A stretch of DNA of 64,000 nucleotides from Treponemataceae bacterium (GTDB lineage Bacteria > Spirochaetota > Spirochaetia > Treponematales > Rectinemataceae). The notes beneath the pieces are model-generated. The model had not been told where the DNA came from. It was given only the letters and a program-made list of their open reading frames with translations, and did no database searches. Numbering within the stretch: position 1 is the stretch's first letter; every line of letters starts with the position of its first letter. The translations under genes and the position numbers were made by a program. The stretch spans positions 736,001 to 800,000 of the forward strand of contig CAXXVZ010000003.1 of NCBI GenBank assembly GCA_963678065.2. Direction: 5' to 3'. This document shows positions 1 through 64,000 of this stretch, piece by piece.

Positions 1-75
1 CTACCGCGATGAGGCGATCCGTGATAAAATTCGGGAAGATTTTTTCTCCATCGTGGAATTCAAAAAGGCGGGACC

Positions 76-1053
76 ATGATACGCGATCAATGGTATGTCG
101 TCCTTGAATCGAAGGAGCTGGGAAAGACGACTCGCGGCGCTCTCAGGATGGGCGAGCGACTTCTCTTCTACCGGACCGAGAAGGGAAAAGCCGTCTGCCT
201 CGCGGACAAATGCGCCCACCGCGGCGTGGCCCTCTCCAAGGGCGAAATCAAGAACCACGACCGCATCATGTGCCCATTCCACGGCCTCGAGTACGACCCG
301 AGCGGCATGTGCCGCGTCATCCCGGCCAATGGCCGGAACGCGCCCGTACCGCCGAATTTCAGGGTACAGTCCTATCCCGTCCACGAGGAACACGGTTTCA
401 TCTGGATCTGGTGGGGAACCGAAGCGCCGTCCATCCTGGCCCCGCCCGCTTTTTTCGACGACATACCCGACGATCTGACCTACGCCTCGGCGCGCGATCC
501 TTGGAACGCCCACTACAGCCGAGTCATCGAGAATCAGCTCGACTGCGTCCACCTGCCCTTCGTGCACTACAACACGATCGGCCGGGGCAACAGGACTCTC
601 GTCAACGGCCCCGGGGTCGAGTGGAAGACGGACAGCAAATTCTTCATGTACGTGTACAACGAAATCGACACCGGTCAGAAGCCCAAGCGTCCCGACGAGG
701 TGCCCATCCCCTCCCCGAACAACTACAAGATCGAGTTCCAGTTCCCCAATCTCTGGGAAAACAGGATAGCCGACAAAGTCAGGGTTCTGGCAGCCTTCGT
801 GCCGGTAGACGAGGGACATACCCTCCTCTACCTCCGCTTCTACCAGGGCTTCGCCCGCCTGCCGCTCGTGCGCGACCTTGTCGCGAAGATGGCGATGCCT
901 TTCAACACCTATGTCGCCCACCAGGACAGACGCGTCGTCGAGACTCAAGTGCCCAAGGCTTCAGCGCTCAGGATGAACGAGAACCTCTTCCAGGGAGACA
1001 GGCCCATCATCGAGTACCGGAGGAAGCGCCAGGAGCTGATGGACCGAGCCTGA
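76..1053 (+). CDS. Rieske non-heme iron oxygenase alpha subunit (VanA/aromatic ring-hydroxylating family)
   Basis: Rieske ligands CAH...CPFH; mononuclear Fe motif ENQLDCVHLPFVH; N-terminal QWYVV; late QD carboxylate. Confidence 0.88.
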   Translation: MIRDQWYVVLESKELGKTTRGALRMGERLLFYRTEKGKAVCLADKCAHRGVALSKGEIKNHDRIMCPFHGLEYDPSGMCRVIPANGRNAPVPPNFRVQSYPVHEEHGFIWIWWGTEAPSILAPPAFFDDIPDDLTYASARDPWNAHYSRVIENQLDCVHLPFVHYNTIGRGNRTLVNGPGVEWKTDSKFFMYVYNEIDTGQKPKRPDEVPIPSPNNYKIEFQFPNLWENRIADKVRVLAAFVPVDEGHTLLYLRFYQGFARLPLVRDLVAKMAMPFNTYVAHQDRRVVETQVPKASALRMNENLFQGDRPIIEYRRKRQELMDRA

Positions 1054-1099
1054 GACGATTCCTGCCGGCGATGACGACGCCTGTCACCCTCTCAAAGAC

Positions 1100-2326
1100 C
1101 TATTCCAGCACGATGCGCATGACGCGCTTCTTTCCCGCCCGGAGCATGATGGCTCCCTCCGCCGCGAATGACAGGTCGACGATGGTCTTCTCGTCCTGGA
1201 TCTTCGTCTCGCCGACCGTCGCTCCGCCCTGCTGGACGAGCCTGCGCGCCTCTCCTTTCGAAGGGACGAGGCCGGAGAAGACGAAGAAGTCGAGGACGCC
1301 CATGCCTTTTTCCAGTTCGGCGCGCGCGATCGCTCTGGAGGGGATCTCGTTGATGTCGCCGCCCGAGCCGAAGGCTGCGTGGGCGGCCGCCATAGCCTTG
1401 TCCGCCTCCTTTCTGCCGTGGATGAGATTCGTGACCTCCCAGGCGAGACGTTCCTTGGCGGCGTTGATGGCCGCGTCTTTCGCGGCGCCGAGCGCCTTGC
1501 ACTCCTGTACCGAAAGGAATGTGAACATGAGGAGGAATTTCTCCACGTCGGAGTCGGAGATATTGCGCCAGTACTGGAAGAACTCGTAGGGGCTCGTTAT
1601 CGCGGGATCGAGGAAGAGTGCGCCCTTCTCTGTCTTGCCCATCTTCTTGCCGTCATTCGTCATGACGAGGGGGAAGGTCAGGCCAAAGGCTTCGGCCCCC
1701 TCGACTCTGCGTATCAGCTCCATGCCCGCGACGATGTTTCCCCACTGGTCGTCGCCGCCGATCTGGAGGCGGGTTCCGTGCCGTCTGTAGAGTTCGAGGA
1801 AATCGTAGCTCTGAAGGAGCTGGTAATTGAACTCGATGAAGGAGAGACCTGTCTCCATGCGCATCTTGTAGGCCTCGAAGGAGAGCATACGGTTGACCGA
1901 GAAGTGCCGGCCGATATCGCGGAGGAAATCGATGTAGTTCAGCTCTGCGAGCCAGTTCTTGTTGTTGTCCGTGTAGGCCGTCTTGCCGTCGAAGCCGATG
2001 AAGCGATCGAGCTGCTTCGAGATGGCGGCGGCGTTCGCGTCGAGATCCTCATAAGAGAGCATCTTCCGCATTTCGGACCTGCCCGAGGGATCGCCGATGC
2101 GCGCCGTCCCCGCGCCGATGAGGGCGATGCCGTGATGTCCTGCGGCTCTGAGGTGCCTGAAGGCGAAGAAGGGTACCATGTGACCGATGTGGAGGGAGGG
2201 GCCCGTCGGATCGCACCCGATATAGAAAGTCACGGGTCCCGCATCCATGAGGGCGGACAGTCCCTCGATGTCCGTGCATTGCTGGAGGAATCCCCGTTCT
2301 TTCAGTGTGGCGAGCGCAGCGTTCAT
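1100..2326 (-). CDS. tyrS: Tyrosine--tRNA ligase
   Basis: YIGCDPTGPSLHIGH (HIGH), QIGGDDQWGNI, KMGKT, C-terminal S4-like EARRLVQQGG. Confidence 0.97.
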   Translation of the reverse strand: MNAALATLKERGFLQQCTDIEGLSALMDAGPVTFYIGCDPTGPSLHIGHMVPFFAFRHLRAAGHHGIALIGAGTARIGDPSGRSEMRKMLSYEDLDANAAAISKQLDRFIGFDGKTAYTDNNKNWLAELNYIDFLRDIGRHFSVNRMLSFEAYKMRMETGLSFIEFNYQLLQSYDFLELYRRHGTRLQIGGDDQWGNIVAGMELIRRVEGAEAFGLTFPLVMTNDGKKMGKTEKGALFLDPAITSPYEFFQYWRNISDSDVEKFLLMFTFLSVQECKALGAAKDAAINAAKERLAWEVTNLIHGRKEADKAMAAAHAAFGSGGDINEIPSRAIARAELEKGMGVLDFFVFSGLVPSKGEARRLVQQGGATVGETKIQDEKTIVDLSFAAEGAIMLRAGKKRVMRIVLE

Positions 2327-2392
2327 GATACCTACTCCGTGCGAGCTGGGAGATGGCGGGAATCCGGAAGAATCCGACCCCGCAGTCCGGTC

Positions 2393-2421
2393 ATTATATA
2401 GACAGCCGTGTCGAGGCTCAA
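2393..2421 (-). promoter_or_regulatory. sigma70-type promoter for tyrS
   Basis: Minus strand TTGAGC-17 bp-TATAAT. Confidence 0.6.
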
Positions 2422-2539
2422 GCAGCGTATATTTTCCGATTCATGAGGTTTGTCGGGCTTTCATCGGTTTTTCTTGTTCGTGGCCCTGTCTGTAGACCGT
2501 TTAGGCCGGCAATGCGCCGCGGGCTGCGGCGATTTTCGC

Positions 2540-2568
2540 TTGCAGTCCCGAAGGATAGGGGGTAGACT
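2540..2568 (+). promoter_or_regulatory. sigma70-type promoter for HU gene
   Basis: TTGCAG-17 bp-TAGACT upstream of AAGGAG RBS. Confidence 0.5.
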
Positions 2569-2599
2569 ATCGGCACTGGTCCGAAAAAGGAGACAATCG

Positions 2600-2905
2600 A
2601 TGCCCACAGCAACACCGAAAGCCATGACAAAAGCCCAGATCATCGCCTATCTCGCGGAAAAAACCGAACTCTCCAAGAAACAGGTCGCAGCCTTCCTTGA
2701 CTCCTACAACGAACTCGCCTACAGGGAAGCGAAGAAGAACAAGAAGTTCACCCTCCCTGGCATCGGCATCCTCAAGCTCAGCAAGCGCAAGGCCAGAGCC
2801 GGCCGCAACCCCGCCACCGGGGAAGCCATCAAGATCCCGGCTCGCACTGCCGTGAAGATCACGGTGGCCAAGGTAGCCAAGGACGCCATCCTCGGCGCAA
2901 AGTAA
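2600..2905 (+). CDS. hup: HU family DNA-binding protein
   Basis: MTKAQIIAYLAEKTELSKK...RKARAGRNPATGEAIKIPA; AAGGAG RBS before ATG 2600. Confidence 0.93.
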   Translation: MPTATPKAMTKAQIIAYLAEKTELSKKQVAAFLDSYNELAYREAKKNKKFTLPGIGILKLSKRKARAGRNPATGEAIKIPARTAVKITVAKVAKDAILGAK

Positions 2906-2935
2906 GGGCCGGTCCTGAGGATACAGAGTGTTCCG

Positions 2936-2975
2936 CAGTCGCGATGACGGGCCATTCGTCCCGTCATCGCGACTG
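2936..2975. repeat. 16-bp perfect inverted repeat (hairpin) after hup, no U-tract
   Basis: CAGTCGCGATGACGGG-8 nt-CCCGTCATCGCGACTG, followed by TATAAT at 2978. Confidence 0.7.
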
Positions 2976-3007
2976 ACTATAATACTGGCGACGGAACACA
3001 CACATTC

Positions 3008-3967
3008 ATGCCTGCCTCTCCGTATTTTCTGACCCACCGCAACCCTTCTGTGCGGCTTCGCGCTCTTCGTGAATTGGTCGGTGCGCCTGCAGACTCCTTT
3101 GCCCTGCGCGAGGCCATGGCTGAGATTCCCTCGCAGCCCGAAGTGCGTGCTGTCATGGACGACATGTATCCCGACGGATATTGGTTGCAGAGGAATCCGC
3201 GCACGGGAAAAGAAACCGGCGCCGGAGTGGAATACGGAGCCTACGCGAGCACGCATTACCGACTCTCGTATCTGGCCGAACTCGGCATGGACCGCTCGGA
3301 CCCGCGTGTGGATCAGGCTGCCGGAAGGTATCTGGATCTTCAGGCGGAGGATGGGGATTTCTGGATGCACATGTCCTGCCTCCTCGGCCTGAATCTCCGA
3401 ACTTTCGCCATGCTCGGCTACGGCGACGATCCGCGCGTGACCGCATCGCTCTCCCTTCTGCTTTCGACCGAGAGACCGGATGGCGGCTACCTCTGCGACA
3501 TACACGAAAAGCCGGCCCGCGGGAAATCCGGAAGAGCCCTGAAACGCCCCAAAAGTTGCTTCCGCGGTTCCGTGAAAGCCCTCCTCGGCTTCTCCTATTA
3601 TCCGAAATTTCAAGACCATCCACGAGTGCAGGCCCTCACGGAGTATTTCCTTGAGCGGGGAGGCATTTTCCGGCGCGACGATCCATCGAGCCTCGTCACA
3701 AAGGATGTAGGCTCTCCTTCCTTTCCTGTCACGTGGAGCGCCGATCTCGTGCAGGTTCTGTACGCTCTCTCTCGACTCAGGCTGGGTGCGGATCCGCGAC
3801 TCGACCGAGCATGGAATCTTCTCGATTCCATGCGGGACAGCGAGGGTTTCCTGCCCTTATCCTGGACTCCCCGGCAATCGCCGTGGAAGGTCGGCAAGCC
3901 AGGCGAGCCCTCCGACTGGCTCACTCTGTATGCGGACATTGCGCGTGCTGACCGCGGCGCTTTATAA
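3008..3967 (+). CDS. Uncharacterised prenyltransferase/squalene-cyclase-like (alpha/alpha toroid) protein
   Basis: 319 aa with QxxDGxW-like repeats (YPDGYW, QAEDGDF, RPDGGY, DSEGFL) and C-terminal GEPSDWLTLYA. Confidence 0.6.
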   Translation: MPASPYFLTHRNPSVRLRALRELVGAPADSFALREAMAEIPSQPEVRAVMDDMYPDGYWLQRNPRTGKETGAGVEYGAYASTHYRLSYLAELGMDRSDPRVDQAAGRYLDLQAEDGDFWMHMSCLLGLNLRTFAMLGYGDDPRVTASLSLLLSTERPDGGYLCDIHEKPARGKSGRALKRPKSCFRGSVKALLGFSYYPKFQDHPRVQALTEYFLERGGIFRRDDPSSLVTKDVGSPSFPVTWSADLVQVLYALSRLRLGADPRLDRAWNLLDSMRDSEGFLPLSWTPRQSPWKVGKPGEPSDWLTLYADIARADRGAL

Positions 3968-3980
3968 ACAAAAAAATCGC

Positions 3981-4036
3981 TTGCTTTTTCCCGGATCCTG
4001 CTCGATACTGATGCTGTTGGCTGGTGGTTTTACCAC
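3981..4036 (+). promoter_or_regulatory. Promoter plus FadR-type operator of the GRE operon
   Basis: TTGCTT-17 bp-GATACT followed by palindrome GTGGT-TTT-ACCAC (4024-4036), matching the FadR-subfamily TGGT-N3-ACCA pattern. Confidence 0.7.
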
Positions 4037-4055
4037 GATATTTTTTTGGAGATAG

Positions 4056-4781
4056 ATGAACAACTACATAGAACCTGTCAGGGTCCAGAGCCTGAAGGAA
4101 GCCTGCGTCGCACGTCTGGAGGAGCTGATTCTCTCAGGTGGGCTCAAAATCGGCGAACGTCTGCCCCCCGAACGCGATTTCGCCGCCCGTATCGGTGTCA
4201 GCCGCCCCGTCCTTCACGAGGCGCTGGTGGACTTGGATGCCAAGGGATTGGTGCGGATTGTTCCCCGGCGAGGGGTATTCGTCAGCGATTACCGCCGCTC
4301 CGGCTCGATGACGATGCTATCCTCCCTGCTGGCCTACCACGACGGACAGCTCGACCCTGCCTTCACCCAGAGCCTGATCGACATGCGCCTGGTTGTCGAG
4401 ACGGAGACCGCCCGTCTCGCGGCGCAAAACCGGACCGGGGAGCAGCTGACCGAGTTCCGCACCCTGCTGGACGACGAACAGCGCGCCTCGTATTGTGACC
4501 CGCAGCTTCTGACCGATCTCGACTTTTCTTTCCACCTCTCGATCGCCATCGCCTCCGGCAATCTCGTCTATCCGCTCATGATCAATTCCTTCAGGGCTGT
4601 CTACACCAGCCTCACCGGTGAGTTCTTCCGCACGTATTGCGGGACGCCGGTGGTGGATACTGTCCGGCAGTTCCACGTCCAGATAGTCGACGCTCTCGAG
4701 CGGAAAGACTCCGAGGGCGCTGTCCGCACAATGAGCGCAATCCTCAAGCATGGAGAAGCGTATCTGCGAAGCGACAAATAG
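4056..4781 (+). CDS. FadR/GntR family transcriptional regulator
   Basis: GERLPPERDFAARIGVSRPVLHEAL wHTH; FCD domain DLDFSFHLSIAIASGN. Confidence 0.93.
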   Translation: MNNYIEPVRVQSLKEACVARLEELILSGGLKIGERLPPERDFAARIGVSRPVLHEALVDLDAKGLVRIVPRRGVFVSDYRRSGSMTMLSSLLAYHDGQLDPAFTQSLIDMRLVVETETARLAAQNRTGEQLTEFRTLLDDEQRASYCDPQLLTDLDFSFHLSIAIASGNLVYPLMINSFRAVYTSLTGEFFRTYCGTPVVDTVRQFHVQIVDALERKDSEGAVRTMSAILKHGEAYLRSDK

Positions 4782-4794
4782 GAGGCGAACAGCC

Positions 4795-7311
4795 ATGGCC
4801 ACCTGTACGAGTGAGAAACCCCGTTATTCCATCAAAGAGCCCGCCACTGTTTCCCCGCGCATCCAATGGTTGCGCGATTACTATTTCCAGGGTGTGAGAC
4901 GCGCCTGGAACAATGAGTACAGCGCCTGGACCACGGGCAGCCCCTGGGACTTCCAGTACAACGAACTATCGTTTTACATAGTCCCGGAAACCTACTCCTT
5001 CCTGCAGACCTTCCGCTCTTCGTTCAGCCAGATGGCCCGCCGGGTCGAGGTGCATCCGGAATTCTGGAAGTGGAGTCTCCCCGAACGGCGAGCCTGGTTC
5101 AACCGCGAAGTCATGGTGCGCCATCTGCCCAAGGAGATTCTTCCAGGCGACCTGTTGGCCGGAGCGCGTTTCAATGTCATGACCTCGGCCTGCCTCACGG
5201 AGAAGGAAACCCGGGAGCGCGATGGCAGGATCGAAGGTCCGCGAGGCGCGCGGGCGGCGATGCTCTGGTTCCACAACCACGGTTTCGGCAACGCCGGGGC
5301 CACTTCCGGCCACCTGATCCCCGATTACGGGCGCGTTGTCCGGGAAGGCTGGAAATCCATCCACGCCGAGATCGAAGCCGAGTACGCGGCGCTTCCGGAG
5401 CCAGATAAGCGTGGGAAAAGAGGCGGACAGCTGCGGGCGATGCTGACATCCTCCACCATGGCGAGGGATCTGGCCGCGGAGTATTCCAGGGAATGCCTCC
5501 GTCTCGCGCAGGGGCATCCCGATCCAGTCCGCAAAACCGAACTTCTCCAGATGGCCGACAATCTGGGCCGCGTGCCGTGGGAGCCGGCGCAGACGTTCTG
5601 GGAAGGTATCCAGTCGCTGTGGTTGACACACATGCTGGTCATGTCCGACGAGAATTACCCCGGCCCGGGCGACTCCTTCGGACGACTCGACCAATACCTG
5701 CACCCTGTCTGGGAAAAGTCCCTCCGCGAGGGCATGGACCCGGAGTTCGGCAAGGAAATCCTGAAATGCTTCTGGATCCACTGCAACACCGCATACGACG
5801 GCATGATCCGCACCGGCGGCAACCAGGGCATCACCGCCGGGTACGGGCAGCTGTTTACGATCTCCGGCATGGGCCCTGGCGGGAGCGACATGACCAACGA
5901 CTTCACGTATGTCCTCCTGGACGTGATCGACGGAATGTCGCCCATCCTCGAGCCGAAGCCCAACGTGCGGCTGCACCGCGCCTCGCCCGAGAAGCTGCTC
6001 GACCGGGTAGTGGAGATGATTGCCGCCAGCCAGGGCGCGCCTTTCCTGCTCAATTTCGACGAGCGCTCGATGGCCGGCCTGATGCTCGAGGCCAGACGTT
6101 CCGACGCAACCCATCTCATCGACGAAAACAACGTATTCGATTACGCTCCTGTGGGCTGCCTCGAGAACACGATGGTCGGCAACGACAGATCGGGCACCGT
6201 GGACGCCAATCTGAATCTCCTCAAGGCGGTCGAACTGACTCTGACTGGCGGCTACGATCTGGGTCCCTTCACCGATCCCTTGAGCGGAGCAACTGAAAAA
6301 CCACAACGTTGGGGCGCGGACACTGGCGACCCTTCCCGCTTCGAAACCTGGGAGCAGTTCTGGGACGCCTACGCCGCACAGACTTGCGCCATCATCCGCC
6401 GCATTGTGGACCTGTACGAACAGTCCGAGTCCATCCGGGCGCGCTTCTTTCCGACACCCTACGTCTCCTGCCTGGTGAGAGGTTGCGCCCAAAAGGGGCT
6501 GGATATCAACGAAGGCGGCGCCGAGCTCGGCTATGTCACGATCGAAGCCGTGACCTACGCCACCACGGTGGATTCCCTCCTCGCGGTCAAGTACCTGGTC
6601 TACGACGAAAAGTTCTGCACCATGCCGGAGATGCTGAAGGCGCTCGCGGACAACTGGGTCGGGCACGAAGTCCTGCAGGCCCGGGCCCTGCACAGAACGC
6701 CGAAATACGGGCGCGACGACGACCGGGCCGACGAGATGGGCCGCGCCGTGATGGGGCTTTGGACAGATGAAACCTGGAAGTACAGGACCAAGTCCACGGG
6801 CCGGCAGTTCCGCCCCGGCATGTTGTCCTGGAACTACTGGGTGGCCGATTCGTTCATTCTGCCCGCGAGCCCGGATGGACGTCCGCGGGGCAAGTTCCTG
6901 TCCAATGCCCTGTGCCCCTCGAACGGCGCGGACATCGCCGGTCCTACGGCGAATGTCAACTCGGTCGGCAAGGTGCTGGGCGGCAGGGTCGCCGACGGTT
7001 CAGGCGATTGGGGGGACTACGTGAACCTCCTGCCCAACGGAGGCAGCCACACGATGACCTTCAATCCATCCATCCTGCGCGATCCGGAGCACCGCGGGAA
7101 GTTCAAGGCTTTCCTGAAGGGGTACATCGAGAATGGAGGCTCGGCGCTTCAGATCAATATGATCGACGCCGACATGCTGCGGGATGCCCAGAAGCACCCG
7201 GAGGACTACCGGCATCTCCTGGTTCGCGTCACCGGCTACAACGCCTACTTCACGTCCATCGGACGCGAACTTCAGAATGAGATCATCGCCCGCGAGAGTC
7301 ACCGGATATGA
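4795..7311 (+). CDS. Glycyl radical enzyme (PFL superfamily), substrate unknown
   Basis: Gly loop LLVRVTGYNAYF, single Cys loop VGCLE, FGRLDQYL, PKYGRDDDRAD, ASPDGR; GGAGG RBS before ATG 4795. Confidence 0.95.
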   Translation: MATCTSEKPRYSIKEPATVSPRIQWLRDYYFQGVRRAWNNEYSAWTTGSPWDFQYNELSFYIVPETYSFLQTFRSSFSQMARRVEVHPEFWKWSLPERRAWFNREVMVRHLPKEILPGDLLAGARFNVMTSACLTEKETRERDGRIEGPRGARAAMLWFHNHGFGNAGATSGHLIPDYGRVVREGWKSIHAEIEAEYAALPEPDKRGKRGGQLRAMLTSSTMARDLAAEYSRECLRLAQGHPDPVRKTELLQMADNLGRVPWEPAQTFWEGIQSLWLTHMLVMSDENYPGPGDSFGRLDQYLHPVWEKSLREGMDPEFGKEILKCFWIHCNTAYDGMIRTGGNQGITAGYGQLFTISGMGPGGSDMTNDFTYVLLDVIDGMSPILEPKPNVRLHRASPEKLLDRVVEMIAASQGAPFLLNFDERSMAGLMLEARRSDATHLIDENNVFDYAPVGCLENTMVGNDRSGTVDANLNLLKAVELTLTGGYDLGPFTDPLSGATEKPQRWGADTGDPSRFETWEQFWDAYAAQTCAIIRRIVDLYEQSESIRARFFPTPYVSCLVRGCAQKGLDINEGGAELGYVTIEAVTYATTVDSLLAVKYLVYDEKFCTMPEMLKALADNWVGHEVLQARALHRTPKYGRDDDRADEMGRAVMGLWTDETWKYRTKSTGRQFRPGMLSWNYWVADSFILPASPDGRPRGKFLSNALCPSNGADIAGPTANVNSVGKVLGGRVADGSGDWGDYVNLLPNGGSHTMTFNPSILRDPEHRGKFKAFLKGYIENGGSALQINMIDADMLRDAQKHPEDYRHLLVRVTGYNAYFTSIGRELQNEIIARESHRI

Positions 7312-8273
7312 AAATCGCGGGCCGCATCCTCCACCTCCAGCGTCTTTCCACCGAGGATGGCCCCGGCATACGCACCACGGTCTTCTTCAAGGGCTGCCCC
7401 CTGCGCTGCGCCTGGTGCCACAACCCGGAAAGCATCTCGCAGCGGCCTCAGGTCCAGTGGCTCGCCCTCCGCTGCATTGGCTGCGGGACCTGCCTGGAGG
7501 TCTGCCCGAACGGCTGCCTGACGATACGCGAGGATAGCCTCGTCATGGACCGCGCCCGCTGCGCCGCTTGCGGGACCTGCGTCGCCGCCTGTCCCTCCGG
7601 GGCCCTCGAGTCGCTGGGCAAGGTGGCAGACGTGGAGGAAGTGTTGGCCGAACTGGTCAAAGACCACGCCTACTACGAGAAATCCGGAGGGGGCGTGACT
7701 CTTTCAGGGGGCGAGCCGACATTCCAGCCGGATTTCGCCGAGGCGCTTCTTCGCGACCTGAAGGAGCAGGGCATTCCAACGGCCCTCGACACCTGCGGCA
7801 TGTGTTCGATCCACACTCTCGACAGGCTTCTGCCCTACACTGACCTTGTTCTGTTCGACGTCAAGCTGCTCGATCCGGCTCTCCATCAGAAAGCCACGGG
7901 TGCCTCCAACGAACAGATTCTGGAGAACCTGGCCTACCTCAGGGATTACATCCGGGGCCGGAAGCGTTCCATCGGCCTGTGGATACGCACTCCCCTCATC
8001 CCCGAAACGACCGATACCGAGGAAAACCTGTCTCTCATCGGCCGCTACCTGTTCGAGACTCTGGATGGCGATTTCGACCGCTGGGAACTCTGCGCTTTCA
8101 ACAACCTCTGCCGCGACAAGTACACTCGTCTCGGTCTCGAGTGGATGTATGCCAGGACCCCGCTCATGACGCGCGAGGCGCTGGCCCGCTGCGAACAGAT
8201 CGCTAAATCTTCCGGCCTCCGGCCGGAGCTCGTTCTGGCTACCGGCGCAACCCGGGTGGAGCAAACGCACTGA
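7308..8273 (+). CDS. Glycyl-radical enzyme activating protein (radical SAM with 2x[4Fe-4S] ferredoxin insert)
   Basis: EDGPGIRTTVFFKGCPLRCAWCHNPE, two CxxCxxCxxxCP motifs, GGGVTLSGGEP; ATGA overlap with GRE stop. Confidence 0.95.
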   Translation: MKIAGRILHLQRLSTEDGPGIRTTVFFKGCPLRCAWCHNPESISQRPQVQWLALRCIGCGTCLEVCPNGCLTIREDSLVMDRARCAACGTCVAACPSGALESLGKVADVEEVLAELVKDHAYYEKSGGGVTLSGGEPTFQPDFAEALLRDLKEQGIPTALDTCGMCSIHTLDRLLPYTDLVLFDVKLLDPALHQKATGASNEQILENLAYLRDYIRGRKRSIGLWIRTPLIPETTDTEENLSLIGRYLFETLDGDFDRWELCAFNNLCRDKYTRLGLEWMYARTPLMTREALARCEQIAKSSGLRPELVLATGATRVEQTH

Positions 8274-8289
8274 ACAGGAGTCGACCACG

Positions 8290-9153
8290 ATGAACAGACA
8301 GCTTCTGGCTACTTTTTCGGAAGAAGATATCCGGAGCACCCGACCAGAGATGAAAATCGGCATCCTGGCGACGGTCACGCCGGAAGGATTGCCGCACGTG
8401 ACGCTGCTCTCCTCGCTGATGGCCTATGCTCCGGCACAGTTGTGCTTTGGCCAGTTCGTCGAGGGAATGTCGAAGAAACACATTCTCCTCAACCCTAAAG
8501 CCGGCTTCCTCATCATGGATTTGAACAAAAACCTCTGGCGCGGCAAAGCCTCCTACACTCACTCTGCAAAAGAAGGCCCGGAATACGATCACTACAACAA
8601 CCTGCCCATGTTCCGCTACAACGCCTACTTCGGAGTCCACACTGTCCACTACATGGACCTTGTGGGGCACAGGGGCAAGTCTCCGCTGCCGATGAACCGG
8701 ATCATCTTCGCGGCTATCCAGACCTGGATTGCGCGCACGCTGGGACGCAAGGCAGGCAGACAACCCGCGCTCAATGCCTGGACGCGCGCCTTCGTGGACA
8801 GGATCGACAACCTGAAATTCCTGTCCTACGTGGATTCGGATGGCTACCCGGCGATCATCCCCGCCATCCAGACCCAGAGCCAGGACGCGCAGCATGTTCT
8901 GTTCTCCACCTCCGTCTACAAGGATGAATTGGAGGCCATTCCGCCAGGCATCCCGCTGGCGGTTTTCAGCATGGCGCTGACGATGGAAGACGTGCTTTTG
9001 CGCGGCACCTACCAGGGCATCCGCCGCGTGGGCGGGGTCAATGCCGGGGTAGTTGAAGTCGAGTGGGTCTACAACTCCATGCCGCCGGTTCCGGGACAGG
9101 TCTACCCGCCTGTGGAGTTGAGACCAGTGACATTTTCAGGCCTGAATGCGTAA
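8290..9153 (+). CDS. Tandem pyridoxamine-5'-phosphate-oxidase-like (FMN-binding split barrel) protein
   Basis: Two related units: GILATVTPEGLPHVT...KKHILLNPKAGF and KFLSYVDSDGYPAIIP; CAGGAG RBS; starts 16 bp after activase stop. Confidence 0.72.
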   Translation: MNRQLLATFSEEDIRSTRPEMKIGILATVTPEGLPHVTLLSSLMAYAPAQLCFGQFVEGMSKKHILLNPKAGFLIMDLNKNLWRGKASYTHSAKEGPEYDHYNNLPMFRYNAYFGVHTVHYMDLVGHRGKSPLPMNRIIFAAIQTWIARTLGRKAGRQPALNAWTRAFVDRIDNLKFLSYVDSDGYPAIIPAIQTQSQDAQHVLFSTSVYKDELEAIPPGIPLAVFSMALTMEDVLLRGTYQGIRRVGGVNAGVVEVEWVYNSMPPVPGQVYPPVELRPVTFSGLNA

Positions 9154-9186
9154 CCCATCAAGGCGCACATGACAGAGCCGCCCGCT

Positions 9187-9615
9187 TCAGGCTTGTCGGA
9201 GGAATCGACGCTTTTTTACTAGATCGACGAGTCGGACCAGGGCGGCGAAGAAGGCGAGAACGCCGGCGTATCCGGCGACACGGCCGGCAGCTGCGGCGTT
9301 GAAGCCGCCGCGCTCTTTGCCTTCCCAGAGACCATTCCCGGCTGGCGGGCTGCGCGTCACGCCTGCAGCGTCCACGGCCTCCACAGACTTCTCAGTTCCC
9401 TCCGCATCTCGCTCCTGAAGCGTGAACTTCTCCCCGGAGTCCGGGAGCGCTGCGCCCGGCCGCGGTCTTTCCGGGCCTTGGGCCGAGGAGAGGCCGGTCA
9501 CGGCGCCAAAGCCCTGTGCCAGGCTTCCCCAATAACCTGTATAGACGCTGCATCCTAGCCCGATAGCGAGGACGATGGCGAGGATGGCATCTCTGGTTTT
9601 TCCCTTATTCCGCAT
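9187..9615 (-). CDS. Hypothetical membrane protein (two TM helices flanking a low-complexity loop)
   Basis: Hydrophobic N- and C-terminal segments; start overlaps stop of the upstream DUF4405-like gene. Confidence 0.6.
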   Translation of the reverse strand: MRNKGKTRDAILAIVLAIGLGCSVYTGYWGSLAQGFGAVTGLSSAQGPERPRPGAALPDSGEKFTLQERDAEGTEKSVEAVDAAGVTRSPPAGNGLWEGKERGGFNAAAAGRVAGYAGVLAFFAALVRLVDLVKKRRFLRQA

Positions 9616-10072
9616 CGAGGGCCCCCTTTGCATGTGCGGCGGACCTCGCGAAGCGCGCGGCGATCCAGTTCCAGTGCAAGCCGATGTGAAGGCCTGCGAC
9701 AGCCAGGATGAGGAAGGAAGCGAAGCCGTGGAGGACGCGCCAGATGAAGCCCGCGCCGCTCGGGAAAAGCCAGGAGAAATCGATAGTTTTGGCGATGGCC
9801 ATGCCGCTCAGGGTAATTGTCGAGAAACCAAGGAAGAGAAGAAGATCGAGAACATAGTTGAGACGCACCCTCGCAGGCAGAGTCCGGGAAAAGAACTTCG
9901 TCGAGACAGACTTGATCCAACTCCAATTGAGAAGCTTGTGGACGAGGAAAAGTACACAGATGGCGAGCCCTCCCCATTCATGAATGGAGAGGGGACCAAG
10001 CTTGGGCTCGAGCAGGGCCAGAAAGCCGAGGCAGATGGCGGTGTCGAGGACGACTTTGATAGCTGTTTTCAT
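9605..10072 (-). CDS. DUF4405 / cytochrome b-like membrane protein
   Basis: Two TM hairpin units with His pairs (IHEWGGL...LVH..NW; LHGFAS...LHIGLHWNWI); GGAGG RBS. Confidence 0.72.
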   Translation of the reverse strand: MKTAIKVVLDTAICLGFLALLEPKLGPLSIHEWGGLAICVLFLVHKLLNWSWIKSVSTKFFSRTLPARVRLNYVLDLLLFLGFSTITLSGMAIAKTIDFSWLFPSGAGFIWRVLHGFASFLILAVAGLHIGLHWNWIAARFARSAAHAKGALDAE

Positions 10073-10102
10073 AAAACCTCCGAGATGAGGATAAAACTAA
10101 AC

Positions 10103-10119
10103 AGCAGTTTTCGTGCCAA
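10103..10119 (-). promoter_or_regulatory. sigma54 (-24/-12) promoter
   Basis: Minus strand TTGGCACGAAAACTGCT versus consensus YTGGCACGNNNNTTGCW; ~30 bp upstream of the start codon. Confidence 0.68.
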
Positions 10120-10371
10120 AGTCGGAAGTCAATACTAAGTCATTCAGAGGATAGAAATAATAGAATAGTGCTTGGCGATTTCATGTCGCCAGAGAATGAG
10201 AAAATTTTTCCTCCGACGGGAGGCAATTGCTCACATCGTGCGCAGTCAGTATAGGAATTTGGGGTAAAGCGAGAGGACTTGTAGCGGAAGCACGCGACCC
10301 ACGCTGCGAGGGCAGAGGCCCGCGCAGCGTGGATGCGCCCATGCTGGAACGAGGAATCAGACTCTGGGGGA

Positions 10372-11724
10372 TCAGATTCTCTTGTACGATTTGATCTTCT
10401 TCTGGATATACGAGTGCAGATCCGCGCGAGCCACGCGTTCCTGCTCCATCGTGTCGCGGTCGCGCACGGTGACGGTTCCGTCTTCCTTGGACTGATAGTC
10501 TATCGTGACGCAGAACGGGGTTCCGACTTCGTCCTGTCGGCGGTAGCGCCGTCCGATCGCTCCTGCCTGGTCATAATCGGTGGCGTAGTCTTCCTTGAGC
10601 TCCTGCCTGATCTCCTTCGCGAGTTCGGCGAGTCCGTCCTTCTTCATGAGGGGCAGGACAGCCACCGTGACGGGTGCAAGATTCGGGTGGAAGTGCAGGA
10701 CAGTGCGCCAGTCGTCGTCGGTGCCCTTGTCCGCAACTTTCTGGTCCTCGTAGGCGTCGCAGAGGACCATGAGGAGCTGACGGGTGAGGCCGGCCGAAGT
10801 CTCGATGATGTAGGGGATGTATCGCTCGTTGCCATTTTCCTGATCGATGTACTTGAGGTCCTTGCCCGAGTATTCCTGGTGGCGTCCCAGGTCGAAGTCG
10901 GTGCGGTTGTGCACGCCCTCGAGCTCCTTGAAGCCCATCGGGAACTCGTACTCGATGTCGTAGGCGTCTTTGGCGTAGTGGGCTAGCTCTCCCGGTCCGT
11001 GCTGGTGCCACCGGAGCTTGTCCATATGGACTCCGAGCTTGGCGTAATAGGCCCAGCGCTGGGCGCGCCAGTAGTCGAAGAATTTCTCGTCGTCGCCCGG
11101 CTTCACGAAGTACTGCATCTCCATCTGCTCGAACTCGCAGGTGCGGAAGATGAAGTTTTTGGTGACGATCTCGTTGCGGAAGGCCTTGCCGATCTGGGCG
11201 ATGCCGAAGGGGATCTTCATGCGGTTGGACTGGACGATGTTCTTGTAGTTGACGTAGATGCCCTGGGCGGTTTCGGGGCGGAGGTAGATGAGTCCGGAGC
11301 CGTCGTCGACGGGGCCGATGTTCGTCTTGAACATGAGGTTGAACTTGCGGGTGTCGGTCAGCTCGCCGCCGCACTCGGGGCACTCTTTTTTCGCGAGCTT
11401 GTCCTCGGGAATCAGGTCGGCGCGGAAGCGCTGCTTGCACTTCTTGCAGTCGACGAGGGGGTCGGTGAAGTTTTCGACGTGGCCGGAGGCCTCCCATGTG
11501 CGCGGGTGCATAAGGATAGCCGCGTCCAGGCCGACGATGTCGTCGTGGAGCTGGGTCATCTCCTTCCACCAGAAACGGGCTATCCGGTTTTTCAGTTCGA
11601 CGCCCATGGGGCCGTAGTCCCAGGCGCCCGCCTGTCCTCCGTAGATCTCGGAAGACTGGAAGACGAAGCCACGCCTCTTGGCCAGAGATACGATTTTTTC
11701 CATTGTGACGGTGGTGTCGGGCAT
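10372..11724 (-). CDS. glyQS: Glycine--tRNA ligase, alpha2 (homodimeric) type
   Basis: KRRGFVFQSSEIYGG, LRPETAQGI, GKAFRNEI..NFIFRTCEFEQME, IGRRYRRQDEVGTP. Confidence 0.97.
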   Translation of the reverse strand: MPDTTVTMEKIVSLAKRRGFVFQSSEIYGGQAGAWDYGPMGVELKNRIARFWWKEMTQLHDDIVGLDAAILMHPRTWEASGHVENFTDPLVDCKKCKQRFRADLIPEDKLAKKECPECGGELTDTRKFNLMFKTNIGPVDDGSGLIYLRPETAQGIYVNYKNIVQSNRMKIPFGIAQIGKAFRNEIVTKNFIFRTCEFEQMEMQYFVKPGDDEKFFDYWRAQRWAYYAKLGVHMDKLRWHQHGPGELAHYAKDAYDIEYEFPMGFKELEGVHNRTDFDLGRHQEYSGKDLKYIDQENGNERYIPYIIETSAGLTRQLLMVLCDAYEDQKVADKGTDDDWRTVLHFHPNLAPVTVAVLPLMKKDGLAELAKEIRQELKEDYATDYDQAGAIGRRYRRQDEVGTPFCVTIDYQSKEDGTVTVRDRDTMEQERVARADLHSYIQKKIKSYKRI

Positions 11725-11739
11725 CCGACGCTCCTTGTG

Positions 11740-11884
11740 TGCGGACCCTGATTTCGCCCCGCCGACGGTTACGGCAGCGCGCCGGATGGAGGCATGGCCC
11801 CCCTTCCGGTCCGTAAGGTCCGGGAGCGCCTCTCCGGTACAGTCAGACTCTGTCGCTCGAGCGTCGGAATCCGGCCGGTCCGCA
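11740..11884. ncRNA. Putative rod-like structured RNA/element in glyQS upstream region (identity unknown)
   Basis: Nested complementary segments TGCGGACC/GGTCCGCA, CCGACG/CGTCGG, CCGGA/TCCGG, GAGGC/GCCTC, CTTCCGG/CCGGGAG around a GTAA apical loop. Confidence 0.4.
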
Positions 11885-11912
11885 GATTATAGGATGCTCA
11901 CGGCGTATGATT

Positions 11913-12293
11913 CTAGTCTTCCTGGAGACTCCCCTCAGGGCTGGCCGGCCCCGCACCCTCGCCGGCATCTGATGCGGCCCACTTGTGCGCCCAGGCCGTA
12001 ATGCCTTCCAGGACGGAGGCCAAGTCCCTTCCCTTCTCGGTGAGGGAATACCTCACATGTACAGGCATGCCGGTGCTTACTGTCCTGCCAATAATCCCGA
12101 CATCCTCGAATTCCTTCAAGCGCACGGTGAGCATCCGTGCGCTGAGGCTTGGAACCTCTCGGACGAGATCGGAGAACTGTCTGTCTCCCACGAGGAGGAT
12201 CTTTATGATCATGCCAGCCCACTTCCTGCCGAGGAGTTCGAAAGCAGCCGTGACCGTGGGACAGAGTCCTGTCTCTACCTTTTTGTTTTCCAT
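11913..12293 (-). CDS. HxlR (DUF24) family winged-helix regulator
   Basis: CPTVTAAFELLGRKW, SARMLTVRLKEFE, VRYSLTEKG. Confidence 0.92.
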   Translation of the reverse strand: MENKKVETGLCPTVTAAFELLGRKWAGMIIKILLVGDRQFSDLVREVPSLSARMLTVRLKEFEDVGIIGRTVSTGMPVHVRYSLTEKGRDLASVLEGITAWAHKWAASDAGEGAGPASPEGSLQED

Positions 12294-12314
12294 ATACCTA
12301 AAATACCGTTTTTC

Positions 12315-12355
12315 TTGACTTTCTGCAATATCGTAACTAACTTACTATTAGTAAC
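12315..12355. promoter_or_regulatory. Divergent promoter with overlapping palindromes (probable HxlR operator)
   Basis: TTGACT -35; GTAA-N5-TTAC overlapping TTACTA-T-TAGTAA in an AT-rich intergenic region. Confidence 0.6.
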
Positions 12356-12374
12356 AATCAATAAGGAGTCTTTT

Positions 12375-12998
12375 ATGAGCGAATTCAACAGGAAAGCATC
12401 GGAAGAGAAGATCGAATCAGCGGTAAAAGCGCTCGAGGGGAATGGTTTTGTAGCATTGGTGGCGGAGAACGGGGACAAAGCACGAGAGCTGGTCCTTTCC
12501 CTTGTACCCCAAGGTTCTGAAGTGTTCACAGCCTCTTCTGTGACAGTCGATTCCATCGGCCTGTCAGCAGCATTCAACGAGTCGGGAAAGTATGATGCGG
12601 TGAAACCCAAACTCTTCTCCATGGACCAGAAAACCCAAGGACGGGAAATGCGCAAGCTCGGCGCCGCCCCCGATGTGATTGTCGGCTCTGTCCACGCCCT
12701 CACGGAGACAGGAACCCTCGCCATCGCGAGTCTTACGGGCAGCCAGTTGCCCGCCTATGCCTATGGATCGGCCAAGGTAATCTATGTCGTGGGCGCGCAA
12801 AAGATAGTTCCAACCCTGGAAGAAGCTCTGAAGCGCATCGACGAACATGTCGTTCCCCTCGAGAGCGAGAGGGCGCGCAAAGCCTACGGCCTTCCTGAAG
12901 GGTTCAAATCGTTTCCTTCCAAGATCCTCGTGTTCAACCGCGAGATTCAGCCCGGCAGGGTCACCGTCGTCATCGTAAAAGAGTCGCTCGGATTCTGA
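12375..12998 (+). CDS. LUD domain (lactate utilisation LutC/YkgG-like) protein
   Basis: VGSVHALTETGTLAIASLTGSQL...KVIYVVGAQKIVPTLEEALKRI...LGF; AAGGAG RBS. Confidence 0.85.
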   Translation: MSEFNRKASEEKIESAVKALEGNGFVALVAENGDKARELVLSLVPQGSEVFTASSVTVDSIGLSAAFNESGKYDAVKPKLFSMDQKTQGREMRKLGAAPDVIVGSVHALTETGTLAIASLTGSQLPAYAYGSAKVIYVVGAQKIVPTLEEALKRIDEHVVPLESERARKAYGLPEGFKSFPSKILVFNREIQPGRVTVVIVKESLGF

Positions 12999-13077
12999 CG
13001 ATCACCAACTCTGCAGTTCGCTGCGGGGAATGAGACCCGCCTCCGGATCAATTCCGGGCTGCAGCCCGTCCTGCCCC

Positions 13078-13143
13078 AGGTCAGGAACAAAAAAAGGCCC
13101 GGAGGACCACAGCGTCTTCCGGGCCTTTTTTTGTTCCTGACCT
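13078..13143. terminator. Bidirectional intrinsic terminator with ~30-bp arms
   Basis: AGGTCAGGAACAAAAAAAGGCCCGGAGGAC / GTCTTCCGGGCCTTTTTTTGTTCCTGACCT between convergent genes. Confidence 0.85.
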
Positions 13144-13212
13144 TGCTTTCAACAAACTCTCTGCAATCGCTTCCGCTTCGGGGGCCGTGGCGATTCTCTC
13201 GCGATAAGCGGC

Positions 13213-14955
13213 TCAGCTTCCCTTCCTCTCGATCTTCGCCCATGTGTCGCGCAGCGATACGGATCGGTTGAAGACAGGCTTCCCCGCGGCGCTGTCCGGA
13301 TCGGCGACAAAATACCCAAGGCGCTCGAACTGGTATTGCCGCCCCGCAGCGGTCAAAGCGAGGCTCGGCTCGCCGAAGGCTGTGGTCACGACCTCTCGCG
13401 AAGCGGGGTTTATCGTGTCGACCCAGTCGATTCCGGCCGCAACCTCCATCGGGCGCTCCGCCGTGAAGAGGTGATCGTAGAGCCTCACTTCGATCGGGGC
13501 CGCGTGCGCAGCGGAAACCCAGTGTATGGTGCCTTTGATTTTGCGGTTGTCGGGCGCGTTGCCGCCTTTCGTCGAAGGATCGTAGCTGCACCTGACGCAG
13601 ACGACTCTGCCCGTGGCGGGATCCTTGTCGAAGCCTGTGCAGGTGACGATGTAGCCGTAGCGCAGCCGGACCGAGGAGCCCGGAAAGAGCCTGAAGTACT
13701 TGGGCGGCGGCACTTCCTGAAAATCGGCCCGCTCGATGTAAAGTCGTCCGGCGAAGGGTACGGTGCGCATACCCGCGGCGGGATCCTCGGGATTGTTGAC
13801 CGCTTCCAGATATTCCACCTGTCCTTCGGGCCAGTTCTCGATGACGAGCTCGAGGGGATCGACGACAGCCATGACGCGGTTCGCCTTCTTGTTCAGGTCT
13901 TCGCGCAGACAGTGCTCGAGGAGCTGGATATCGACGAGGCTGTCCGTCTTGGCGAGTCCTATCCGGGATAGGAAATCCCTGATCGCCGCGGGCGTGTAGC
14001 CGCGACGGCGAAGCCCTGAGAGCGTGGGCATGCGGGGGTCGTCCCAGCCCGCGACGCGTCCCTCCTGTACGAGGCGGAGGAGCCACCGCTTGGACAGAAC
14101 CGTGTGCGACAGGTTGAGGCGGGCGAACTCGATCTGCCTCGAGGGGAAGACGCCGGCCTTCCGGATGAACCACTCGTAGAGAGGGCGGTGAATCTCGTAT
14201 TCGAGGGAGCACAGGGAGTGGGTCACTCCCTCGATCGCGTCCGAAAGGGGATGCTGAAAGTCGTACATCGGGTAGATGCACCATGTGTTCCCTGTCCGGT
14301 AATGGGGCTCGCGCCTGATCCGGTACATGACGGGATCGCGCATGAGGAGATTTGGGTGGGCCATGTCGATTTTCGCGCGCAGGGTCTTTGCGCCGTCCGC
14401 GAACTCCCCCGATCTCATCCCTGCGAAAAGATTCAGATTCTCTTCGATACTGCGCTCGCGCCAAGGGCTGTTCCGTCCGGGAGGCGTGAATGTGATGTTG
14501 TTCTTGTCGGGGACATTGGTACCGCGGTACTCGCGGATGGCCTCGTCGTCGAGGTCATCCACGTAGGCGTCCCCCTGCTTTATGAGCTGGACCGCGAGTC
14601 CATACAGGGTCTCATAGTAGTCCGAGGCGTAGAACTCCCGGTCCTCCCAGTCGTATCCGAGCCACTTTATGTCGCGCTTGATGGCCTCGACATAGGACAT
14701 GTCTTCCTTCTCGGGGTTCGTGTCATCGAAGCGCAGGTTGCACTTCCCGCCGAAATCGGCGGCCACATCGAAGTCGATGCTGAAGGCCTTCGTGTGTCCG
14801 ATGTGGAGCCAGCCGTTCGGCTCCGGGGGAAAGCGCGTCCGCACTTCGGAATACCGGCCGCTCTTGAGATCCTCGACGACTGCTTCGCGGATGAAATCGG
14901 TGCCGGGGCCGTTTTTTGCTTCGCCAGAACCAGGAACCGCGGGGGAATCGCTCAC
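13213..14955 (-). CDS. glnS: Glutamine--tRNA ligase
   Basis: [57 protein letters not shown] start with AAGGAG RBS. Confidence 0.96.
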
Positions 14956-15148
14956 TTTGTGCTCCTTTCCGCGCTTCAGGGGCGCGGTGTGAATACTATG
15001 GATGGAAGAGCCCCGAAGGGTCAAGCCGAGGGGGAGTCCGGAAAGCGCGCCACCGCGGCGGCTTCATAAAAACCACGTTTCTCTGTTCCGAGACTTGTTC
15101 GCGCAACTCAGGAGTCATATAGTAGTAAATAAACTATATGGAGGAATC

Positions 15149-16153
15149 GTGAACAAAACGAAAATCCTGATTCTCTCGCTCGCTTTGGCTCTCGTCGCTG
15201 CGGCATCCACATTCCCCTGCTCGATGGTCGTCGTGGGGAACTGCGACGAAGTCGTGACCGGCAGAACGATGGACTTCTTCATCGATATGCAGACGAAGAT
15301 ATCCCTCATCCCGGCTGGAACTTCCTTCGGCTCCGGCAGCACGAAGTACAATTTCCTCTCCTTCAACGCCTTCGGCTTTCCGCTTCCCGGGCATGGAATC
15401 AACGAGAAAGGCCTGTCGGTTTCGTATCTCTGGCTCAACCCGACATCCTATCCACAGAGTCTCGTGCCGGGAATCAACTATGTCTCCATTCTCCAATTCG
15501 CGCCCCTCGTTCTCGGCACCATGTCCAGCGTCGACGAGGTCGAGGCTTTTTTCAGGACATCCGATATCGATTTCGTCAATGTGGCGCCCGAGCTCAAGAA
15601 ACTCGATCTTCTCCACCAGCATCTCTACTTCGTCGACTCGAAGGGACACACCCTCATCGTGGAGTGGCTTGAGGGGAAACGCTACATGTACCGCGACGAG
15701 AGTCCTGTTCTCGTCAACGATCCGCCCTTCGCCGAGCAGAAAAAGATCTGGGCGAAGCAGCTCGAAACGAAATCATACATCCTGAACTATGAGTACAACC
15801 TCATCGGCGCCCAGATGCACGACGCGGATTCGCGCTACGAAATGCTCATGCGGATGACCGAGCAGAGTCTGCCGACGAAGGGTTTCGACAACATCACGAA
15901 GGCCTTCCAACTGATGAAGAGAGTAAATTACTACAGGATAAAACCGTATCTGAACGATGGCCCCGCGAGCTGGACGCTGTACACTGCGGTATTCGTCCAC
16001 ACCGCCGACGCGGTGAAGGTTTACTGGACCGATGACCTCAACGACGCGGTCCGCTGCATCGACTTCAACAAGGTTGCGTGGAGAGATGTTTCCTTCCCGA
16101 TCGAAGCCGGTCCCGGCGCCACCGACATGTCCGCAGCCGTGGCCGCATACTGA
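15149..16153 (+). CDS. Secreted Ntn hydrolase, choloylglycine hydrolase/penicillin V acylase family
   Basis: Signal peptide then C-S-M (nucleophile Cys), GRTMDF, GINEKGL, HLYFVD..G..LIVEW, LVNDPPF, WTLYT. Confidence 0.82.
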   Translation: MNKTKILILSLALALVAAASTFPCSMVVVGNCDEVVTGRTMDFFIDMQTKISLIPAGTSFGSGSTKYNFLSFNAFGFPLPGHGINEKGLSVSYLWLNPTSYPQSLVPGINYVSILQFAPLVLGTMSSVDEVEAFFRTSDIDFVNVAPELKKLDLLHQHLYFVDSKGHTLIVEWLEGKRYMYRDESPVLVNDPPFAEQKKIWAKQLETKSYILNYEYNLIGAQMHDADSRYEMLMRMTEQSLPTKGFDNITKAFQLMKRVNYYRIKPYLNDGPASWTLYTAVFVHTADAVKVYWTDDLNDAVRCIDFNKVAWRDVSFPIEAGPGATDMSAAVAAY

Positions 16154-16219
16154 TTCCCCTTCGGCGACGCTGCTGCGCTCTTTTTATAGAAGACACCGGG
16201 TATGAAACCCGCCTGCGAA

Positions 16220-17686
16220 TCAGGAAAGGAAAGCGCGGGCCACCTCGATGCGGGAGAGTACTTCGGCCAGGCCTATGAGGCGGATGGACTCATAGAGCGG
16301 CGGACTGACACGGGAACCCGTGACCGCGACACGGAGCGGCATCAGGAGGTCGCCCAGCTTTACGCTGCGCTGCGCGGCCTCGGCCCTGAAGGCGGCTTCC
16401 CAGGCATCGTGGCTCGACATATCGCAGTCGGCAAGGAGCGCTGCGTCGTACTCGAGCATGCGGAGAGCCGCGGCCTGGTCCATCTTTTTGGGAATGAACT
16501 CCGTGGCGGGGGCCATCGGCGCAGGGGCAAAGAGATAGGCCATCACGGCGGGCGCGTCCGCGAGGAAGTGGAGACGCTCCTTCACGATGGGCATGGCCGC
16601 GACTACGAGGGCCCTCTTCTCTGCGGGAGCGTCCAGGGGGAGAACGCCGGCGTTGGCGAGGAAGGGCGCGACGAGCAGGGCGAGTTCGGCGTCGGATTTC
16701 TGCCTGATATACTGGCCGTTGTACCACTCGAGCTTCTGATAGTCGAAGACGGCAGGCGCCTTGTTTATGTGGCCGACCGAGAAGAGCTTTCCGAACTCCT
16801 CCAGGGTGAAGATGTCTCTGCCGTCCTCGTAGCTGCAGCCGAGGTGGGCCACATAGTTGATGAGGGCCTCGGGCAGATAACCCGCCTTGCGGAACTCGTT
16901 CACACTCGTGGCGCCATGACGCTTGGAGAGCTTGTGCCCGTCCTGGCCGAGGACCATGGGCAAGTGACAGAGGACCGGCATCTCCCAGCCGAAGGCATCG
17001 TACATAATCTTGTGCATGGGGGCGGAGGGTATCCACTCCTGGGCTCGCAGGACGTGGGTGATCTTCATGAAGTGGTCGTCGACGACATTGGCGAGGTGGT
17101 AGGTCGGGAAGCCGTCTGACTTGAGGAGGACAGGATCGGGGCTCACGTCCTCGTTTTTCCACTCGATCCGTCCGAGAAGACCGTCCTCGAAGACGGTCGT
17201 CCCCTCGAGAGGAATCTTGAGCCTGATGACGTGCGGCTCGCCCGACGCCAGTTTCGCCGCGATCTCCTCCGCGCTCAGAGCCCGGCAGTGCCTGTCGTAG
17301 CCCTGTTCGCCCGACTTGGACTCGGTCTGCTCGCTGCGCACGCGGGACAGCCTCTCCTCGTCGCAGAAACAGTAGTAGGCCTTGTCCAGGGCGATAAGTT
17401 TTTCCGCGTGCACGCGGTAGAGATCGAATCGCTCCGACTGGATGTAGGGGCCAGCCGGTCCCCCGACGTCGGGCCCCTCTTCCCAGTAGAAGCCGAGCCA
17501 CTTGAAGGTATCGTAGAGATTTTTTACGTATTCGTCAGAATATCTGGTCCTGTCGGTATCCTCGAGTCTGAGGATGAAGGTTCCATTGTTGGCCTTGGCA
17601 AAGAGATAGTTGAAGAGGGCCGTTCTCACTCCACCGATATGCTGGTTTCCGGTGGGCGAAGGCGCGTAGCGGACGCGTACATCCAT
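16220..17686 (-). CDS. gltX: Glutamate--tRNA ligase
   Basis: RVRYAPSPTGNQHIGG, LRLEDTD, KLSKRHG. Confidence 0.97.
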   Translation of the reverse strand: MDVRVRYAPSPTGNQHIGGVRTALFNYLFAKANNGTFILRLEDTDRTRYSDEYVKNLYDTFKWLGFYWEEGPDVGGPAGPYIQSERFDLYRVHAEKLIALDKAYYCFCDEERLSRVRSEQTESKSGEQGYDRHCRALSAEEIAAKLASGEPHVIRLKIPLEGTTVFEDGLLGRIEWKNEDVSPDPVLLKSDGFPTYHLANVVDDHFMKITHVLRAQEWIPSAPMHKIMYDAFGWEMPVLCHLPMVLGQDGHKLSKRHGATSVNEFRKAGYLPEALINYVAHLGCSYEDGRDIFTLEEFGKLFSVGHINKAPAVFDYQKLEWYNGQYIRQKSDAELALLVAPFLANAGVLPLDAPAEKRALVVAAMPIVKERLHFLADAPAVMAYLFAPAPMAPATEFIPKKMDQAAALRMLEYDAALLADCDMSSHDAWEAAFRAEAAQRSVKLGDLLMPLRVAVTGSRVSPPLYESIRLIGLAEVLSRIEVARAFLS

Positions 17687-17754
17687 GGCCGGCTCCTTGT
17701 TTTTTGGGTATCCGACGGACAGATCGAAGCTTTCCGAAGGGATCGCGGTGAATA

Positions 17755-17784
17755 ATTATAGCGACGGCCATGAGAAGGGGTCAA
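17755..17784 (-). promoter_or_regulatory. sigma70-type promoter for gltX
   Basis: Minus strand TTGACC-18 bp-TATAAT. Confidence 0.7.
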
Positions 17785-17818
17785 GGCGACAGGAAAAGCT
17801 TCTCGGGGCCCATGCAGC

Positions 17819-18175
17819 TCAGTGCAGTCCTGCGGCAAAGGTCCTTATGAGCGCCGAGAGGAAGAGACAGGATCCTCCGAAGACCATGTAGACGGGCCAG
17901 ATGAACCAGGAGAAAGGCCGTATCCTGATATGTACGGCGAGGGAAGTGACGATTCTCGCGAGAAGGTTCACGGCAGCAGAGGCGGTGAGGATGGCCGAAG
18001 AGAAGGCCATCAGTCTGATATCGAAGGCGAGAAGGGATTCGGAGACAGGGGAAAAGCTCCCCGCGATCCAAAGCCCCAGAAGAACGAGATTGAGAAAGAA
18101 AAAAACCGTAGTGCCCCACCCGGCGAAGAGAAGGCTCCGGGCGAAGTGGGTTTCGTGATCGAACTCCTTTTCCAT
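17819..18175 (-). CDS. Hypothetical membrane protein (3 TM)
   Basis: Three hydrophobic segments; GGAG RBS; fills the gap between gltX promoter and HIT gene. Confidence 0.6.
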   Translation of the reverse strand: MEKEFDHETHFARSLLFAGWGTTVFFFLNLVLLGLWIAGSFSPVSESLLAFDIRLMAFSSAILTASAAVNLLARIVTSLAVHIRIRPFSWFIWPVYMVFGGSCLFLSALIRTFAAGLH

Positions 18176-18233
18176 CTGGCGCGCACTCCGACGATACGGT
18201 AGCATGAACCGGCATCGAGCGACAGGAGGATGC

Positions 18234-18734
18234 GTGGATTATTTTTTCAATTTCGACAAACTCGGATACCTGAAAGGCAAAAAACCGGAAGGCTGCATCC
18301 TCTGCATGGTTGCCGCGGGATCGGAGGACGTGGACAAGCTCGTCGTGTACGAGTCCGGACGCTTCATCGTGTCCCTCAACCTCTACCCCTACAACCCGGG
18401 ACATCTCATCGTATTTCCTATCCGCCATGTCCTCGACATCCGCGGACTCGATCCCGATGAGCGCAGGGAATTCGACGCGGTGTCGGATGCCTGCCTCAAT
18501 GTTCTCGACAAGGTCCACGGTCCGGCGGGCTACAACATCGGCTTCAACATGGGCCTCGTGGCCGGGGCGAGCATCGACCACCTCCATCTTCACATCATTC
18601 CCCGCTACCACAGGGAAATAGGAATCGCCGAGCTCCTGGCTGGCAAGCGCGTTCTCGTGCAGGATCCGAGGGAAACTCAGATACTGCTGAAGGCCGCCTT
18701 TGGCCTTCAGTATCCGGAGGGTGTCAGGTTCTGA
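18234..18734 (+). CDS. HIT family hydrolase (Ap4A phosphorylase/Fhit-like)
   Basis: CILC, NLYPYNPGHL, GYNIGFNMG..AGASIDHLHLHIIPR; AGGAGG RBS before GTG. Confidence 0.92.
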   Translation: MDYFFNFDKLGYLKGKKPEGCILCMVAAGSEDVDKLVVYESGRFIVSLNLYPYNPGHLIVFPIRHVLDIRGLDPDERREFDAVSDACLNVLDKVHGPAGYNIGFNMGLVAGASIDHLHLHIIPRYHREIGIAELLAGKRVLVQDPRETQILLKAAFGLQYPEGVRF

Positions 18735-19363
18735 ATTTCAGCAGGGGCGGTTATCACGAGGAGGTCTCCTCTCCCCGCCCTGATCGCGAAATCCCGGCCT
18801 GTGCACTCGTTGCTGATGCCGAATCCGCCCGGTCCCCACGCGAGACCCGCGAGCGGCCATCTGAGACCAGAACTCTCCATGCCGCTCGCGCCGCATGCGA
18901 GGGGAAACACCGACACGCGCGAGCCGGAAACTGACGCACGGCGGAACTCGCATCCTTCCCGGACGAGGAACACCTCATCTCCTTTTGTGTGCCATTCCTC
19001 CGGCCTCGGCTCTCGCTCGAAAATGGCGCGTATGGCGAGGAGGTGGTCGAGCCTTCCTCCTCCTCCTCCGGCGAGGACGATACCGTCCTTGGTCCTTTTC
19101 CTGACTTCGGCCAATGCGATCTCCGTATCGGTATCGTCCTTCATGGCGGGAAACCGCAGTATCTCGGCCCGGGGAAACGCACAGAGCAGCTTCATATCCG
19201 CGAGGGAATCCATATCGCCGACGATGAGGTTGGGCAAGAGTCCCCAGGCGGCGGCCGTTTCGAGGCCTGAATCGGCCGCACAGACGAGACTGTAGCTCAT
19301 CCCCGCCCCGAGGATCCGCTCCCGGGACGGAGCTTCTCCGCCCGTGACGATGAGTGCTTTCAT
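18707..19363 (-). CDS. thiN: Thiamine diphosphokinase
   Basis: CAADSG, IVGDMDS, KDDTDTEIAL, GGRLDHLL, GLRWPL, GISNE. Confidence 0.93.
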   Translation of the reverse strand: MKALIVTGGEAPSRERILGAGMSYSLVCAADSGLETAAAWGLLPNLIVGDMDSLADMKLLCAFPRAEILRFPAMKDDTDTEIALAEVRKRTKDGIVLAGGGGGRLDHLLAIRAIFEREPRPEEWHTKGDEVFLVREGCEFRRASVSGSRVSVFPLACGASGMESSGLRWPLAGLAWGPGGFGISNECTGRDFAIRAGRGDLLVITAPAEIQNLTPSGY

Positions 19364-19457
19364 CGCCGGGAAGAGTCCACCGCGGGGAAGCGCCGTGTCA
19401 AGTCGTCGCGCCCTCCCCGGTTGTCCATCTCCCGCGCGACGGTATAGTCTGTAATCC

Positions 19458-20813
19458 ATGCGGACGATACGGGTCCCCCGGGAAATCCAGGAATTCGCCT
19501 CCATTCTCGCCGGGGCTGGCTGGCAGTGCTATATCGTCGGCGGTGCGGTGCGCGATGCCCTGCTCGGAAGAGCCGTGAATGATTTCGACGTGGCGACCGA
19601 CGCCAGACCCGAGGATGTCATCGCCTGCTTCCGGCAGGTAATCCCCACAGGCATCAGGCACGGCACCGTCACCGTCATCTATCGCGGATACATGATAGAG
19701 ACCACCACCTACCGGACTGAGACAGAGTATTCGGACGCGCGTCGTCCGGACAGGGTCGAGTATTCTTCCTCGATACATGAAGATCTCGAACGGCGCGATT
19801 TCACCATAAACGCCATGGCCTACGATCCCCTCGCGGGAATCCTTCTCGATCTCCACGACGGCCGCGGCGACCTGAAACGGAAACTTGTCCGCGCGGTCGG
19901 CCGCCCCCTCGAGCGCTTCGCCGAAGACGGCCTCAGGCCCATGAGGGCTCTCCGTTTCGCCGCCCAGCTGGGATTCGAGATCGAGAAGGACACCTTCGAT
20001 GCGATAGCGCCCACTCTCGGCCGTCTGGCCATGGTCTCGATGGAGCGTATCCGCGACGAGTTCTCCAAGATCATGCTCTCGCCCCGACCCTCAGCGGGAA
20101 TTTCCCTCATGGAGAAGTCAGGGATGCTCGAACTCCTCCTGCCCGAACTCGCGACCTGCAGGGGAGTCCTCCAGAAAGGGATGCACAGCTTCGACGTGCT
20201 CGACCACTGCATGCTCTCCGCCGACGCGGCGCCCGCGGACCTTGTCCTCCGGCTCGCGGCCCTCTTCCACGACATAGGCAAGCCCGAATCCATGAAGACG
20301 GGCGCCGACGGGTCTCCGACCTTCCACCGCCACGAGGAGCTCTCGGTCAGGGGCGGCGAGGCCATACTGAAACGCTTCCGCTATCCCGGATCGGTCATCA
20401 GGGAAGTCTGCCATCTCGTCACAAACCACATGTTCAACTACAGCGGGGAATGGAGCGATGCGGCAGTCAGACGCTTCGTCGCGAAGGTGGGCGAAGAGAA
20501 CATCGACGCCCTCTTCGAGTTGAGGCTCGCCGATGGAACGGGTATGACCGGCAGGCAGGCCGACCCGTCGCCCTTGTCGGAATTCCGCGCCCGCATCGAC
20601 GGAGTTCTCGCCCGCGACCATGCGCTCTCGGTGAAGGATCTCGCCGTGGGCGGTGAGGATCTCGCCCGACTCGGCATCCCGAAAGGTCCAGTCATGGGTC
20701 GCATCCTCGCCGAACTGCTCGAGACCGTCCTCGATGATCCTGCGCAGAACAACGCAACGACTCTGTCGCGCATCGCGGCGAACCTGGGCGAGAAATACCG
20801 GAGGAAAAGCTGA
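19458..20813 (+). CDS. cca: CCA tRNA nucleotidyltransferase with HD domain
   Basis: YIVGGAVRDALLG..DFDVAT, DLERRDFTINAMA, EDGLRPMRALRF, LFHDIGKP. Confidence 0.9.
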   Translation: MRTIRVPREIQEFASILAGAGWQCYIVGGAVRDALLGRAVNDFDVATDARPEDVIACFRQVIPTGIRHGTVTVIYRGYMIETTTYRTETEYSDARRPDRVEYSSSIHEDLERRDFTINAMAYDPLAGILLDLHDGRGDLKRKLVRAVGRPLERFAEDGLRPMRALRFAAQLGFEIEKDTFDAIAPTLGRLAMVSMERIRDEFSKIMLSPRPSAGISLMEKSGMLELLLPELATCRGVLQKGMHSFDVLDHCMLSADAAPADLVLRLAALFHDIGKPESMKTGADGSPTFHRHEELSVRGGEAILKRFRYPGSVIREVCHLVTNHMFNYSGEWSDAAVRRFVAKVGEENIDALFELRLADGTGMTGRQADPSPLSEFRARIDGVLARDHALSVKDLAVGGEDLARLGIPKGPVMGRILAELLETVLDDPAQNNATTLSRIAANLGEKYRRKS

Positions 20814-20828
20814 AAACGGGGAAGGGCT

Positions 20829-21614
20829 TTAGCGCTCTTCTATCTGCAGAAGCCGCGCGGACTCGAGCCCGCCTTCGGCGATGATGGCCTCGTAGGCTGC
20901 GCGGGCGGCGGCCTGCTCGGCTTCTTTTTTGTTCTTGCCTTCACCCGGGCCATAGCTGTTCGGGCCAATCACGCAGCTCACGCGGAAAGTCCTGTCGTGG
21001 TCAGGTCCCCTGCCCTCGCCTTCCTCATAGACCGGGTGAGTCTGGGCATATTTCTGGACATATTCCTGGATAATAGTCTTGTAGTCTTTCTTGTGCCGGT
21101 TTCTGAGAACTTTTTCGATTTCGGGGTCGACAAGCCTGCGCACGAGGTCGCTGGCCGCCTCGATTCCGGAATCCAGGAAGTACGCGCCGATGAGGGCCTC
21201 GAGCGCGTCGGCGAGGATGGCTTTCTTTTTCCTGCCCCCCGACATCTCCTCGCCCTTGCCCATGAGAAGAAGCCCGTCTAGGCCGAGTGAGAGCGAGAGC
21301 CCGGACAGCGTATCCTCGGATACGATGAAGCTCTTTATCCTCGCCAGCTCGCCCTCGGGTTTCGATTCGAACATCCCGTACAGGCGGGAAGCCACCACCA
21401 TGCCAAGGACAGCGTCGCCGAGGAACTCGAGCCTCTCGTTGTTGCGCTGACGCGATGGATTCTCGTTGCAATAGGAGCGGTGGGTAAAAGAAAGGTTCAG
21501 AAGCTCGAGGCTTCTGAACCTGATGTTGAAAGTCTTCTGGAATGTCCTGAGGATCTTCGAACGTTCGGGGCTTGTGCTGTCCTCTCTGTGCACGAAGATC
21601 CATCCGGCCCGCAA
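20829..21614 (-). CDS. rnc: Ribonuclease III
   Basis: NNERLEFLGDAVL, LADALEALIGA, dsRBD KKEAEQAAA. Confidence 0.96.
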   Translation of the reverse strand: MRAGWIFVHREDSTSPERSKILRTFQKTFNIRFRSLELLNLSFTHRSYCNENPSRQRNNERLEFLGDAVLGMVVASRLYGMFESKPEGELARIKSFIVSEDTLSGLSLSLGLDGLLLMGKGEEMSGGRKKKAILADALEALIGAYFLDSGIEAASDLVRRLVDPEIEKVLRNRHKKDYKTIIQEYVQKYAQTHPVYEEGEGRGPDHDRTFRVSCVIGPNSYGPGEGKNKKEAEQAAARAAYEAIIAEGGLESARLLQIEER

Positions 21615-21620
21615 AGAGGC

Positions 21621-21857
21621 TTACTTTACCTGGGACTTGATGAACTCGTACGCGTCCTTGACGGTTTCGAACTCGTTGGCCTTCTCGTCCGGGATGGTGA
21701 TGCCCATCTCTTCCTCGATGCCGTACACGAGTTCGTAGGTGTCGAGGGAGTCGGCGCCGAGGTCCTGGCGGAAGCTGGCGTCCATGGTGATCTTGCTCTC
21801 TTCGACTTCAAGCTTTTCGGCGATTATCTTCTTCACTCTTTCGAACAGTTCGTCCAT
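21621..21857 (-). CDS. acpP: Acyl carrier protein
   Basis: DLGADSLD motif, acidic 78 aa. Confidence 0.96.
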   Translation of the reverse strand: MDELFERVKKIIAEKLEVEESKITMDASFRQDLGADSLDTYELVYGIEEEMGITIPDEKANEFETVKDAYEFIKSQVK

Positions 21858-21869
21858 TGGGGTCTCTCC

Positions 21870-22055
21870 TTACTTGGATTCGGGCGTAATGATCTGACGT
21901 CCGCGATAGAAACCGCACTTGGGGCAAATCCTGTGCAAGAGTACAGGGTTCCCGCAATTCGCGCATTCGACAACAGCGGGAGCGGTGAGTTTCATATTGA
22001 TGGAGTGGCGACGTCGTGTACGCGCTTTGGATGTCTTGAATTTAGGTACAGCCAT
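21870..22055 (-). CDS. rpmF: 50S ribosomal protein L32 (Zn-binding type)
   Basis: MAVPKFKTSKARTRRR, CANCG...HRICPKCGFY. Confidence 0.97.
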   Translation of the reverse strand: MAVPKFKTSKARTRRRHSINMKLTAPAVVECANCGNPVLLHRICPKCGFYRGRQIITPESK

Positions 22056-22128
22056 TTGTACAACCTCATTCGTGATTAAAGTTTCCGGAACAGTATGCCG
22101 ACCGACACCCTACACCGTGCATTTCCAT

Positions 22129-22162
22129 ATTGTCAAGACATCCTCATTGTCAAGACATCCTC
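22129..22162. repeat. 17-bp perfect tandem duplication containing TTGACA (minus strand)
   Basis: ATTGTCAAGACATCCTC x2 upstream of rpmF. Confidence 0.85.
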
Positions 22163-22210
22163 CGGAGTCATCCAAAATCGAGGAAAAGGCAGGAAAAGGT
22201 CGCACCCGGC

Positions 22211-22687
22211 TCACGGCCTCCTGTCGGCGAGGGCTTTGAGCACCGGGGATGGCACCAAGGCCGAGATATCCCGGCGGAAATGGGCGAATTCCTTCACCGC
22301 GCTCGAACTGAGCGTCGAATAGCGCGGATCGGCACAGATGAGGAAGGTTTCGATCGTCGGCTCAAGCTGACTGTTGAGGATGGCCATGTCGTATTCGGAA
22401 GCGAAGTCAGTTATTCCCCGGACTCCCCTGACGAGGATCGTACAGCCCGCGTTCCGCGCATAATCGACCACGAGTCCATCCCATACCGCGACAAAGACAT
22501 TCGTCATCGCATCGGTGCTGGCGGTCAGAAGCTGCGCCCGCTCCTCAGGTTCGAAGAGGCCCCTCTTGTTCCTGTTCGCCGCGACGACGACGTGGAGCGT
22601 CTCGAAGATCGAGGACGCCCTCGCGATGATGTCGAGGTGGCCGAAGGTGGGAGGATCGAAGGAGCCCGCGAAAACCGCATGTGCCAT
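22211..22687 (-). CDS. coaD: Phosphopantetheine adenylyltransferase
   Basis: AVFAGSFDPPTFGHLDII, VRGVR...DFASE, LSSSAVKE. Confidence 0.95.
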   Translation of the reverse strand: MAHAVFAGSFDPPTFGHLDIIARASSIFETLHVVVAANRNKRGLFEPEERAQLLTASTDAMTNVFVAVWDGLVVDYARNAGCTILVRGVRGITDFASEYDMAILNSQLEPTIETFLICADPRYSTLSSSAVKEFAHFRRDISALVPSPVLKALADRRP

Positions 22688-22774
22688 GAGCAACTGTAAA
22701 CCGGGCTTATGGACGGGTCAATACTGAGTTCTTCCATCTTCCACAAGATGGAGGCGGGCGGGTACAGTAGGGGC

Positions 22775-24517
22775 ATGTTTCTGCCTACCACGTCGACACG
22801 AAGTTCCGGTATGGAACGGAGCCTTCCCGAGATCCTGGCCATGGCCGCCTTCTCCGCGGTGCTCCTCGGTGCCGCCCTTCCCAACGAAGTCTTCAGGCTC
22901 GGTCTCTGGCCACTCGGCTTTATCGCCCTCGCGCCCCTCTACGAGGCTCTGAGGCAGGCTCCGGACCACCGGACGGCGGCCCTCGCAGGCGCGGTATTCG
23001 GAGCCCTCCAACACGCCATTTCCAGCTACTGGCTATTCTTCTACAAGAATTTTGCCCTCTGGACGATAGGCGGCACGACGCTCGCGTATGCGGTGGTCTA
23101 CACCCTCCCCGCCCTCTATCTCTCTTTCGTCGCCAAAAGAGCCCGTTTCTGTGGCCCTGCACTCTTCGCCCTCGTCTGGGCCGTATTCGAGTACGGCAAG
23201 TCGACGGGCTTTCTTGGTTATCCCTGGGGCCTCATCCCCTACTCCCTGAGCTCTCTGCCCATCACGCTCCAAGTGGCCGATATCACGGGGGTGTACGGCC
23301 TCTCCGCCCTCCTCGCCCTCTCCTCGGCCGTGACCGCCGTCGCCCTCGACAGGCTTGGAGCCAGGCTCCGGACCGGACTCTTTTCTCCTGCCCGAACTGC
23401 TTCACTCGCCGCGCCCGCAGAGTATGCGCCGAACCTCCCTCGCGGGCCGGTCCTGCCCTGGCTCGTCTTCCTGTCTGTGTGCTGGGCCTTAGTGCTTGGA
23501 TACGGATTCTATCGCATGACCGAGCCACGCCGTCCCGACAAAACCTTCCGGGCAGCCGTCGTCCAGCAGAACATTGATCCCTGGTATGAAGGAGACGAGG
23601 CTGCCCTCGAGTCCAATGTCCGGCTCGCGAGGAAGGCCTTTGATGCCGATGTCGCGTCGACAACCGGCGCTGCCGGCGCGGAGAGAAAGCCGGATCTCGT
23701 CATCTTCAGCGAGACTTCCCTGCGCCGCTCCTATAACGAAAACCACAGCTACTACTCTACCCACCCGAAAGACGATCCTCTTCTGCCCCTCCTGAAGGAA
23801 ACGGAGTCCTGGCTCCTCACGGGAGCGCCCTATGTTCTCGACTGGGCCGAGTTCAAGGTCATGAACGCCGCCATCCTCGTCGATCCCGCGGGGAGGCTCA
23901 TCGACTTCTACGGCAAGAGCCACCCCGTCCCCTTCACCGAAGCCATACCTCTCATGGAATTCGCCTGGTTCCGCGCTTTCATGAAGAACGTGGTGGGCCT
24001 GGAAGGCGGGTGGACGACGGGCACCCGCCTCACGGTCTTCGCGCTTCCTCTCAGACAGGGCGGATCCGTCCGCTTCAGCGTCCCCATCTGCTTCGAGGAC
24101 GCCTTCGCTGATCTGTGCGGCGATTTCGTGCGGGAGGGCGCAGAGATTCTCGTCAACATCACGAACGATTCCTGGTCCAAAACGGTGAGCGCCGAGGTCC
24201 AGCACTGGGCCGCCGCACGCTTCAGGGCCATCGAGACGAGACGGACCCTCGTCCGCTCCACCAACGGCGGCGTCTCGTGCATTGTCGGCCCGACGGGCGA
24301 AAACCTCTTCGAGCTGCCTCTTTTCGAGGCCGGGGCGGAGGTTGTGGATGTCCCCGTCTACACGGGGAATGGCCTCACTGTGTATACCCGATACAGGGAC
24401 TGGTTCGTCGCGCTCAGCGTGTTACTTTCGGCCATTTCGATCATTGTTCTTGGTACAAGGATAAAAGGAGGCAGTCATGAGCATCTCCGAATACCTCGAG
24501 TCGACACCCTTCACTGA
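22775..24517 (+). CDS. lnt: Apolipoprotein N-acyltransferase (start uncertain: 22709/22775/22811)
   Basis: Multiple TM, LGYPWG, QQNIDP, IFSET, YGKSHPVPFTE, PICFEDAF, NITNDSW, RAIETRR..VRSTNGGVS. Confidence 0.93.
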   Translation: MFLPTTSTRSSGMERSLPEILAMAAFSAVLLGAALPNEVFRLGLWPLGFIALAPLYEALRQAPDHRTAALAGAVFGALQHAISSYWLFFYKNFALWTIGGTTLAYAVVYTLPALYLSFVAKRARFCGPALFALVWAVFEYGKSTGFLGYPWGLIPYSLSSLPITLQVADITGVYGLSALLALSSAVTAVALDRLGARLRTGLFSPARTASLAAPAEYAPNLPRGPVLPWLVFLSVCWALVLGYGFYRMTEPRRPDKTFRAAVVQQNIDPWYEGDEAALESNVRLARKAFDADVASTTGAAGAERKPDLVIFSETSLRRSYNENHSYYSTHPKDDPLLPLLKETESWLLTGAPYVLDWAEFKVMNAAILVDPAGRLIDFYGKSHPVPFTEAIPLMEFAWFRAFMKNVVGLEGGWTTGTRLTVFALPLRQGGSVRFSVPICFEDAFADLCGDFVREGAEILVNITNDSWSKTVSAEVQHWAAARFRAIETRRTLVRSTNGGVSCIVGPTGENLFELPLFEAGAEVVDVPVYTGNGLTVYTRYRDWFVALSVLLSAISIIVLGTRIKGGSHEHLRIPRVDTLH

Positions 24518-24863
24518 TCTCGTGAAATATCATACCGGTCAGAAGAGCGAGGCCATTCCATTCTGCGGGACCCTCCGCAAGCATCCCTACGATACCGAAA
24601 AGTGCATCCTCATCGGCGATCCGGCCGGCGAGGACACAGGCATATATGAGTTCCGTGTGGCCGACGTGATCGCAGTGGACGAAATGCCCCTTCCCGTCAG
24701 CGAAAGCGGGGGCGCCCGCAGGCTCGTCCGGCTCTGGGTTCTCAAGGGCTCCATCGCCATCCGCTACGAGCCCTTCGAGGTTGGATCTCCCTCCGGCGCG
24801 GGCGGCCAGTCCCCGCATCTGCGCGAGCGCATTATCAGGAGCGTCCACTCCAGCCGGAGCTGA
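24477..24863 (+). CDS. Conserved hypothetical protein
   Basis: AGGAGG RBS, host-like codon usage, FCGTLRKHPYD...IRYEPFEV. Confidence 0.7.
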   Translation: MSISEYLESTPFTDLVKYHTGQKSEAIPFCGTLRKHPYDTEKCILIGDPAGEDTGIYEFRVADVIAVDEMPLPVSESGGARRLVRLWVLKGSIAIRYEPFEVGSPSGAGGQSPHLRERIIRSVHSSRS

Positions 24864-24915
24864 GGAGCCGGGCTACCCTGGCAAAAAATGGATCCCATTT
24901 TTTTAAAAAACCATA

Positions 24916-24944
24916 TTGACATGTTTTCGCGTTTTTGGCATTGT
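24916..24944 (+). promoter_or_regulatory. tRNA operon promoter
   Basis: AT-rich UP-like tract, TTGACA-17 bp-CATTGT. Confidence 0.65.
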
Positions 24945-24961
24945 GAGTTCACCGATTGCAC

Positions 24962-25035
24962 GGTGGATGTAGCTCAGGTGGTAGAGCGCCAGACTGTGGA
25001 TCTGGGTGCCGAGGGTTCAAGTCCCTTCATCCACC
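24962..25035 (+). tRNA. tRNA-His(GUG), includes G-1, CCA not encoded
   Basis: Acceptor GTGGATG/CATCCAC, anticodon arm CCAGA-CTGTGGA-TCTGG, GGTTCAAGTCC. Confidence 0.95.
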
Positions 25036-25089
25036 CTGGACCGCATCCGACTCCGGGTCCGGTCGAGTGGTCCTTAAAAACCACGATAC

Positions 25090-25163
25090 GCGTTCGTAGC
25101 TCAGCTGGATAGAGCGACGGACTTCGAATCCGTAGGTCGCAGGTTCGACTCCTGTCGGACGCA
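25090..25163 (+). tRNA. tRNA-Arg(UCG), CCA not encoded
   Basis: GCGTTCG/CGGACGC, ACGGA-CTTCGAA-TCCGT, GGTTCGACTCC. Confidence 0.95.
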
Positions 25164-25181
25164 CGTGCACTTCAGGGACAT

Positions 25182-25254
25182 GGGCCGCTAGCTCAGCTGG
25201 CAGAGCAGCAGACTCTTAATCTGCGGGTCGCAGGTTCGATGCCTGCGCGGCTCA
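25182..25254 (+). tRNA. tRNA-Lys(CUU), CCA not encoded
   Basis: GGGCCGC/GCGGCTC, GCAGA-CTCTTAA-TCTGC, GGTTCGATGCC. Confidence 0.95.
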
Positions 25255-25255
25255 G

Positions 25256-25298
25256 ATTCAATAAAAAGGAAAGCGTCGAGCTTTCCTTTTTATTGAAT
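25256..25298. terminator. Intrinsic terminator after tRNA-Lys
   Basis: ATTCAATAAAAAGGAAAGC-GTCGA-GCTTTCCTTTTTATTGAAT, 19-bp perfect arms. Confidence 0.85.
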
Positions 25299-25331
25299 GT
25301 GTTTGGCGCCTCGGCGCGAAGCACATGGATC

Positions 25332-25361
25332 TTGACAGCCCGGAGTGTCGTCCGCTAGCAT
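25332..25361 (+). promoter_or_regulatory. Promoter for tRNA-Leu/Gly
   Basis: TTGACA-18 bp-TAGCAT then GC-rich discriminator. Confidence 0.7.
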
Positions 25362-25370
25362 TCGCCGCGC

Positions 25371-25451
25371 GCGAGAGTGGTGGAATGGCAGACACGCCAG
25401 ACTTAGGATCTGGTACCTTCGGGTGTGAGGGTTCAAGTCCCTTCTCTCGCA
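25371..25451 (+). tRNA. tRNA-Leu(UAG), CCA not encoded
   Basis: GCGAGAG/CTCTCGC, CCAGA-CTTAGGA-TCTGG, variable arm ACC-TTCG-GGT. Confidence 0.95.
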
Positions 25452-25488
25452 GTACGCGAGCAAATCGCAATGCGCGGAAGGTAATCGC

Positions 25489-25563
25489 GCGGGAATAGCT
25501 CAGTGGTAGAGCGCGACCTTGCCAAGGTCGATGTCGCGGGTCCGACTCCCGTTTCCCGCTCCA
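25489..25563 (+). tRNA. tRNA-Gly(GCC), CCA encoded
   Basis: GCGGGAA/TTCCCGC-T-CCA, CGACC-TTGCCAA-GGTCG; T-loop reads TCCGACT. Confidence 0.93.
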
Positions 25564-25569
25564 AAGGAC

Positions 25570-25607
25570 GAGGCGATTCGGGCAATGCCGAATCGCCTCT
25601 TTTTTTT
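25570..25607 (+). terminator. Intrinsic terminator
   Basis: GAGGCGATTCGG/CCGAATCGCCTC followed by T8. Confidence 0.9.
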
Positions 25608-25718
25608 CGCCCGGACACGGCTTCGTTCCTCCAGACGGAGGCTATCCGTTCCGGTCTCCTGGTCGCGACGGCGACCTGGTCACAGTGCTGACCATATCCT
25701 TGCCACGAGGAAACCAAC

Positions 25719-27071
25719 GTGATCTCCGAAAAGAAAATCGAAAGACTCGAACATTCCGCCGTTAAACTCACCGTAACCGTCCCCCAGGCCGAAGTCAGGA
25801 AGAACTACGATTCCATGATGAAGGAATACTCAAAGACGGTCCACATCGACGGTTTCCGCAAAGGCCACGTCCCCGCATCCGTCCTGGAACGGAAATTCGG
25901 CGACTCCCTCAGAATCGACGCGATGGGCCGCATCCTCGAGTCCGCTGTCGAGGAAGCCGTCAAGGACGCCGAGGAGAAACCCCTCACCTACCGCTCCCCC
26001 GAGCTCGACGGCACGCCTGACTTCGCCCTGGACAAGGATTTCACTTTCAGCGTCAGCTACGACGTCTACCCGACCGTGACTTCCCCCGACTACAAGGGCA
26101 TCGAGGTGACCGTACCCGAAGTTGCAGTCTCAAAGGAAGATGAAGACCGGGAGATCGCCAAGATCCGCGACGCCAACTCCATCGTCGTCGAGAAGGAAGG
26201 GACCGCGGCAAAGGGCGATGTCGTCACCGTCGACTACAGCGAACTTGACGCCGAAGGGAACCCGGTCGAGGGTTCCTCCCGCCAGGATTTCACCTTCGAG
26301 ATCGGGACCGGCTACAACCTCTACAAGTTCGACGATGAAATCGCAGGAATGGCCAAGGATGAGGTCAAGCTCATCGAGAAGGCTTTCCCCGAAGATTACG
26401 AGTACAAGGAGCTCGCCGGACGCAGCGTGAAGCTCTCCGTGAAACTCACCAAGATCAAAGAGAAAAAACTTCCCGACCTCGACGATGAATTCGCCCAGGA
26501 CGTCTCAGAAAAATACAAGACCCTCGCCGACCTCGTCGCCTCCGTCCGCTCCAAGCTCGAGAAGAACCTCGAAAACCGCCTGCGCCAGATGAAGGAACAG
26601 GCCTTAATCGACGCCCTCCTCTCCCGCACGACCATCGAACTCCCCGCCTCCATGATCGACGCCGAACTCGCCATGCGCTGGGAGAACCTGAAGCGCCAGA
26701 TGGGCGTCGATTCCGACGAGAAGATGGTCCAGATCGCCTCCTACTCCGGCAAGACCCGCGAAGGCCTCGCCGCAGAGTGGCGCCCCTCGGCCGAGAAGGG
26801 CATCGCGACCAGGCTCGTTCTGGACCAACTCCTCGAGGAAGGAAAGTACGAGTGCGCCGACGCCGAGCTCGAAGCCGAACTCCAGCGCCAAGCCACGGAG
26901 AGCAATCTTTCCCTGGACGAGGTCAAGGCCGAATACGCCAAGCGCGGCTCGATGGAGTACCTCCGCGAGCGCGTCAAAGAGGATAAACTCTTCGCCGACA
27001 TCCTCGCCGTGGCGACCGTGAAGACCGGCGAGAAAAAAGCATACGTGGACGTCGTCGTGGATAATGAGTAG
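25719..27071 (+). CDS. tig: Trigger factor
   Basis: IDGFRKGHVP, FKBP-like GDVVTVDY, LDDEFAQDV. Confidence 0.96.
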   Translation: MISEKKIERLEHSAVKLTVTVPQAEVRKNYDSMMKEYSKTVHIDGFRKGHVPASVLERKFGDSLRIDAMGRILESAVEEAVKDAEEKPLTYRSPELDGTPDFALDKDFTFSVSYDVYPTVTSPDYKGIEVTVPEVAVSKEDEDREIAKIRDANSIVVEKEGTAAKGDVVTVDYSELDAEGNPVEGSSRQDFTFEIGTGYNLYKFDDEIAGMAKDEVKLIEKAFPEDYEYKELAGRSVKLSVKLTKIKEKKLPDLDDEFAQDVSEKYKTLADLVASVRSKLEKNLENRLRQMKEQALIDALLSRTTIELPASMIDAELAMRWENLKRQMGVDSDEKMVQIASYSGKTREGLAAEWRPSAEKGIATRLVLDQLLEEGKYECADAELEAELQRQATESNLSLDEVKAEYAKRGSMEYLRERVKEDKLFADILAVATVKTGEKKAYVDVVVDNE

Positions 27072-27097
27072 ATTGAATATCCGTGAGGTACGTCGAC

Positions 27098-27721
27098 ATG
27101 GATGAAAGAATGCACAACCTCGTGCCCATCGTAATCGAGCAGACCGGCATCGGCGAGCGCTCCTACGATATCTACTCGAGGTTGCTGAAGGACAGGATCA
27201 TATTCATAGACGGCGAGATCAACGACCTGACGGCCGATCTCGTCGTCGCACAGCTGCTTTTCCTCGAGTCTCAGGATCCGGAAAAGGATATCTCGATCTA
27301 CATCAATTCGCCCGGAGGATCCGTGACTGCGGGCCTCGCCATATATGACACGATGCAGATCATCAAGCCTGACGTGCAGACCATCTGCCTCGGACAGGCC
27401 GCCTCCATGGGGGCACTCCTTCTCACCGCCGGCAAGAAGGGAAAGCGTTTCGCCCTGCCCTCCTCCCGCGTCCTCATCCACCAGCCCTGGGGCGGCGCTC
27501 AGGGGCAGGCCTCGGACATAAGCCTTCAGGCGCGCGAGATCGTCAGGCTCAAGAAGCTGACCATCGAGTATTTCGCCAAACAGACAGGAAAGGATGTCGC
27601 TGCCGTGGCGGCCGATATGGAGCGCGATTTCTTCATGTCGGCCCAGGAAGCCGTCGGATACGGCCTCGTCGATTCGATCCTCACCAGAAAGGGCAACAAT
27701 GGCGCGCCAGAAATCAAGTGA
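27098..27721 (+). CDS. clpP: ATP-dependent Clp protease proteolytic subunit
   Basis: [40 protein letters not shown]. Confidence 0.97.
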
Positions 27722-28949
27722 CAAGCAGGAGGGAGGCGCCTGCTCCTTCTGCGGCAAGAGCGCGGACATGGCCACAAAACTCATCGCCGGCCCCGGAGTC
27801 TACATCTGCGACGAGTGTGTCCGCATCTGCGAACAGATCATCGCCGAGGATGAGCAGGAGATACTCCAGGGTTATCTCGAGGACATCCCCACCCCGCGCG
27901 AGATCAAGCACTACCTCGACGGCTACGCCATAGGCCAGGATTACGTCAAGAAGGCCCTCTCTGTCGCCGTCTACAACCATTACAAGCGGATCGGAAGGCC
28001 GCGGGAAGAGGGCGACGATGTCGAGCTGGAGAAGTCGAACGTCCTTCTCATCGGTCCCACGGGTACGGGCAAGACCCTTCTCGCCAGAACCCTCGCGCGC
28101 AAACTCAAAGTCCCCTTCGCCATGGCCGACGCCACGACCCTGACCGAGGCGGGCTATGTCGGCGAGGACGTCGAGAACATCCTTCTCAAGCTGATCCAGA
28201 ACGCCGGCGGCAACATACAGGCAGCGGAGCGCGGAATCGTCTACATCGACGAGATCGACAAGATAGCGCGGAAGAGCGAGAACGCCTCCATCACCCGCGA
28301 TGTCTCCGGAGAAGGCGTTCAGCAGGCACTCCTCAAGATCATCGAGGGCACCTTGGCGAACGTCCCTCCCCAGGGCGGACGCAAGCATCCGAACCAGGAA
28401 TATCTCAGGATCGACACGACGAACATCCTCTTCATCTGCGGCGGAGCCTTCGTCGGACTCGACCGCATCATCGAGAGCAGGGTTTCGAAGCACCCGATGG
28501 GCTTCGGAGCGGACATAAAGACGCGGAAGGAGAAAAACCTCCGGGAACTCTACAACCAGCTCCATCCGGACGACCTCATCAAGTTCGGCATGATTCCCGA
28601 GTTCATCGGCCGCCTGCCCATACAGGTAGCGCTCTCTGACCTTACCCGCGAGGATCTCAAGCGCATCATCACCGAGCCCAAGAATTCCGTGCTCCGGCAG
28701 TTCCAGACCTCCTTCAAGCTGGACAAAGTCGAACTCGTATTCGAAGAGGAAGCCGTCGACGCCATCGCGGACAAAGCCCTCGCCCGGCACACCGGAGCGC
28801 GCGGGCTCAGGTCCATCGTCGAGTCGATCATGCTCGACGTGATGTACGATATTCCCTCCATGGAGGGCGTCAAGCGCGTCGTCGTGACCAAGGATACGGT
28901 CGAGGGCCTGACGGCCCCCGCAATAGAGCTCGCGAAAAAACCGGCCTGA
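27699..28949 (+). CDS. clpX: ATP-dependent Clp protease ATP-binding subunit
   Basis: CSFCGK...ICDEC Zn finger, [28 protein letters not shown]. Confidence 0.97.
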
Positions 28950-28950
28950 C

Positions 28951-31377
28951 ATGGATGGCGGAGAAGGGGATCGGTATCCCGGAGAGATGAAGTCTGAAGA
29001 GATAAAGTCCGACCAGCTGCCGCTTTTTGTCTGCGGCTCATCCATCCTCTACCCAGGCGTAACCGCTTCTTTCGACCTTCGTCATGTTTCCGAAACTTCG
29101 GGAATCAGCGCCGCCCTGAGGCGCGACCGGATTTTTCTCGCCGTCTACACCACAAAATCCTACCCCACAGGCAGCCCGGCCGAAAACTTCCACGCCATAG
29201 CGACGCGTGCGCGCATCCTTCACCACATTCCCGGCCCGGAGGGAAGCGCGCGCGTCATCGTGGAGGGACTCGAGCTTGTACGCATTCTTTCCTTCGATCC
29301 GGGAGCCGAAAACGCCTCGTATCACCCCTTTGTACGCACGAGCGCGGCCTTTGCGGAGGATCTCGAGCTGCGGCAGGAAGCGGAGACCCGACTCCTCAGG
29401 GCAGCCCTCGCCTCCTTCTCGCACGAGAACGGCTCTGCCTCCCCCGACCTCCTCGCCCTGGCGGAGAAGACGGAGGATATCCACACTCTGTGCGACCTCG
29501 TACTCTCCGCCCTGCCCTCGCCTTTTGCAAAAAAATACCCGATTCTCGTCCAGAGCGATCCCTTCAAGCGTGTCGAGAAACTCATCGCCCTCGTAGAACG
29601 GGAAACAGGGCTGGCCGAACTCCAGAAAAGCCTGGCGGGAAAGGTCAAGTCCCGCATCGAACGATCCCAGCGCGAGTATTTCCTCAATGAAAAGCTGAAG
29701 GAAATCAACAAAGAACTGGGCCATGATGCGGAGGAGAATGAGGTCGTCGCGCTCGAAAAAGCCCTCGCGGCCAAGGCCCCTCCCACCGAAGTCATCGAGA
29801 AGGCCAGAAAAGAACTCGCGCGCCTTTCGCGACTCCAGAGCCTTTCACCGGAAGCTGGCGTTCTCCGCGCCTACTGCGAGTGGCTCGCCGATCTTCCCTG
29901 GTCCACGACCACGAAGGATTCGCGCGATATCGCGCGGGCCCGCGACATCCTGGACGAAGACCATTACGGACTCGCCAAGCCGAAGGAGCGGATACTCGAG
30001 TTCATCGCCGTCCGTCAGCTTTCGGAGCGGGCGCGGGGTCCCATCATCTGTCTGGTGGGACCGCCGGGAACCGGGAAAACCTCGCTCGGACGCTCGGTCG
30101 CGAGGGCTCTGGAACGGAAATTCGTGCGCGTGAGCCTCGGCGGAGTTCGGGATGAAGCCGAAATCCGTGGACACCGGCGGACCTACATCGGGGCTCTTCC
30201 GGGAAAGATCATCCAATCTCTCAGGAAGGCGGGCAGTTCGAACCCTGTTTTCCTCCTCGACGAGGTCGACAAAATGTCCTCCGACTTCCGCGGGGATCCC
30301 GCGAGCGCCCTCCTCGAAGTCCTCGACCCGGAACAGAACTCCAGCTTTTCCGACCATTATCTGGAAGTGCCATGCGACTTATCGCGCGTCATGTTCATCA
30401 TGACCGCCAATTCCATCCAAGGCATACCGCCCCCCCTCCTCGACCGCATGGAGATCATCGAAATACCGGGATACGGTGAGCAGGAAAAACTCGAGATCGC
30501 CAGACGGCATCTCGTCCCCAAGCAAGTCCGCCTCGCGGGGCTCTCCTCAGCCCGGATACGGTTCCGCAACGATGCCATCCTGGAGATCGTCAGGCGCTAC
30601 ACCATGGAATCCGGTGTCCGCAATCTGGAGAGGGAACTCGCCTCGGTCCTGCGCAAACTCGCGCGCAAGGCCGTGGAAAAAGGGTATGCCACGGAAAATG
30701 AATCTGCCGGAGGCGAAGGGGCCATTGACCTGTCATCCTTCTCATACACCGTGAGCGCGGGAAAGATCCGCGGACTCCTCGGCAAGGAGAGCAGGAGGGC
30801 GGAACTCGGCCCCGGAGCGGAGAAGACAGGCCTCGCGTTCGGGCTTGCGTGGACCCAGGCGGGCGGAACCATGCTTCCCGTCGAAACCATACTCTTCGAC
30901 GGGGATGAAACCCTCCTCCTGACAGGGAATCTCGGCGATGTCATGAAGGAATCCGCGCGAACGGCGGTCAGCCACATACGGGCCCGCGCGCGCGACTTCG
31001 GCCTCGACCCCGAATGTTTCAAGGGGAAAACTATCCATATCCATGTTCCGGAAGGGGCCATTCCCAAGGACGGCCCCTCAGCGGGCATCACCCTCGCCGC
31101 GAGTCTCTACTCCGCGGCTTCGGGGCGGAGCGTGAGGTCGTCGACAGCAATGACGGGAGAGATCACGCTGACCGGCGACATCGTCCCCGTCGGAGGCGTC
31201 AGGGAAAAACTCCTCGCCGCGTCCCGCAACGGCATCGCGGCCGTTCTTTTGCCCGAGGGCAACCGCCCGGACAGCGGGGACCTTCCCCGCGAGGCGGCGA
31301 AGACGCTCGACTTCCACTTTGCATCGACCATACAGGAGGCTTTCGGCTTCCTGTTTCCCGAGCCTGACGCGGGCTGA
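28951..31377 (+). CDS. lon: Lon protease (endopeptidase La), divergent N domain
   Basis: GPPGTGKTS, GHRRTYIGALPG, LLDEVDK, PKDGPSAG, GGVREK. Confidence 0.95.
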   Translation: MDGGEGDRYPGEMKSEEIKSDQLPLFVCGSSILYPGVTASFDLRHVSETSGISAALRRDRIFLAVYTTKSYPTGSPAENFHAIATRARILHHIPGPEGSARVIVEGLELVRILSFDPGAENASYHPFVRTSAAFAEDLELRQEAETRLLRAALASFSHENGSASPDLLALAEKTEDIHTLCDLVLSALPSPFAKKYPILVQSDPFKRVEKLIALVERETGLAELQKSLAGKVKSRIERSQREYFLNEKLKEINKELGHDAEENEVVALEKALAAKAPPTEVIEKARKELARLSRLQSLSPEAGVLRAYCEWLADLPWSTTTKDSRDIARARDILDEDHYGLAKPKERILEFIAVRQLSERARGPIICLVGPPGTGKTSLGRSVARALERKFVRVSLGGVRDEAEIRGHRRTYIGALPGKIIQSLRKAGSSNPVFLLDEVDKMSSDFRGDPASALLEVLDPEQNSSFSDHYLEVPCDLSRVMFIMTANSIQGIPPPLLDRMEIIEIPGYGEQEKLEIARRHLVPKQVRLAGLSSARIRFRNDAILEIVRRYTMESGVRNLERELASVLRKLARKAVEKGYATENESAGGEGAIDLSSFSYTVSAGKIRGLLGKESRRAELGPGAEKTGLAFGLAWTQAGGTMLPVETILFDGDETLLLTGNLGDVMKESARTAVSHIRARARDFGLDPECFKGKTIHIHVPEGAIPKDGPSAGITLAASLYSAASGRSVRSSTAMTGEITLTGDIVPVGGVREKLLAASRNGIAAVLLPEGNRPDSGDLPREAAKTLDFHFASTIQEAFGFLFPEPDAG

Positions 31378-31421
31378 TCCCTTTGCTCCGCGGCAACGCT
31401 TTTTGCGTGCAACACACAGCC

Positions 31422-31450
31422 TTGACAGAAAATCGACAAAACTCTAGCAT
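31422..31450 (+). promoter_or_regulatory. sigma70 promoter of thiamine transporter operon
   Basis: TTGACA-17 bp-TAGCAT immediately before the riboswitch. Confidence 0.8.
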
Positions 31451-31451
31451 C

Positions 31452-31546
31452 GTTTCCGCCGGGGTGGCGCGGAGTTCCGTCGGAACCTGCCGCGTCTGAG
31501 ATGATACCCGAAGAACCTGATCCGGATAATGCCGGCGGAGGGAGTC
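31452..31546 (+). ncRNA. TPP riboswitch (THI element)
   Basis: GGGGTG...CTGAGA..ATACCCG..GAACCTGATCCGGATAATGCCGGCGGAGGGA upstream of thiamine-binding protein. Confidence 0.95.
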
Positions 31547-32551
31547 GTGCGCACACTTTATCGCACCCTCGTATTCATTCCCCTTCTCATCGCACTGTTT
31601 TCATGCTCACCCAAGGAAGAACCGAGCCTCACGGTCTTCACCTACGATTCGTTCGTCGCCGAATGGGGTGCGGCCCCGAAGATCGCCCCCCTGTTCGAAA
31701 AAGAGACGGGCATCAAGGTGAACTTCGTCGCCAAAGGCGACGGCGGAGCTCTGCTCTCCGCGCTGATCAACGAGAAGGGTAAACCTTCCTGCGACATCGC
31801 CCTCGGGCTCGACAACCAGCTTTCGGAGAAGGCTCTCGCCGAAGACCTCTTCGCGGCCTATGCGCCGAAGGGGATCAAAGCCCTACCCTCCGAACTCAGG
31901 ATCGATCCTAAAAACCGACTCCAGCCCTACGACTACGGCCACTTCGCCTTCATCTGGGATTCGGAGAAGCTGAAGAATCCCCCGGCCTCCCTCGCCGACC
32001 TGACGAAGCCTGCCTACGCGCGCAAGATCATCATCATGGATCCGCGCACCTCGACCCCGGGACTCGGCCTCGTTTCATGGGCCAAGAGTGTCTACGGCGA
32101 AGGCTGGAAAGATTACTGGAGGGCTCTCAAACCCTCCATCCTGACGATGACTCCCGGATGGGATACCGGATACGGTCTCTTCACATCCGGAGAGGCTCCT
32201 CTCGTCCTCTCGTACGCGACCAGCCCCGCCTACCACAAGGAGACCGAGAAGACCGATCGCTACAAGGCTCTGCTTTTCCCGGAAGGCCACCCCATCCAGA
32301 TCGAACTCGCCGGGATACTGAAGAATGCCAAGCACAGAAAAAACGCGGAGAAATTCATGGACTTCCTCGTATCGGAGGCTTGCCAGAAGGAACTTCCCGC
32401 CACCCAGTGGATGTACCCCGTCCTGCCCTCGACCCCGCTTCCCGCCTCGTTCTCGGCGGCGCCCAAGCCGGAAAAGACTCTCGTTCCGCCCCTGTCGGGG
32501 CTCGAGGCGGACGCGCAGACAGCCGTGGATATACTTTCCGGAGCAAAATGA
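31547..32551 (+). CDS. thiB: Thiamine ABC transporter substrate-binding lipoprotein
   Basis: Lipobox LFSC, LTVFTYDSFVAEWG, DPRTSTPGL, LSYATSPAYH, QWMYP. Confidence 0.93.
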   Translation: MRTLYRTLVFIPLLIALFSCSPKEEPSLTVFTYDSFVAEWGAAPKIAPLFEKETGIKVNFVAKGDGGALLSALINEKGKPSCDIALGLDNQLSEKALAEDLFAAYAPKGIKALPSELRIDPKNRLQPYDYGHFAFIWDSEKLKNPPASLADLTKPAYARKIIIMDPRTSTPGLGLVSWAKSVYGEGWKDYWRALKPSILTMTPGWDTGYGLFTSGEAPLVLSYATSPAYHKETEKTDRYKALLFPEGHPIQIELAGILKNAKHRKNAEKFMDFLVSEACQKELPATQWMYPVLPSTPLPASFSAAPKPEKTLVPPLSGLEADAQTAVDILSGAK

Positions 32552-32552
32552 C

Positions 32553-34208
32553 ATGAGGGGGGGATCCCGGCTGCAGGGAGAAAGCGCGCTTTTTCCGCGG
32601 GCCGCAGTCATCGCCGTGCTCGCGGTATCGGTAGCTCCCCTCGCCGCAGTGATCCTCTCGGTCGAGCCTGAGCGACTTGCCGAGGCTCTCGGTCAGGCTC
32701 TCGCGGGGCAGAGGACCCTCGCGGCGCTCGGTTTTACAATCACGCAGTCAGCCGCGAGCTGCCTTCTCGCCCTCGCCTTCGGTCTGCCCGGAGCATGGCT
32801 TTACGCCCGCTACCGATTCCCCGGAAGGAGAGGACTCATGGTCCTCTCCGCCGTCCCGTTCTGCGTGCCTCCGGTGCTCGTGATCCTCGCCTTCGTCCTG
32901 TATTTCGGAAACGCTGGCATCGTCAACCGGGTCCTTCTCGCGGTTTTCGGAATCAGGAACGAGGGGCCGAGCTTTCTGTACTCCTTCAAGGGTATCGTCC
33001 TCGTCCACGCATTCTACAACTTTCCCATCATCATCCAGATAGTCGGGGGAACCTGGACAAGGCTGCCTTCGTCCCGCGAGGATGCCGCACGGGTGCTCGG
33101 AGCGGGCGGTCTCAGAGCCTTCCTGACCGGCACCCTGCCGAGCCTCGGCCCCGCCATCGGTCAGGCGGCGAGCCTCGTCTTCCTGTTCTGTTTTTTCAGT
33201 TTTTCGGTTGTCCTGGTCTTCGGCGGATTGGGCGGGTCCACGCTCGAGGTCGAGGTTTACCGGAAAGCGAGGCTCGAGGCCGATCCCGCCGGAGCGGCGG
33301 CCGTCGCTCTTCTGGAAACACTCATCGCCCTGACCTGTGTTGCGATATTCGGCCTCTTCGAGCGAAAGGCCGCGCAGGGCGCCCGGCACACAGGATCGAA
33401 GGGCGAAACCAAGCGTCCCCATGGTCTCGTGCGGGTGCTGCTGGTATTCTACGGCCTGTTCCTGGCATTTTTCTTCCTGGGCCCCATACTCTCCCTCGTC
33501 GTGCAGGCATTCAGCCTGAGTTCCGGATGGGACAGGATGGCGGGCTTCGGTCTGGGCAATTTCCGGCGCCTTCTCGCAGGTCCCCGTCCTCCTCTGCTTC
33601 GCGCCCTCGGAGACAGCCTCGCGACTGCCACTCCGGCTGCTCTTCTCGCGACCGCGGCCGGAGTGGCGCTGGCCTACGCGAAGCTCGGATACTCCAAAAG
33701 GCGGCAGGAGGCCGGGGCCGGCATAGCGGGACAGGCACTCGACCTGGCCGGCAGCCTGCCGCTCGCCCTCTCCGGGGTAGTTACTGCCCTCGGCTGGGTT
33801 CTCCTGTTTCCCTCCGGAGGCGCCGGCCCCGTCATTCTCGCCCAGGCGACAGTGGCCTTTCCCTTCGTTCTCAGAGGCATATCCGGCGCCTTCTCTTCCC
33901 TGGAGGGAGGACCCCGACTGGCGGCCCGTTCCCTCGGGGCGAGTCCGCTGACAGTCTTCCTGACCGTCGACGTGCCGGCCGCCGCTCCGAGCATCGCCGC
34001 ATCCGCCGCCTTCGCCTTCTCGATGGCGGCCGGAGATGTGAACGCCCCTCTCATGCTGGGCTCGGGAGACTTCCAGAGCCTGCCCCTCCTCCTTTACCGC
34101 CTCGTCGCGTCGTACCGTTTCCCGGAAGCCTGCGCGGTCGGCCTCGTGCTCTCGGCGCTCACGGGGACAGTATTCCTCCTCAAGGAAAGGACTACCGATG
34201 GAACTTGA
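32553..34208 (+). CDS. thiP: Thiamine ABC transporter permease
   Basis: Duplicated permease with EDAARVLGA and LAARSLGA EAA loops; between thiB and ATPase. Confidence 0.88.
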   Translation: MRGGSRLQGESALFPRAAVIAVLAVSVAPLAAVILSVEPERLAEALGQALAGQRTLAALGFTITQSAASCLLALAFGLPGAWLYARYRFPGRRGLMVLSAVPFCVPPVLVILAFVLYFGNAGIVNRVLLAVFGIRNEGPSFLYSFKGIVLVHAFYNFPIIIQIVGGTWTRLPSSREDAARVLGAGGLRAFLTGTLPSLGPAIGQAASLVFLFCFFSFSVVLVFGGLGGSTLEVEVYRKARLEADPAGAAAVALLETLIALTCVAIFGLFERKAAQGARHTGSKGETKRPHGLVRVLLVFYGLFLAFFFLGPILSLVVQAFSLSSGWDRMAGFGLGNFRRLLAGPRPPLLRALGDSLATATPAALLATAAGVALAYAKLGYSKRRQEAGAGIAGQALDLAGSLPLALSGVVTALGWVLLFPSGGAGPVILAQATVAFPFVLRGISGAFSSLEGGPRLAARSLGASPLTVFLTVDVPAAAPSIAASAAFAFSMAAGDVNAPLMLGSGDFQSLPLLLYRLVASYRFPEACAVGLVLSALTGTVFLLKERTTDGT

Positions 34209-35322
34209 CATACACGAACTTGCCTTCGGACGGGGCAGCTTCAGGCTCCGCTCCGATCTGTCCCTGGGTTCGGAGGAATTCGGAGTGGTTCTTGGAGCAT
34301 CGGGTTGCGGAAAATCGACTCTTCTTCGCCTTGTGGCCGGACTCCTCTCCCCCGATTCCGGACAGATACTTCTCGGCGGCAGGAACCTCACGACCTTGCC
34401 GCCTGAAAAGCGGAATATGGGTTTCGTTTTCCAGGATTTCGCCCTGTTCCCCCATCTCAGCGCGCGAAAGAACATCGAGTACGGCCCGAGGCGCCATGGA
34501 TTTGCCCAGGATGAACGACAACGAATCTGCCAGGAGCTCGCGGGAGCACTGCACATCGACGAGCTTCTCGACAGACGGCCGCAGTTTCTTTCGGGGGGAG
34601 AGCAGCAGCGTGTCGCCCTCGCGAGAGCTCTCGCCGTCCGCCCGGACCTCGTCCTCATGGACGAGCCTCTCTCCTCCCTCGACGAAGTGCTGCGCAAGGA
34701 CCTCCGCTCCGTCATCCGGGAAAGGCTTGGCTCCCTCGGAGTCACGACCCTCTATGTCACGCACGACACGGGAGAGGCCCTCGCGATAGCTGATCGCCTT
34801 TTCGTCATGAAGAATGGCACCGTGAGCCACTCGGGAAAACCCGAGGATCTCCTGCGCGATCCGCCCGACGCCGCCTTCGTCCGGTTCATGTCACTGGGCC
34901 CCCTCCTGCCCGTATTGCGGACGAGCGAAGCTACCGGGGGAATCCTCTGCAGCACGCCCGTGGGGGACTTTCTCTGCCTTGCGGGGACTCTCCCTCCCTC
35001 CGTGGCTCCGGGAACCCGCCTCTTCCTGCACTTCCCAGGCTGGGCGGCTTCGACAGCCTCCGGGCTTGCCTTGCGGAAGCAGAACAGCTTCCGCGCCCTC
35101 GTACTGACATCCATCCCCGAGGGACGATCGAGAAAACTCGGAATCGCGATCCTGCCCGGGTCCGGCACAGGTGGATCGGAGCCCGTTCCTGGCAGCGCGA
35201 AGGGAGAAATCAGAGCGGAAATCGAAGTGGAAGCCGCAACCGCCCCGCGCGCGGGAGAACTCGTCTCTTTCTCCGTTCCTCCCGAAGACTGCAGGATCGT
35301 TCCCGAGGGATCGGATTCATGA
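34198..35322 (+). CDS. thiQ: ABC transporter ATP-binding protein (thiamine)
   Basis: GASGCGKST, LSGGEQQRVALARAL, LMDEPLSSLD, YVTHD. Confidence 0.85.
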   Translation: MELDIHELAFGRGSFRLRSDLSLGSEEFGVVLGASGCGKSTLLRLVAGLLSPDSGQILLGGRNLTTLPPEKRNMGFVFQDFALFPHLSARKNIEYGPRRHGFAQDERQRICQELAGALHIDELLDRRPQFLSGGEQQRVALARALAVRPDLVLMDEPLSSLDEVLRKDLRSVIRERLGSLGVTTLYVTHDTGEALAIADRLFVMKNGTVSHSGKPEDLLRDPPDAAFVRFMSLGPLLPVLRTSEATGGILCSTPVGDFLCLAGTLPPSVAPGTRLFLHFPGWAASTASGLALRKQNSFRALVLTSIPEGRSRKLGIAILPGSGTGGSEPVPGSAKGEIRAEIEVEAATAPRAGELVSFSVPPEDCRIVPEGSDS

Positions 35323-35333
35323 TGGAGGGAGGT

Positions 35334-36632
35334 ATGGCGACAAAACGGGATATCCTCGGCATGGATTCCGACGAGTTCATCGGCGACGCGCGCAGCCACA
35401 TCGGAAAAGGTTCGGGACTCGCCGCGGAAATTTACCGCAACGTTTTCAGCACGGAATTTCCATTTCCGACGAAGGGGGCACCGACAGAAAAGGGGCAGCC
35501 CTTCGTCCAGGCAGCCATGGATGCTTCAGCCGGGGAAAGGGATGCGTTACCTGACCCGTGGTCAGGCCGCTACAAAACGGGATACCTTGCCGTCGATTCT
35601 GTTCTTGAACAGGAAAGCGAAGCCGGTCTGACTTCCAAGGTGACCCTCCTCACCGCTGACGGCCACAGGGTCGAATGCGTCCGAGTCCCGATGAGCCGCC
35701 GCAATGACGCGTGCACGGCCACACTCTGTGTCTCATCGCAGATCGGGTGCAGAATGGGCTGCGCCTTCTGCCAGACTGGAACTATGGGCCTCGTGCGCAA
35801 TCTCGAAGCGGCCGAAATCGTTTCCCAGGTCGTGACGCTCAGGAAGGAATTCGGCTGGGACTTCCGGAACATCGTTTTCATGGGGATGGGTGAGCCTCTG
35901 GACAATTTCGACAACGTGACGAAGGCGATGAATGTATTCCATGACCAGAGAGGTCTCGGCCTCGCCTGGGACCGTATCACTTTATGCACATCCGGAAGTA
36001 TCTCCGGCATCAATCGACTGAAAGAGCTCGGCTTGAAACGACTCGGCCTGTCGATCAGCCTCAATTCCGGCCTGGACGAGGTGCGCAGTTCGATCATGCC
36101 GGTCAACCGGTCGTCGGGGCTTGCCGCCCTGGCCGAAGCTCTCGCATCCTACCCTCAGAGGAAAAATTTTGTTCTCGGCGTCAATTACTGCCTCCTGCCG
36201 GGGATCAACGATGGCCGGAAAGACGCAGTGGCCGTGGCCGGTTTTTGTTCCCGGGCGGGCCGCTGCCTTGTGAACCTCATCCCCTACAATCCAGGAACCA
36301 CCCCCCTCACCCGCGCGCCCTCGGAGGAGGAAGTCCTCGCATTCATCGGCCTTCTTGAATCCGAAGGGGTTCTGGTGAAGCGGCGGATCGAAAAAGGCCG
36401 CTCCATAATGGCCGGCTGCGGACAACTTGGGAGCAGCCGAGGCTGCGGACAACTTGGGAGCAGCCGAGGCTGCGGACAACTTGGGAGCAGCCGAGGCTGC
36501 GGACAACTTGGGAGCAGCCGAGGCTGCGGACAACTTGGGGCAGCCGAGGCTGCGGACAACTCGGCGGGAACAGACGAGAAGACCTCGGGCAACTCGGTGA
36601 ACACGGCGCCGACCGCGGCTGATCCCGCATGA
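35334..36632 (+). CDS. rlmN: 23S rRNA/tRNA m2A methyltransferase RlmN with repeat-expanded C terminus (alternative start 35319)
   Basis: TLCVSSQIGCRMGCAFC, NIVFMGMGEPLDN, VNLIPYNP, IMAGCGQL. Confidence 0.9.
   Translation: MATKRDILGMDSDEFIGDARSHIGKGSGLAAEIYRNVFSTEFPFPTKGAPTEKGQPFVQAAMDASAGERDALPDPWSGRYKTGYLAVDSVLEQESEAGLTSKVTLLTADGHRVECVRVPMSRRNDACTATLCVSSQIGCRMGCAFCQTGTMGLVRNLEAAEIVSQVVTLRKEFGWDFRNIVFMGMGEPLDNFDNVTKAMNVFHDQRGLGLAWDRITLCTSGSISGINRLKELGLKRLGLSISLNSGLDEVRSSIMPVNRSSGLAALAEALASYPQRKNFVLGVNYCLLPGINDGRKDAVAVAGFCSRAGRCLVNLIPYNPGTTPLTRAPSEEEVLAFIGLLESEGVLVKRRIEKGRSIMAGCGQLGSSRGCGQLGSSRGCGQLGSSRGCGQLGSSRGCGQLGAAEAADNSAGTDEKTSGNSVNTAPTAADPA
36414..36561 (+). repeat. 27-bp tandem repeat (4 perfect units, one 26-bp unit, one partial) inside rlmN
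   Basis: GGCTGCGGACAACTTGGGAGCAGCCGA units start at 36414, 36441, 36468, 36495; 26-bp unit at 36522; partial at 36548. Confidence 0.97.
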
Positions 36633-36675
36633 CCGGGGTTTGCTGAAAAAGAGAAGCTGCGAGGTTTTCACCCCG

Positions 36676-37677
36676 CTACATCATCGATTCGTCCATTACG
36701 GAGACCTGCTCCCGCAGATCGGCAAAGCGGGAGAGCCAGAAACCCTCTGTTTCCCAGTCGGGATTATTTATGAAAAAGGCACGGTCGGAAACCTGGCGGG
36801 CTGTCCAGGCCAGGTGGTACACCATGCGCATGAACCGCAGAGCTTCGACAAGACGCAGAGTTTCCGCCGGAAAGGGAAGAATCCTCTCGTATCCGTCGAT
36901 GAACGCCTCTATTTCCGGCCGGCACTGATCGACGGGACCGGGCAGGTTGAGCCAGAGGTCCTGGACCACCGGCCCCGTCATGCAGTCGTCGAAATCGATG
37001 AGCCTCAAGGAACCGTCCTTTTCGGAAAAAAGGTTGCCCCGGTGACAATCGCCATGGATCCGCTGCATCCGGAGTCCCTCGAACATCGGTGAAATGCGGT
37101 CGATGACCGAGCGGCACAGGCCGAGAAACGAGTCGCGGACGGTCGGATGGACAGCCCCGGAATACTCGAGTTCGTCGACGCTGCCCGCAGTCACGATGTC
37201 CGGATGGAGGATGGGCCTCGACGGGGCGTCCCGCCTCTTTCCCGCCTCGTGGCAGAGTCCTACGAGATTCCCGAGCCTTCTCCAATCCGTCGACGTTTCG
37301 GGATCGAAATTTCTGCTCCGTATGCGCGGATACATCGAGAAGAAAAACGTTTCGGCCTCCCCTCCGGGACCGGTATCCATCTCCATCTCCACGAGAGTCT
37401 CGCCTCCGGGGGAGACGAGGGGAGAGGCCACGGGAACTCCGGAGCGGCGACAGTCCTCCATGAACCGATGCTCCTCCTCGAGGGCATCCCGATCCCAGCG
37501 CCCGGGCCGGTAGAACTTGGCCACGACGCCGCTGCCGTCGTCCAGGGAAAACCCGTAGACCCGGTTGATATAGCTCGGGTATACGGCCCACTCCCCTGCC
37601 GGGATGAGGCCGAAGGCTGTTTCCACCGCCTCGGCGACAAGGTCGGGAGAAAGCAGATCGAAGGGCGCGTTTTCCAT
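36676..37677 (-). CDS. srkA: Stress response Ser/Thr kinase SrkA/RdoA (YihE)
   Basis: SYINRVY, VAKFYRPGRW..LEEEH, RIHGDCHRGN, IDFDDCMTGPVVQDLW. Confidence 0.92.
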   Translation of the reverse strand: MENAPFDLLSPDLVAEAVETAFGLIPAGEWAVYPSYINRVYGFSLDDGSGVVAKFYRPGRWDRDALEEEHRFMEDCRRSGVPVASPLVSPGGETLVEMEMDTGPGGEAETFFFSMYPRIRSRNFDPETSTDWRRLGNLVGLCHEAGKRRDAPSRPILHPDIVTAGSVDELEYSGAVHPTVRDSFLGLCRSVIDRISPMFEGLRMQRIHGDCHRGNLFSEKDGSLRLIDFDDCMTGPVVQDLWLNLPGPVDQCRPEIEAFIDGYERILPFPAETLRLVEALRFMRMVYHLAWTARQVSDRAFFINNPDWETEGFWLSRFADLREQVSVMDESMM

Positions 37678-37708
37678 GGGAATCAGAGTACACTTGCCTG
37701 ACATATAT

Positions 37709-37748
37709 ATGCAACTTGATTGCATCAACCGATGGATTCTGGTATAAA
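37709..37748 (+). promoter_or_regulatory. aro operon promoter with palindrome over the -35
   Basis: ATGCAA-CTTGA-TTGCAT (37709-37725); TTGCAT-17 bp-TATAAA. Confidence 0.6.
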
Positions 37749-37771
37749 GCGTTACTATAGGAAGTACCATA

Positions 37772-38608
37772 ATGAAGAACCTGAAACTCGCCGGACTCGG
37801 CAGCGATAAAATACGGACCGTCATCGACGTCAGCGGCGTGCGTCTCGGAGAGGAATTCGTGGTCATCGCGGGCCCCTGTGGCGTCGAGAACGAGAAGCAG
37901 ATCGTCGAAACGGCCATCGCGGTGAGAAAGGCAGGCGCCAAAATGCTCCGGGGAGGAGCCTTCAAGCCGAGGACGAGCCCCTACGCTTTCCAGGGACTCG
38001 GGCTCAAGGGACTTAAACTCCTCGCGATAGCCCGCCGTGAGACCGGCCTGCCCATCGTCACCGAGGTCATCGATCCACGCGACGTATCGTGGGTCGGCGA
38101 GTATGCCGACGTTCTGCAGATCGGCGCGAGGAACATGCAGAACTACTCCCTTCTGCGCGAAGTCGGCAAATCGGAGCGTCCCGTTCTCTTGAAGCGCGGC
38201 ATGTACTCCACACTCGAGGAGTGGGTCAACTGCGCCGAATACATTCTTGCCGAGGGGAATCCCAATGTCATCATGTGCGAGCGCGGCATCCGCAGCTTTG
38301 AAACCTACACGAGGAACACCCTCGACCTGGCCATCGTGCCCTCGGTCAAAGAGGTATCCCACCTTCCCGTGATCATCGACCCCTCCCACGGCACGGGTCG
38401 CAAGACCCTCATCGAGCCGATGAGCCTCGCGGCCATAGCGGCGGGCGCCGACGGCCTCGAGATCGAGGTCCACATCGATCCCCCCTCGGCCCTCAGCGAC
38501 AAGGAACAGCAGCTCTGGCCCGAGGAATTCGACCGGCTGATGCGGAAGATCGATATTCTCCTCGAGACCATGAAAAGCCTGAAGGCCCTCCCTCCGTGCG
38601 TGAGCTGA
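37772..38608 (+). CDS. aroF: DAHP synthase, type I-beta, without regulatory domain
   Basis: [47 protein letters not shown]. Confidence 0.95.
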
Positions 38609-39645
38609 AACTGGCAACATCCTCCGGAATTTCGAGGATAGGCATAGGGCAATCGATCGGGGAGCTCGCCGGTCTCGTGGACGGCAATCGCTGCCTTCTC
38701 GTCGTCGACTCCGCGGTGAGGGAGCTGCACGCGTCGAGACTTCCTCCCTTCCGTTACCTCGAGCTCCCGGCCGGCGAAGAGGGGAAGAACCTCGCCGCCG
38801 TGGAGAAGATATACGCGAGCCTGGCGGCGCTCGAGGCAGACAGGAGCTGGTCCCTCGTGGGCATAGGGGGTGGCACGGTCTCCGACATCGCCGGATTCGC
38901 TGCCTCGACCTACATGCGCGGCATCCGTTTCGGTTTCGCGCCGACGAGCCTCCTCGCCCAGGTCGACGCGGCCGTCGGGGGCAAAAACGGCGTCAACTTC
39001 GGCGGCTACAAGAATCTTGTGGGAACCTTCAAGCAGCCGGATTTTGTCATCTGCGACCAGGGCTTCCTGTCCACCCTCCCCGAGCGCGAATACCGCTCCG
39101 GCTTCGCGGAAATCATCAAGCACGCAATTCTCGCCTCGGAATCCTATTTTTCCTATCTCGAGTCGAATCAGGAAAAAGCGAAACTCCGCGACACTGCCTA
39201 CCTCGAACACGTGATAGGGCTTTCCATCGAAATCAAGGCTTCGGTCGTGACCGAGGATCCCGACGAGAAGGGGAAACGGAAGATATTGAACCTCGGACAC
39301 ACCGTCGGCCACGGGCTCGAACTCATCTGCGGCCTCTCTCACGGAGAGGCCGTCTCGATCGGCATCAACGCGGCCTGCATACTCGCGCGCGTGAAGGGCC
39401 TTCTCCAGCCGGCGCAGTCGGCCCGGATCGTGAATCTTCTGTCCTCCTACGGCCTTCCCCTCACCTTTGACGGAGGGAAAAGGCGCGAGAGCATCATAAG
39501 CTCCGTGCTCGAGGCCATACGGCACGACAAAAAACGCAACCGCGACACCATAGATTTCATCGTCCCGGAAAAAATCGGACTCGCCACGATCATGCCGGTC
39601 ACAGTGAATGAACTGGACCGCATTCTCAAGGGGGTTGTGACTTGA
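38596..39645 (+). CDS. aroB: 3-dehydroquinate synthase
   Basis: GGGTVSDIAGF, PTSLLAQVDAAVGGKNG, LNLGHTVGHG, HGEAV. Confidence 0.95.
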   Translation: MRELKLATSSGISRIGIGQSIGELAGLVDGNRCLLVVDSAVRELHASRLPPFRYLELPAGEEGKNLAAVEKIYASLAALEADRSWSLVGIGGGTVSDIAGFAASTYMRGIRFGFAPTSLLAQVDAAVGGKNGVNFGGYKNLVGTFKQPDFVICDQGFLSTLPEREYRSGFAEIIKHAILASESYFSYLESNQEKAKLRDTAYLEHVIGLSIEIKASVVTEDPDEKGKRKILNLGHTVGHGLELICGLSHGEAVSIGINAACILARVKGLLQPAQSARIVNLLSSYGLPLTFDGGKRRESIISSVLEAIRHDKKRNRDTIDFIVPEKIGLATIMPVTVNELDRILKGVVT

Positions 39646-40652
39646 ACAGCATCGGACGCCTCTTCCGGTTTTCGGTTTTCGGCGAGTCCCACGGCCCCGT
39701 GATAGGATGCCTCCTCGACGGATGCCCTCCCGGTATCCCGCTCTGTGCACAGGATTTCGAAACCGATCTCGCCCGCAGAAGACCGGGAGCCCTGGGCACG
39801 ACCCCGAGGCGCGAGGCGGACCCCGTCGAAATCCTCTCGGGCCTGTATCGCGGCCACACGACTGGATCGCCCCTCGCCATCGTCGTCAGGAACAGCGACA
39901 CGCGCTCCTCCGACTACGACCGTTTCGCGAGCCAGCCAAGACCCGGGCACGCGGATTTCACGTCTCGCATCAAATATGAAGGATTTGCCGATCCGCGCGG
40001 GTCAGGCCACTTTTCCGGCAGAGTCACCGCGGGAGTCGTCCTCGCGGGAGTCGTCGCCAAAAAAATCCTCGCCGGAGTCAGCTTCGATACAAAGGTTCTG
40101 GAGATAGCCGGGATTTCCCGGACCAACGACCCGGAAGGCTGCGAGGCGGCGATCGCCCGCGCCGTCGAGGAGGGCGATTCGCTCGGCGGCATCATCGGCT
40201 GCACCATATCCGGCCTGGCCGCGGGCCTGGGCGAACCCTTCGCCGACTCCGCGGAATCCGTCCTCGCGCACTGGCTCTTCGCCATTCCCGCCATCCGTGG
40301 GCTCGAGTTCGGCGAGGGATTCGTCGCATCCCGCCGCAGAGGCAGCGAGCACAACGACCCGATTCTCGACGCGGAAGGGCGGACGGCGACCAACAATTGC
40401 GGGGGAATCAACGGCGGGATCACCAACGGAAACGACCTCGTCCTGCGGATTGCCGTAAAACCCGCGTCCAGCATCGGGAAGCCTCAGACCAGCTTCGATT
40501 TCGGGACAGGAAAACCGCAAACCCTCATCGTGGAAGGAAGACACGACGCGTGCATCGCCCAGAGGATGCCCGTCGTGGCCGAAGCGGCCTGCGCCCTCGC
40601 CCTAGCCGACCTCAGCCTCATCCGGAAAGCATACAGGAAGGAAACGCCATGA
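39642..40652 (+). CDS. aroC: Chorismate synthase
   Basis: FGESHG, PRPGHAD, SGRVT, GGINGGITNG, GRHDACI. Confidence 0.95.
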   Translation: MNSIGRLFRFSVFGESHGPVIGCLLDGCPPGIPLCAQDFETDLARRRPGALGTTPRREADPVEILSGLYRGHTTGSPLAIVVRNSDTRSSDYDRFASQPRPGHADFTSRIKYEGFADPRGSGHFSGRVTAGVVLAGVVAKKILAGVSFDTKVLEIAGISRTNDPEGCEAAIARAVEEGDSLGGIIGCTISGLAAGLGEPFADSAESVLAHWLFAIPAIRGLEFGEGFVASRRRGSEHNDPILDAEGRTATNNCGGINGGITNGNDLVLRIAVKPASSIGKPQTSFDFGTGKPQTLIVEGRHDACIAQRMPVVAEAACALALADLSLIRKAYRKETP

Positions 40653-41710
40653 CACTGGAAGAACTCAGGGGAAACATCGACCGCATCGATTCGAGCATCC
40701 TGAAACTGCTCGCGGAACGGATGGAGAAGGCCGTCCTCCTGCGCCGTCTGAAGACGGGCATCCTGGACGACAAACGGGAAACCGAAGTCCTCTCGCGCGT
40801 GACGAAGCACTCGCTCGGGCTGCTCAAGCCGGAATTCAGCACGGAACTCTACGCGGATATCATGAAGGAGGCCCGGCGGCTCCAGGCGCTCGATCTCAAG
40901 ACCGTCGGGTTCCAGGGAGTGCACGGGGCCAACAGCGAGATGGCCGCGCTGGAGTGGAATCCCGAGTGGGTCACCATCCCCTGCACCGATTTCGCGGAGG
41001 TATTCGACCTCGTCTCCCTGGGCCTCCTCGATTACGGTGTCCTGCCCGTCGAAAACACCTCGGGCGGCTACATAGGCCCGGTGAACACTCTCCTCATCCA
41101 CACCGATCTCCACGTTGTCGGAGCGATCGACATGCCTATCAGCCACTGCCTCATGGCCGTACCGGGGACGGATCACCGCGATATCAGGGCCGCCTACTCC
41201 CATCCCCAGGCGCTCATGCAGTGCAGGGATTTCCTCGTCCGCAACCACCTCGAGGCGCGCGTCCACGAGGACACTGCCGGCGCGGCGCGCATGATCGCCG
41301 AGGAGAGACCCGCCGCAGCCGCGGCCATCGCCTCCCGCCTCGCCGCCGAGCTCTACGGCCTCGAGATCATCAAAGAAGACATCCAGGACGTCGACGACAA
41401 CCGGACACGCTTCCTCGTCCTCTCGAAGCAGGCCTCTACAACCGGAGCGAGCGGCACGAAGTGCTCCGTCGTGTTCACGCCCGAGCACAAGGCAGGATCC
41501 CTCTTCAAGGTGCTCGAGACCTTCGCGGGCGAAGGCATCAACCTCACGCGCATCGAATCCATCCCCGCCAAACCCGGCGAATTTTCCGTATTCATCGACT
41601 TCGCGGGCTCCGACAGAGAAGAGCGGGTCAGCCGTGCAATGGACACCATCCGCTCTTTCAACTCGAGCATCAGGATGCTCGGCTGCTACGACGAGAAGCG
41701 CATCAAATGA
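40649..41710 (+). CDS. pheA: Chorismate mutase/prephenate dehydratase (P-protein)
   Basis: LRGNIDRID CM domain, LPVENT, SHPQALMQC, NRTRF, ACT NLTRIES. Confidence 0.93.
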   Translation: MTLEELRGNIDRIDSSILKLLAERMEKAVLLRRLKTGILDDKRETEVLSRVTKHSLGLLKPEFSTELYADIMKEARRLQALDLKTVGFQGVHGANSEMAALEWNPEWVTIPCTDFAEVFDLVSLGLLDYGVLPVENTSGGYIGPVNTLLIHTDLHVVGAIDMPISHCLMAVPGTDHRDIRAAYSHPQALMQCRDFLVRNHLEARVHEDTAGAARMIAEERPAAAAAIASRLAAELYGLEIIKEDIQDVDDNRTRFLVLSKQASTTGASGTKCSVVFTPEHKAGSLFKVLETFAGEGINLTRIESIPAKPGEFSVFIDFAGSDREERVSRAMDTIRSFNSSIRMLGCYDEKRIK

Positions 41711-42480
41711 AAATCTGCATACTCGGCACAGGCCACATGGGCACCTGGTTCACGGAGGAGCTCTGCCACGACCACGACGTCGCCGTCTACGACAGGGATT
41801 CCCGCAAACTCAAGTACTTCATCAAGGTGACCCGCTGCACCGAGCTCTCGGAGATAGCGGATTTCGCCCCCGAGATGCTCATAAACTGTGTCAGTCTCGA
41901 GCACACAAAGGATGCCTTCGATTCCGTCCTTCCCCTTTTGCCCGCTGGCTGCATGCTCTGCGACATCGCCTCGGTCAAGGAGGGCTTGCCGGAGTATTAC
42001 AGGCAGGCGGGGCATCCCTTCCTCTCGACCCACCCCATGTTCGGCCCGACGCTTGCGAACTTCCACGACCTCTCCCAGGAAAGCGCCATCATCATCACGG
42101 AGTCGGACGAGAAGGGAAAAGAATTCCTCAGGAATTTCTACCGGGGCGTCAAGGTCAAGACTTTCGAGTACAGCTTCGACGAGCACGACAGGACGATCGC
42201 CTACTCGCTCTCGACACCCTTCGCCTCCACCCTCGTCTTCGCCGCCTGCATGAAAAAGCAGGAGGCGCCGGGGACCAATTTCAAGAAGCACATGAAGATA
42301 GCCGAGGGCCTTCTCGCCGAAGACGATTACCTGCTTTCGGAAATACTCTTCAGCCCCTACACCCTGGATCGGATCGAGAAGATAAACCAGAAGCTGTCCT
42401 ACCTGACCCACATCATCAAGGCCAAGGACTACGAGGAGATGATCCTCTTTCTCAACAAGCTCCGGGACAATATCAAATAG
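41707..42480 (+). CDS. tyrA: Prephenate/arogenate dehydrogenase
   Basis: ILGTGHMG, DIASVK, THPMFGP, EHDRTIA. Confidence 0.9.
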   Translation: MKICILGTGHMGTWFTEELCHDHDVAVYDRDSRKLKYFIKVTRCTELSEIADFAPEMLINCVSLEHTKDAFDSVLPLLPAGCMLCDIASVKEGLPEYYRQAGHPFLSTHPMFGPTLANFHDLSQESAIIITESDEKGKEFLRNFYRGVKVKTFEYSFDEHDRTIAYSLSTPFASTLVFAACMKKQEAPGTNFKKHMKIAEGLLAEDDYLLSEILFSPYTLDRIEKINQKLSYLTHIIKAKDYEEMILFLNKLRDNIK

Positions 42481-42512
42481 TGAGCCGACTGCGGCCGGGT
42501 TTCCCATCCGGA

Positions 42513-42561
42513 GAGATGGAAGGGCGGGTCTTCGCGTGCCGAAGACCCGCCCTTCCATCTC
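42513..42561. terminator. 22-bp perfect GC-rich hairpin between convergent tyrA and aroA (no U-tract)
   Basis: GAGATGGAAGGGCGGGTCTTCG-CGTGC-CGAAGACCCGCCCTTCCATCTC. Confidence 0.65.
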
Positions 42562-42566
42562 CTGCC

Positions 42567-43841
42567 TCAAGCAGGCATCTCCGATATCGCGGCGCCGAGC
42601 TTCCCGATATCGGAAAAGAATCCCGGATAGGACTTCGCGACACACTCGGCCCCTGTTATCGTGACAGGACTCTCTGCGCGCAGGGCTAGAACGCCGGCGG
42701 CCATGGCCATCCTGTGGTCTCCCCGCGCGCAAACCACGCCTCCCTTTATCCTGGCGGGAGGCCGAATCGTCATTTCGTCGCCATCCACCTCCACCCCGAT
42801 TCCGAGACGCGCAAATTCTTCCACGATGGCGGCGGCCCTGTCACTCTCCTTGTGCGCGAGGCGCAAGGCGCCGGCGATGCGCGATGGACTCCCGCAGAGG
42901 GCAGCGAGGGCAGCGAGCGGAGGAAAGAGGTCGGGGCAGTCGGTCGCGTCGAAGTCGAAGCCCTTCAGTTCCGAGCGCCTGACCTTCAGGATGCCCTGAG
43001 ATACCTCCATGTCGGCGCCGGCCATCCGGAGTGCGTCCAGGAGCGCCCTGTCCGCCTGGGCCGACTCAGGATCGAGGCCGAGGATGCCAAGGCCCTCGGG
43101 GCCGGATGCGACGAGGCCCGCCACGGCGAGAAAGGCCGCGCCGCTCCAGTCAGCCTCGATTTCGAAATCGCGCGGAGTGTAGGACTGCCCTCCCCTGATA
43201 TGGAATGTCTCGTAGGCATCATTCTCGACGACGACTCCGAAGGAGGCGAGCACGCCGATCGTGAGGTCGATGTAGGGCTTCGATGCGAGCCTGGAGACTT
43301 CGAGCACGGAATCACGGGGCGCGAGCGGCAGTGCAGTCAACAATCCGGTGAGAACCTGGGAACCCGCGGAGCCGTCGAGGCTGCAGTGCCCGCCGCGAAG
43401 GGGACCTTTGACCCTGACGGGCGCGAAACCGCCCGAGGTATCGCAGTCCGCTCCCAGCTGGCGGAGGGGGGACTCGAGGGCCGAAAGGGGACGCGACGCG
43501 AGCGAACCATGCCCGAGAAGACTGAGCGGTCTGTCCGCGAGTGCGGCGACAGGCGTGAACATCCTGATGCAGAGCCCCGATTCCCCGCAATCGAGACTCT
43601 CGGAGCGCGGCGCGAAACCGCCTTCGATGGCGACAGCTCCGGAATCCTCCACACAGATACTCGCGCCGAGGCTTCCGGCGACGCGAAGTGCCGCCTGACA
43701 GTCCTCGCATTCGGCGGGCTCCCGAAGGAGCGAGCGTCCCTCAGCGAGGAGGGAGACGGCGATCGCGCGCTGCATCGCGCTCTTGGAGCCGGGAGCGCGC
43801 AGTGTGCCTGAAAGTTCAGAGGCCTGTACACAGATGTTCAT
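42567..43841 (-). CDS. aroA: EPSP synthase
   Basis: PGSKS..QRA, DCGESG, SKPYIDLT, LAHKESDR, DHRMAMA, VAKSYPGFF. Confidence 0.95.
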   Translation of the reverse strand: MNICVQASELSGTLRAPGSKSAMQRAIAVSLLAEGRSLLREPAECEDCQAALRVAGSLGASICVEDSGAVAIEGGFAPRSESLDCGESGLCIRMFTPVAALADRPLSLLGHGSLASRPLSALESPLRQLGADCDTSGGFAPVRVKGPLRGGHCSLDGSAGSQVLTGLLTALPLAPRDSVLEVSRLASKPYIDLTIGVLASFGVVVENDAYETFHIRGGQSYTPRDFEIEADWSGAAFLAVAGLVASGPEGLGILGLDPESAQADRALLDALRMAGADMEVSQGILKVRRSELKGFDFDATDCPDLFPPLAALAALCGSPSRIAGALRLAHKESDRAAAIVEEFARLGIGVEVDGDEMTIRPPARIKGGVVCARGDHRMAMAAGVLALRAESPVTITGAECVAKSYPGFFSDIGKLGAAISEMPA

Positions 43842-44355
43842 GGATTGACTCCGCGATGGATTGGACCGAGCGCGAGGCTTCGGTATCGACGATGAAATCC
43901 GCGCAGGCGCGGTAGAGTTCCTCTCGCGCCGCGAGCAACTCCCTCGCCCGGCCGAGAGGATCGGCGTGGTCGAGGAGGGGACGCGTCCCCGCGCTGAAGG
44001 ATGCGCGGCGCACGGCTTCCTCCGCGCTCACACGTATCCAGACAACATGGAATGATTCTCTGAGAATCGAGCGGTTTTCGGGCGCGATGACAATGCCGCC
44101 TCCGCAGGAGAGCACGATGCCCGTGTCCCGGGCGCAGGCGGCGAGGCAGGCCCGCTCCCGTGCGCGAAAACCGGCCTCACCCTCGGCCGCGAATATCGCC
44201 GGCACCGTCATTCCGGCTTCCCGCACTACCCTCTCGTCGAGGTCGACGAAAGGGTAGCCGAGCATGGGCGCGAGGAGCCTTCCGACCGAGGACTTGCCGC
44301 AGGCCATGAAGCCCGTGAGAGCCACGCGAGACGGGAAGAGCGCGGGCGCGGTCAA
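43816..44355 (-). CDS. aroK: Shikimate kinase
   Basis: GFMACGKSSVG, EGEAGFRARE, SCGGG, TRPLL. Confidence 0.93.
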   Translation of the reverse strand: MTAPALFPSRVALTGFMACGKSSVGRLLAPMLGYPFVDLDERVVREAGMTVPAIFAAEGEAGFRARERACLAACARDTGIVLSCGGGIVIAPENRSILRESFHVVWIRVSAEEAVRRASFSAGTRPLLDHADPLGRARELLAAREELYRACADFIVDTEASRSVQSIAESIHEHLCTGL

Positions 44356-46340
44356 ACCTCCCCCTTCCTGATCCTCTCGATCTCGTCGCGGAGGATGGCC
44401 GCCTCCTCGAACTCGAGGTTTTTCGCGTGCTCGAGCATACGATCCTCCAGCACCTTGATGAGGGACTTCTTCTGCGCAGGCACGAGGAGATTGTGCGACT
44501 TGAGGAGGGTGTCTATCTCGCCGTGAGTCGTATCGACCCTCTCCTCGTGGTGGCGCGAGAGGATGTCCTGGACGCTCTTCATGATGGTCGTGGGCGTAAT
44601 GCCGTGCTTCGCGTTGTATTCCAGCTGGAGTGCGCGCCTGTTCTTCGTCTCCTCGATGGCGAGCCGCATGGCCTCGCTCATCCTGTCGGCGTACATGACG
44701 ACCTTGCCAGCCGAGTTGCGCGCGGCGCGGCCGATTATCTGGATGAGGCTCGTCGCGGAGCGGAGGAAGCCTATCTTGTCCGCGTCGAGGATGGCGATGA
44801 AGGAGACTTCCGGCAGGTCGATGCCCTCGCGGAGGAGGTTGATGCCGACGAGGACGTCGTACTCGCCCATGCGGAGCTGCTTCAGGATCTCGACGCGCTC
44901 GATGGTCTCGACCTCGGAGTGGATGTAGCGCACGCGGAGCGAAAGCCCTGCGAGGTACTCCGTCAACTCCTCGGCCATGCGCTTGGTGAGAGTGAGGATG
45001 AGGCTCCGCTCGTTTTTGTCGATCCGCCGCCGTATTTCGGCGTAGATGTCTTCCATCTGGCCCGTGCTCGGCCTGACCTCTACCTCGGGATCGAGGAGAC
45101 CGGTCGGGCGGATGACCTGGCGGACGATATTTTTCGAGAGGGCGATCTCCGTCGCGCCGGGAGTCGCCGAAACGTAGACGACCTGGTCCACTATGGACGA
45201 GAACTCTTCGTACTTGAGCGGCCTGTTGTCGAGGGCCGAGGGCAGCCTGAAGCCGTAGTCGACGAGGCTGGTCTTGCGCGAGCGGTCGCCCGCGTACATG
45301 GCGCCTATCTGGGATACGGAGACGTGGGACTCGTCGATGAAGGTGAGGAAGCCTTTGGGGAAGTAGTCGAGGAGAACGCCCGGCCTCGTCCCCGGAGCGC
45401 GGCCCGAGAGCGGCCCGGAGTAGTTCTCGATGCCCGAACAGTAGCCCATCTCCCGGAGCATCTCTATGTCGTATTCCGTCCGGCTCTTTATCCTCTGGGC
45501 CTCGAGGAGCTTGTTGGCGGCGAGGAGTTCCTCGTAGCGCAGCTCGAGTTCGGCTGAGATCGAGTCCACGGCCTTCTGCACTCGATCCTCCGGCATGACG
45601 AAGTGCTTGGCGGGGTAGACCACGGCCTCGTCGAGGTCGGGGCCGAAAGCTCCCGAAATCGTATCGAACTTTCTGATCCGCACGACGGTGTCGTAGTCGA
45701 GTTCGATGCGGTAGGCCTCCTCCATGTAGGCGGGATAGATCTCGAGGACGTCGCCTCGCACGCGGAAGCGGCCGCGCTCGAGGACCGCGTCGTTGCGCTC
45801 GTACTGGAGGCTGACGAGCTGGCGCTTGATGTCGTCGAGGTCGATGGCCGAGCCGCGGTCGATGTAGACCCGCATGTCCTTGTAGAGGTCGGGAGAGCCC
45901 AGGCCGTAGATGCAGGACACCGTGGCGACGATGATGACATCCCGCCTCTCCATGAGGGAGGCCGTGGCGGCGAGGCGCATGCGGTCGATCTCTTCGTTGA
46001 TGCTCGAATCCTTCTCGATGTAGAGATCCTTGGACGGGACATAGGCCTCGGGCTGGTAATAGTCGTAGTAGGAGACGAAATACTCGACGGCGTTGTCCGG
46101 GAAAAAATCCTTGAACTCGCGGTAGAGCTGGGCCGAGAGAGTCTTGTTGTGCGAGATGACGAGGGTGGGGACCTGGAGTTCCTCGATGACCTTGGCCATC
46201 GTGTAAGTCTTTCCGGAGCCCGTGACCCCTTTCAGGGTCTGAAAACGGTAGCCTGAGCGGAGGCCTTCGGCCAGGCTCCGGATGGCCTCGGGCTGGTCTC
46301 CCGCTGGCTCGTAGGGAGCGACGACTCTGAATGGTTTCAT
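44352..46340 (-). CDS. uvrB: Excinuclease ABC subunit B
   Basis: GDQPEAI, GVTGSGKT, YFVSYYDYYQPEAY, GINLLREGIDLPEV, C-terminal UVR FEEAAILRD. Confidence 0.98.
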   Translation of the reverse strand: MKPFRVVAPYEPAGDQPEAIRSLAEGLRSGYRFQTLKGVTGSGKTYTMAKVIEELQVPTLVISHNKTLSAQLYREFKDFFPDNAVEYFVSYYDYYQPEAYVPSKDLYIEKDSSINEEIDRMRLAATASLMERRDVIIVATVSCIYGLGSPDLYKDMRVYIDRGSAIDLDDIKRQLVSLQYERNDAVLERGRFRVRGDVLEIYPAYMEEAYRIELDYDTVVRIRKFDTISGAFGPDLDEAVVYPAKHFVMPEDRVQKAVDSISAELELRYEELLAANKLLEAQRIKSRTEYDIEMLREMGYCSGIENYSGPLSGRAPGTRPGVLLDYFPKGFLTFIDESHVSVSQIGAMYAGDRSRKTSLVDYGFRLPSALDNRPLKYEEFSSIVDQVVYVSATPGATEIALSKNIVRQVIRPTGLLDPEVEVRPSTGQMEDIYAEIRRRIDKNERSLILTLTKRMAEELTEYLAGLSLRVRYIHSEVETIERVEILKQLRMGEYDVLVGINLLREGIDLPEVSFIAILDADKIGFLRSATSLIQIIGRAARNSAGKVVMYADRMSEAMRLAIEETKNRRALQLEYNAKHGITPTTIMKSVQDILSRHHEERVDTTHGEIDTLLKSHNLLVPAQKKSLIKVLEDRMLEHAKNLEFEEAAILRDEIERIRKGEV

Positions 46341-46464
46341 GCCTCTCCTTATACTGCGGCGCTGGCGAGGAGCGATACAGGAAAAGCGCCTTTATCTGTC
46401 ATCTGCCATGAGCCGCGCGATCCCACGAGGAACAGGGAGTCCCGCACGGTCTCCTCAAGGCTCG

Positions 46465-47790
46465 CTATTTGGACGCTGCCTGGCTGCGTTCGGAGAGCAG
46501 AACGGTCGTGGACTGCTTTTTTCCGCCACGCCAGTATTCCACGGCGACGCGCTCACCCGGCTTGTTGTCCTCGAGCGCCGCGTGGAGATCGGCCACGGAG
46601 GCCACCTCCATGCCATCCACCGAGACGATGATGTCCCCGCCCAGATTGAAGACGGCCGATCCGTAGCGCACAGGTGTTCCGCCGCCGTGCAGTCCGGCCT
46701 TCTCGGCGTTGCCGCCGCGCGGGACCTGGGAGACGAGGAGACCCTTCTCCACCGGGGCTTTGTAGCCGTTCTGCTTCATGTAGTCGACGAGGTCGGGGAA
46801 GAGCTGGATGCCCTGCACGTCGATCCATCCGCGCCGGACCTTGCCGTTCGCGATGAGGTCGGGCACGATGCGCTTGGCCGTATCCACGGGCACAGCAAAT
46901 CCGATCCCGACCGAGCCGCCGGAGGTGCTGTAGATCATGGCGTTGATGCCGATCATCTCCCCGCGGGAGTTAAGGAGGGGGCCGCCCGAGTTTCCGGGGT
47001 TGATGGATGCATCGGTCTGGATCATGTCCCTTATTATGGTCGAGTCGTCGACCTTGACCGGCCGGCCGATGCCGGAAATTATTCCTTGCGTCAGGGTGCG
47101 CTCGAGGCCGAAGGGGTTGCCGATGGCGAGGACCTTCTGGCCGACCTTGATCCCGGCCGAACTGCCGTAGGGGATGGTCTTGAGCGCCCTGTCGGCGGGA
47201 GGATCGAACTTGATGACGGCGAGGTCGTTTTCCGGGTCTGTGCCGACGACCTTCGCCTCGTAGCGCGCCCCTCCCGAGAGGTTCACGTAGAGTTTGACGG
47301 CGTCTTTGACGACATGGTTGTTGGTGAGGACATAGCCGCGTTTGTCGATGATCGAGCCGGAGCCGGAGCCGCCCTGCTGGGGCACGGGTTCGAGGAACCA
47401 GTTCACTCCGATGACCTCGGTCGTGATGTTGACGACTGCCTCGTTGTAGCGCTCGTAGACGTCGATGTTTTCCTGTTCGTCGATGTCGACGACGGGGAGG
47501 CCCGGAAGGGCTTCGGTGGAGGGCGCCCGACTTCCGGAAATTCCGGCGCTTCCCGGGCTTCCTGGTCCGGAGCTTTCTGTCGGGCGGGCCGCGGGAAGCG
47601 AATCTGCGGGGAGTGCGCCACTCCCTGCCCCGGCTCCCGCGGAAAGAGCGTTTTTTTTGCCAGAAAGATAGCCCAGAACCCGAGCCGCAAGGTCGGGGCG
47701 GAGAGCGGAGACAGAGAGCAGAAGCGCGAGGAGAACAGCCGCGCCGATCGCGGCCGACAGAGCGATATGACCCCTGGTATAGAGTTTCAT
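46465..47790 (-). CDS. htrA: HtrA/DegP-like serine protease with one PDZ domain
   Basis: GSGSII, TNNHVV, DLAVIK, QTDASINPGNSGG; N-terminal TM anchor. Confidence 0.9.
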   Translation of the reverse strand: MKLYTRGHIALSAAIGAAVLLALLLSVSALRPDLAARVLGYLSGKKNALSAGAGAGSGALPADSLPAARPTESSGPGSPGSAGISGSRAPSTEALPGLPVVDIDEQENIDVYERYNEAVVNITTEVIGVNWFLEPVPQQGGSGSGSIIDKRGYVLTNNHVVKDAVKLYVNLSGGARYEAKVVGTDPENDLAVIKFDPPADRALKTIPYGSSAGIKVGQKVLAIGNPFGLERTLTQGIISGIGRPVKVDDSTIIRDMIQTDASINPGNSGGPLLNSRGEMIGINAMIYSTSGGSVGIGFAVPVDTAKRIVPDLIANGKVRRGWIDVQGIQLFPDLVDYMKQNGYKAPVEKGLLVSQVPRGGNAEKAGLHGGGTPVRYGSAVFNLGGDIIVSVDGMEVASVADLHAALEDNKPGERVAVEYWRGGKKQSTTVLLSERSQAASK

Positions 47791-47875
47791 GATCTCTTCC
47801 TTATGTTTTTCAGGAGAAATATACCGCGAAGCGGGCCTCCTCGTAAATGATGAGGCGTTGGTGTAGAGTGCTTCC

Positions 47876-48967
47876 ATGCCGTCCCAGATAACACACATCC
47901 TCGCGGGAGAGGAGGCGCTTTCAATCCTGGGAGAGGACAGCCTGCGCCTGGCGGTCTCGCAGGCGCCCGCCTTTTTTCGTCTGGGATGTCAGGGCCCGGA
48001 CATCTTCTACCACAACCAGCGGACCCGTCCCTCCGGTATTCATTTCGGAAGCCTCCTCCACAAGAGGAATTACGGCACCATGCTGGCCGCAGCGTACGAA
48101 TATGCCCGCTCGATCGAATCTCTTCTTCCCCGCTCGGCCGCCCTGGCCTACCTCCTCGGCGTCTCGACGCACGCGGCGACCGACAGGATACTGCATCCCT
48201 TCATAATCCATTTTTCTGGCCGCCCCGAGCCGGCCAAGCCAGAGACCATGCGATTCACGGGCTGCCACGCATTTCTCGAACGGCTCGTCGACATGGCCCT
48301 TCTGAAGCGGTACCGACGGAGCAGCCCCGAATCCTTCGACATCGCCGCCTCCATGGACATCGGTCCCGGCCACGGCACGGAGAGCTCCGAAGCCCTCGCC
48401 GGATCATGGGAGGCCGGCCTCAGGGCGGCCTTTCCGAATTCGACGGCCAGGGACAGTTTTGTCCGACTCAGGGCACACAACGCCCTCGACGACGCGAGGC
48501 GTTTCTTCGCGATAACCAATCCTGTGACGGGCGGTGAGCGGAGCCCTCCCTTCGCGCGCTTCGTCGACCTGTCGCCCCGGGACAGGATCAGGGTAGCCGC
48601 CCTCCTCTACCCGCCCCGGCTGCCCGAAGGTCTCGATTTCATGAACGAGGAAGGAAGGTCCTGGGCCCACCCTTCGGGAGATGGCCGGTCCTCGCGCTCG
48701 GACGGCTACTCTCTCTTCGCGGAGGCTGTCGAGGAAAGCGCGCGCGGCATGCTGGCCTGCCGCGACTTTCTGGCGGAAGATTCCGGCCCGGAAGACTTCG
48801 CCGCGGCGATAGGCGAGGCTTGCCTCGGCTCATGCGACCGCGAGGGGAGGCCCTCTCCGGGAAATGCCACCGATCCGCTACCCCTCGGGGCTCTCCTCCT
48901 TCGGTGGAGCGAAGAACTTGCCGCCGGAGAGGCAGAGGACTCAGGCGTCCCGCCCGATCGCGGTTGA
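47876..48967 (+). CDS. Zinc-dependent phospholipase C family protein
   Basis: MPSQITH, LGCQGPDIFY, LLH, GVSTHAATDRILHPFI, HAFLERLVD. Confidence 0.8.
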   Translation: MPSQITHILAGEEALSILGEDSLRLAVSQAPAFFRLGCQGPDIFYHNQRTRPSGIHFGSLLHKRNYGTMLAAAYEYARSIESLLPRSAALAYLLGVSTHAATDRILHPFIIHFSGRPEPAKPETMRFTGCHAFLERLVDMALLKRYRRSSPESFDIAASMDIGPGHGTESSEALAGSWEAGLRAAFPNSTARDSFVRLRAHNALDDARRFFAITNPVTGGERSPPFARFVDLSPRDRIRVAALLYPPRLPEGLDFMNEEGRSWAHPSGDGRSSRSDGYSLFAEAVEESARGMLACRDFLAEDSGPEDFAAAIGEACLGSCDREGRPSPGNATDPLPLGALLLRWSEELAAGEAEDSGVPPDRG

Positions 48968-48998
48968 CCGTGACCGCACAAGGTTGTACCCTTGGCCC

Positions 48999-49316
48999 AT
49001 GGACAGCCTTTCATCGCGGCCCGGAGCGGTCCGGGCCGCGAAACTTCTTCTCATTCTGGGTGAGCCTGCAGCGGTGCCTGTCATCGCCGCGCTGGGTGAC
49101 GGAATCGCCGAGCCTCTGGCGCGCGCTCTCTCGGGTATAGCTTCAGTAGGCCTCTCCGAGTCGGTCGGGATTCTCGCGGATTTTGTCGTGGCCTCATCGC
49201 CGGGACAGAAGTCCAACCGCGCTTTTCCGGGTGGGCCAAGGACCGCGGCCCGTCTCATGGCCGCCGCCTTCGGAGCCGAAAAGGCAGAATCGATCATGCA
49301 AAGAGCGCTCTCGTAA
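48999..49316 (+). CDS. Stand-alone FliG N-terminal-domain-like protein (possible flagellar relic)
   Basis: RAAKLLLILGE.AA.VIAAL...ILADF...GGPRTAARLMAAAFGAEKAESIM follows the FliG_N pattern; only 105 aa. Confidence 0.62.
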   Translation: MDSLSSRPGAVRAAKLLLILGEPAAVPVIAALGDGIAEPLARALSGIASVGLSESVGILADFVVASSPGQKSNRAFPGGPRTAARLMAAAFGAEKAESIMQRALS

Positions 49317-49323
49317 AGGTGTA

Positions 49324-49851
49324 TCAGCCCTTCACGTAAGTGATCGCGCCCTTTTCCGACTCCTCTTTGCGCGCGAGAATATAGAGAAAATCGGAAAGTC
49401 TGTTGACGAAGCTTCTGAGGCTTTGGGAGACAGTATCCCGGCGGGCGAGCGTCACGATCCTGCGCTCGGCCCTCCGCGCGACTGTGCGGGCAAGATCGAG
49501 GGCCGCCGATCCGGGTGTCATCCCGGGAACCACGAATCCCTTCAGTCCGAGTTCGCCCTCGAAATTGCGGATTTTTGACGAGAGTCTCTCCTCGTCGGCG
49601 CCGACGAGAGGCGAGGCGGGAATCCTGGACGGAGACGCGAGCTCGGCCGCGACCCTGTAGAGATCCTTCTGGATGGCGAGGATTTCCTCCAGAACAATAG
49701 CCGAACTGCATGCGTGCCGGGCCATGCCGAGGATGGAAGAGAGCTCGTCGATGGTTCCGTAGCATTCCACCCTGACATCGTCCTTGTCGATCCTCTCACC
49801 GGACCACAACCCTGTCGTCCCTTTGTCGCCGGTCTTCGTCACAATGCTCAT
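49324..49851 (-). CDS. pduO: Cob(I)alamin adenosyltransferase, PduO type
   Basis: IVTKTGDKGTTGL, YGTIDELSS, ARTVARRAER, NRLSDFLY. Confidence 0.93.
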   Translation of the reverse strand: MSIVTKTGDKGTTGLWSGERIDKDDVRVECYGTIDELSSILGMARHACSSAIVLEEILAIQKDLYRVAAELASPSRIPASPLVGADEERLSSKIRNFEGELGLKGFVVPGMTPGSAALDLARTVARRAERRIVTLARRDTVSQSLRSFVNRLSDFLYILARKEESEKGAITYVKG

Positions 49852-49982
49852 GGGATCAAGATAGCACTGATGCTCGCTCGTACAAAGTCTGCAAACAACA
49901 ACCTCGCAGCAAGCTCCGCGGTACGGGTCCCACAGACCGAAGGCTGCTTGCTTCAGGGGAACCTTCCTGTACAATAGAGGTC

Positions 49983-50894
49983 ATGAACCAGAAAAACGGA
50001 CAGCCCGCGGGCGGAGCGGAAGGCGCGGCCCCGGCTTCCGAAGGTATACGGGTGCGCCTCGCAGACTACGGCGAGTGTCCTTATCTACCCGGGCGCAGGT
50101 GGACAGTCCTCGAGTCCGGGGAAAACGCCCTGAGTCCCGCCGCATACGGAGCGGCTCTGCAATACGGATGGAGGCGGAGCGGCACCTATTTTTACAGGAC
50201 AGTCTGCCATGGATGCCGCATGTGCGTTCCCATCCGACTCGATGCGCTATCCTGGCATCCTTCCCCTTCCCAGAAACGCCTTCAGTCCCGCAATGCCGAT
50301 GTCGTGCTCAGCGTCCGCGACACGGACTTTTCCGAAGAGCGATTCGACCTTTATCTGCGCTACCTGGCGGCGCAGCACGGCCGATCTTCTTGCGACAGGG
50401 CCTACGAAATCATGGCGTATCAGGCGGGATACTGCGCGGGCTTTGTCTCTGCCCTGCGGAAGGACGGAATATATCCTGGCCCCGGGCAAGCCAGTGCGCC
50501 GGGCCCGGGCTCGGCCGTCACCGAATACCGACTGCGCGCTTCGGGTGATCTCGTCGCCACCGGATACATCGACATCCTCCCCGACGGGGTCTCCTCAGTC
50601 TATTTCGCCTTCGACCCCGGACTGCGCTCGCGGAGTCTCGGCACATGGTCGGTCGGAAGGGAGCTAGAGCTTGTGCGGGAATTGGGCAAGCGCTATTACT
50701 ACCTCGGCTTCTGGGTCCCTGGTTCGCCGAAAATGGACTACAAGGCAAAATTCAGACCCTTCGAGATGGCTCCCGACGGGGAGTGGACAGCTGTCGCGGA
50801 CAGGGAGACGGCCCTCGCCGCCCTGCGCGACCGGCCCGGATTTCCGGAAGGGGTCGCTCGGAATGAGCTTTACAGGAATGAGACGCGACGTTGA
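49983..50894 (+). CDS. Aminoacyl-tRNA-protein transferase, ATE1/Bpt family
   Basis: CPYLP, GWRRSG, C..C..CVPIR, SSVYFAFDP, SLGT, YYYLGFWV..SPKMDYKAKFRP. Confidence 0.9.
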   Translation: MNQKNGQPAGGAEGAAPASEGIRVRLADYGECPYLPGRRWTVLESGENALSPAAYGAALQYGWRRSGTYFYRTVCHGCRMCVPIRLDALSWHPSPSQKRLQSRNADVVLSVRDTDFSEERFDLYLRYLAAQHGRSSCDRAYEIMAYQAGYCAGFVSALRKDGIYPGPGQASAPGPGSAVTEYRLRASGDLVATGYIDILPDGVSSVYFAFDPGLRSRSLGTWSVGRELELVRELGKRYYYLGFWVPGSPKMDYKAKFRPFEMAPDGEWTAVADRETALAALRDRPGFPEGVARNELYRNETRR

Positions 50895-50920
50895 CAGTAC
50901 TCAGACCGACGTGGTACTGT
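50891..50920 (+). promoter_or_regulatory. sigma70 promoter overlapped by inverted repeat
   Basis: TTGACA-18 bp-(TG)TACTGT; ACAGTAC...GTACTGT inverted pair. Confidence 0.55.
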
Positions 50921-50944
50921 GGCTCACTTTTACGGAAGGAAATC

Positions 50945-52528
50945 ATGGCAGCCCAGACAAACAAACCGCAAAACGGCGCTTCCTCCAAGCCCGACTCCGT
51001 CTTCAAATCCCGCTCGATGAAGAATCCCTTTCTGTTCGCGGGAACTCTCATCATCCTCGTCATCACGATCATCGCCTTCGTCTTCATTCCGGCGACGGGC
51101 TCTTCGAGCGGCGGCCGTTCCCAGGGCGCCCTCACCTTCGGCAGCTACAACGGAAAGCCGATAAGCTATGAGCCGGGCGGATACTTCGCCAGTCAGATCC
51201 AGAAGATCAACGACTACCTCCGCCAGCAGGGCCTGAATGATGCCAATTTCCAGCAATACGCCTTCCAGGTCTGGCGCTCCGCCTTCGAGAGCACGGTTCT
51301 CCGCACCGCCCTCATCGACGAAGTGAAAACGGCGGGATTCCGCGTTTCCCAGACTACCCTCGACGCCAAAGTCGCTGAAAACGACATCTTCAAGATCGAC
51401 GGTAAATTCTCGGCCCAAGCCTACCGCGACACAGCTCTGTCGCGCAAACTCGAGATCCGGAAGAGCGCCGAGGAAGACCTGTATATCCAGCGATACTACA
51501 CCGATGTGTACACCATGACCCCGGGCACAAAGGAGACCGACTTCATCTCCGCCATGGCCAAGGACAGAAGGACCATAAGCTACGCGGCCTTCTCTCTCGC
51601 GTCATACCCCGATTCCGAGCTCCTCGCCTGGGCCAAGAACAACAGCGGCTTCTTCCGCAAGGTCAAAATTTCCAGGATAACGCTCACCTCCTCCGAATCT
51701 GACGCCAAGAAAGTGCTCAAGCAGGTCCAGGACAAAGCCCTCACGTTCGAGGAAGCGGCCAAGAGTCACTCCAAAGACCCCTACGCCGACAAGGGCGGCG
51801 ATTCGGGCGCCCTCTTCTTCCACGACTTTGCTGATGGCTTTGCCAAGAAAGAGGACGCCGAGGCCGTAGCCGCGCTCAAGAAAGGCGATATCTCGGCTGT
51901 CTACAAGGTTTCCGACAAAGCCTGGGCTTTCTTCAAGGTGAACGAGGATATCGTCGCGACCAATCTTTCCGACCCGGCTACTCTCGCCGAGGCCCGCTCC
52001 TACATGAGTTCCAAGGAACGCGGCCTCATGGAAACCTGGGCGCTCGGAAAAGCGAAGGAGTTTGTCGCCACCGTGACGGGAGGCAATTTCGCCGCAGCCT
52101 CCAAAAAGGCCGGACTCAAAGTCAAATCGGCGGGTCCCTTCCCCATCAATTACAAGGCCCCGTCCTTCGTGGCCTACGGACAGCGCATTCCTCTCTTCGA
52201 CCAGATCAACGCCACTACTGCGGAAGAACTCGCCCCAGCGGCCAACAGCGAGAAGTTCTTCTCCGTGGTGTTCGGGCTCCCCAAAGGCGCCGTTTCCGAA
52301 CCTTTCGTCCTCGAGGACAACGTCATCGTCATGACCGTGACCGACGACACTCCGGCCAAGGACGAGGAAGTCGCGGTCGTCAAGTTCGCTTATCCCTATT
52401 TCAGTCAGGGTGCCATCGACAGCGACGTGCGGACACGTTTCCTCAAGAGTTCCAAATTCAAGGACAACTTTTCCACGGTCTTCTTCCAGTATTTCAAACC
52501 GGCCGCAAACGCCAAGACCTCGTCCTGA
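50945..52528 (+). CDS. SurA/PpiD-like membrane-anchored peptidyl-prolyl isomerase/chaperone
   Basis: N-terminal TM, FGSYNGKPI, parvulin-like FEEAAKSHSKD...KGGDSG. Confidence 0.82.
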   Translation: MAAQTNKPQNGASSKPDSVFKSRSMKNPFLFAGTLIILVITIIAFVFIPATGSSSGGRSQGALTFGSYNGKPISYEPGGYFASQIQKINDYLRQQGLNDANFQQYAFQVWRSAFESTVLRTALIDEVKTAGFRVSQTTLDAKVAENDIFKIDGKFSAQAYRDTALSRKLEIRKSAEEDLYIQRYYTDVYTMTPGTKETDFISAMAKDRRTISYAAFSLASYPDSELLAWAKNNSGFFRKVKISRITLTSSESDAKKVLKQVQDKALTFEEAAKSHSKDPYADKGGDSGALFFHDFADGFAKKEDAEAVAALKKGDISAVYKVSDKAWAFFKVNEDIVATNLSDPATLAEARSYMSSKERGLMETWALGKAKEFVATVTGGNFAAASKKAGLKVKSAGPFPINYKAPSFVAYGQRIPLFDQINATTAEELAPAANSEKFFSVVFGLPKGAVSEPFVLEDNVIVMTVTDDTPAKDEEVAVVKFAYPYFSQGAIDSDVRTRFLKSSKFKDNFSTVFFQYFKPAANAKTSS

Positions 52529-52564
52529 GACCTGGACACCGGCAGACATCCCTCAAGGGGAGCT

Positions 52565-52604
52565 CAAAAAGAAAGACCGCCTTCCGGGGCGGTCTTTCTT
52601 TTTG
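52565..52604. terminator. Bidirectional intrinsic terminator
   Basis: CAAAAAGAAAGACCGCC/GGCGGTCTTTCTTTTTG between convergent genes. Confidence 0.88.
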
Positions 52605-52628
52605 CTGCCAGTTCTTCTTTGGCAGACT

Positions 52629-54449
52629 TCACTTGCTTCCGGACTCGTCCTCTCCCGAGCGAAGGACGGCGAGGAAGGCATCCTGGGAGAGCTCGACATT
52701 GCCGACCATCTTCATGCGCTTCTTTCCTTCCTTCTGCTTCTCGAGGAGCTTGCGCTTGCGGCTTATATCGCCGCCATAGCACTTGGCGAGGACGTCCTTG
52801 CGGACCGGGTTCACGGTCTCGCGCGCGATGACCATGCTGCCGATCGCGCCCTGGATGGCGATCTTGAACTGCTGGCGCGAGATCGTCCCCTGCAGCCTCT
52901 CGCAGACCTTTCGGGCCCTCTCGTAGGCCGTAGGCCTGTATACCATCATGGACAGTGCATCGACGATCTCGCCGTTGACCATGAAGTCGAGTTTGGCGAG
53001 ATCGGTGGGCTTGTATCCGACGACCTCATAGTCGAAGCTCGCGTAGCCGCGGCTCGTCGACTTGAGCTTGTCGTAGAAGTCGAAAAGAACCTCCGCAAGA
53101 GGCATCTCGAAGACGAGCTCGACGCGCTTCTCGTCGAGGTGGGTGAAGGACTGCTGGACGCCCCGCTTGCCGATGCACAGGGTGATGAGGTTGCCGATGT
53201 AGGCGACGGGCGTGATGACCTGGGCCTTGATGTACGGTTCGTCTGCGGAGTCGATGCGCGAGGGATCGGGGTACTCTGAAGGATTGTCGATGAAGACAGT
53301 ATCGCCGTTCATGAGCTTGAGCTTGTAGCGGACGCTCGGCGCCGTCATGATGATGGACTGGTTGTGCTCGCGCTCGAGTCTCTCCTGGACGATTTCCAGG
53401 TGCAGAAGGCCGAGGAAGCCGCAGCGGAAGCCGAATCCGAGGGCGAGGGAACTGTCCTTCTCGTAGATGAGGGAGGCATCGTTCAGCTTGAGCTTCTCGA
53501 TGCTCACCTTGAGTTCGTCATAATCGGCCGAGTCCATCGGGTAGATGGAGCTGAAAACGACCGGCTTCACTTCCTTGAAACCAGGCAATGGCGCCTCGCA
53601 AGGATTCGCGTCGTCGGTGATCGTGTCGCCGACCCTGACGTCGGAGATGTTTTTGATGCCCGCGACGATGTAGCCGACTTCTCCGGCCGAAAGCGCGTCG
53701 CACTTGACGAGCTGCATCTTGAAGAGCCCCGTCTCCTCGACCTCGTAGGCGGCCTTGCACCACATGAAGCGTATTTTCTGCCCGGGCGTAATTTTGCCCT
53801 TCATGACGCGGACATGGGCGATGACGCCGCGGTAGGGGTCGTAGTGCGAGTCGAAGATGATGGCCTGGGTCGGCTCGTCGGCCCTCCCGGTCGGATGGGG
53901 TATGCGCTCCACGATGGCCTCGAGGAGCTCGTCGATTCCGATGCCCATCTTGCCCGATACGGCCAGGGCCGAATCGCCGTCGAGCCCCAGCTCTTTGTCG
54001 ATCTGACGCCTGGTCTCGGGTATGTCGGCGGCAGGCATGTCGATCTTGTTGATGACGGGGATGATCTCCAGGTCGTGCTCGAGGGCCATGTACATGTTGG
54101 ACAGGGTCTGGGCCTCGACGCCTTGCGTCGCGTCGACGACGAGGACCGCGCCCTCACAGGAAGAGATGGCGCGGGAGACTTCGTAGGAAAAGTCGACGTG
54201 GCCGGGCGTGTCGACGAGGTTGAGGGTGTAGGTCCTGCCGTCGCGGGCCGTGTAGGGAAGGCTCACGGCCTGGCTTTTGATGGTGATTCCGCGCTCGCGC
54301 TCGATATCCATGTTGTCGAGCATCTGGTTCTGGAGCTTGCGCTCGTCGATGATCCTCGCCTTCTCGATGAAGCGGTCGGCAAGCGTCGATTTTCCGTGAT
54401 CGATGTGGGCGATGATACAGAAATTCCTGATGAGCTCGGGTTCGTGCAT
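52629..54449 (-). CDS. lepA: Elongation factor 4
   Basis: IRNFCIIAHIDHGKSTLADR, ERERGITIK, KCYGGDISRKRKLLEKQKEGKKRMK. Confidence 0.98.
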   Translation of the reverse strand: MHEPELIRNFCIIAHIDHGKSTLADRFIEKARIIDERKLQNQMLDNMDIERERGITIKSQAVSLPYTARDGRTYTLNLVDTPGHVDFSYEVSRAISSCEGAVLVVDATQGVEAQTLSNMYMALEHDLEIIPVINKIDMPAADIPETRRQIDKELGLDGDSALAVSGKMGIGIDELLEAIVERIPHPTGRADEPTQAIIFDSHYDPYRGVIAHVRVMKGKITPGQKIRFMWCKAAYEVEETGLFKMQLVKCDALSAGEVGYIVAGIKNISDVRVGDTITDDANPCEAPLPGFKEVKPVVFSSIYPMDSADYDELKVSIEKLKLNDASLIYEKDSSLALGFGFRCGFLGLLHLEIVQERLEREHNQSIIMTAPSVRYKLKLMNGDTVFIDNPSEYPDPSRIDSADEPYIKAQVITPVAYIGNLITLCIGKRGVQQSFTHLDEKRVELVFEMPLAEVLFDFYDKLKSTSRGYASFDYEVVGYKPTDLAKLDFMVNGEIVDALSMMVYRPTAYERARKVCERLQGTISRQQFKIAIQGAIGSMVIARETVNPVRKDVLAKCYGGDISRKRKLLEKQKEGKKRMKMVGNVELSQDAFLAVLRSGEDESGSK

Positions 54450-54497
54450 GGCGTTCATGCTAGCGGAAAAGTGCGGTTTGCGCAATAATCGCTTTCC

Positions 54498-55781
54498 ATG
54501 ACTGCTTTTTCGCTCTTGCCCCGCAACGCCCGCATCTGTGTCCTCATCGAGCCCCTCTGGGCGATGTTCGGCCCTCTCGTGCTTTACTACGCCCCCCTCT
54601 ACCAAGAGGCGAGGGGCCTCGACGCCGTGCAGATGGGAATCGTCAACTCGGCGGGAATCGCGGCCGGATTCGTGTTTTTCCTCCTGGCCTCTCCCATCAC
54701 CGACAGACTCGGACGCCGCTGGACGAGCCTCATTTTCGACATCCTGTCCTGGACTGTCGCCATGCTGGTCTGGGCCTTCGCGCGGAGCTTCGTCTGGTTT
54801 CTCGTCGCGGCGGTCCTGAATGCCCTCGTCAGGATCGTCATCGTATCCTGGAATATGCTCATCACGGAGGACGCGCAGGCTGGCCAGCGTTCGACCATCC
54901 ACGGGTGGATGTATCTCATCGGATCGACTGGAGGCATCGTCACCTTCGTCGGGGGGCTCTTCGTCGCTTCGAAGGGCGTTCTTTCGGCCTTGCCGGTGAT
55001 CTATGTACTCGGCTCTGTCTCCATGACGACGATGTTCCTCATCCGCCACTTTACGACGCTGGAAACGAAGGCGGGACGCATCCTCATGGAAAAGAAAAAG
55101 GGGAAACCCTTCCTGCCGGAGCTCTTCGCGCAGTTCTCCCTTGCCCGCCGGGCCCTCGCCGACAGGCGTTTTCTCGCGAGCCTCTGTGTTTTCGCCATCG
55201 CGAACGTCATCTACACCATGGATTTTTACCGCGTCCTTTTTCTGGGAGAGGTCAAGAGAATAGCCCCCGTCGTCGTCGCCCTTATCCCTGCGGTCGGAGC
55301 GCTCTTGAGCCTCGCGGTGTTCTTCCTCCTCATTCCGAAGCTCGAAGCCCGATCCCCCTCCGGCAACCAGTACGGGAAGGACGCGCGCATACTCTCCTTC
55401 GCGTCCCTGTTCTGCGCGGCCTGTCAGGCTGCCGTCATTTTCCTGCCGGAGAGCTCTGCCCTCCCCGCCATTCTCGCCGTCGGCATGATCCAGTCGGGCT
55501 ACATCGTCCTCCAGACCTTCCGGGACGCCGTCTTCATGAACGGGACAGGGGAACTGGACAGGGGCAGCCTCTACAGCCTCGTGCAGGCCCTCACCTTCCT
55601 CGTCTCGATACCCGCCGGCTGGCTCGGAGGATGGCTGTACTCGAAAGACCCGGTATTCCCCTTCATCGTCTCCCTCGTCCTCTACCTGTGCTGCTTCGCG
55701 GTCGCAAGAGCGATGGAGACCATGGCAGGAGAAGAGGAGGAGGCCCGGACAAAAAGTTCGGCAGGAAGCGCGACTTCATGA
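54498..55781 (+). CDS. MFS transporter
   Basis: ~12 TM, motif A-like PITDRLGRR. Confidence 0.88.
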   Translation: MTAFSLLPRNARICVLIEPLWAMFGPLVLYYAPLYQEARGLDAVQMGIVNSAGIAAGFVFFLLASPITDRLGRRWTSLIFDILSWTVAMLVWAFARSFVWFLVAAVLNALVRIVIVSWNMLITEDAQAGQRSTIHGWMYLIGSTGGIVTFVGGLFVASKGVLSALPVIYVLGSVSMTTMFLIRHFTTLETKAGRILMEKKKGKPFLPELFAQFSLARRALADRRFLASLCVFAIANVIYTMDFYRVLFLGEVKRIAPVVVALIPAVGALLSLAVFFLLIPKLEARSPSGNQYGKDARILSFASLFCAACQAAVIFLPESSALPAILAVGMIQSGYIVLQTFRDAVFMNGTGELDRGSLYSLVQALTFLVSIPAGWLGGWLYSKDPVFPFIVSLVLYLCCFAVARAMETMAGEEEEARTKSSAGSATS

Positions 55782-55889
55782 TGCCGAAACAGCTCCGCTC
55801 CGGGACTCGTGTGGAAGTTCGACATGGATTCCTATACTTCCGCAATCCCGGCGTTGTATACTGAAAAGAACAGAGAACAATGAGGAGGC

Positions 55890-56192
55890 ATGATGCTCGA
55901 CACCCTGAAATACACTGAAGTGGATGGTCCGCGCCACGACCACGATATCACCGTCTACGCGCTTTCAACCTGTGGCTTCTGCAAACGCTGTATCGCATGG
56001 CTGGGAAACAAGGGTTTCGCCTATCGCTACATCCATGTCGACCAAATTCCCCTCGAAGTGAAGACCGAAGTAAAGAGGATTCTCAAGGAACGGTTCAAGG
56101 AAGATGTGGCCTTCCCCTTCGCCATCATCGATTCCGACAAACACCTCGTCGGCTTCATCGAGCCGGACTGGGCCAAGACTCTCGGACTCTGA
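55890..56192 (+). CDS. Glutaredoxin/NrdH-like redoxin
   Basis: VYALSTCGFCKR, AFP, VGF; AGGAGG RBS. Confidence 0.88.
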   Translation: MMLDTLKYTEVDGPRHDHDITVYALSTCGFCKRCIAWLGNKGFAYRYIHVDQIPLEVKTEVKRILKERFKEDVAFPFAIIDSDKHLVGFIEPDWAKTLGL

Positions 56193-56205
56193 AGAGGGCC
56201 ACACG

Positions 56206-56535
56206 ATGACTCCAAAGACAGAGGAACAGACCGCCACCTTCGCCTCCATGGTCGCAGCGAAACAGGGCTGGGTCCTCAATCCCGATACAGAGTTCACGGA
56301 GAGCCTCATCGCGGGACTCACCGTCAACTGGAACAGGTACGGCTACTATCTCTGTCCCTGCAGGGATTCGGAAGGCTCCCGCGAGGCCGACGCCTCCGTG
56401 ATCTGTCCCTGTTCCGTGAGCCACGCCGATGTCGACGAGTTCGGCCACTGCTTCTGCGCCCTCTACCTCTCGAGAGATTTCGCCGCCTCCGGCGCTGCTC
56501 CCCGCGGTATCAAAGATCGCCGTTTCGGTTCCTGA
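56206..56535 (+). CDS. Ferredoxin:thioredoxin reductase catalytic subunit-like
   Basis: LNPD...GL..N..RYGYYLCPCR...ICPC...GHCFCALY (CPC/CPC/CxC). Confidence 0.9.
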   Translation: MTPKTEEQTATFASMVAAKQGWVLNPDTEFTESLIAGLTVNWNRYGYYLCPCRDSEGSREADASVICPCSVSHADVDEFGHCFCALYLSRDFAASGAAPRGIKDRRFGS

Positions 56536-56536
56536 C

Positions 56537-57742
56537 ATGCTCTTCCACGCGTGCTACCTCGATTGGGCCGCCACAAGCCCTCCAGACGGAGACTGTCTCT
56601 CCGAGGGTTTGCGGGCTGCTCTCGAATTTTACGCGAATCCCTCCAGCCTGCACCGCCAAGGCGCGGAGGCCCGCTCCTGTCTCGAAGGGGCGCGGGCCCG
56701 GATCGCCACGACTCTGAGTTCCGGCAAAGGGCAGATCGCCTTCACCGGCTCGGGCTCGGAGGCCGATTCCATCCCCCTTCTCGCCCTCCTCAGGCAGGTT
56801 TCCAAGCGCGGAAAGCCTGGATCGCTCTCGACCGGCGAGCCGCTTCACATCGTCACTACGGCCATCGAGCACGCAGCGATCCACGCGCAGGCTGCCGTCC
56901 TGGAAGCCGCCGGCTTTTCGGTCAGCTATCTGAGACCCGGCCCCGACGGCCGTGTGAGCCCCGAAGCGGTGACCGAGGCGCTCAGGCCCGAGACCGCCCT
57001 CGTCAGCGTCATGGCCGTCAACAACGAGACCGGGGCGATCCAGCCGCTCGCCGGAATTGCGGCGGCGGTCAGGAAGGCTTCGGAGCGGGTGGGAAAACGC
57101 ATGCCAGTCATCCACTCCGACGCCGTGCAGGCGTTCGGAAAGATCGACTTCAGGCCGGAGGAGATCGGTCTCGACTGCGCCTCGGTCTCGGCCCACAAGA
57201 TTCGGGGCCCTCGCGGAGTCGGCGCTCTCTGGTACGCCAAAGCATTCGACTCATTCGTGGTGGGAGGGGGACAGGAGCAGGGCATGCGGCCAGGCACCGA
57301 GAATCTCCAGGGTATCGTCGCCTTCGCCTGCGCGGCTGAAAAGGCCTTCGACCTGCTTCCTGACCTGCAGTCCCACGCGCGGGTTCTGGAATCCAGGCTA
57401 TTCGAAGGCCTTGCCGCCATCCGGGGAGCGACTGTCCTGCCCCTCGGCCGGAGAGCGGGTGACCCGAACTATTCTCCCTTCATCCTGAGCGTCGCCTTTC
57501 CCGGAATCTCTGGCGAGGTCATCCAGCGCGTTCTCTCGGACAAGGGGATAGCCGTTTCGACGGGTTCGGCCTGCTCCTCGCGCGCCCGGACAAAGACCCG
57601 CCGTATCCTGGATGCGATGGGCATCCCTGAAGACCTGGCCATGTCCGCCATACGCATATCCACGGGCGGACTCAGCACGGACTCGGAGATCGATCGTTTT
57701 CTCGAGAACGCGGAAATTCTCTACAGGACATTACGAACCTAG
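56537..57742 (+). CDS. Cysteine desulfurase (group I, IscS/NifZ-like)
   Basis: YLDWAATS, ANPSSLH, NNETG, HSDAVQ, SAHK, RPGTEN, STGSACSS. Confidence 0.93.
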   Translation: MLFHACYLDWAATSPPDGDCLSEGLRAALEFYANPSSLHRQGAEARSCLEGARARIATTLSSGKGQIAFTGSGSEADSIPLLALLRQVSKRGKPGSLSTGEPLHIVTTAIEHAAIHAQAAVLEAAGFSVSYLRPGPDGRVSPEAVTEALRPETALVSVMAVNNETGAIQPLAGIAAAVRKASERVGKRMPVIHSDAVQAFGKIDFRPEEIGLDCASVSAHKIRGPRGVGALWYAKAFDSFVVGGGQEQGMRPGTENLQGIVAFACAAEKAFDLLPDLQSHARVLESRLFEGLAAIRGATVLPLGRRAGDPNYSPFILSVAFPGISGEVIQRVLSDKGIAVSTGSACSSRARTKTRRILDAMGIPEDLAMSAIRISTGGLSTDSEIDRFLENAEILYRTLRT

Positions 57743-57756
57743 GCGGTAGCACAGAA

Positions 57757-58929
57757 ATGGAAGCTTTTTTTCTCATAAAGATCGGCGAGATCCTCCTCAA
57801 ACTCGGCAACCGGAAGGAATTCGAGACGAGGCTCCGCAACCAGCTCAAGAAAAAACTCGCCGGCATCCGGCACACAATAGAGGACTACCCTGGCCGTTAT
57901 TTCCTCATCGTCGACGAGGAGGATTCAGATCAGGCCGAAGAAGTCCTGTCGCACACGCCGGGGATAAACGGCTACGCCCGCGCCATAAAATGCAAAAAAA
58001 AGCCAGAGGACATCCTCTCCGCCGCGGAAAAGCTGGCCGAAGCCGCGATCTCCTCCGGCAAGCGCAGGTTCAAAGCTGAGACCAGGCGCTCCGACAAGAG
58101 TTTCCCCTGGAATTCCTACGAGACCTGCGCCGCGGTCGGCGAACGTATCTGCGAACTCCATCCTGAATGCTCTGTCGACCTCCACGATCCCGAGTTCATC
58201 ATCAACGTGGAAATCCGCGAGCGGGTCTATGTCTTCGGCGAAACGATTCCCGGCACGAGAGGCCTGCCTGTCGGCTCGGGCGGCATGGGGCTCCTCCTTC
58301 TGTCGGGCGGCATCGATTCTCCCGTCGCAGGTTACCTCATGGCCAAGCGGGGGCTCAATCTCAGCGCCGTCTATTTTCACGCCTATCCCTACACCTCGGA
58401 GGAGGCGAGGCTGAAAGTCGTCGAACTCGCGAAAGTCCTCGCCGTCTACACGGGGGGCATCCGGCTCTGGACTGTTCCCTTCACCGAGGTGCAGATGACC
58501 ATCAAAGCCAAGGCGCCCGAAAACGCCACGACACTGATGATGCGCGGCGCGATGATGGAGCTCTCCCACTGCCTCGCGAGGAAACTCCATGCGAACTGCC
58601 TCGTGACGGGCGAAAGCCTTGGCCAGGTGGCGAGCCAGACCGCGGAGAACCTCCGCTTCACGCAGAGCCGGACAACTCTCGCCGTCATGAGGCCTCTCAT
58701 CGGGACCGACAAAGAGGATACGGTCAATCTCGCCAAAACGATAGGAACATACAGGATCTCGATCCTTCCCTACGAGGACTGCTGCGTCCTCTTCTCGCCC
58801 AAGCATCCTGTCCTCAAGGCGAAACTCGGCGAAGCCATCTCGATCTATGAATCCCTCGGCCTCGCGCCCCTCCTCGAGAAAGCCCTGGCCGAGGCGGAAC
58901 TGCTGAAAATTCCCTACGGAAACCCGTAA
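57757..58929 (+). CDS. thiI: tRNA 4-thiouridine synthase ThiI (no rhodanese domain)
   Basis: GEILLKLGNR, THUMP, LLSGGIDSPVA, TGESLGQVASQT, PYEDCC. Confidence 0.95.
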   Translation: MEAFFLIKIGEILLKLGNRKEFETRLRNQLKKKLAGIRHTIEDYPGRYFLIVDEEDSDQAEEVLSHTPGINGYARAIKCKKKPEDILSAAEKLAEAAISSGKRRFKAETRRSDKSFPWNSYETCAAVGERICELHPECSVDLHDPEFIINVEIRERVYVFGETIPGTRGLPVGSGGMGLLLLSGGIDSPVAGYLMAKRGLNLSAVYFHAYPYTSEEARLKVVELAKVLAVYTGGIRLWTVPFTEVQMTIKAKAPENATTLMMRGAMMELSHCLARKLHANCLVTGESLGQVASQTAENLRFTQSRTTLAVMRPLIGTDKEDTVNLAKTIGTYRISILPYEDCCVLFSPKHPVLKAKLGEAISIYESLGLAPLLEKALAEAELLKIPYGNP

Positions 58930-58960
58930 GGGATCGGTGAGAGACATCGCGAAGGGCAAT

Positions 58961-58992
58961 AAAAAAGGGCGCGACATTTCTTTGTCGCGCCC
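58961..58992 (-). terminator. Intrinsic terminator of tRNA-Glu
   Basis: GGGCGCGACA/TGTCGCGCCC stem with T6 on minus strand. Confidence 0.8.
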
Positions 58993-58996
58993 CGAC

Positions 58997-59068
58997 CATC
59001 CCCAAGGGGAATCGAACCCCTGTTGGCGGGATGAAAACCCGCTGTCCTAACCTCTAGACGATGGGGAC
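58997..59068 (-). tRNA. tRNA-Glu(UUC), CCA not encoded
   Basis: GTCCCCA/TGGGGAT, GCGGG-TTTTCAT-CCCGC, GGTTCGATTCC; TTGACA-18-TATAGT promoter at 59114-59085. Confidence 0.95.
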
Positions 59069-59143
59069 ATCTAGAACGGGAAGCACTATACCTTCGGGCC
59101 CTCCCCTGTGTCAAGATCCGGAGGAATCCGCGAAATCCGGGAG

Positions 59144-60547
59144 TCAGAACTTGATCTTGGACCTCGCCATGTCGCGGAGGCCCGCGGCCAGCTTGTTGTC
59201 GGGCTTGAGCTTCAGGGCGGCCTCGCAGTCGGCCAGAGCCTGCGGGTAATCCGCGATCTGGAAGAAGGCCATGGCGCGCCGGTACCGCGACCAGAAATGG
59301 AAGGGATGGATGTCGAGAGCCAGATCGAAATCGGCGATCGCGCCGTGAAAATCCTGGATGACGCTCTTCACCACCCCGCGGTAGTACGCGGATTTGTAGC
59401 AGGCAGGATCGAACTCGAGGCTTCGGTCGAAGTCGGCTATCGCCTGTGTGTAGCAGGATTGGGAGAAGTAGGCCATCCCGCGGTGTTTCAGCACGACGGA
59501 GGCGATCTCTTTTCCCGGAATCTGGTCGAGTATTTCCGTGTACAGATCCGTCGCCCTCTTGTAATCTTCGCGGTTGTGGGCTTCCAGAGCGGAAAGAAGG
59601 AGCTCATCCATCGTCACCATTCGGGCCGGCAAAGCGTGCCCGGAGTATCCCGCGCCGTCCTCGAGGTCGACTGTTCCGAGGAGATGGGCTGCCGATGCTC
59701 CGCTTCGGGTAAAACCCTCCTCAGGAGCCAGAGCTATCTCAGGAGGCGCAGAGAAGCCCGCCTCTTTCCCTGCGTCGACCCGCGATCCCTCACCTGCGGC
59801 CGCATGGGCCTCTAACTGTGCGGCGGAGCCGACCGGGAGGTTCAGGGGCCTGTCCATCGTCTCCTCTATCTTGCCGTGGAAGGCGCTTCGTCTCCTCTCG
59901 AGTTCGGAATTGAGCCGGCGCTGGTAGTCGAGGATTTCCTGGAAGATGATGTCGGAAAGGGAGAGATTCGCGTTCAGGGCCGCGAGTTTCCTCTTGAGCG
60001 GTTCGTCGAATGGCGTGAACTCCGCCTTGTAGACGAGTTCATGCTCCACCTCGGCCCACGCTTCCTGAAGAATGGTTCTGAGCTGGATCTCGAATACTGG
60101 CTTGTCGAGTCCCACCGAAGCGTCACGGAGGTCGGGCGGCAGTTCGGCCAGCATGTGGATCGACTCATAACCGAACTCTTTGAAAGAGCGTTCGGAGCCT
60201 TTCCGTTCCAGCTCGACCACAGTGAAGGCGGAGCAGATAGCTTTCTCGGCCCGGTCGAGATCCCCGAGGAAGGGACAGATCGCCCGCACGGCTATGACGT
60301 CGGTGATCGGGATGGGCTCCTGTCCGGTCAGATGCGCCTTCATCTTTATGCGGATGCGCTTTGAATAGAGAGAATCGAAGCTTTTGATCCTGCCCTTTAT
60401 GGAAGGCCGGATCGAGATGGCCTCGAGGATCTCGCGGATGCGGTGCTCGAGGACGAGGAGTGCATATTGGTAAAGGGGATTGTTCTGCTGGAACTCGGCT
60501 TCCAGTGCCGATTTGTCGGGAATCCGTATGACATCATTTTGGTCCAT
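59144..60547 (-). CDS. Small alarmone synthetase (RelA/SpoT synthetase domain) with C-terminal TPR repeats
   Basis: GRIKSFDSLYSK, DVIAVR, GYESIH, FEIQLRTILQEAWAEVEHELVYK; C-terminal TPRs. Confidence 0.9.
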   Translation of the reverse strand: MDQNDVIRIPDKSALEAEFQQNNPLYQYALLVLEHRIREILEAISIRPSIKGRIKSFDSLYSKRIRIKMKAHLTGQEPIPITDVIAVRAICPFLGDLDRAEKAICSAFTVVELERKGSERSFKEFGYESIHMLAELPPDLRDASVGLDKPVFEIQLRTILQEAWAEVEHELVYKAEFTPFDEPLKRKLAALNANLSLSDIIFQEILDYQRRLNSELERRRSAFHGKIEETMDRPLNLPVGSAAQLEAHAAAGEGSRVDAGKEAGFSAPPEIALAPEEGFTRSGASAAHLLGTVDLEDGAGYSGHALPARMVTMDELLLSALEAHNREDYKRATDLYTEILDQIPGKEIASVVLKHRGMAYFSQSCYTQAIADFDRSLEFDPACYKSAYYRGVVKSVIQDFHGAIADFDLALDIHPFHFWSRYRRAMAFFQIADYPQALADCEAALKLKPDNKLAAGLRDMARSKIKF

Positions 60548-60648
60548 CGTCCTACTCTACACCTGAATCCCGACTTTTCAAAGCACATAGCACTCCGGAT
60601 CCCTGTGTCGCGGGAACCGCTGATCCGGAACGAATTGCCTGTTGGGGT

Positions 60649-61152
60649 TCAGCGCACGCGGGGCAGTTTGGGCATGCCGCCCACGGTGACGAGCACGCGG
60701 TACTGTCCGGGCAAGCCCGCGGTGAGAGTCTTCGAAAGGGCCTTCACCCCGAGGGAGAGCGGTGGATCGAGGGAGAGGGAAGCCTCTGGAGAGAGGTCGA
60801 TGTAGATCGTTCCCGCGCGGTACAGGACAGATTCAACCCTGGTTCCCGCGGCGAACAGAGGACGCAGCGAGGCCGTGCGGGGACCGAGCACGAGCTCCGA
60901 GGCGAGGAGGGCAGCGTTGTTTTCGATTCCGCTTCCGAGCGGAAGGACCCGGGTCTCGCCGCGAAGGCTATGTCCCGAAGGCGAAGCGAAATACAGAAGC
61001 GTCTCGTACTTGGGACCGGAAGCGATCCAGACTGTCGACGAAAAGAGAAAAAGGGCGACAAGGAGGGTGAGAGCCTTGTTGAGTGGCAGGGAAATCCACT
61101 CGCGGAGGAAAGATACGGCGTGCTGAAAAAGGGGAAGGAACACGTTCTTCAT
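60649..61152 (-). CDS. GerMN-like domain protein
   Basis: N-terminal TM, LYF...LRGETR, ELVLGP, LFAAGTRV, IYIDLS; overlaps amidase stop. Confidence 0.7.
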   Translation of the reverse strand: MKNVFLPLFQHAVSFLREWISLPLNKALTLLVALFLFSSTVWIASGPKYETLLYFASPSGHSLRGETRVLPLGSGIENNAALLASELVLGPRTASLRPLFAAGTRVESVLYRAGTIYIDLSPEASLSLDPPLSLGVKALSKTLTAGLPGQYRVLVTVGGMPKLPRVR

Positions 61153-62276
61153 TGCGAGGTCGAACCTTTCTGGCCTTCGAAATACAGGACAAAATCGACG
61201 ATGCCATTATAGATCGATTCGGATAGCCGGCGCAAGTAAGCCTCGTCGGAGAGAAGGGCCGCCTCTTCAGGGCTGGTCACGAATCCCGTCTCGATGAGAA
61301 CAGAAGGCATGTGGGCGTTGCGGACGACAAACCACTCCTCTGCGCGTATGCCGCGGCTCGGGCTATCCTTTCCTATATTTTTCTCCATCCGGCCGAGGAT
61401 ACTCCGGGCAAGGATGATGCTCTCGGTCGTGTACTCCTCCTCGAGCATCGCGTTCATTATCGGGACTATTTCTTCGCCTACTTTTTTGCTCATGTTCTCG
61501 TCGACCACGTTCCGGCGGTACTCCGGGTTGAGATACCAGACCTCGAAACCCTTCGCGCTCTTGTTGAAGGAGGCGTTGGCGTGGATCGAGACATAGATGA
61601 TGGCCTGATTATCTTCGAGAGTCTCGGAATTGGCCATGGACACCCTGTCCTCGAGAGTCGGATAGACATCCTTGTCCCGCGACAGGAGGATGCGCCTCTC
61701 GGGGAATCTGCGCTTGAGCTCCGCATAGACCTCGAGGGCGATTCTGAGGTTGAGATCCTTTTCCACGACCCGGAGCGTGCCCTGGGCCGTTTCGTGCTCG
61801 CCGATCGCGCCTGTGTCCTTGCCGCCGTGTCCAGGATCGATGAGGATGGCCGCGACGGAATAGCGGTTCGCGTTCTGCTTTTCGAGGGCGAGATATCGTT
61901 TTTCGAGGGCTGTCCGGAAATCAGCCTTGAAACTCGGTCCTCCGGATTCGTTCTCGGGGGCGGATACGGGCGTCTGATCCTTCCAGTCCCAGAGGATCCA
62001 GGGCACTCCCGTGGCGAACACCGCGTTGAGGCCGAAGCGCCGGAAATACCCGTAGCCGGTCAGACTGTCATAGAAGACCTCGGCCTTCAGGGCTTCTGCC
62101 AGGGCCGCCAGACTGAGGGCCCCCTGCGCGGCGGCCGGTTTCGCGGTCTGGCCCGATCCCGGAGACAGGGCTGGCTGGGTGACGGAAGACGCCGTCTTCT
62201 GCGCAGCCACGAGGAGAGGGGCGCAGCACAGCAAAAGACAGGCGGCCGCAAGCCGTAATTGAGAACGTTTCATCAT
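61149..62276 (-). CDS. N-acetylmuramoyl-L-alanine amidase (Amidase_3)
   Basis: IDPGHGGKDTGA, EKDLNL, YVSIHANA, PSVLIETGFV; signal peptide. Confidence 0.93.
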   Translation of the reverse strand: MMKRSQLRLAAACLLLCCAPLLVAAQKTASSVTQPALSPGSGQTAKPAAAQGALSLAALAEALKAEVFYDSLTGYGYFRRFGLNAVFATGVPWILWDWKDQTPVSAPENESGGPSFKADFRTALEKRYLALEKQNANRYSVAAILIDPGHGGKDTGAIGEHETAQGTLRVVEKDLNLRIALEVYAELKRRFPERRILLSRDKDVYPTLEDRVSMANSETLEDNQAIIYVSIHANASFNKSAKGFEVWYLNPEYRRNVVDENMSKKVGEEIVPIMNAMLEEEYTTESIILARSILGRMEKNIGKDSPSRGIRAEEWFVVRNAHMPSVLIETGFVTSPEEAALLSDEAYLRRLSESIYNGIVDFVLYFEGQKGSTSQ

Positions 62277-63241
62277 GTATCGACAGACTCTCCCCACATT
62301 TCCACGAGGCCCCTTGAGTCGGTGGCGAAGCGGAAGGTATTCTCTTTGATCCAGGCCGCGAGAACCCTGAAACTGCGGAAGGCGCGCAGAGGATTTCCCC
62401 CGCGCCTCATCAGGAAACCCCAGAGCGATCCGATGGGAAGGACGGCGCTGTCTCCTTTATACACCGGAGCCATGTTCTTCAGCCAGAAGCGCGCAAAGTC
62501 CTCTCTTCCCCCACGGTTTTCGTCCGGAGGCCCGGAACCGCAGACCAGTTCGAGCGAGGGGAGAATACTCAGTCTTTCGCCCTGTAGCCAGGCCCTGAAG
62601 CCGAAATCGAGACACTCCCAGTAGGGAGAGTGAAATTCGCTGTCGTAGCCCCCTGTCGCGAGGAAGGCCGCCCGAGGGAAGAATCCCGTGAACCCGACAG
62701 GATAGAGGGTGGGAATCTCCACCTTGCCCGGGATGACGGCGACGGGCGAAAGTTCCTTCCTGTCGAAGGCAGGCAGAGCCGCCTGGGGAAGTTCGTTCCC
62801 CGACGTGTCGAAGATCCTGGGGGCCGCGCACAGAAGACCGGAATCGGCGAGTCTTTCGAAAAAGCGGCTGGAAAAACCTGCCCCGCGGAGAATCATGTCG
62901 CTCCACAGGACGAGCACATGGTTTCCCGCCGATTCCCTCATGGCGCAGTTCACCATAGTGCCGGGGCTCGTTTCTTCCGCGAACAGGACGAATTTGAGTC
63001 CCTGGAAAGTCTTCGTCTTCGCTTCCGCCATACCCGGCTCGATGGAGCCCGTCATGTACAGGATCGACGGAAATCCTGCCCTGAGGAGGTTTTCGATCAG
63101 GTCGAGGCGGAAGAGCCTTTCCTTCCTGCCGAGAATGACCGCAGACACAGCCACGGGAGTCTCGGAGGCTCTTCCCCCTCCTCCTCCGATGACCGTATAC
63201 CGGATGGAGGATGTTCCGTTGTGCGCCGCTTCTCCGTGCAT
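62273..63241 (-). CDS. Glycosyltransferase-2-like hypothetical protein (start uncertain)
   Basis: YTVIGG, VLVLWSD, GGYDSEF..YWECLDFGFRAWLQG. Confidence 0.65.
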   Translation of the reverse strand: MHGEAAHNGTSSIRYTVIGGGGGRASETPVAVSAVILGRKERLFRLDLIENLLRAGFPSILYMTGSIEPGMAEAKTKTFQGLKFVLFAEETSPGTMVNCAMRESAGNHVLVLWSDMILRGAGFSSRFFERLADSGLLCAAPRIFDTSGNELPQAALPAFDRKELSPVAVIPGKVEIPTLYPVGFTGFFPRAAFLATGGYDSEFHSPYWECLDFGFRAWLQGERLSILPSLELVCGSGPPDENRGGREDFARFWLKNMAPVYKGDSAVLPIGSLWGFLMRRGGNPLRAFRSFRVLAAWIKENTFRFATDSRGLVEMWGESVDT

Positions 63242-63384
63242 TACTCTGAGTATCGGCCCGGATGCCCCGCTTCGTGAATCCGGGATCGAGACAATTTCCT
63301 CGCGGAAGACCGCACCGAAAAAATCGGCATTTTTCTGCGATTGGTGCTTGAATCCCATACTGATTGGATATACAGTGCATGGCG

Positions 63385-63415
63385 GTACAACATATGGTGC
63401 CACTATATGTTGTAT
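63385..63415. promoter_or_regulatory. Tandem NrdR boxes
   Basis: GTACAACATATGGTGC (rc GCACCATATGTTGTAC) and CCACTATATGTTGTAT match acaCwAtATaTwGtg upstream of an RNR gene. Confidence 0.85.
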
Positions 63416-63463
63416 ATGCAAGACTTGACACCACTAGGAAAACCGGTGTCCGGAGGAAAGAGA

Positions 63464-64000
63464 TTGAAATTTGAGCGTCATTTTACCACGACGGAATCAG
63501 GCCCCTACGCGGGCATAAGCTGGGAAGCGCGGACAAGCGAGATCCGCAACCCTGACGGCAAATCGGTCTACAAGATGTCGGGCGCCATCGTGCCCTCGTT
63601 CTGGAGCCAGATAGCCACGGACATAATCTCGCAGAAATACTTCCGCAAGGCGGGGATCCCGGAGGACAAAGCCTGCGCCTGGGAAGAGTACCTGCCCGAA
63701 AACCAGAGATCCTGCGGCGCGAACGCAGGAAAGCCCGGCGCGGAATATGATGCCCGTCAGGTCTTCCACAGGCTCGCCCACACCTGGCGCGTTTGGGGGG
63801 AGAGCGCGGGCTATTTCGACAGCGCAGAAGACGCGAGGGTCTTCTACGAAGAACTGCTCTACATGCTCGCGCACCAGATGGCCGCGCCCAACAGCCCCCA
63901 GTGGTTCAACACGGGTCTCTACGCTGTCTACGGCATCGAGGGACCGCCTCAGGGGCATTTCTACGTCGACCCCGCCACGGGCGAGGTCACCAAGTCCGCC
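63464..64000 (+). CDS. nrdJ: Class II (adenosylcobalamin-dependent) ribonucleotide reductase, 5' part, runs off window; not in ORF track
   Basis: Manual translation from TTG after GGAGG: MKFERHFT...EIRNPDG...WSQIATDIISQKYFRKAG...RQVFHRLAHTW...APNSPQWFNTGL. Confidence 0.93.
   Translation, partial: MKFERHFTTTESGPYAGISWEARTSEIRNPDGKSVYKMSGAIVPSFWSQIATDIISQKYFRKAGIPEDKACAWEEYLPENQRSCGANAGKPGAEYDARQVFHRLAHTWRVWGESAGYFDSAEDARVFYEELLYMLAHQMAAPNSPQWFNTGLYAVYGIEGPPQGHFYVDPATGEVTKSA

Follow-up and report, generated by a model that had tools for sequence, protein, structure and literature searches.

The window analysed here, a stretch of 64,000 nucleotides, contains an operon of four genes for a GntR/FCD transcriptional regulator, a glycyl radical enzyme (GRE), a radical-SAM activase and a tandem split-barrel protein (Table 1). 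A sequence-only reading of this DNA had described these genes as tightly coupled, and the spacing that it gave along the operon (viz. a 13-bp gap, an ATGA overlap and a 16-bp gap) is exact at each junction. The long activase with two extra cluster motifs that it also described is borne out by one CxxxCxxC and two CxxCxxCxxxC motifs and by a TIGR02494 score above the cut-off.

Table 1. Features of the operon and their positions in the window.
Feature	Position	Strand	Evidence or remark
Possible promoter (TTGCTT, 17 bp, GATACT)	3981..4009	+	Read by eye; not called by the promoter scan
Operator palindrome GTGGT-TTT-ACCAC (core TGGT-N3-ACCA)	4024..4036	not assigned	20 bp 5' of the regulator start
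GntR/FCD transcriptional regulator, 241 aa	4056..4781	+	Domain/profile matches
Glycyl radical enzyme (GRE), 838 aa from ATG 4795	4795..7311	+	His173, Cys455-x-Glu457, Gly814, family-specific aromatic N-terminus
Radical-SAM activase with ferredoxin-like insert, 321 aa	7308..8273	+	TIGR02494, 316 bits versus cut-off of 174
Tandem split-barrel (PNPOx-like fold) protein, 287 aa, predicted GRE accessory subunit	8290..9153	+	
Terminator-like hairpin 3' of the operon	9194..9210	+	Weak; scan gave 4 sites versus 3.8 expected by chance

The assignment of the second gene product to the GRE superfamily is indicated by its matches to PF02901 (3e-112) and PF01228 (1e-20) and by its cognate activase, and its predicted structure has a pLDDT of 88. 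The codon for Cys455 (in GCLENT) is located at 6157 and that for Gly814 at 7234, in the RVTGYN loop to which attention had been drawn earlier and whose T813 is invariant in all 68 GRE sequences compared. His173 and the segment C455-L-E457 are likewise conserved in 68/68, giving the protein the CxE segment by which GRE 1,2-eliminases/isomerases are defined and which the isomerases also keep (PMC13450708). The substrate-lining segments that had been singled out as unusual prove to be family signatures (E286, Y288, G351, W679, N680, Y681, and W682 are each invariant in 68/68), except that the Asp of GPGDSFGR (D293) varies (V in 39, D in 15 and L in 10 of the 68). The N-terminus is aromatic-rich, as had been noted, with 23% aromatic residues in positions 20–110 versus 9% in 166–838.

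Judged from sequence comparisons, the cassette is real and its GRE is uncharacterised: the enzyme has about 30% identity to the characterised classes, stays below the cut-off of each NCBIfam class and branches as a separate clade, in accordance with the new class that had been proposed. High-identity clustering with a characterised class and retention of its substrate residues, which together had been named as speaking against that proposal, were not observed. The protein is not a true pyruvate formate-lyase, as the sequence-only reading had also concluded, having a single Cys instead of the vicinal Cys-Cys pair and a TIGR01255 score of 72 versus 994 bits. CutC carries an Asp at the position of His173 together with an aromatic cage for choline. 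The GRE aligns H173 to that Asp and reaches 276 versus 1050 bits with the CutC model TIGR04394. For IslA/IseG/HpsG/HpfG (NF048011 and NF048009) the scores are 340 and 315 versus 1000 bits, and the Arg/Gln/Arg sulfonate anchor is absent, its Gln aligning to H173 and its Arg, which in IseG anchors phosphate/sulfonate, to G675. HypD (trans-4-hydroxy-L-proline dehydratase, 6VXC/6VXE) is the best single-sequence PDB match (278 bits) and has equivalents of His160 and Glu436 in common with the GRE, but its residues D278, D339, F340, Y450, and T645 are missing here, no P5C reductase accompanies the cassette, the two fall in separate clades and the NF043068 score is 340 versus 1100 bits. The source genome has a separate HypD-like gene of its own. 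Archaeoglobus fulgidus PFL2 (2F3O, 267 bits) shares the His and the strand 1 ENY segment, although identity is about 30% and the family N-terminus is lacking in PFL2.

Glycerol dehydratase (GD) of C. butyricum (1R8W/1R9D) and propanediol dehydratase (PD; 5I2A/5I2G) also have the GRE barrel, Cys-x-Glu, the His164 equivalent of H173 and a long activase. However, identity is again about 30% and the first ~165 residues of the GRE are unaligned. H281, Y339, D447, and Y640 are pocket residues in these dehydratases. Together with the pocket residue F333 (PMC7077986), they are unmatched by alignment in the GRE, where F333, Y339, H281, D447, and Y640 correspond to I346, G351, P291, V469, and L677, residues that appear smaller or non-polar. 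A divergent B12-independent glycerol/1,2-propanediol dehydratase forming 3-hydroxypropanal or propanal thus has the equivalents of His164, Glu435 and Cys433 in its favour, the Glu457/His173 pair matching Glu435/His164 of GD (for their roles see PMC13450708, section 5.6), and would also fit the GlpK/GlpD-type genes near the cassette in two loci (L041 and L266) and the sharing of the regulator with glycerol 3-phosphate (G3P) dehydrogenase operons (see below). We consider it improbable in view of the sequence divergence, the separate clade, the five differing pocket positions and the small subunit, none being listed for GD in PMC13450708 (section 4.2). Moreover, conserved genes for an alcohol/aldehyde dehydrogenase, a glycerol facilitator or a microcompartment are absent from the flanks of the cassette, in line with the missing diol-pathway companions remarked on earlier.

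The tandem nature of the PNPOx-like partner is confirmed by a profile comparison of its first half with its second (probability 94.8%, E 4.8e-8; reversed control 0.5%); residues 3–135 have the split-barrel fold (VIA Z up to 14.2) and the second half is assigned by the internal repeat. The first barrel resembles the COG3576-type split barrels HupZ, swol_0183 and the Desulfovibrio FMN-binding protein (HMM E 5e-5; Z 14.2, rmsd 3.2, 120 aligned; Z 13.2, rmsd 4.0, 131 aligned), which differ in their 10–17% identity, whereas the present protein has two barrels in one chain and the family-specific motifs PMFRYNAYFG and YNxMPP. A flavin may possibly be held by the modelled barrel; F420 was rejected as cofactor since its ligase was not found in the source genome, where control searches gave matches.

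Complex prediction for the barrel protein and the GRE gave an ipSAE of 0.80, compared with 0.00 for the best of 3 controls; the ipSAE mark was reached by 116/157 solved versus 2/215 mismatched pairs, counts that are only a rough guide for the alignments used here. At least 73% of contacts are shared between runs, and the pLDDT of the partner is at least 85. In the predicted complex the barrel protein docks on the family-specific GRE N-terminus (helix 64–80) and on residues 336–340, the cap-helix region by alignment. The barrel side of the interface includes the invariant F56, Y110, and N111; on the GRE side conservation is 0.70 versus an average of 0.77 and hence not above average. Because of this prediction, and because five loci (L026, L260, L268, L270, and L271) retain GRE-barrel adjacency without an intervening activase, the evidence favours a bound GRE subunit over a free pathway enzyme. 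A free flavoprotein acting as reductant of the activase or of the aldehyde product would accord with the likeness to FMN-binding proteins (Z 13.2 to 3in6 and 11.4 to 1axj), the nearly invariant GxSK motif and the one activase-barrel fusion seen among 1686 longer candidates; that fusion, however, looks like read-through, and with the predicted complex and the five loci against it we give this alternative a low probability. A second long frame (L257) turned out to be no fusion. A catalytic flavin inside the bound subunit is possible.

The small subunits listed in a 2026 review are those of HPAD, BSS and MASS only, all of them iron proteins, and the words "ether" and "pyridoxamine" do not occur in its text (PMC13450708). 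Since no other kind is listed, a split-barrel subunit, if true, would represent a novel architecture among GREs irrespective of substrate. The subunits of BSS, MASS and HPAD are HiPIP- or rubredoxin-like and not tandem split barrels, and the catalytic subunit of the present system is eliminase-like (BSS, 144 bits; HPAD, 104 bits; HPAD model, 149 versus 1150 bits).

The GntR-GRE-activase-split-barrel cassette is widespread in Chloroflexota, spirochaetes and Desulfobacterota. The PNPOx-like gene, whose lack of conservation beside GRE homologues had been named as speaking against the proposal, is conserved there, being found 3' of the GRE in 73/79 loci, and the remaining 6 stop at a contig edge. 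It is also the only partner, as had been suggested: apart from lineage-specific synteny, no further conserved neighbour was detected by ORF clustering of 80 and then 112 loci or by a Pfam scan covering 136 of the 251 neighbour clusters. Among the titles and abstracts listed in literature searches, none deals with this GRE family or with GRE ether cleavage; the supplements of GRE similarity networks may contain the cluster.

The palindrome GTGGTTTTACCAC is not significant on its own, with 1 match in the window and at least one in 27/100 shuffles, so that the operator inferred earlier from a single copy is borne out only by its recurrence: TGGT-N3-ACCA is present upstream of the cassette regulator in 44/46 regions, the window included (shuffle mean 0.17), versus 1/61 at loci without a regulator. 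The operator of the window is also the top PWM match in its genome (28.6 bits), this site having belonged to the training set. It is likely, on sequence grounds, to be the autorepression site of the regulator. The description of the operon as FadR-regulated holds for a regulator with GntR and FCD domains and its operator but fails for orthology, the protein scoring below the E. coli-type FadR cut-offs NF003444 and TIGR02812 (60 versus 189 and 57 versus 249 bits) as well as those of LldR and NanR; a FadR orthologue is therefore ruled out. A pattern search of 44 genomes for a wider regulon gave additional operator matches at about control level, and no additional regulon site recurred among those read in 40 fetched regions, most of which were intragenic.

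A search of 251 genomes from the host phylum gave 26 matches to the regulator at E<=1e-30, with 18 at the cassette, 1 at a contig end, 5 at GlpA/GlpD-(FGGY)-ADPS-like operons and 2, both weak (36%), elsewhere. Hence in 5 genomes close paralogues with the same operator core head G3P-dehydrogenase/kinase/alkyl-DHAP-synthase (ADPS)-like operons; a quick, unfinished tree places the paralogue on a long branch. The ADPS-like flavoprotein retains the HHH motif, and its sole PDB matches at E<1e-20 are alkyl-DHAP synthases. In three phylum samples an ADPS-like gene is more frequent in genomes with the barrel gene than in those without it (27/29 versus 62/221, 6/8 versus 19/193 and 17/24 versus 8/157; HypD-like control, 0/29 versus 5/221), counts that are overstated because related genomes are treated as independent. 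In locus L092 the cassette and the ADPS-like operon form one contiguous stretch together with genes for a lipid kinase and an acyltransferase. No ADPS-like match was found in 20/53 cassette-bearing genomes, for which completeness is not given and many of which are Anaerolineae, and a close orthologue is present in only 13/53. Regulators are often recruited, which weighs against a link to the substrate through the regulator, and the ADPS-like operon could build or salvage ethers instead of degrading them. By description, the gene types of the P. aeruginosa operon PA3026–PA3023 of the GliR regulon (FAD oxidoreductase, G3P dehydrogenase, FGGY kinase, and lipid kinase) are those of the paralogue-headed operon; in the accessible part of that report it is AraC-regulated, no GRE is mentioned, its function is not established and its deletion is without phenotype (PMC8151288).

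The regulator paralogues and the ADPS-like co-occurrence suggest a substituted glycerol as substrate, possibly from the ether lipids of cell membranes. Our tentative explanation, plausible though somewhat short of probable, is that the operon encodes a two-subunit GRE 1,2-eliminase acting on O-alkylglycerol, the headgroup-free backbone of ether lipids. An eliminase of the same build could instead act on another substituted glycerol or small polyol (monoacylglycerol, glycerol phosphate, glycerophosphodiester or a short-chain glycerol ether) common to the kinase/dehydrogenase/ADPS-like module. All of the regulator and co-occurrence evidence fits this equally, and the many invariant polar pocket residues (E286, Y288, Y334, D335, D470, N472, and N680) are also compatible with a small polar substrate; it is unlikely, though by no means negligible, given that the flavoprotein matches are to ether-lipid enzymes, that in 2 of the genomes checked the ADPS-like operons adjoin an Fe-alcohol dehydrogenase or an acyl-CoA synthetase, a thiolase and a START-domain protein, and that the anchoring Arg of IseG aligns to G675. 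Also unlikely is a non-glycerol substrate (an amino-acid, sugar or nucleoside derivative) for an eliminase or isomerase, with a recruited regulator and co-occurrence through a shared sediment-heterotroph lifestyle. The random flanks, the CxE kept by isomerases, the 61 scored loci without an upstream regulator and the genomes without an ADPS-like gene agree with it, but the association recurs in three phyla and is absent from the HypD-like control, no transporter, kinase or racemase for such substrates is conserved, and an MFS gene 5' of the GRE is limited to 10 Chloroflexota loci, mostly Dehalococcoidia.

If O-alkylglycerol is the substrate, the thiyl radical would abstract H from its carbinol carbon, with Glu457 as the base for the carbinol OH and His173 as the proton donor to the leaving group next to it. 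From a free 1,2-diol the product would be 3-alkoxypropanal, from which fatty alcohol could be lost by beta-elimination, whereas an ether oxygen beside the radical would be expelled directly as alcohol. The barrel protein, predicted to clamp helix 64–80 and residues 336–340, may act like BSS-beta in gating or feeding the channel, because its docking site is at the cap-helix region by alignment. Physiologically, the cassette would complement the kinase/G3P-dehydrogenase/ADPS-like module, handling glycerol ethers (2-O-alkylated or opposite-handed) that the latter cannot oxidise at C2. It is possible, albeit doubtful, that the GRE is an oxygen-independent ether lyase with a split-barrel lipid gate, freeing fatty/isoprenoid alcohols from backbones that include 2-O-alkyl and archaeal-type ones.

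AGMO requires O2. In the accessible parts of two reports it is called the only known alkylglycerol-ether-cleaving enzyme (PMC7911779, PMC9192799). An alkylglycerol substrate would imply anaerobic ether-lipid breakdown in sediment Anaerolineae, Dehalococcoidia, spirochaetes and Desulfobacterota, a process relevant to carbon recycling and to the survival of lipid biomarkers, and the ether-lyase reading, if true, would provide a first enzyme for anaerobic ether-lipid turnover in sediments. The question lends itself to direct testing, the cassette consisting of only three proteins with a known operator. The closest relatives of the copy in the source genome are from Anaerolineae.

Our analyses indicate that the glycyl radical enzyme (GRE) encoded by the cassette represents a distinct family, as the sequence-only reading had proposed. 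The window sequence bears out that reading's description of the four genes and their spacing, of the operator, and of the Cys and Gly motifs. With the broad PFL2-3 model the enzyme reaches 364 bits, where the cut-off is 678, and with the models for HypD, HpsG, HpfG, and CutC no more than 340 bits, missing all of their cut-offs (1000-1100); its top PDB match is HypD (278 bits). When the top 150 representatives (50% clustering) are compared, its first ~165 residues have an alignable counterpart only in family members, and a FastTree phylogeny of 66 sequences picked from the loci, the representatives and the GREs of the host genome sets the family apart from representatives passing the HypD and HpsG cut-offs (basal fork support 1.0, long stem). 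None of 68 family sequences varies at H173, C455, E457, or G814. Five GRE-family members (P0245, P0248, P0250, P0255, and P0261) lack the CxE motif, four of them also the aligned Gly loop, and are apparently catalytically dead paralogues.

Residues F333, Y339, H281, D447, and Y640, which belong to the pocket of B12-independent glycerol dehydratase (GD), align to I346, G351, P291, V469, and L677 of the window GRE, though alignment gaps could shift this mapping by one or two residues. By alignment, H173 and E457 correspond to GD His164 and Glu435, the acid/base pair of that enzyme according to a review (PMC13450708). Plain glycerol or propanediol, which can draw on the shared His and Glu and has the differing pocket positions against it, is a quite improbable substrate. 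The HypD residues D278, D339, F340, Y450, and T645 (PMC7077986), the Arg/Gln anchor of the sulfonate enzymes, and the Asp of CutC are not conserved.

The cassette is self-contained. From 265 GTDB stretches encoding a relative, 79 loci were retained; the split-barrel (barrel) gene lies 3' of the GRE gene in 73, the remaining 6 stopping at a contig edge within the GRE or activase, and a regulator lies 5' of the cassette in 26. Starting in reverse from the barrel gene, a family GRE adjoins it in 31 of 32 spirochaete loci and in 17 of another 18 loci, some of them distant (21-29% identity), with the one remaining locus at a contig end in each case. The flanks of the surveyed loci hold no other neighbor conserved across lineages, in keeping with the proposal that the PNPOx-like gene is the only constant partner. 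In the Atlas, clusters similar to the barrel protein occur most often in Chloroflexota, Promethearchaeota, and Bacillota. The long activase passes TIGR02494 and bears the two additional ferredoxin motifs ascribed to it.

The PNPOx_N match of the barrel protein is weak (E 1e-5, below the gathering score), and residues 3-135 of its predicted model (pLDDT 90.8) match split barrels, HupZ being the best (Z 14.2). Its tandem nature was borne out by the homology of its halves (hhalign 94.8%; reversed control 0.5%). When GRE residues 8-718 were folded with barrel residues 1-282, the complex prediction scored 0.80 (runs 0.81, 0.78, and 0.80; all three controls 0.00), with at least 73% of contacts shared between runs and partner pLDDT of at least 85; out of 157 solved complexes 116 pass the mark for this score, as do 2 out of 215 mismatches, rates only roughly applicable to the alignments used here. 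The predicted interface comprises GRE residues 34-82, 110-117, 129, and 336-340 and the conserved barrel residues F56, M107, Y110, N111, M232, and M264-P266; its conservation is above average for the barrel protein (0.73 vs. 0.63) but not for the GRE (0.70 vs. 0.77). In view of this predicted complex, the barrel protein likely binds the GRE as a subunit. Because the barrel gene lies directly beside the GRE gene, with no activase gene in between, in five loci (L026, L260, L268, L270, and L271), it appears to be tied to the GRE and not to the activase. The available parts of the review (PMC13450708) describe GRE subunits that are HiPIP- or rubredoxin-like, whereas the subunit predicted here is a split barrel and would be a new type; since no split-barrel GRE subunit is listed there, it is unlikely that the prediction recalls a solved complex. 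The same source describes BSS-beta, of a multi-subunit GRE, as covering a channel that the cap helix helps to form.

Coordinates of the features discussed
Feature	Location	Strand	Remarks
Rieske non-haem iron oxygenase	window 76-1053		Rieske + VanA_C
319-aa ORF	window 3008-3967		immediately 5' of operon; no Pfam or NCBIfam match; absent beside cassette in other loci searched
Operator	window 4024-4036		TGGT-N3-ACCA
Regulator	window 4056-4781	+	
GRE	window 4795-7311	+	838 aa
Activase	window 7308-8273	+	
Barrel protein	window 8290-9153	+	287 aa
Paralogous regulator, same operator core, and operon	G000:C3:2260235-2267925 (= L218:5235-12926, - strand)		host genome
Second, unrelated GRE adjoining cassette	L048:5993-8962		989 aa, N-terminal extension, own activase
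Second, unrelated GRE adjoining cassette	L057:1904-4873		989 aa, N-terminal extension, own activase
Second, unrelated GRE adjoining cassette	L257:7904-9757		
Second, unrelated GRE adjoining cassette	L263:7647-10091		
Tandem duplication of whole cassette	L029:5709-9899		apparently degraded extra copy 5' of intact copy

The regulator, read earlier as FadR-type, carries GntR and FCD domains but scores under every named cut-off. Out of 46 loci, the window counted, 44 have the operator motif 5' of the regulator (shuffles 0.17; four loci with too short an upstream sequence were left out beforehand), as against 1 of 61 loci without an upstream regulator (L092, where the regulator sits 3' of the cassette); judged by this distribution, the operator is real. 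In the host genome, the runner-up among the weight-matrix sites (20.2 bits) lies 5' of a 45% identical paralogous regulator, which groups among cassette regulators (quick tree; SH-aLRT 88-94; long branch) and heads an uncharacterised operon for a GlpA-type oxidase, FAD oxidoreductase, DUF1667 protein, FGGY kinase, and an ADPS-like flavoprotein (PDB matches at E<1e-20 confined to alkyl-DHAP synthases). The 251 host-phylum genomes yielded 26 regulator matches: the cassette accounts for 18 and a contig end for 1, another 5 head ADPS-like operons with the operator core in each (G000, the host, G094, G029, G173, and G279), and 2 weak ones adjoin a mandelate-racemase-type gene. Genome G002 has the cassette and the ADPS-like operon in one contiguous stretch, separated by a lipid kinase and an acyltransferase. 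The Pseudomonas counterpart of this operon is annotated as glycerolipid metabolism, and its deletion gave no phenotype (PMC8151288).

The ADPS-like gene (E<=1e-60) is much commoner in barrel-gene genomes than in barrel-less ones, in counts that include non-independent kin. For the host phylum these counts are 27/29 vs. 62/221, one family making up 37 of those 62, and for Chloroflexota they are 6/8 vs. 19/193. The phylum to which a Desulfobacterales genome belongs gives 17/24 vs. 8/157, the first figure becoming 10/11 for close homologues. A HypD-like control gene occurs in 0/29 barrel-gene genomes vs. 5/221 others. The cassette combines radical machinery, eliminase-type residues, an operator, and a constant partner, and the GRE may carry out a 1,2-elimination on a substituted glycerol, for which we tentatively regard an O-alkylglycerol as the most likely candidate. 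Against this glycerol-ether link, in a set of 53 cassette genomes, for the most part Chloroflexota MAGs whose completeness is not stated, 20 have no ADPS-like match; 33 have one, only 13 at >50% identity. A different glycerol derivative is rather unlikely as the substrate, and a compound unrelated to glycerol is unlikely. No aldehyde-handling gene is linked to the cassette in the surveyed loci, and therefore the product would be removed either by general cellular enzymes or by the barrel subunit. This chemistry is testable and possibly new. Our search of the published literature, mainly titles and abstracts, found nothing on this GRE family, nor do the available parts of PMC8473560 and PMC13596139 mention it.

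The window GlyRS shares 69% and the window TyrRS 60% identity with their counterparts in two named Spirochaetota genomes; in two Anaerolineales the counterparts are missing or share 27-29% identity, which makes a spirochaete the likely host. The window GRE is 82-84% identical to Anaerolineales copies vs. 65-66% to copies from the host's own family, and nests within Anaerolineae (FastTree support 0.96-0.999; root L150/L151); the barrel gene is present in 3 of 40 close relatives. The cassette GRE was likely acquired by transfer from Anaerolineae.

Several loci show further arrangements (see table), and the breaks in the upstream cassette copy of L029 could be sequencing errors. The sole activase and split-barrel fusion (P0242, 624 aa) is likely a read-through of the intergenic region. 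In ten Chloroflexota loci, mostly Dehalococcoidia (L053, L061, L065, L067, L070, L071, L074, L075, L076, and L078), an MFS transporter lies 5' of the GRE, and an overlapping set of loci has an alpha/beta hydrolase 3' on the opposite strand. The host genome, which encodes the Rieske oxygenase alongside several oxygen-sensitive GREs, has four further PFL-like GREs (L080-L086); one is HypD-like (893 bits over 644 aa), and two of the other three, which are unassigned, flank a sugar ABC-transporter-like cluster on contig C5.
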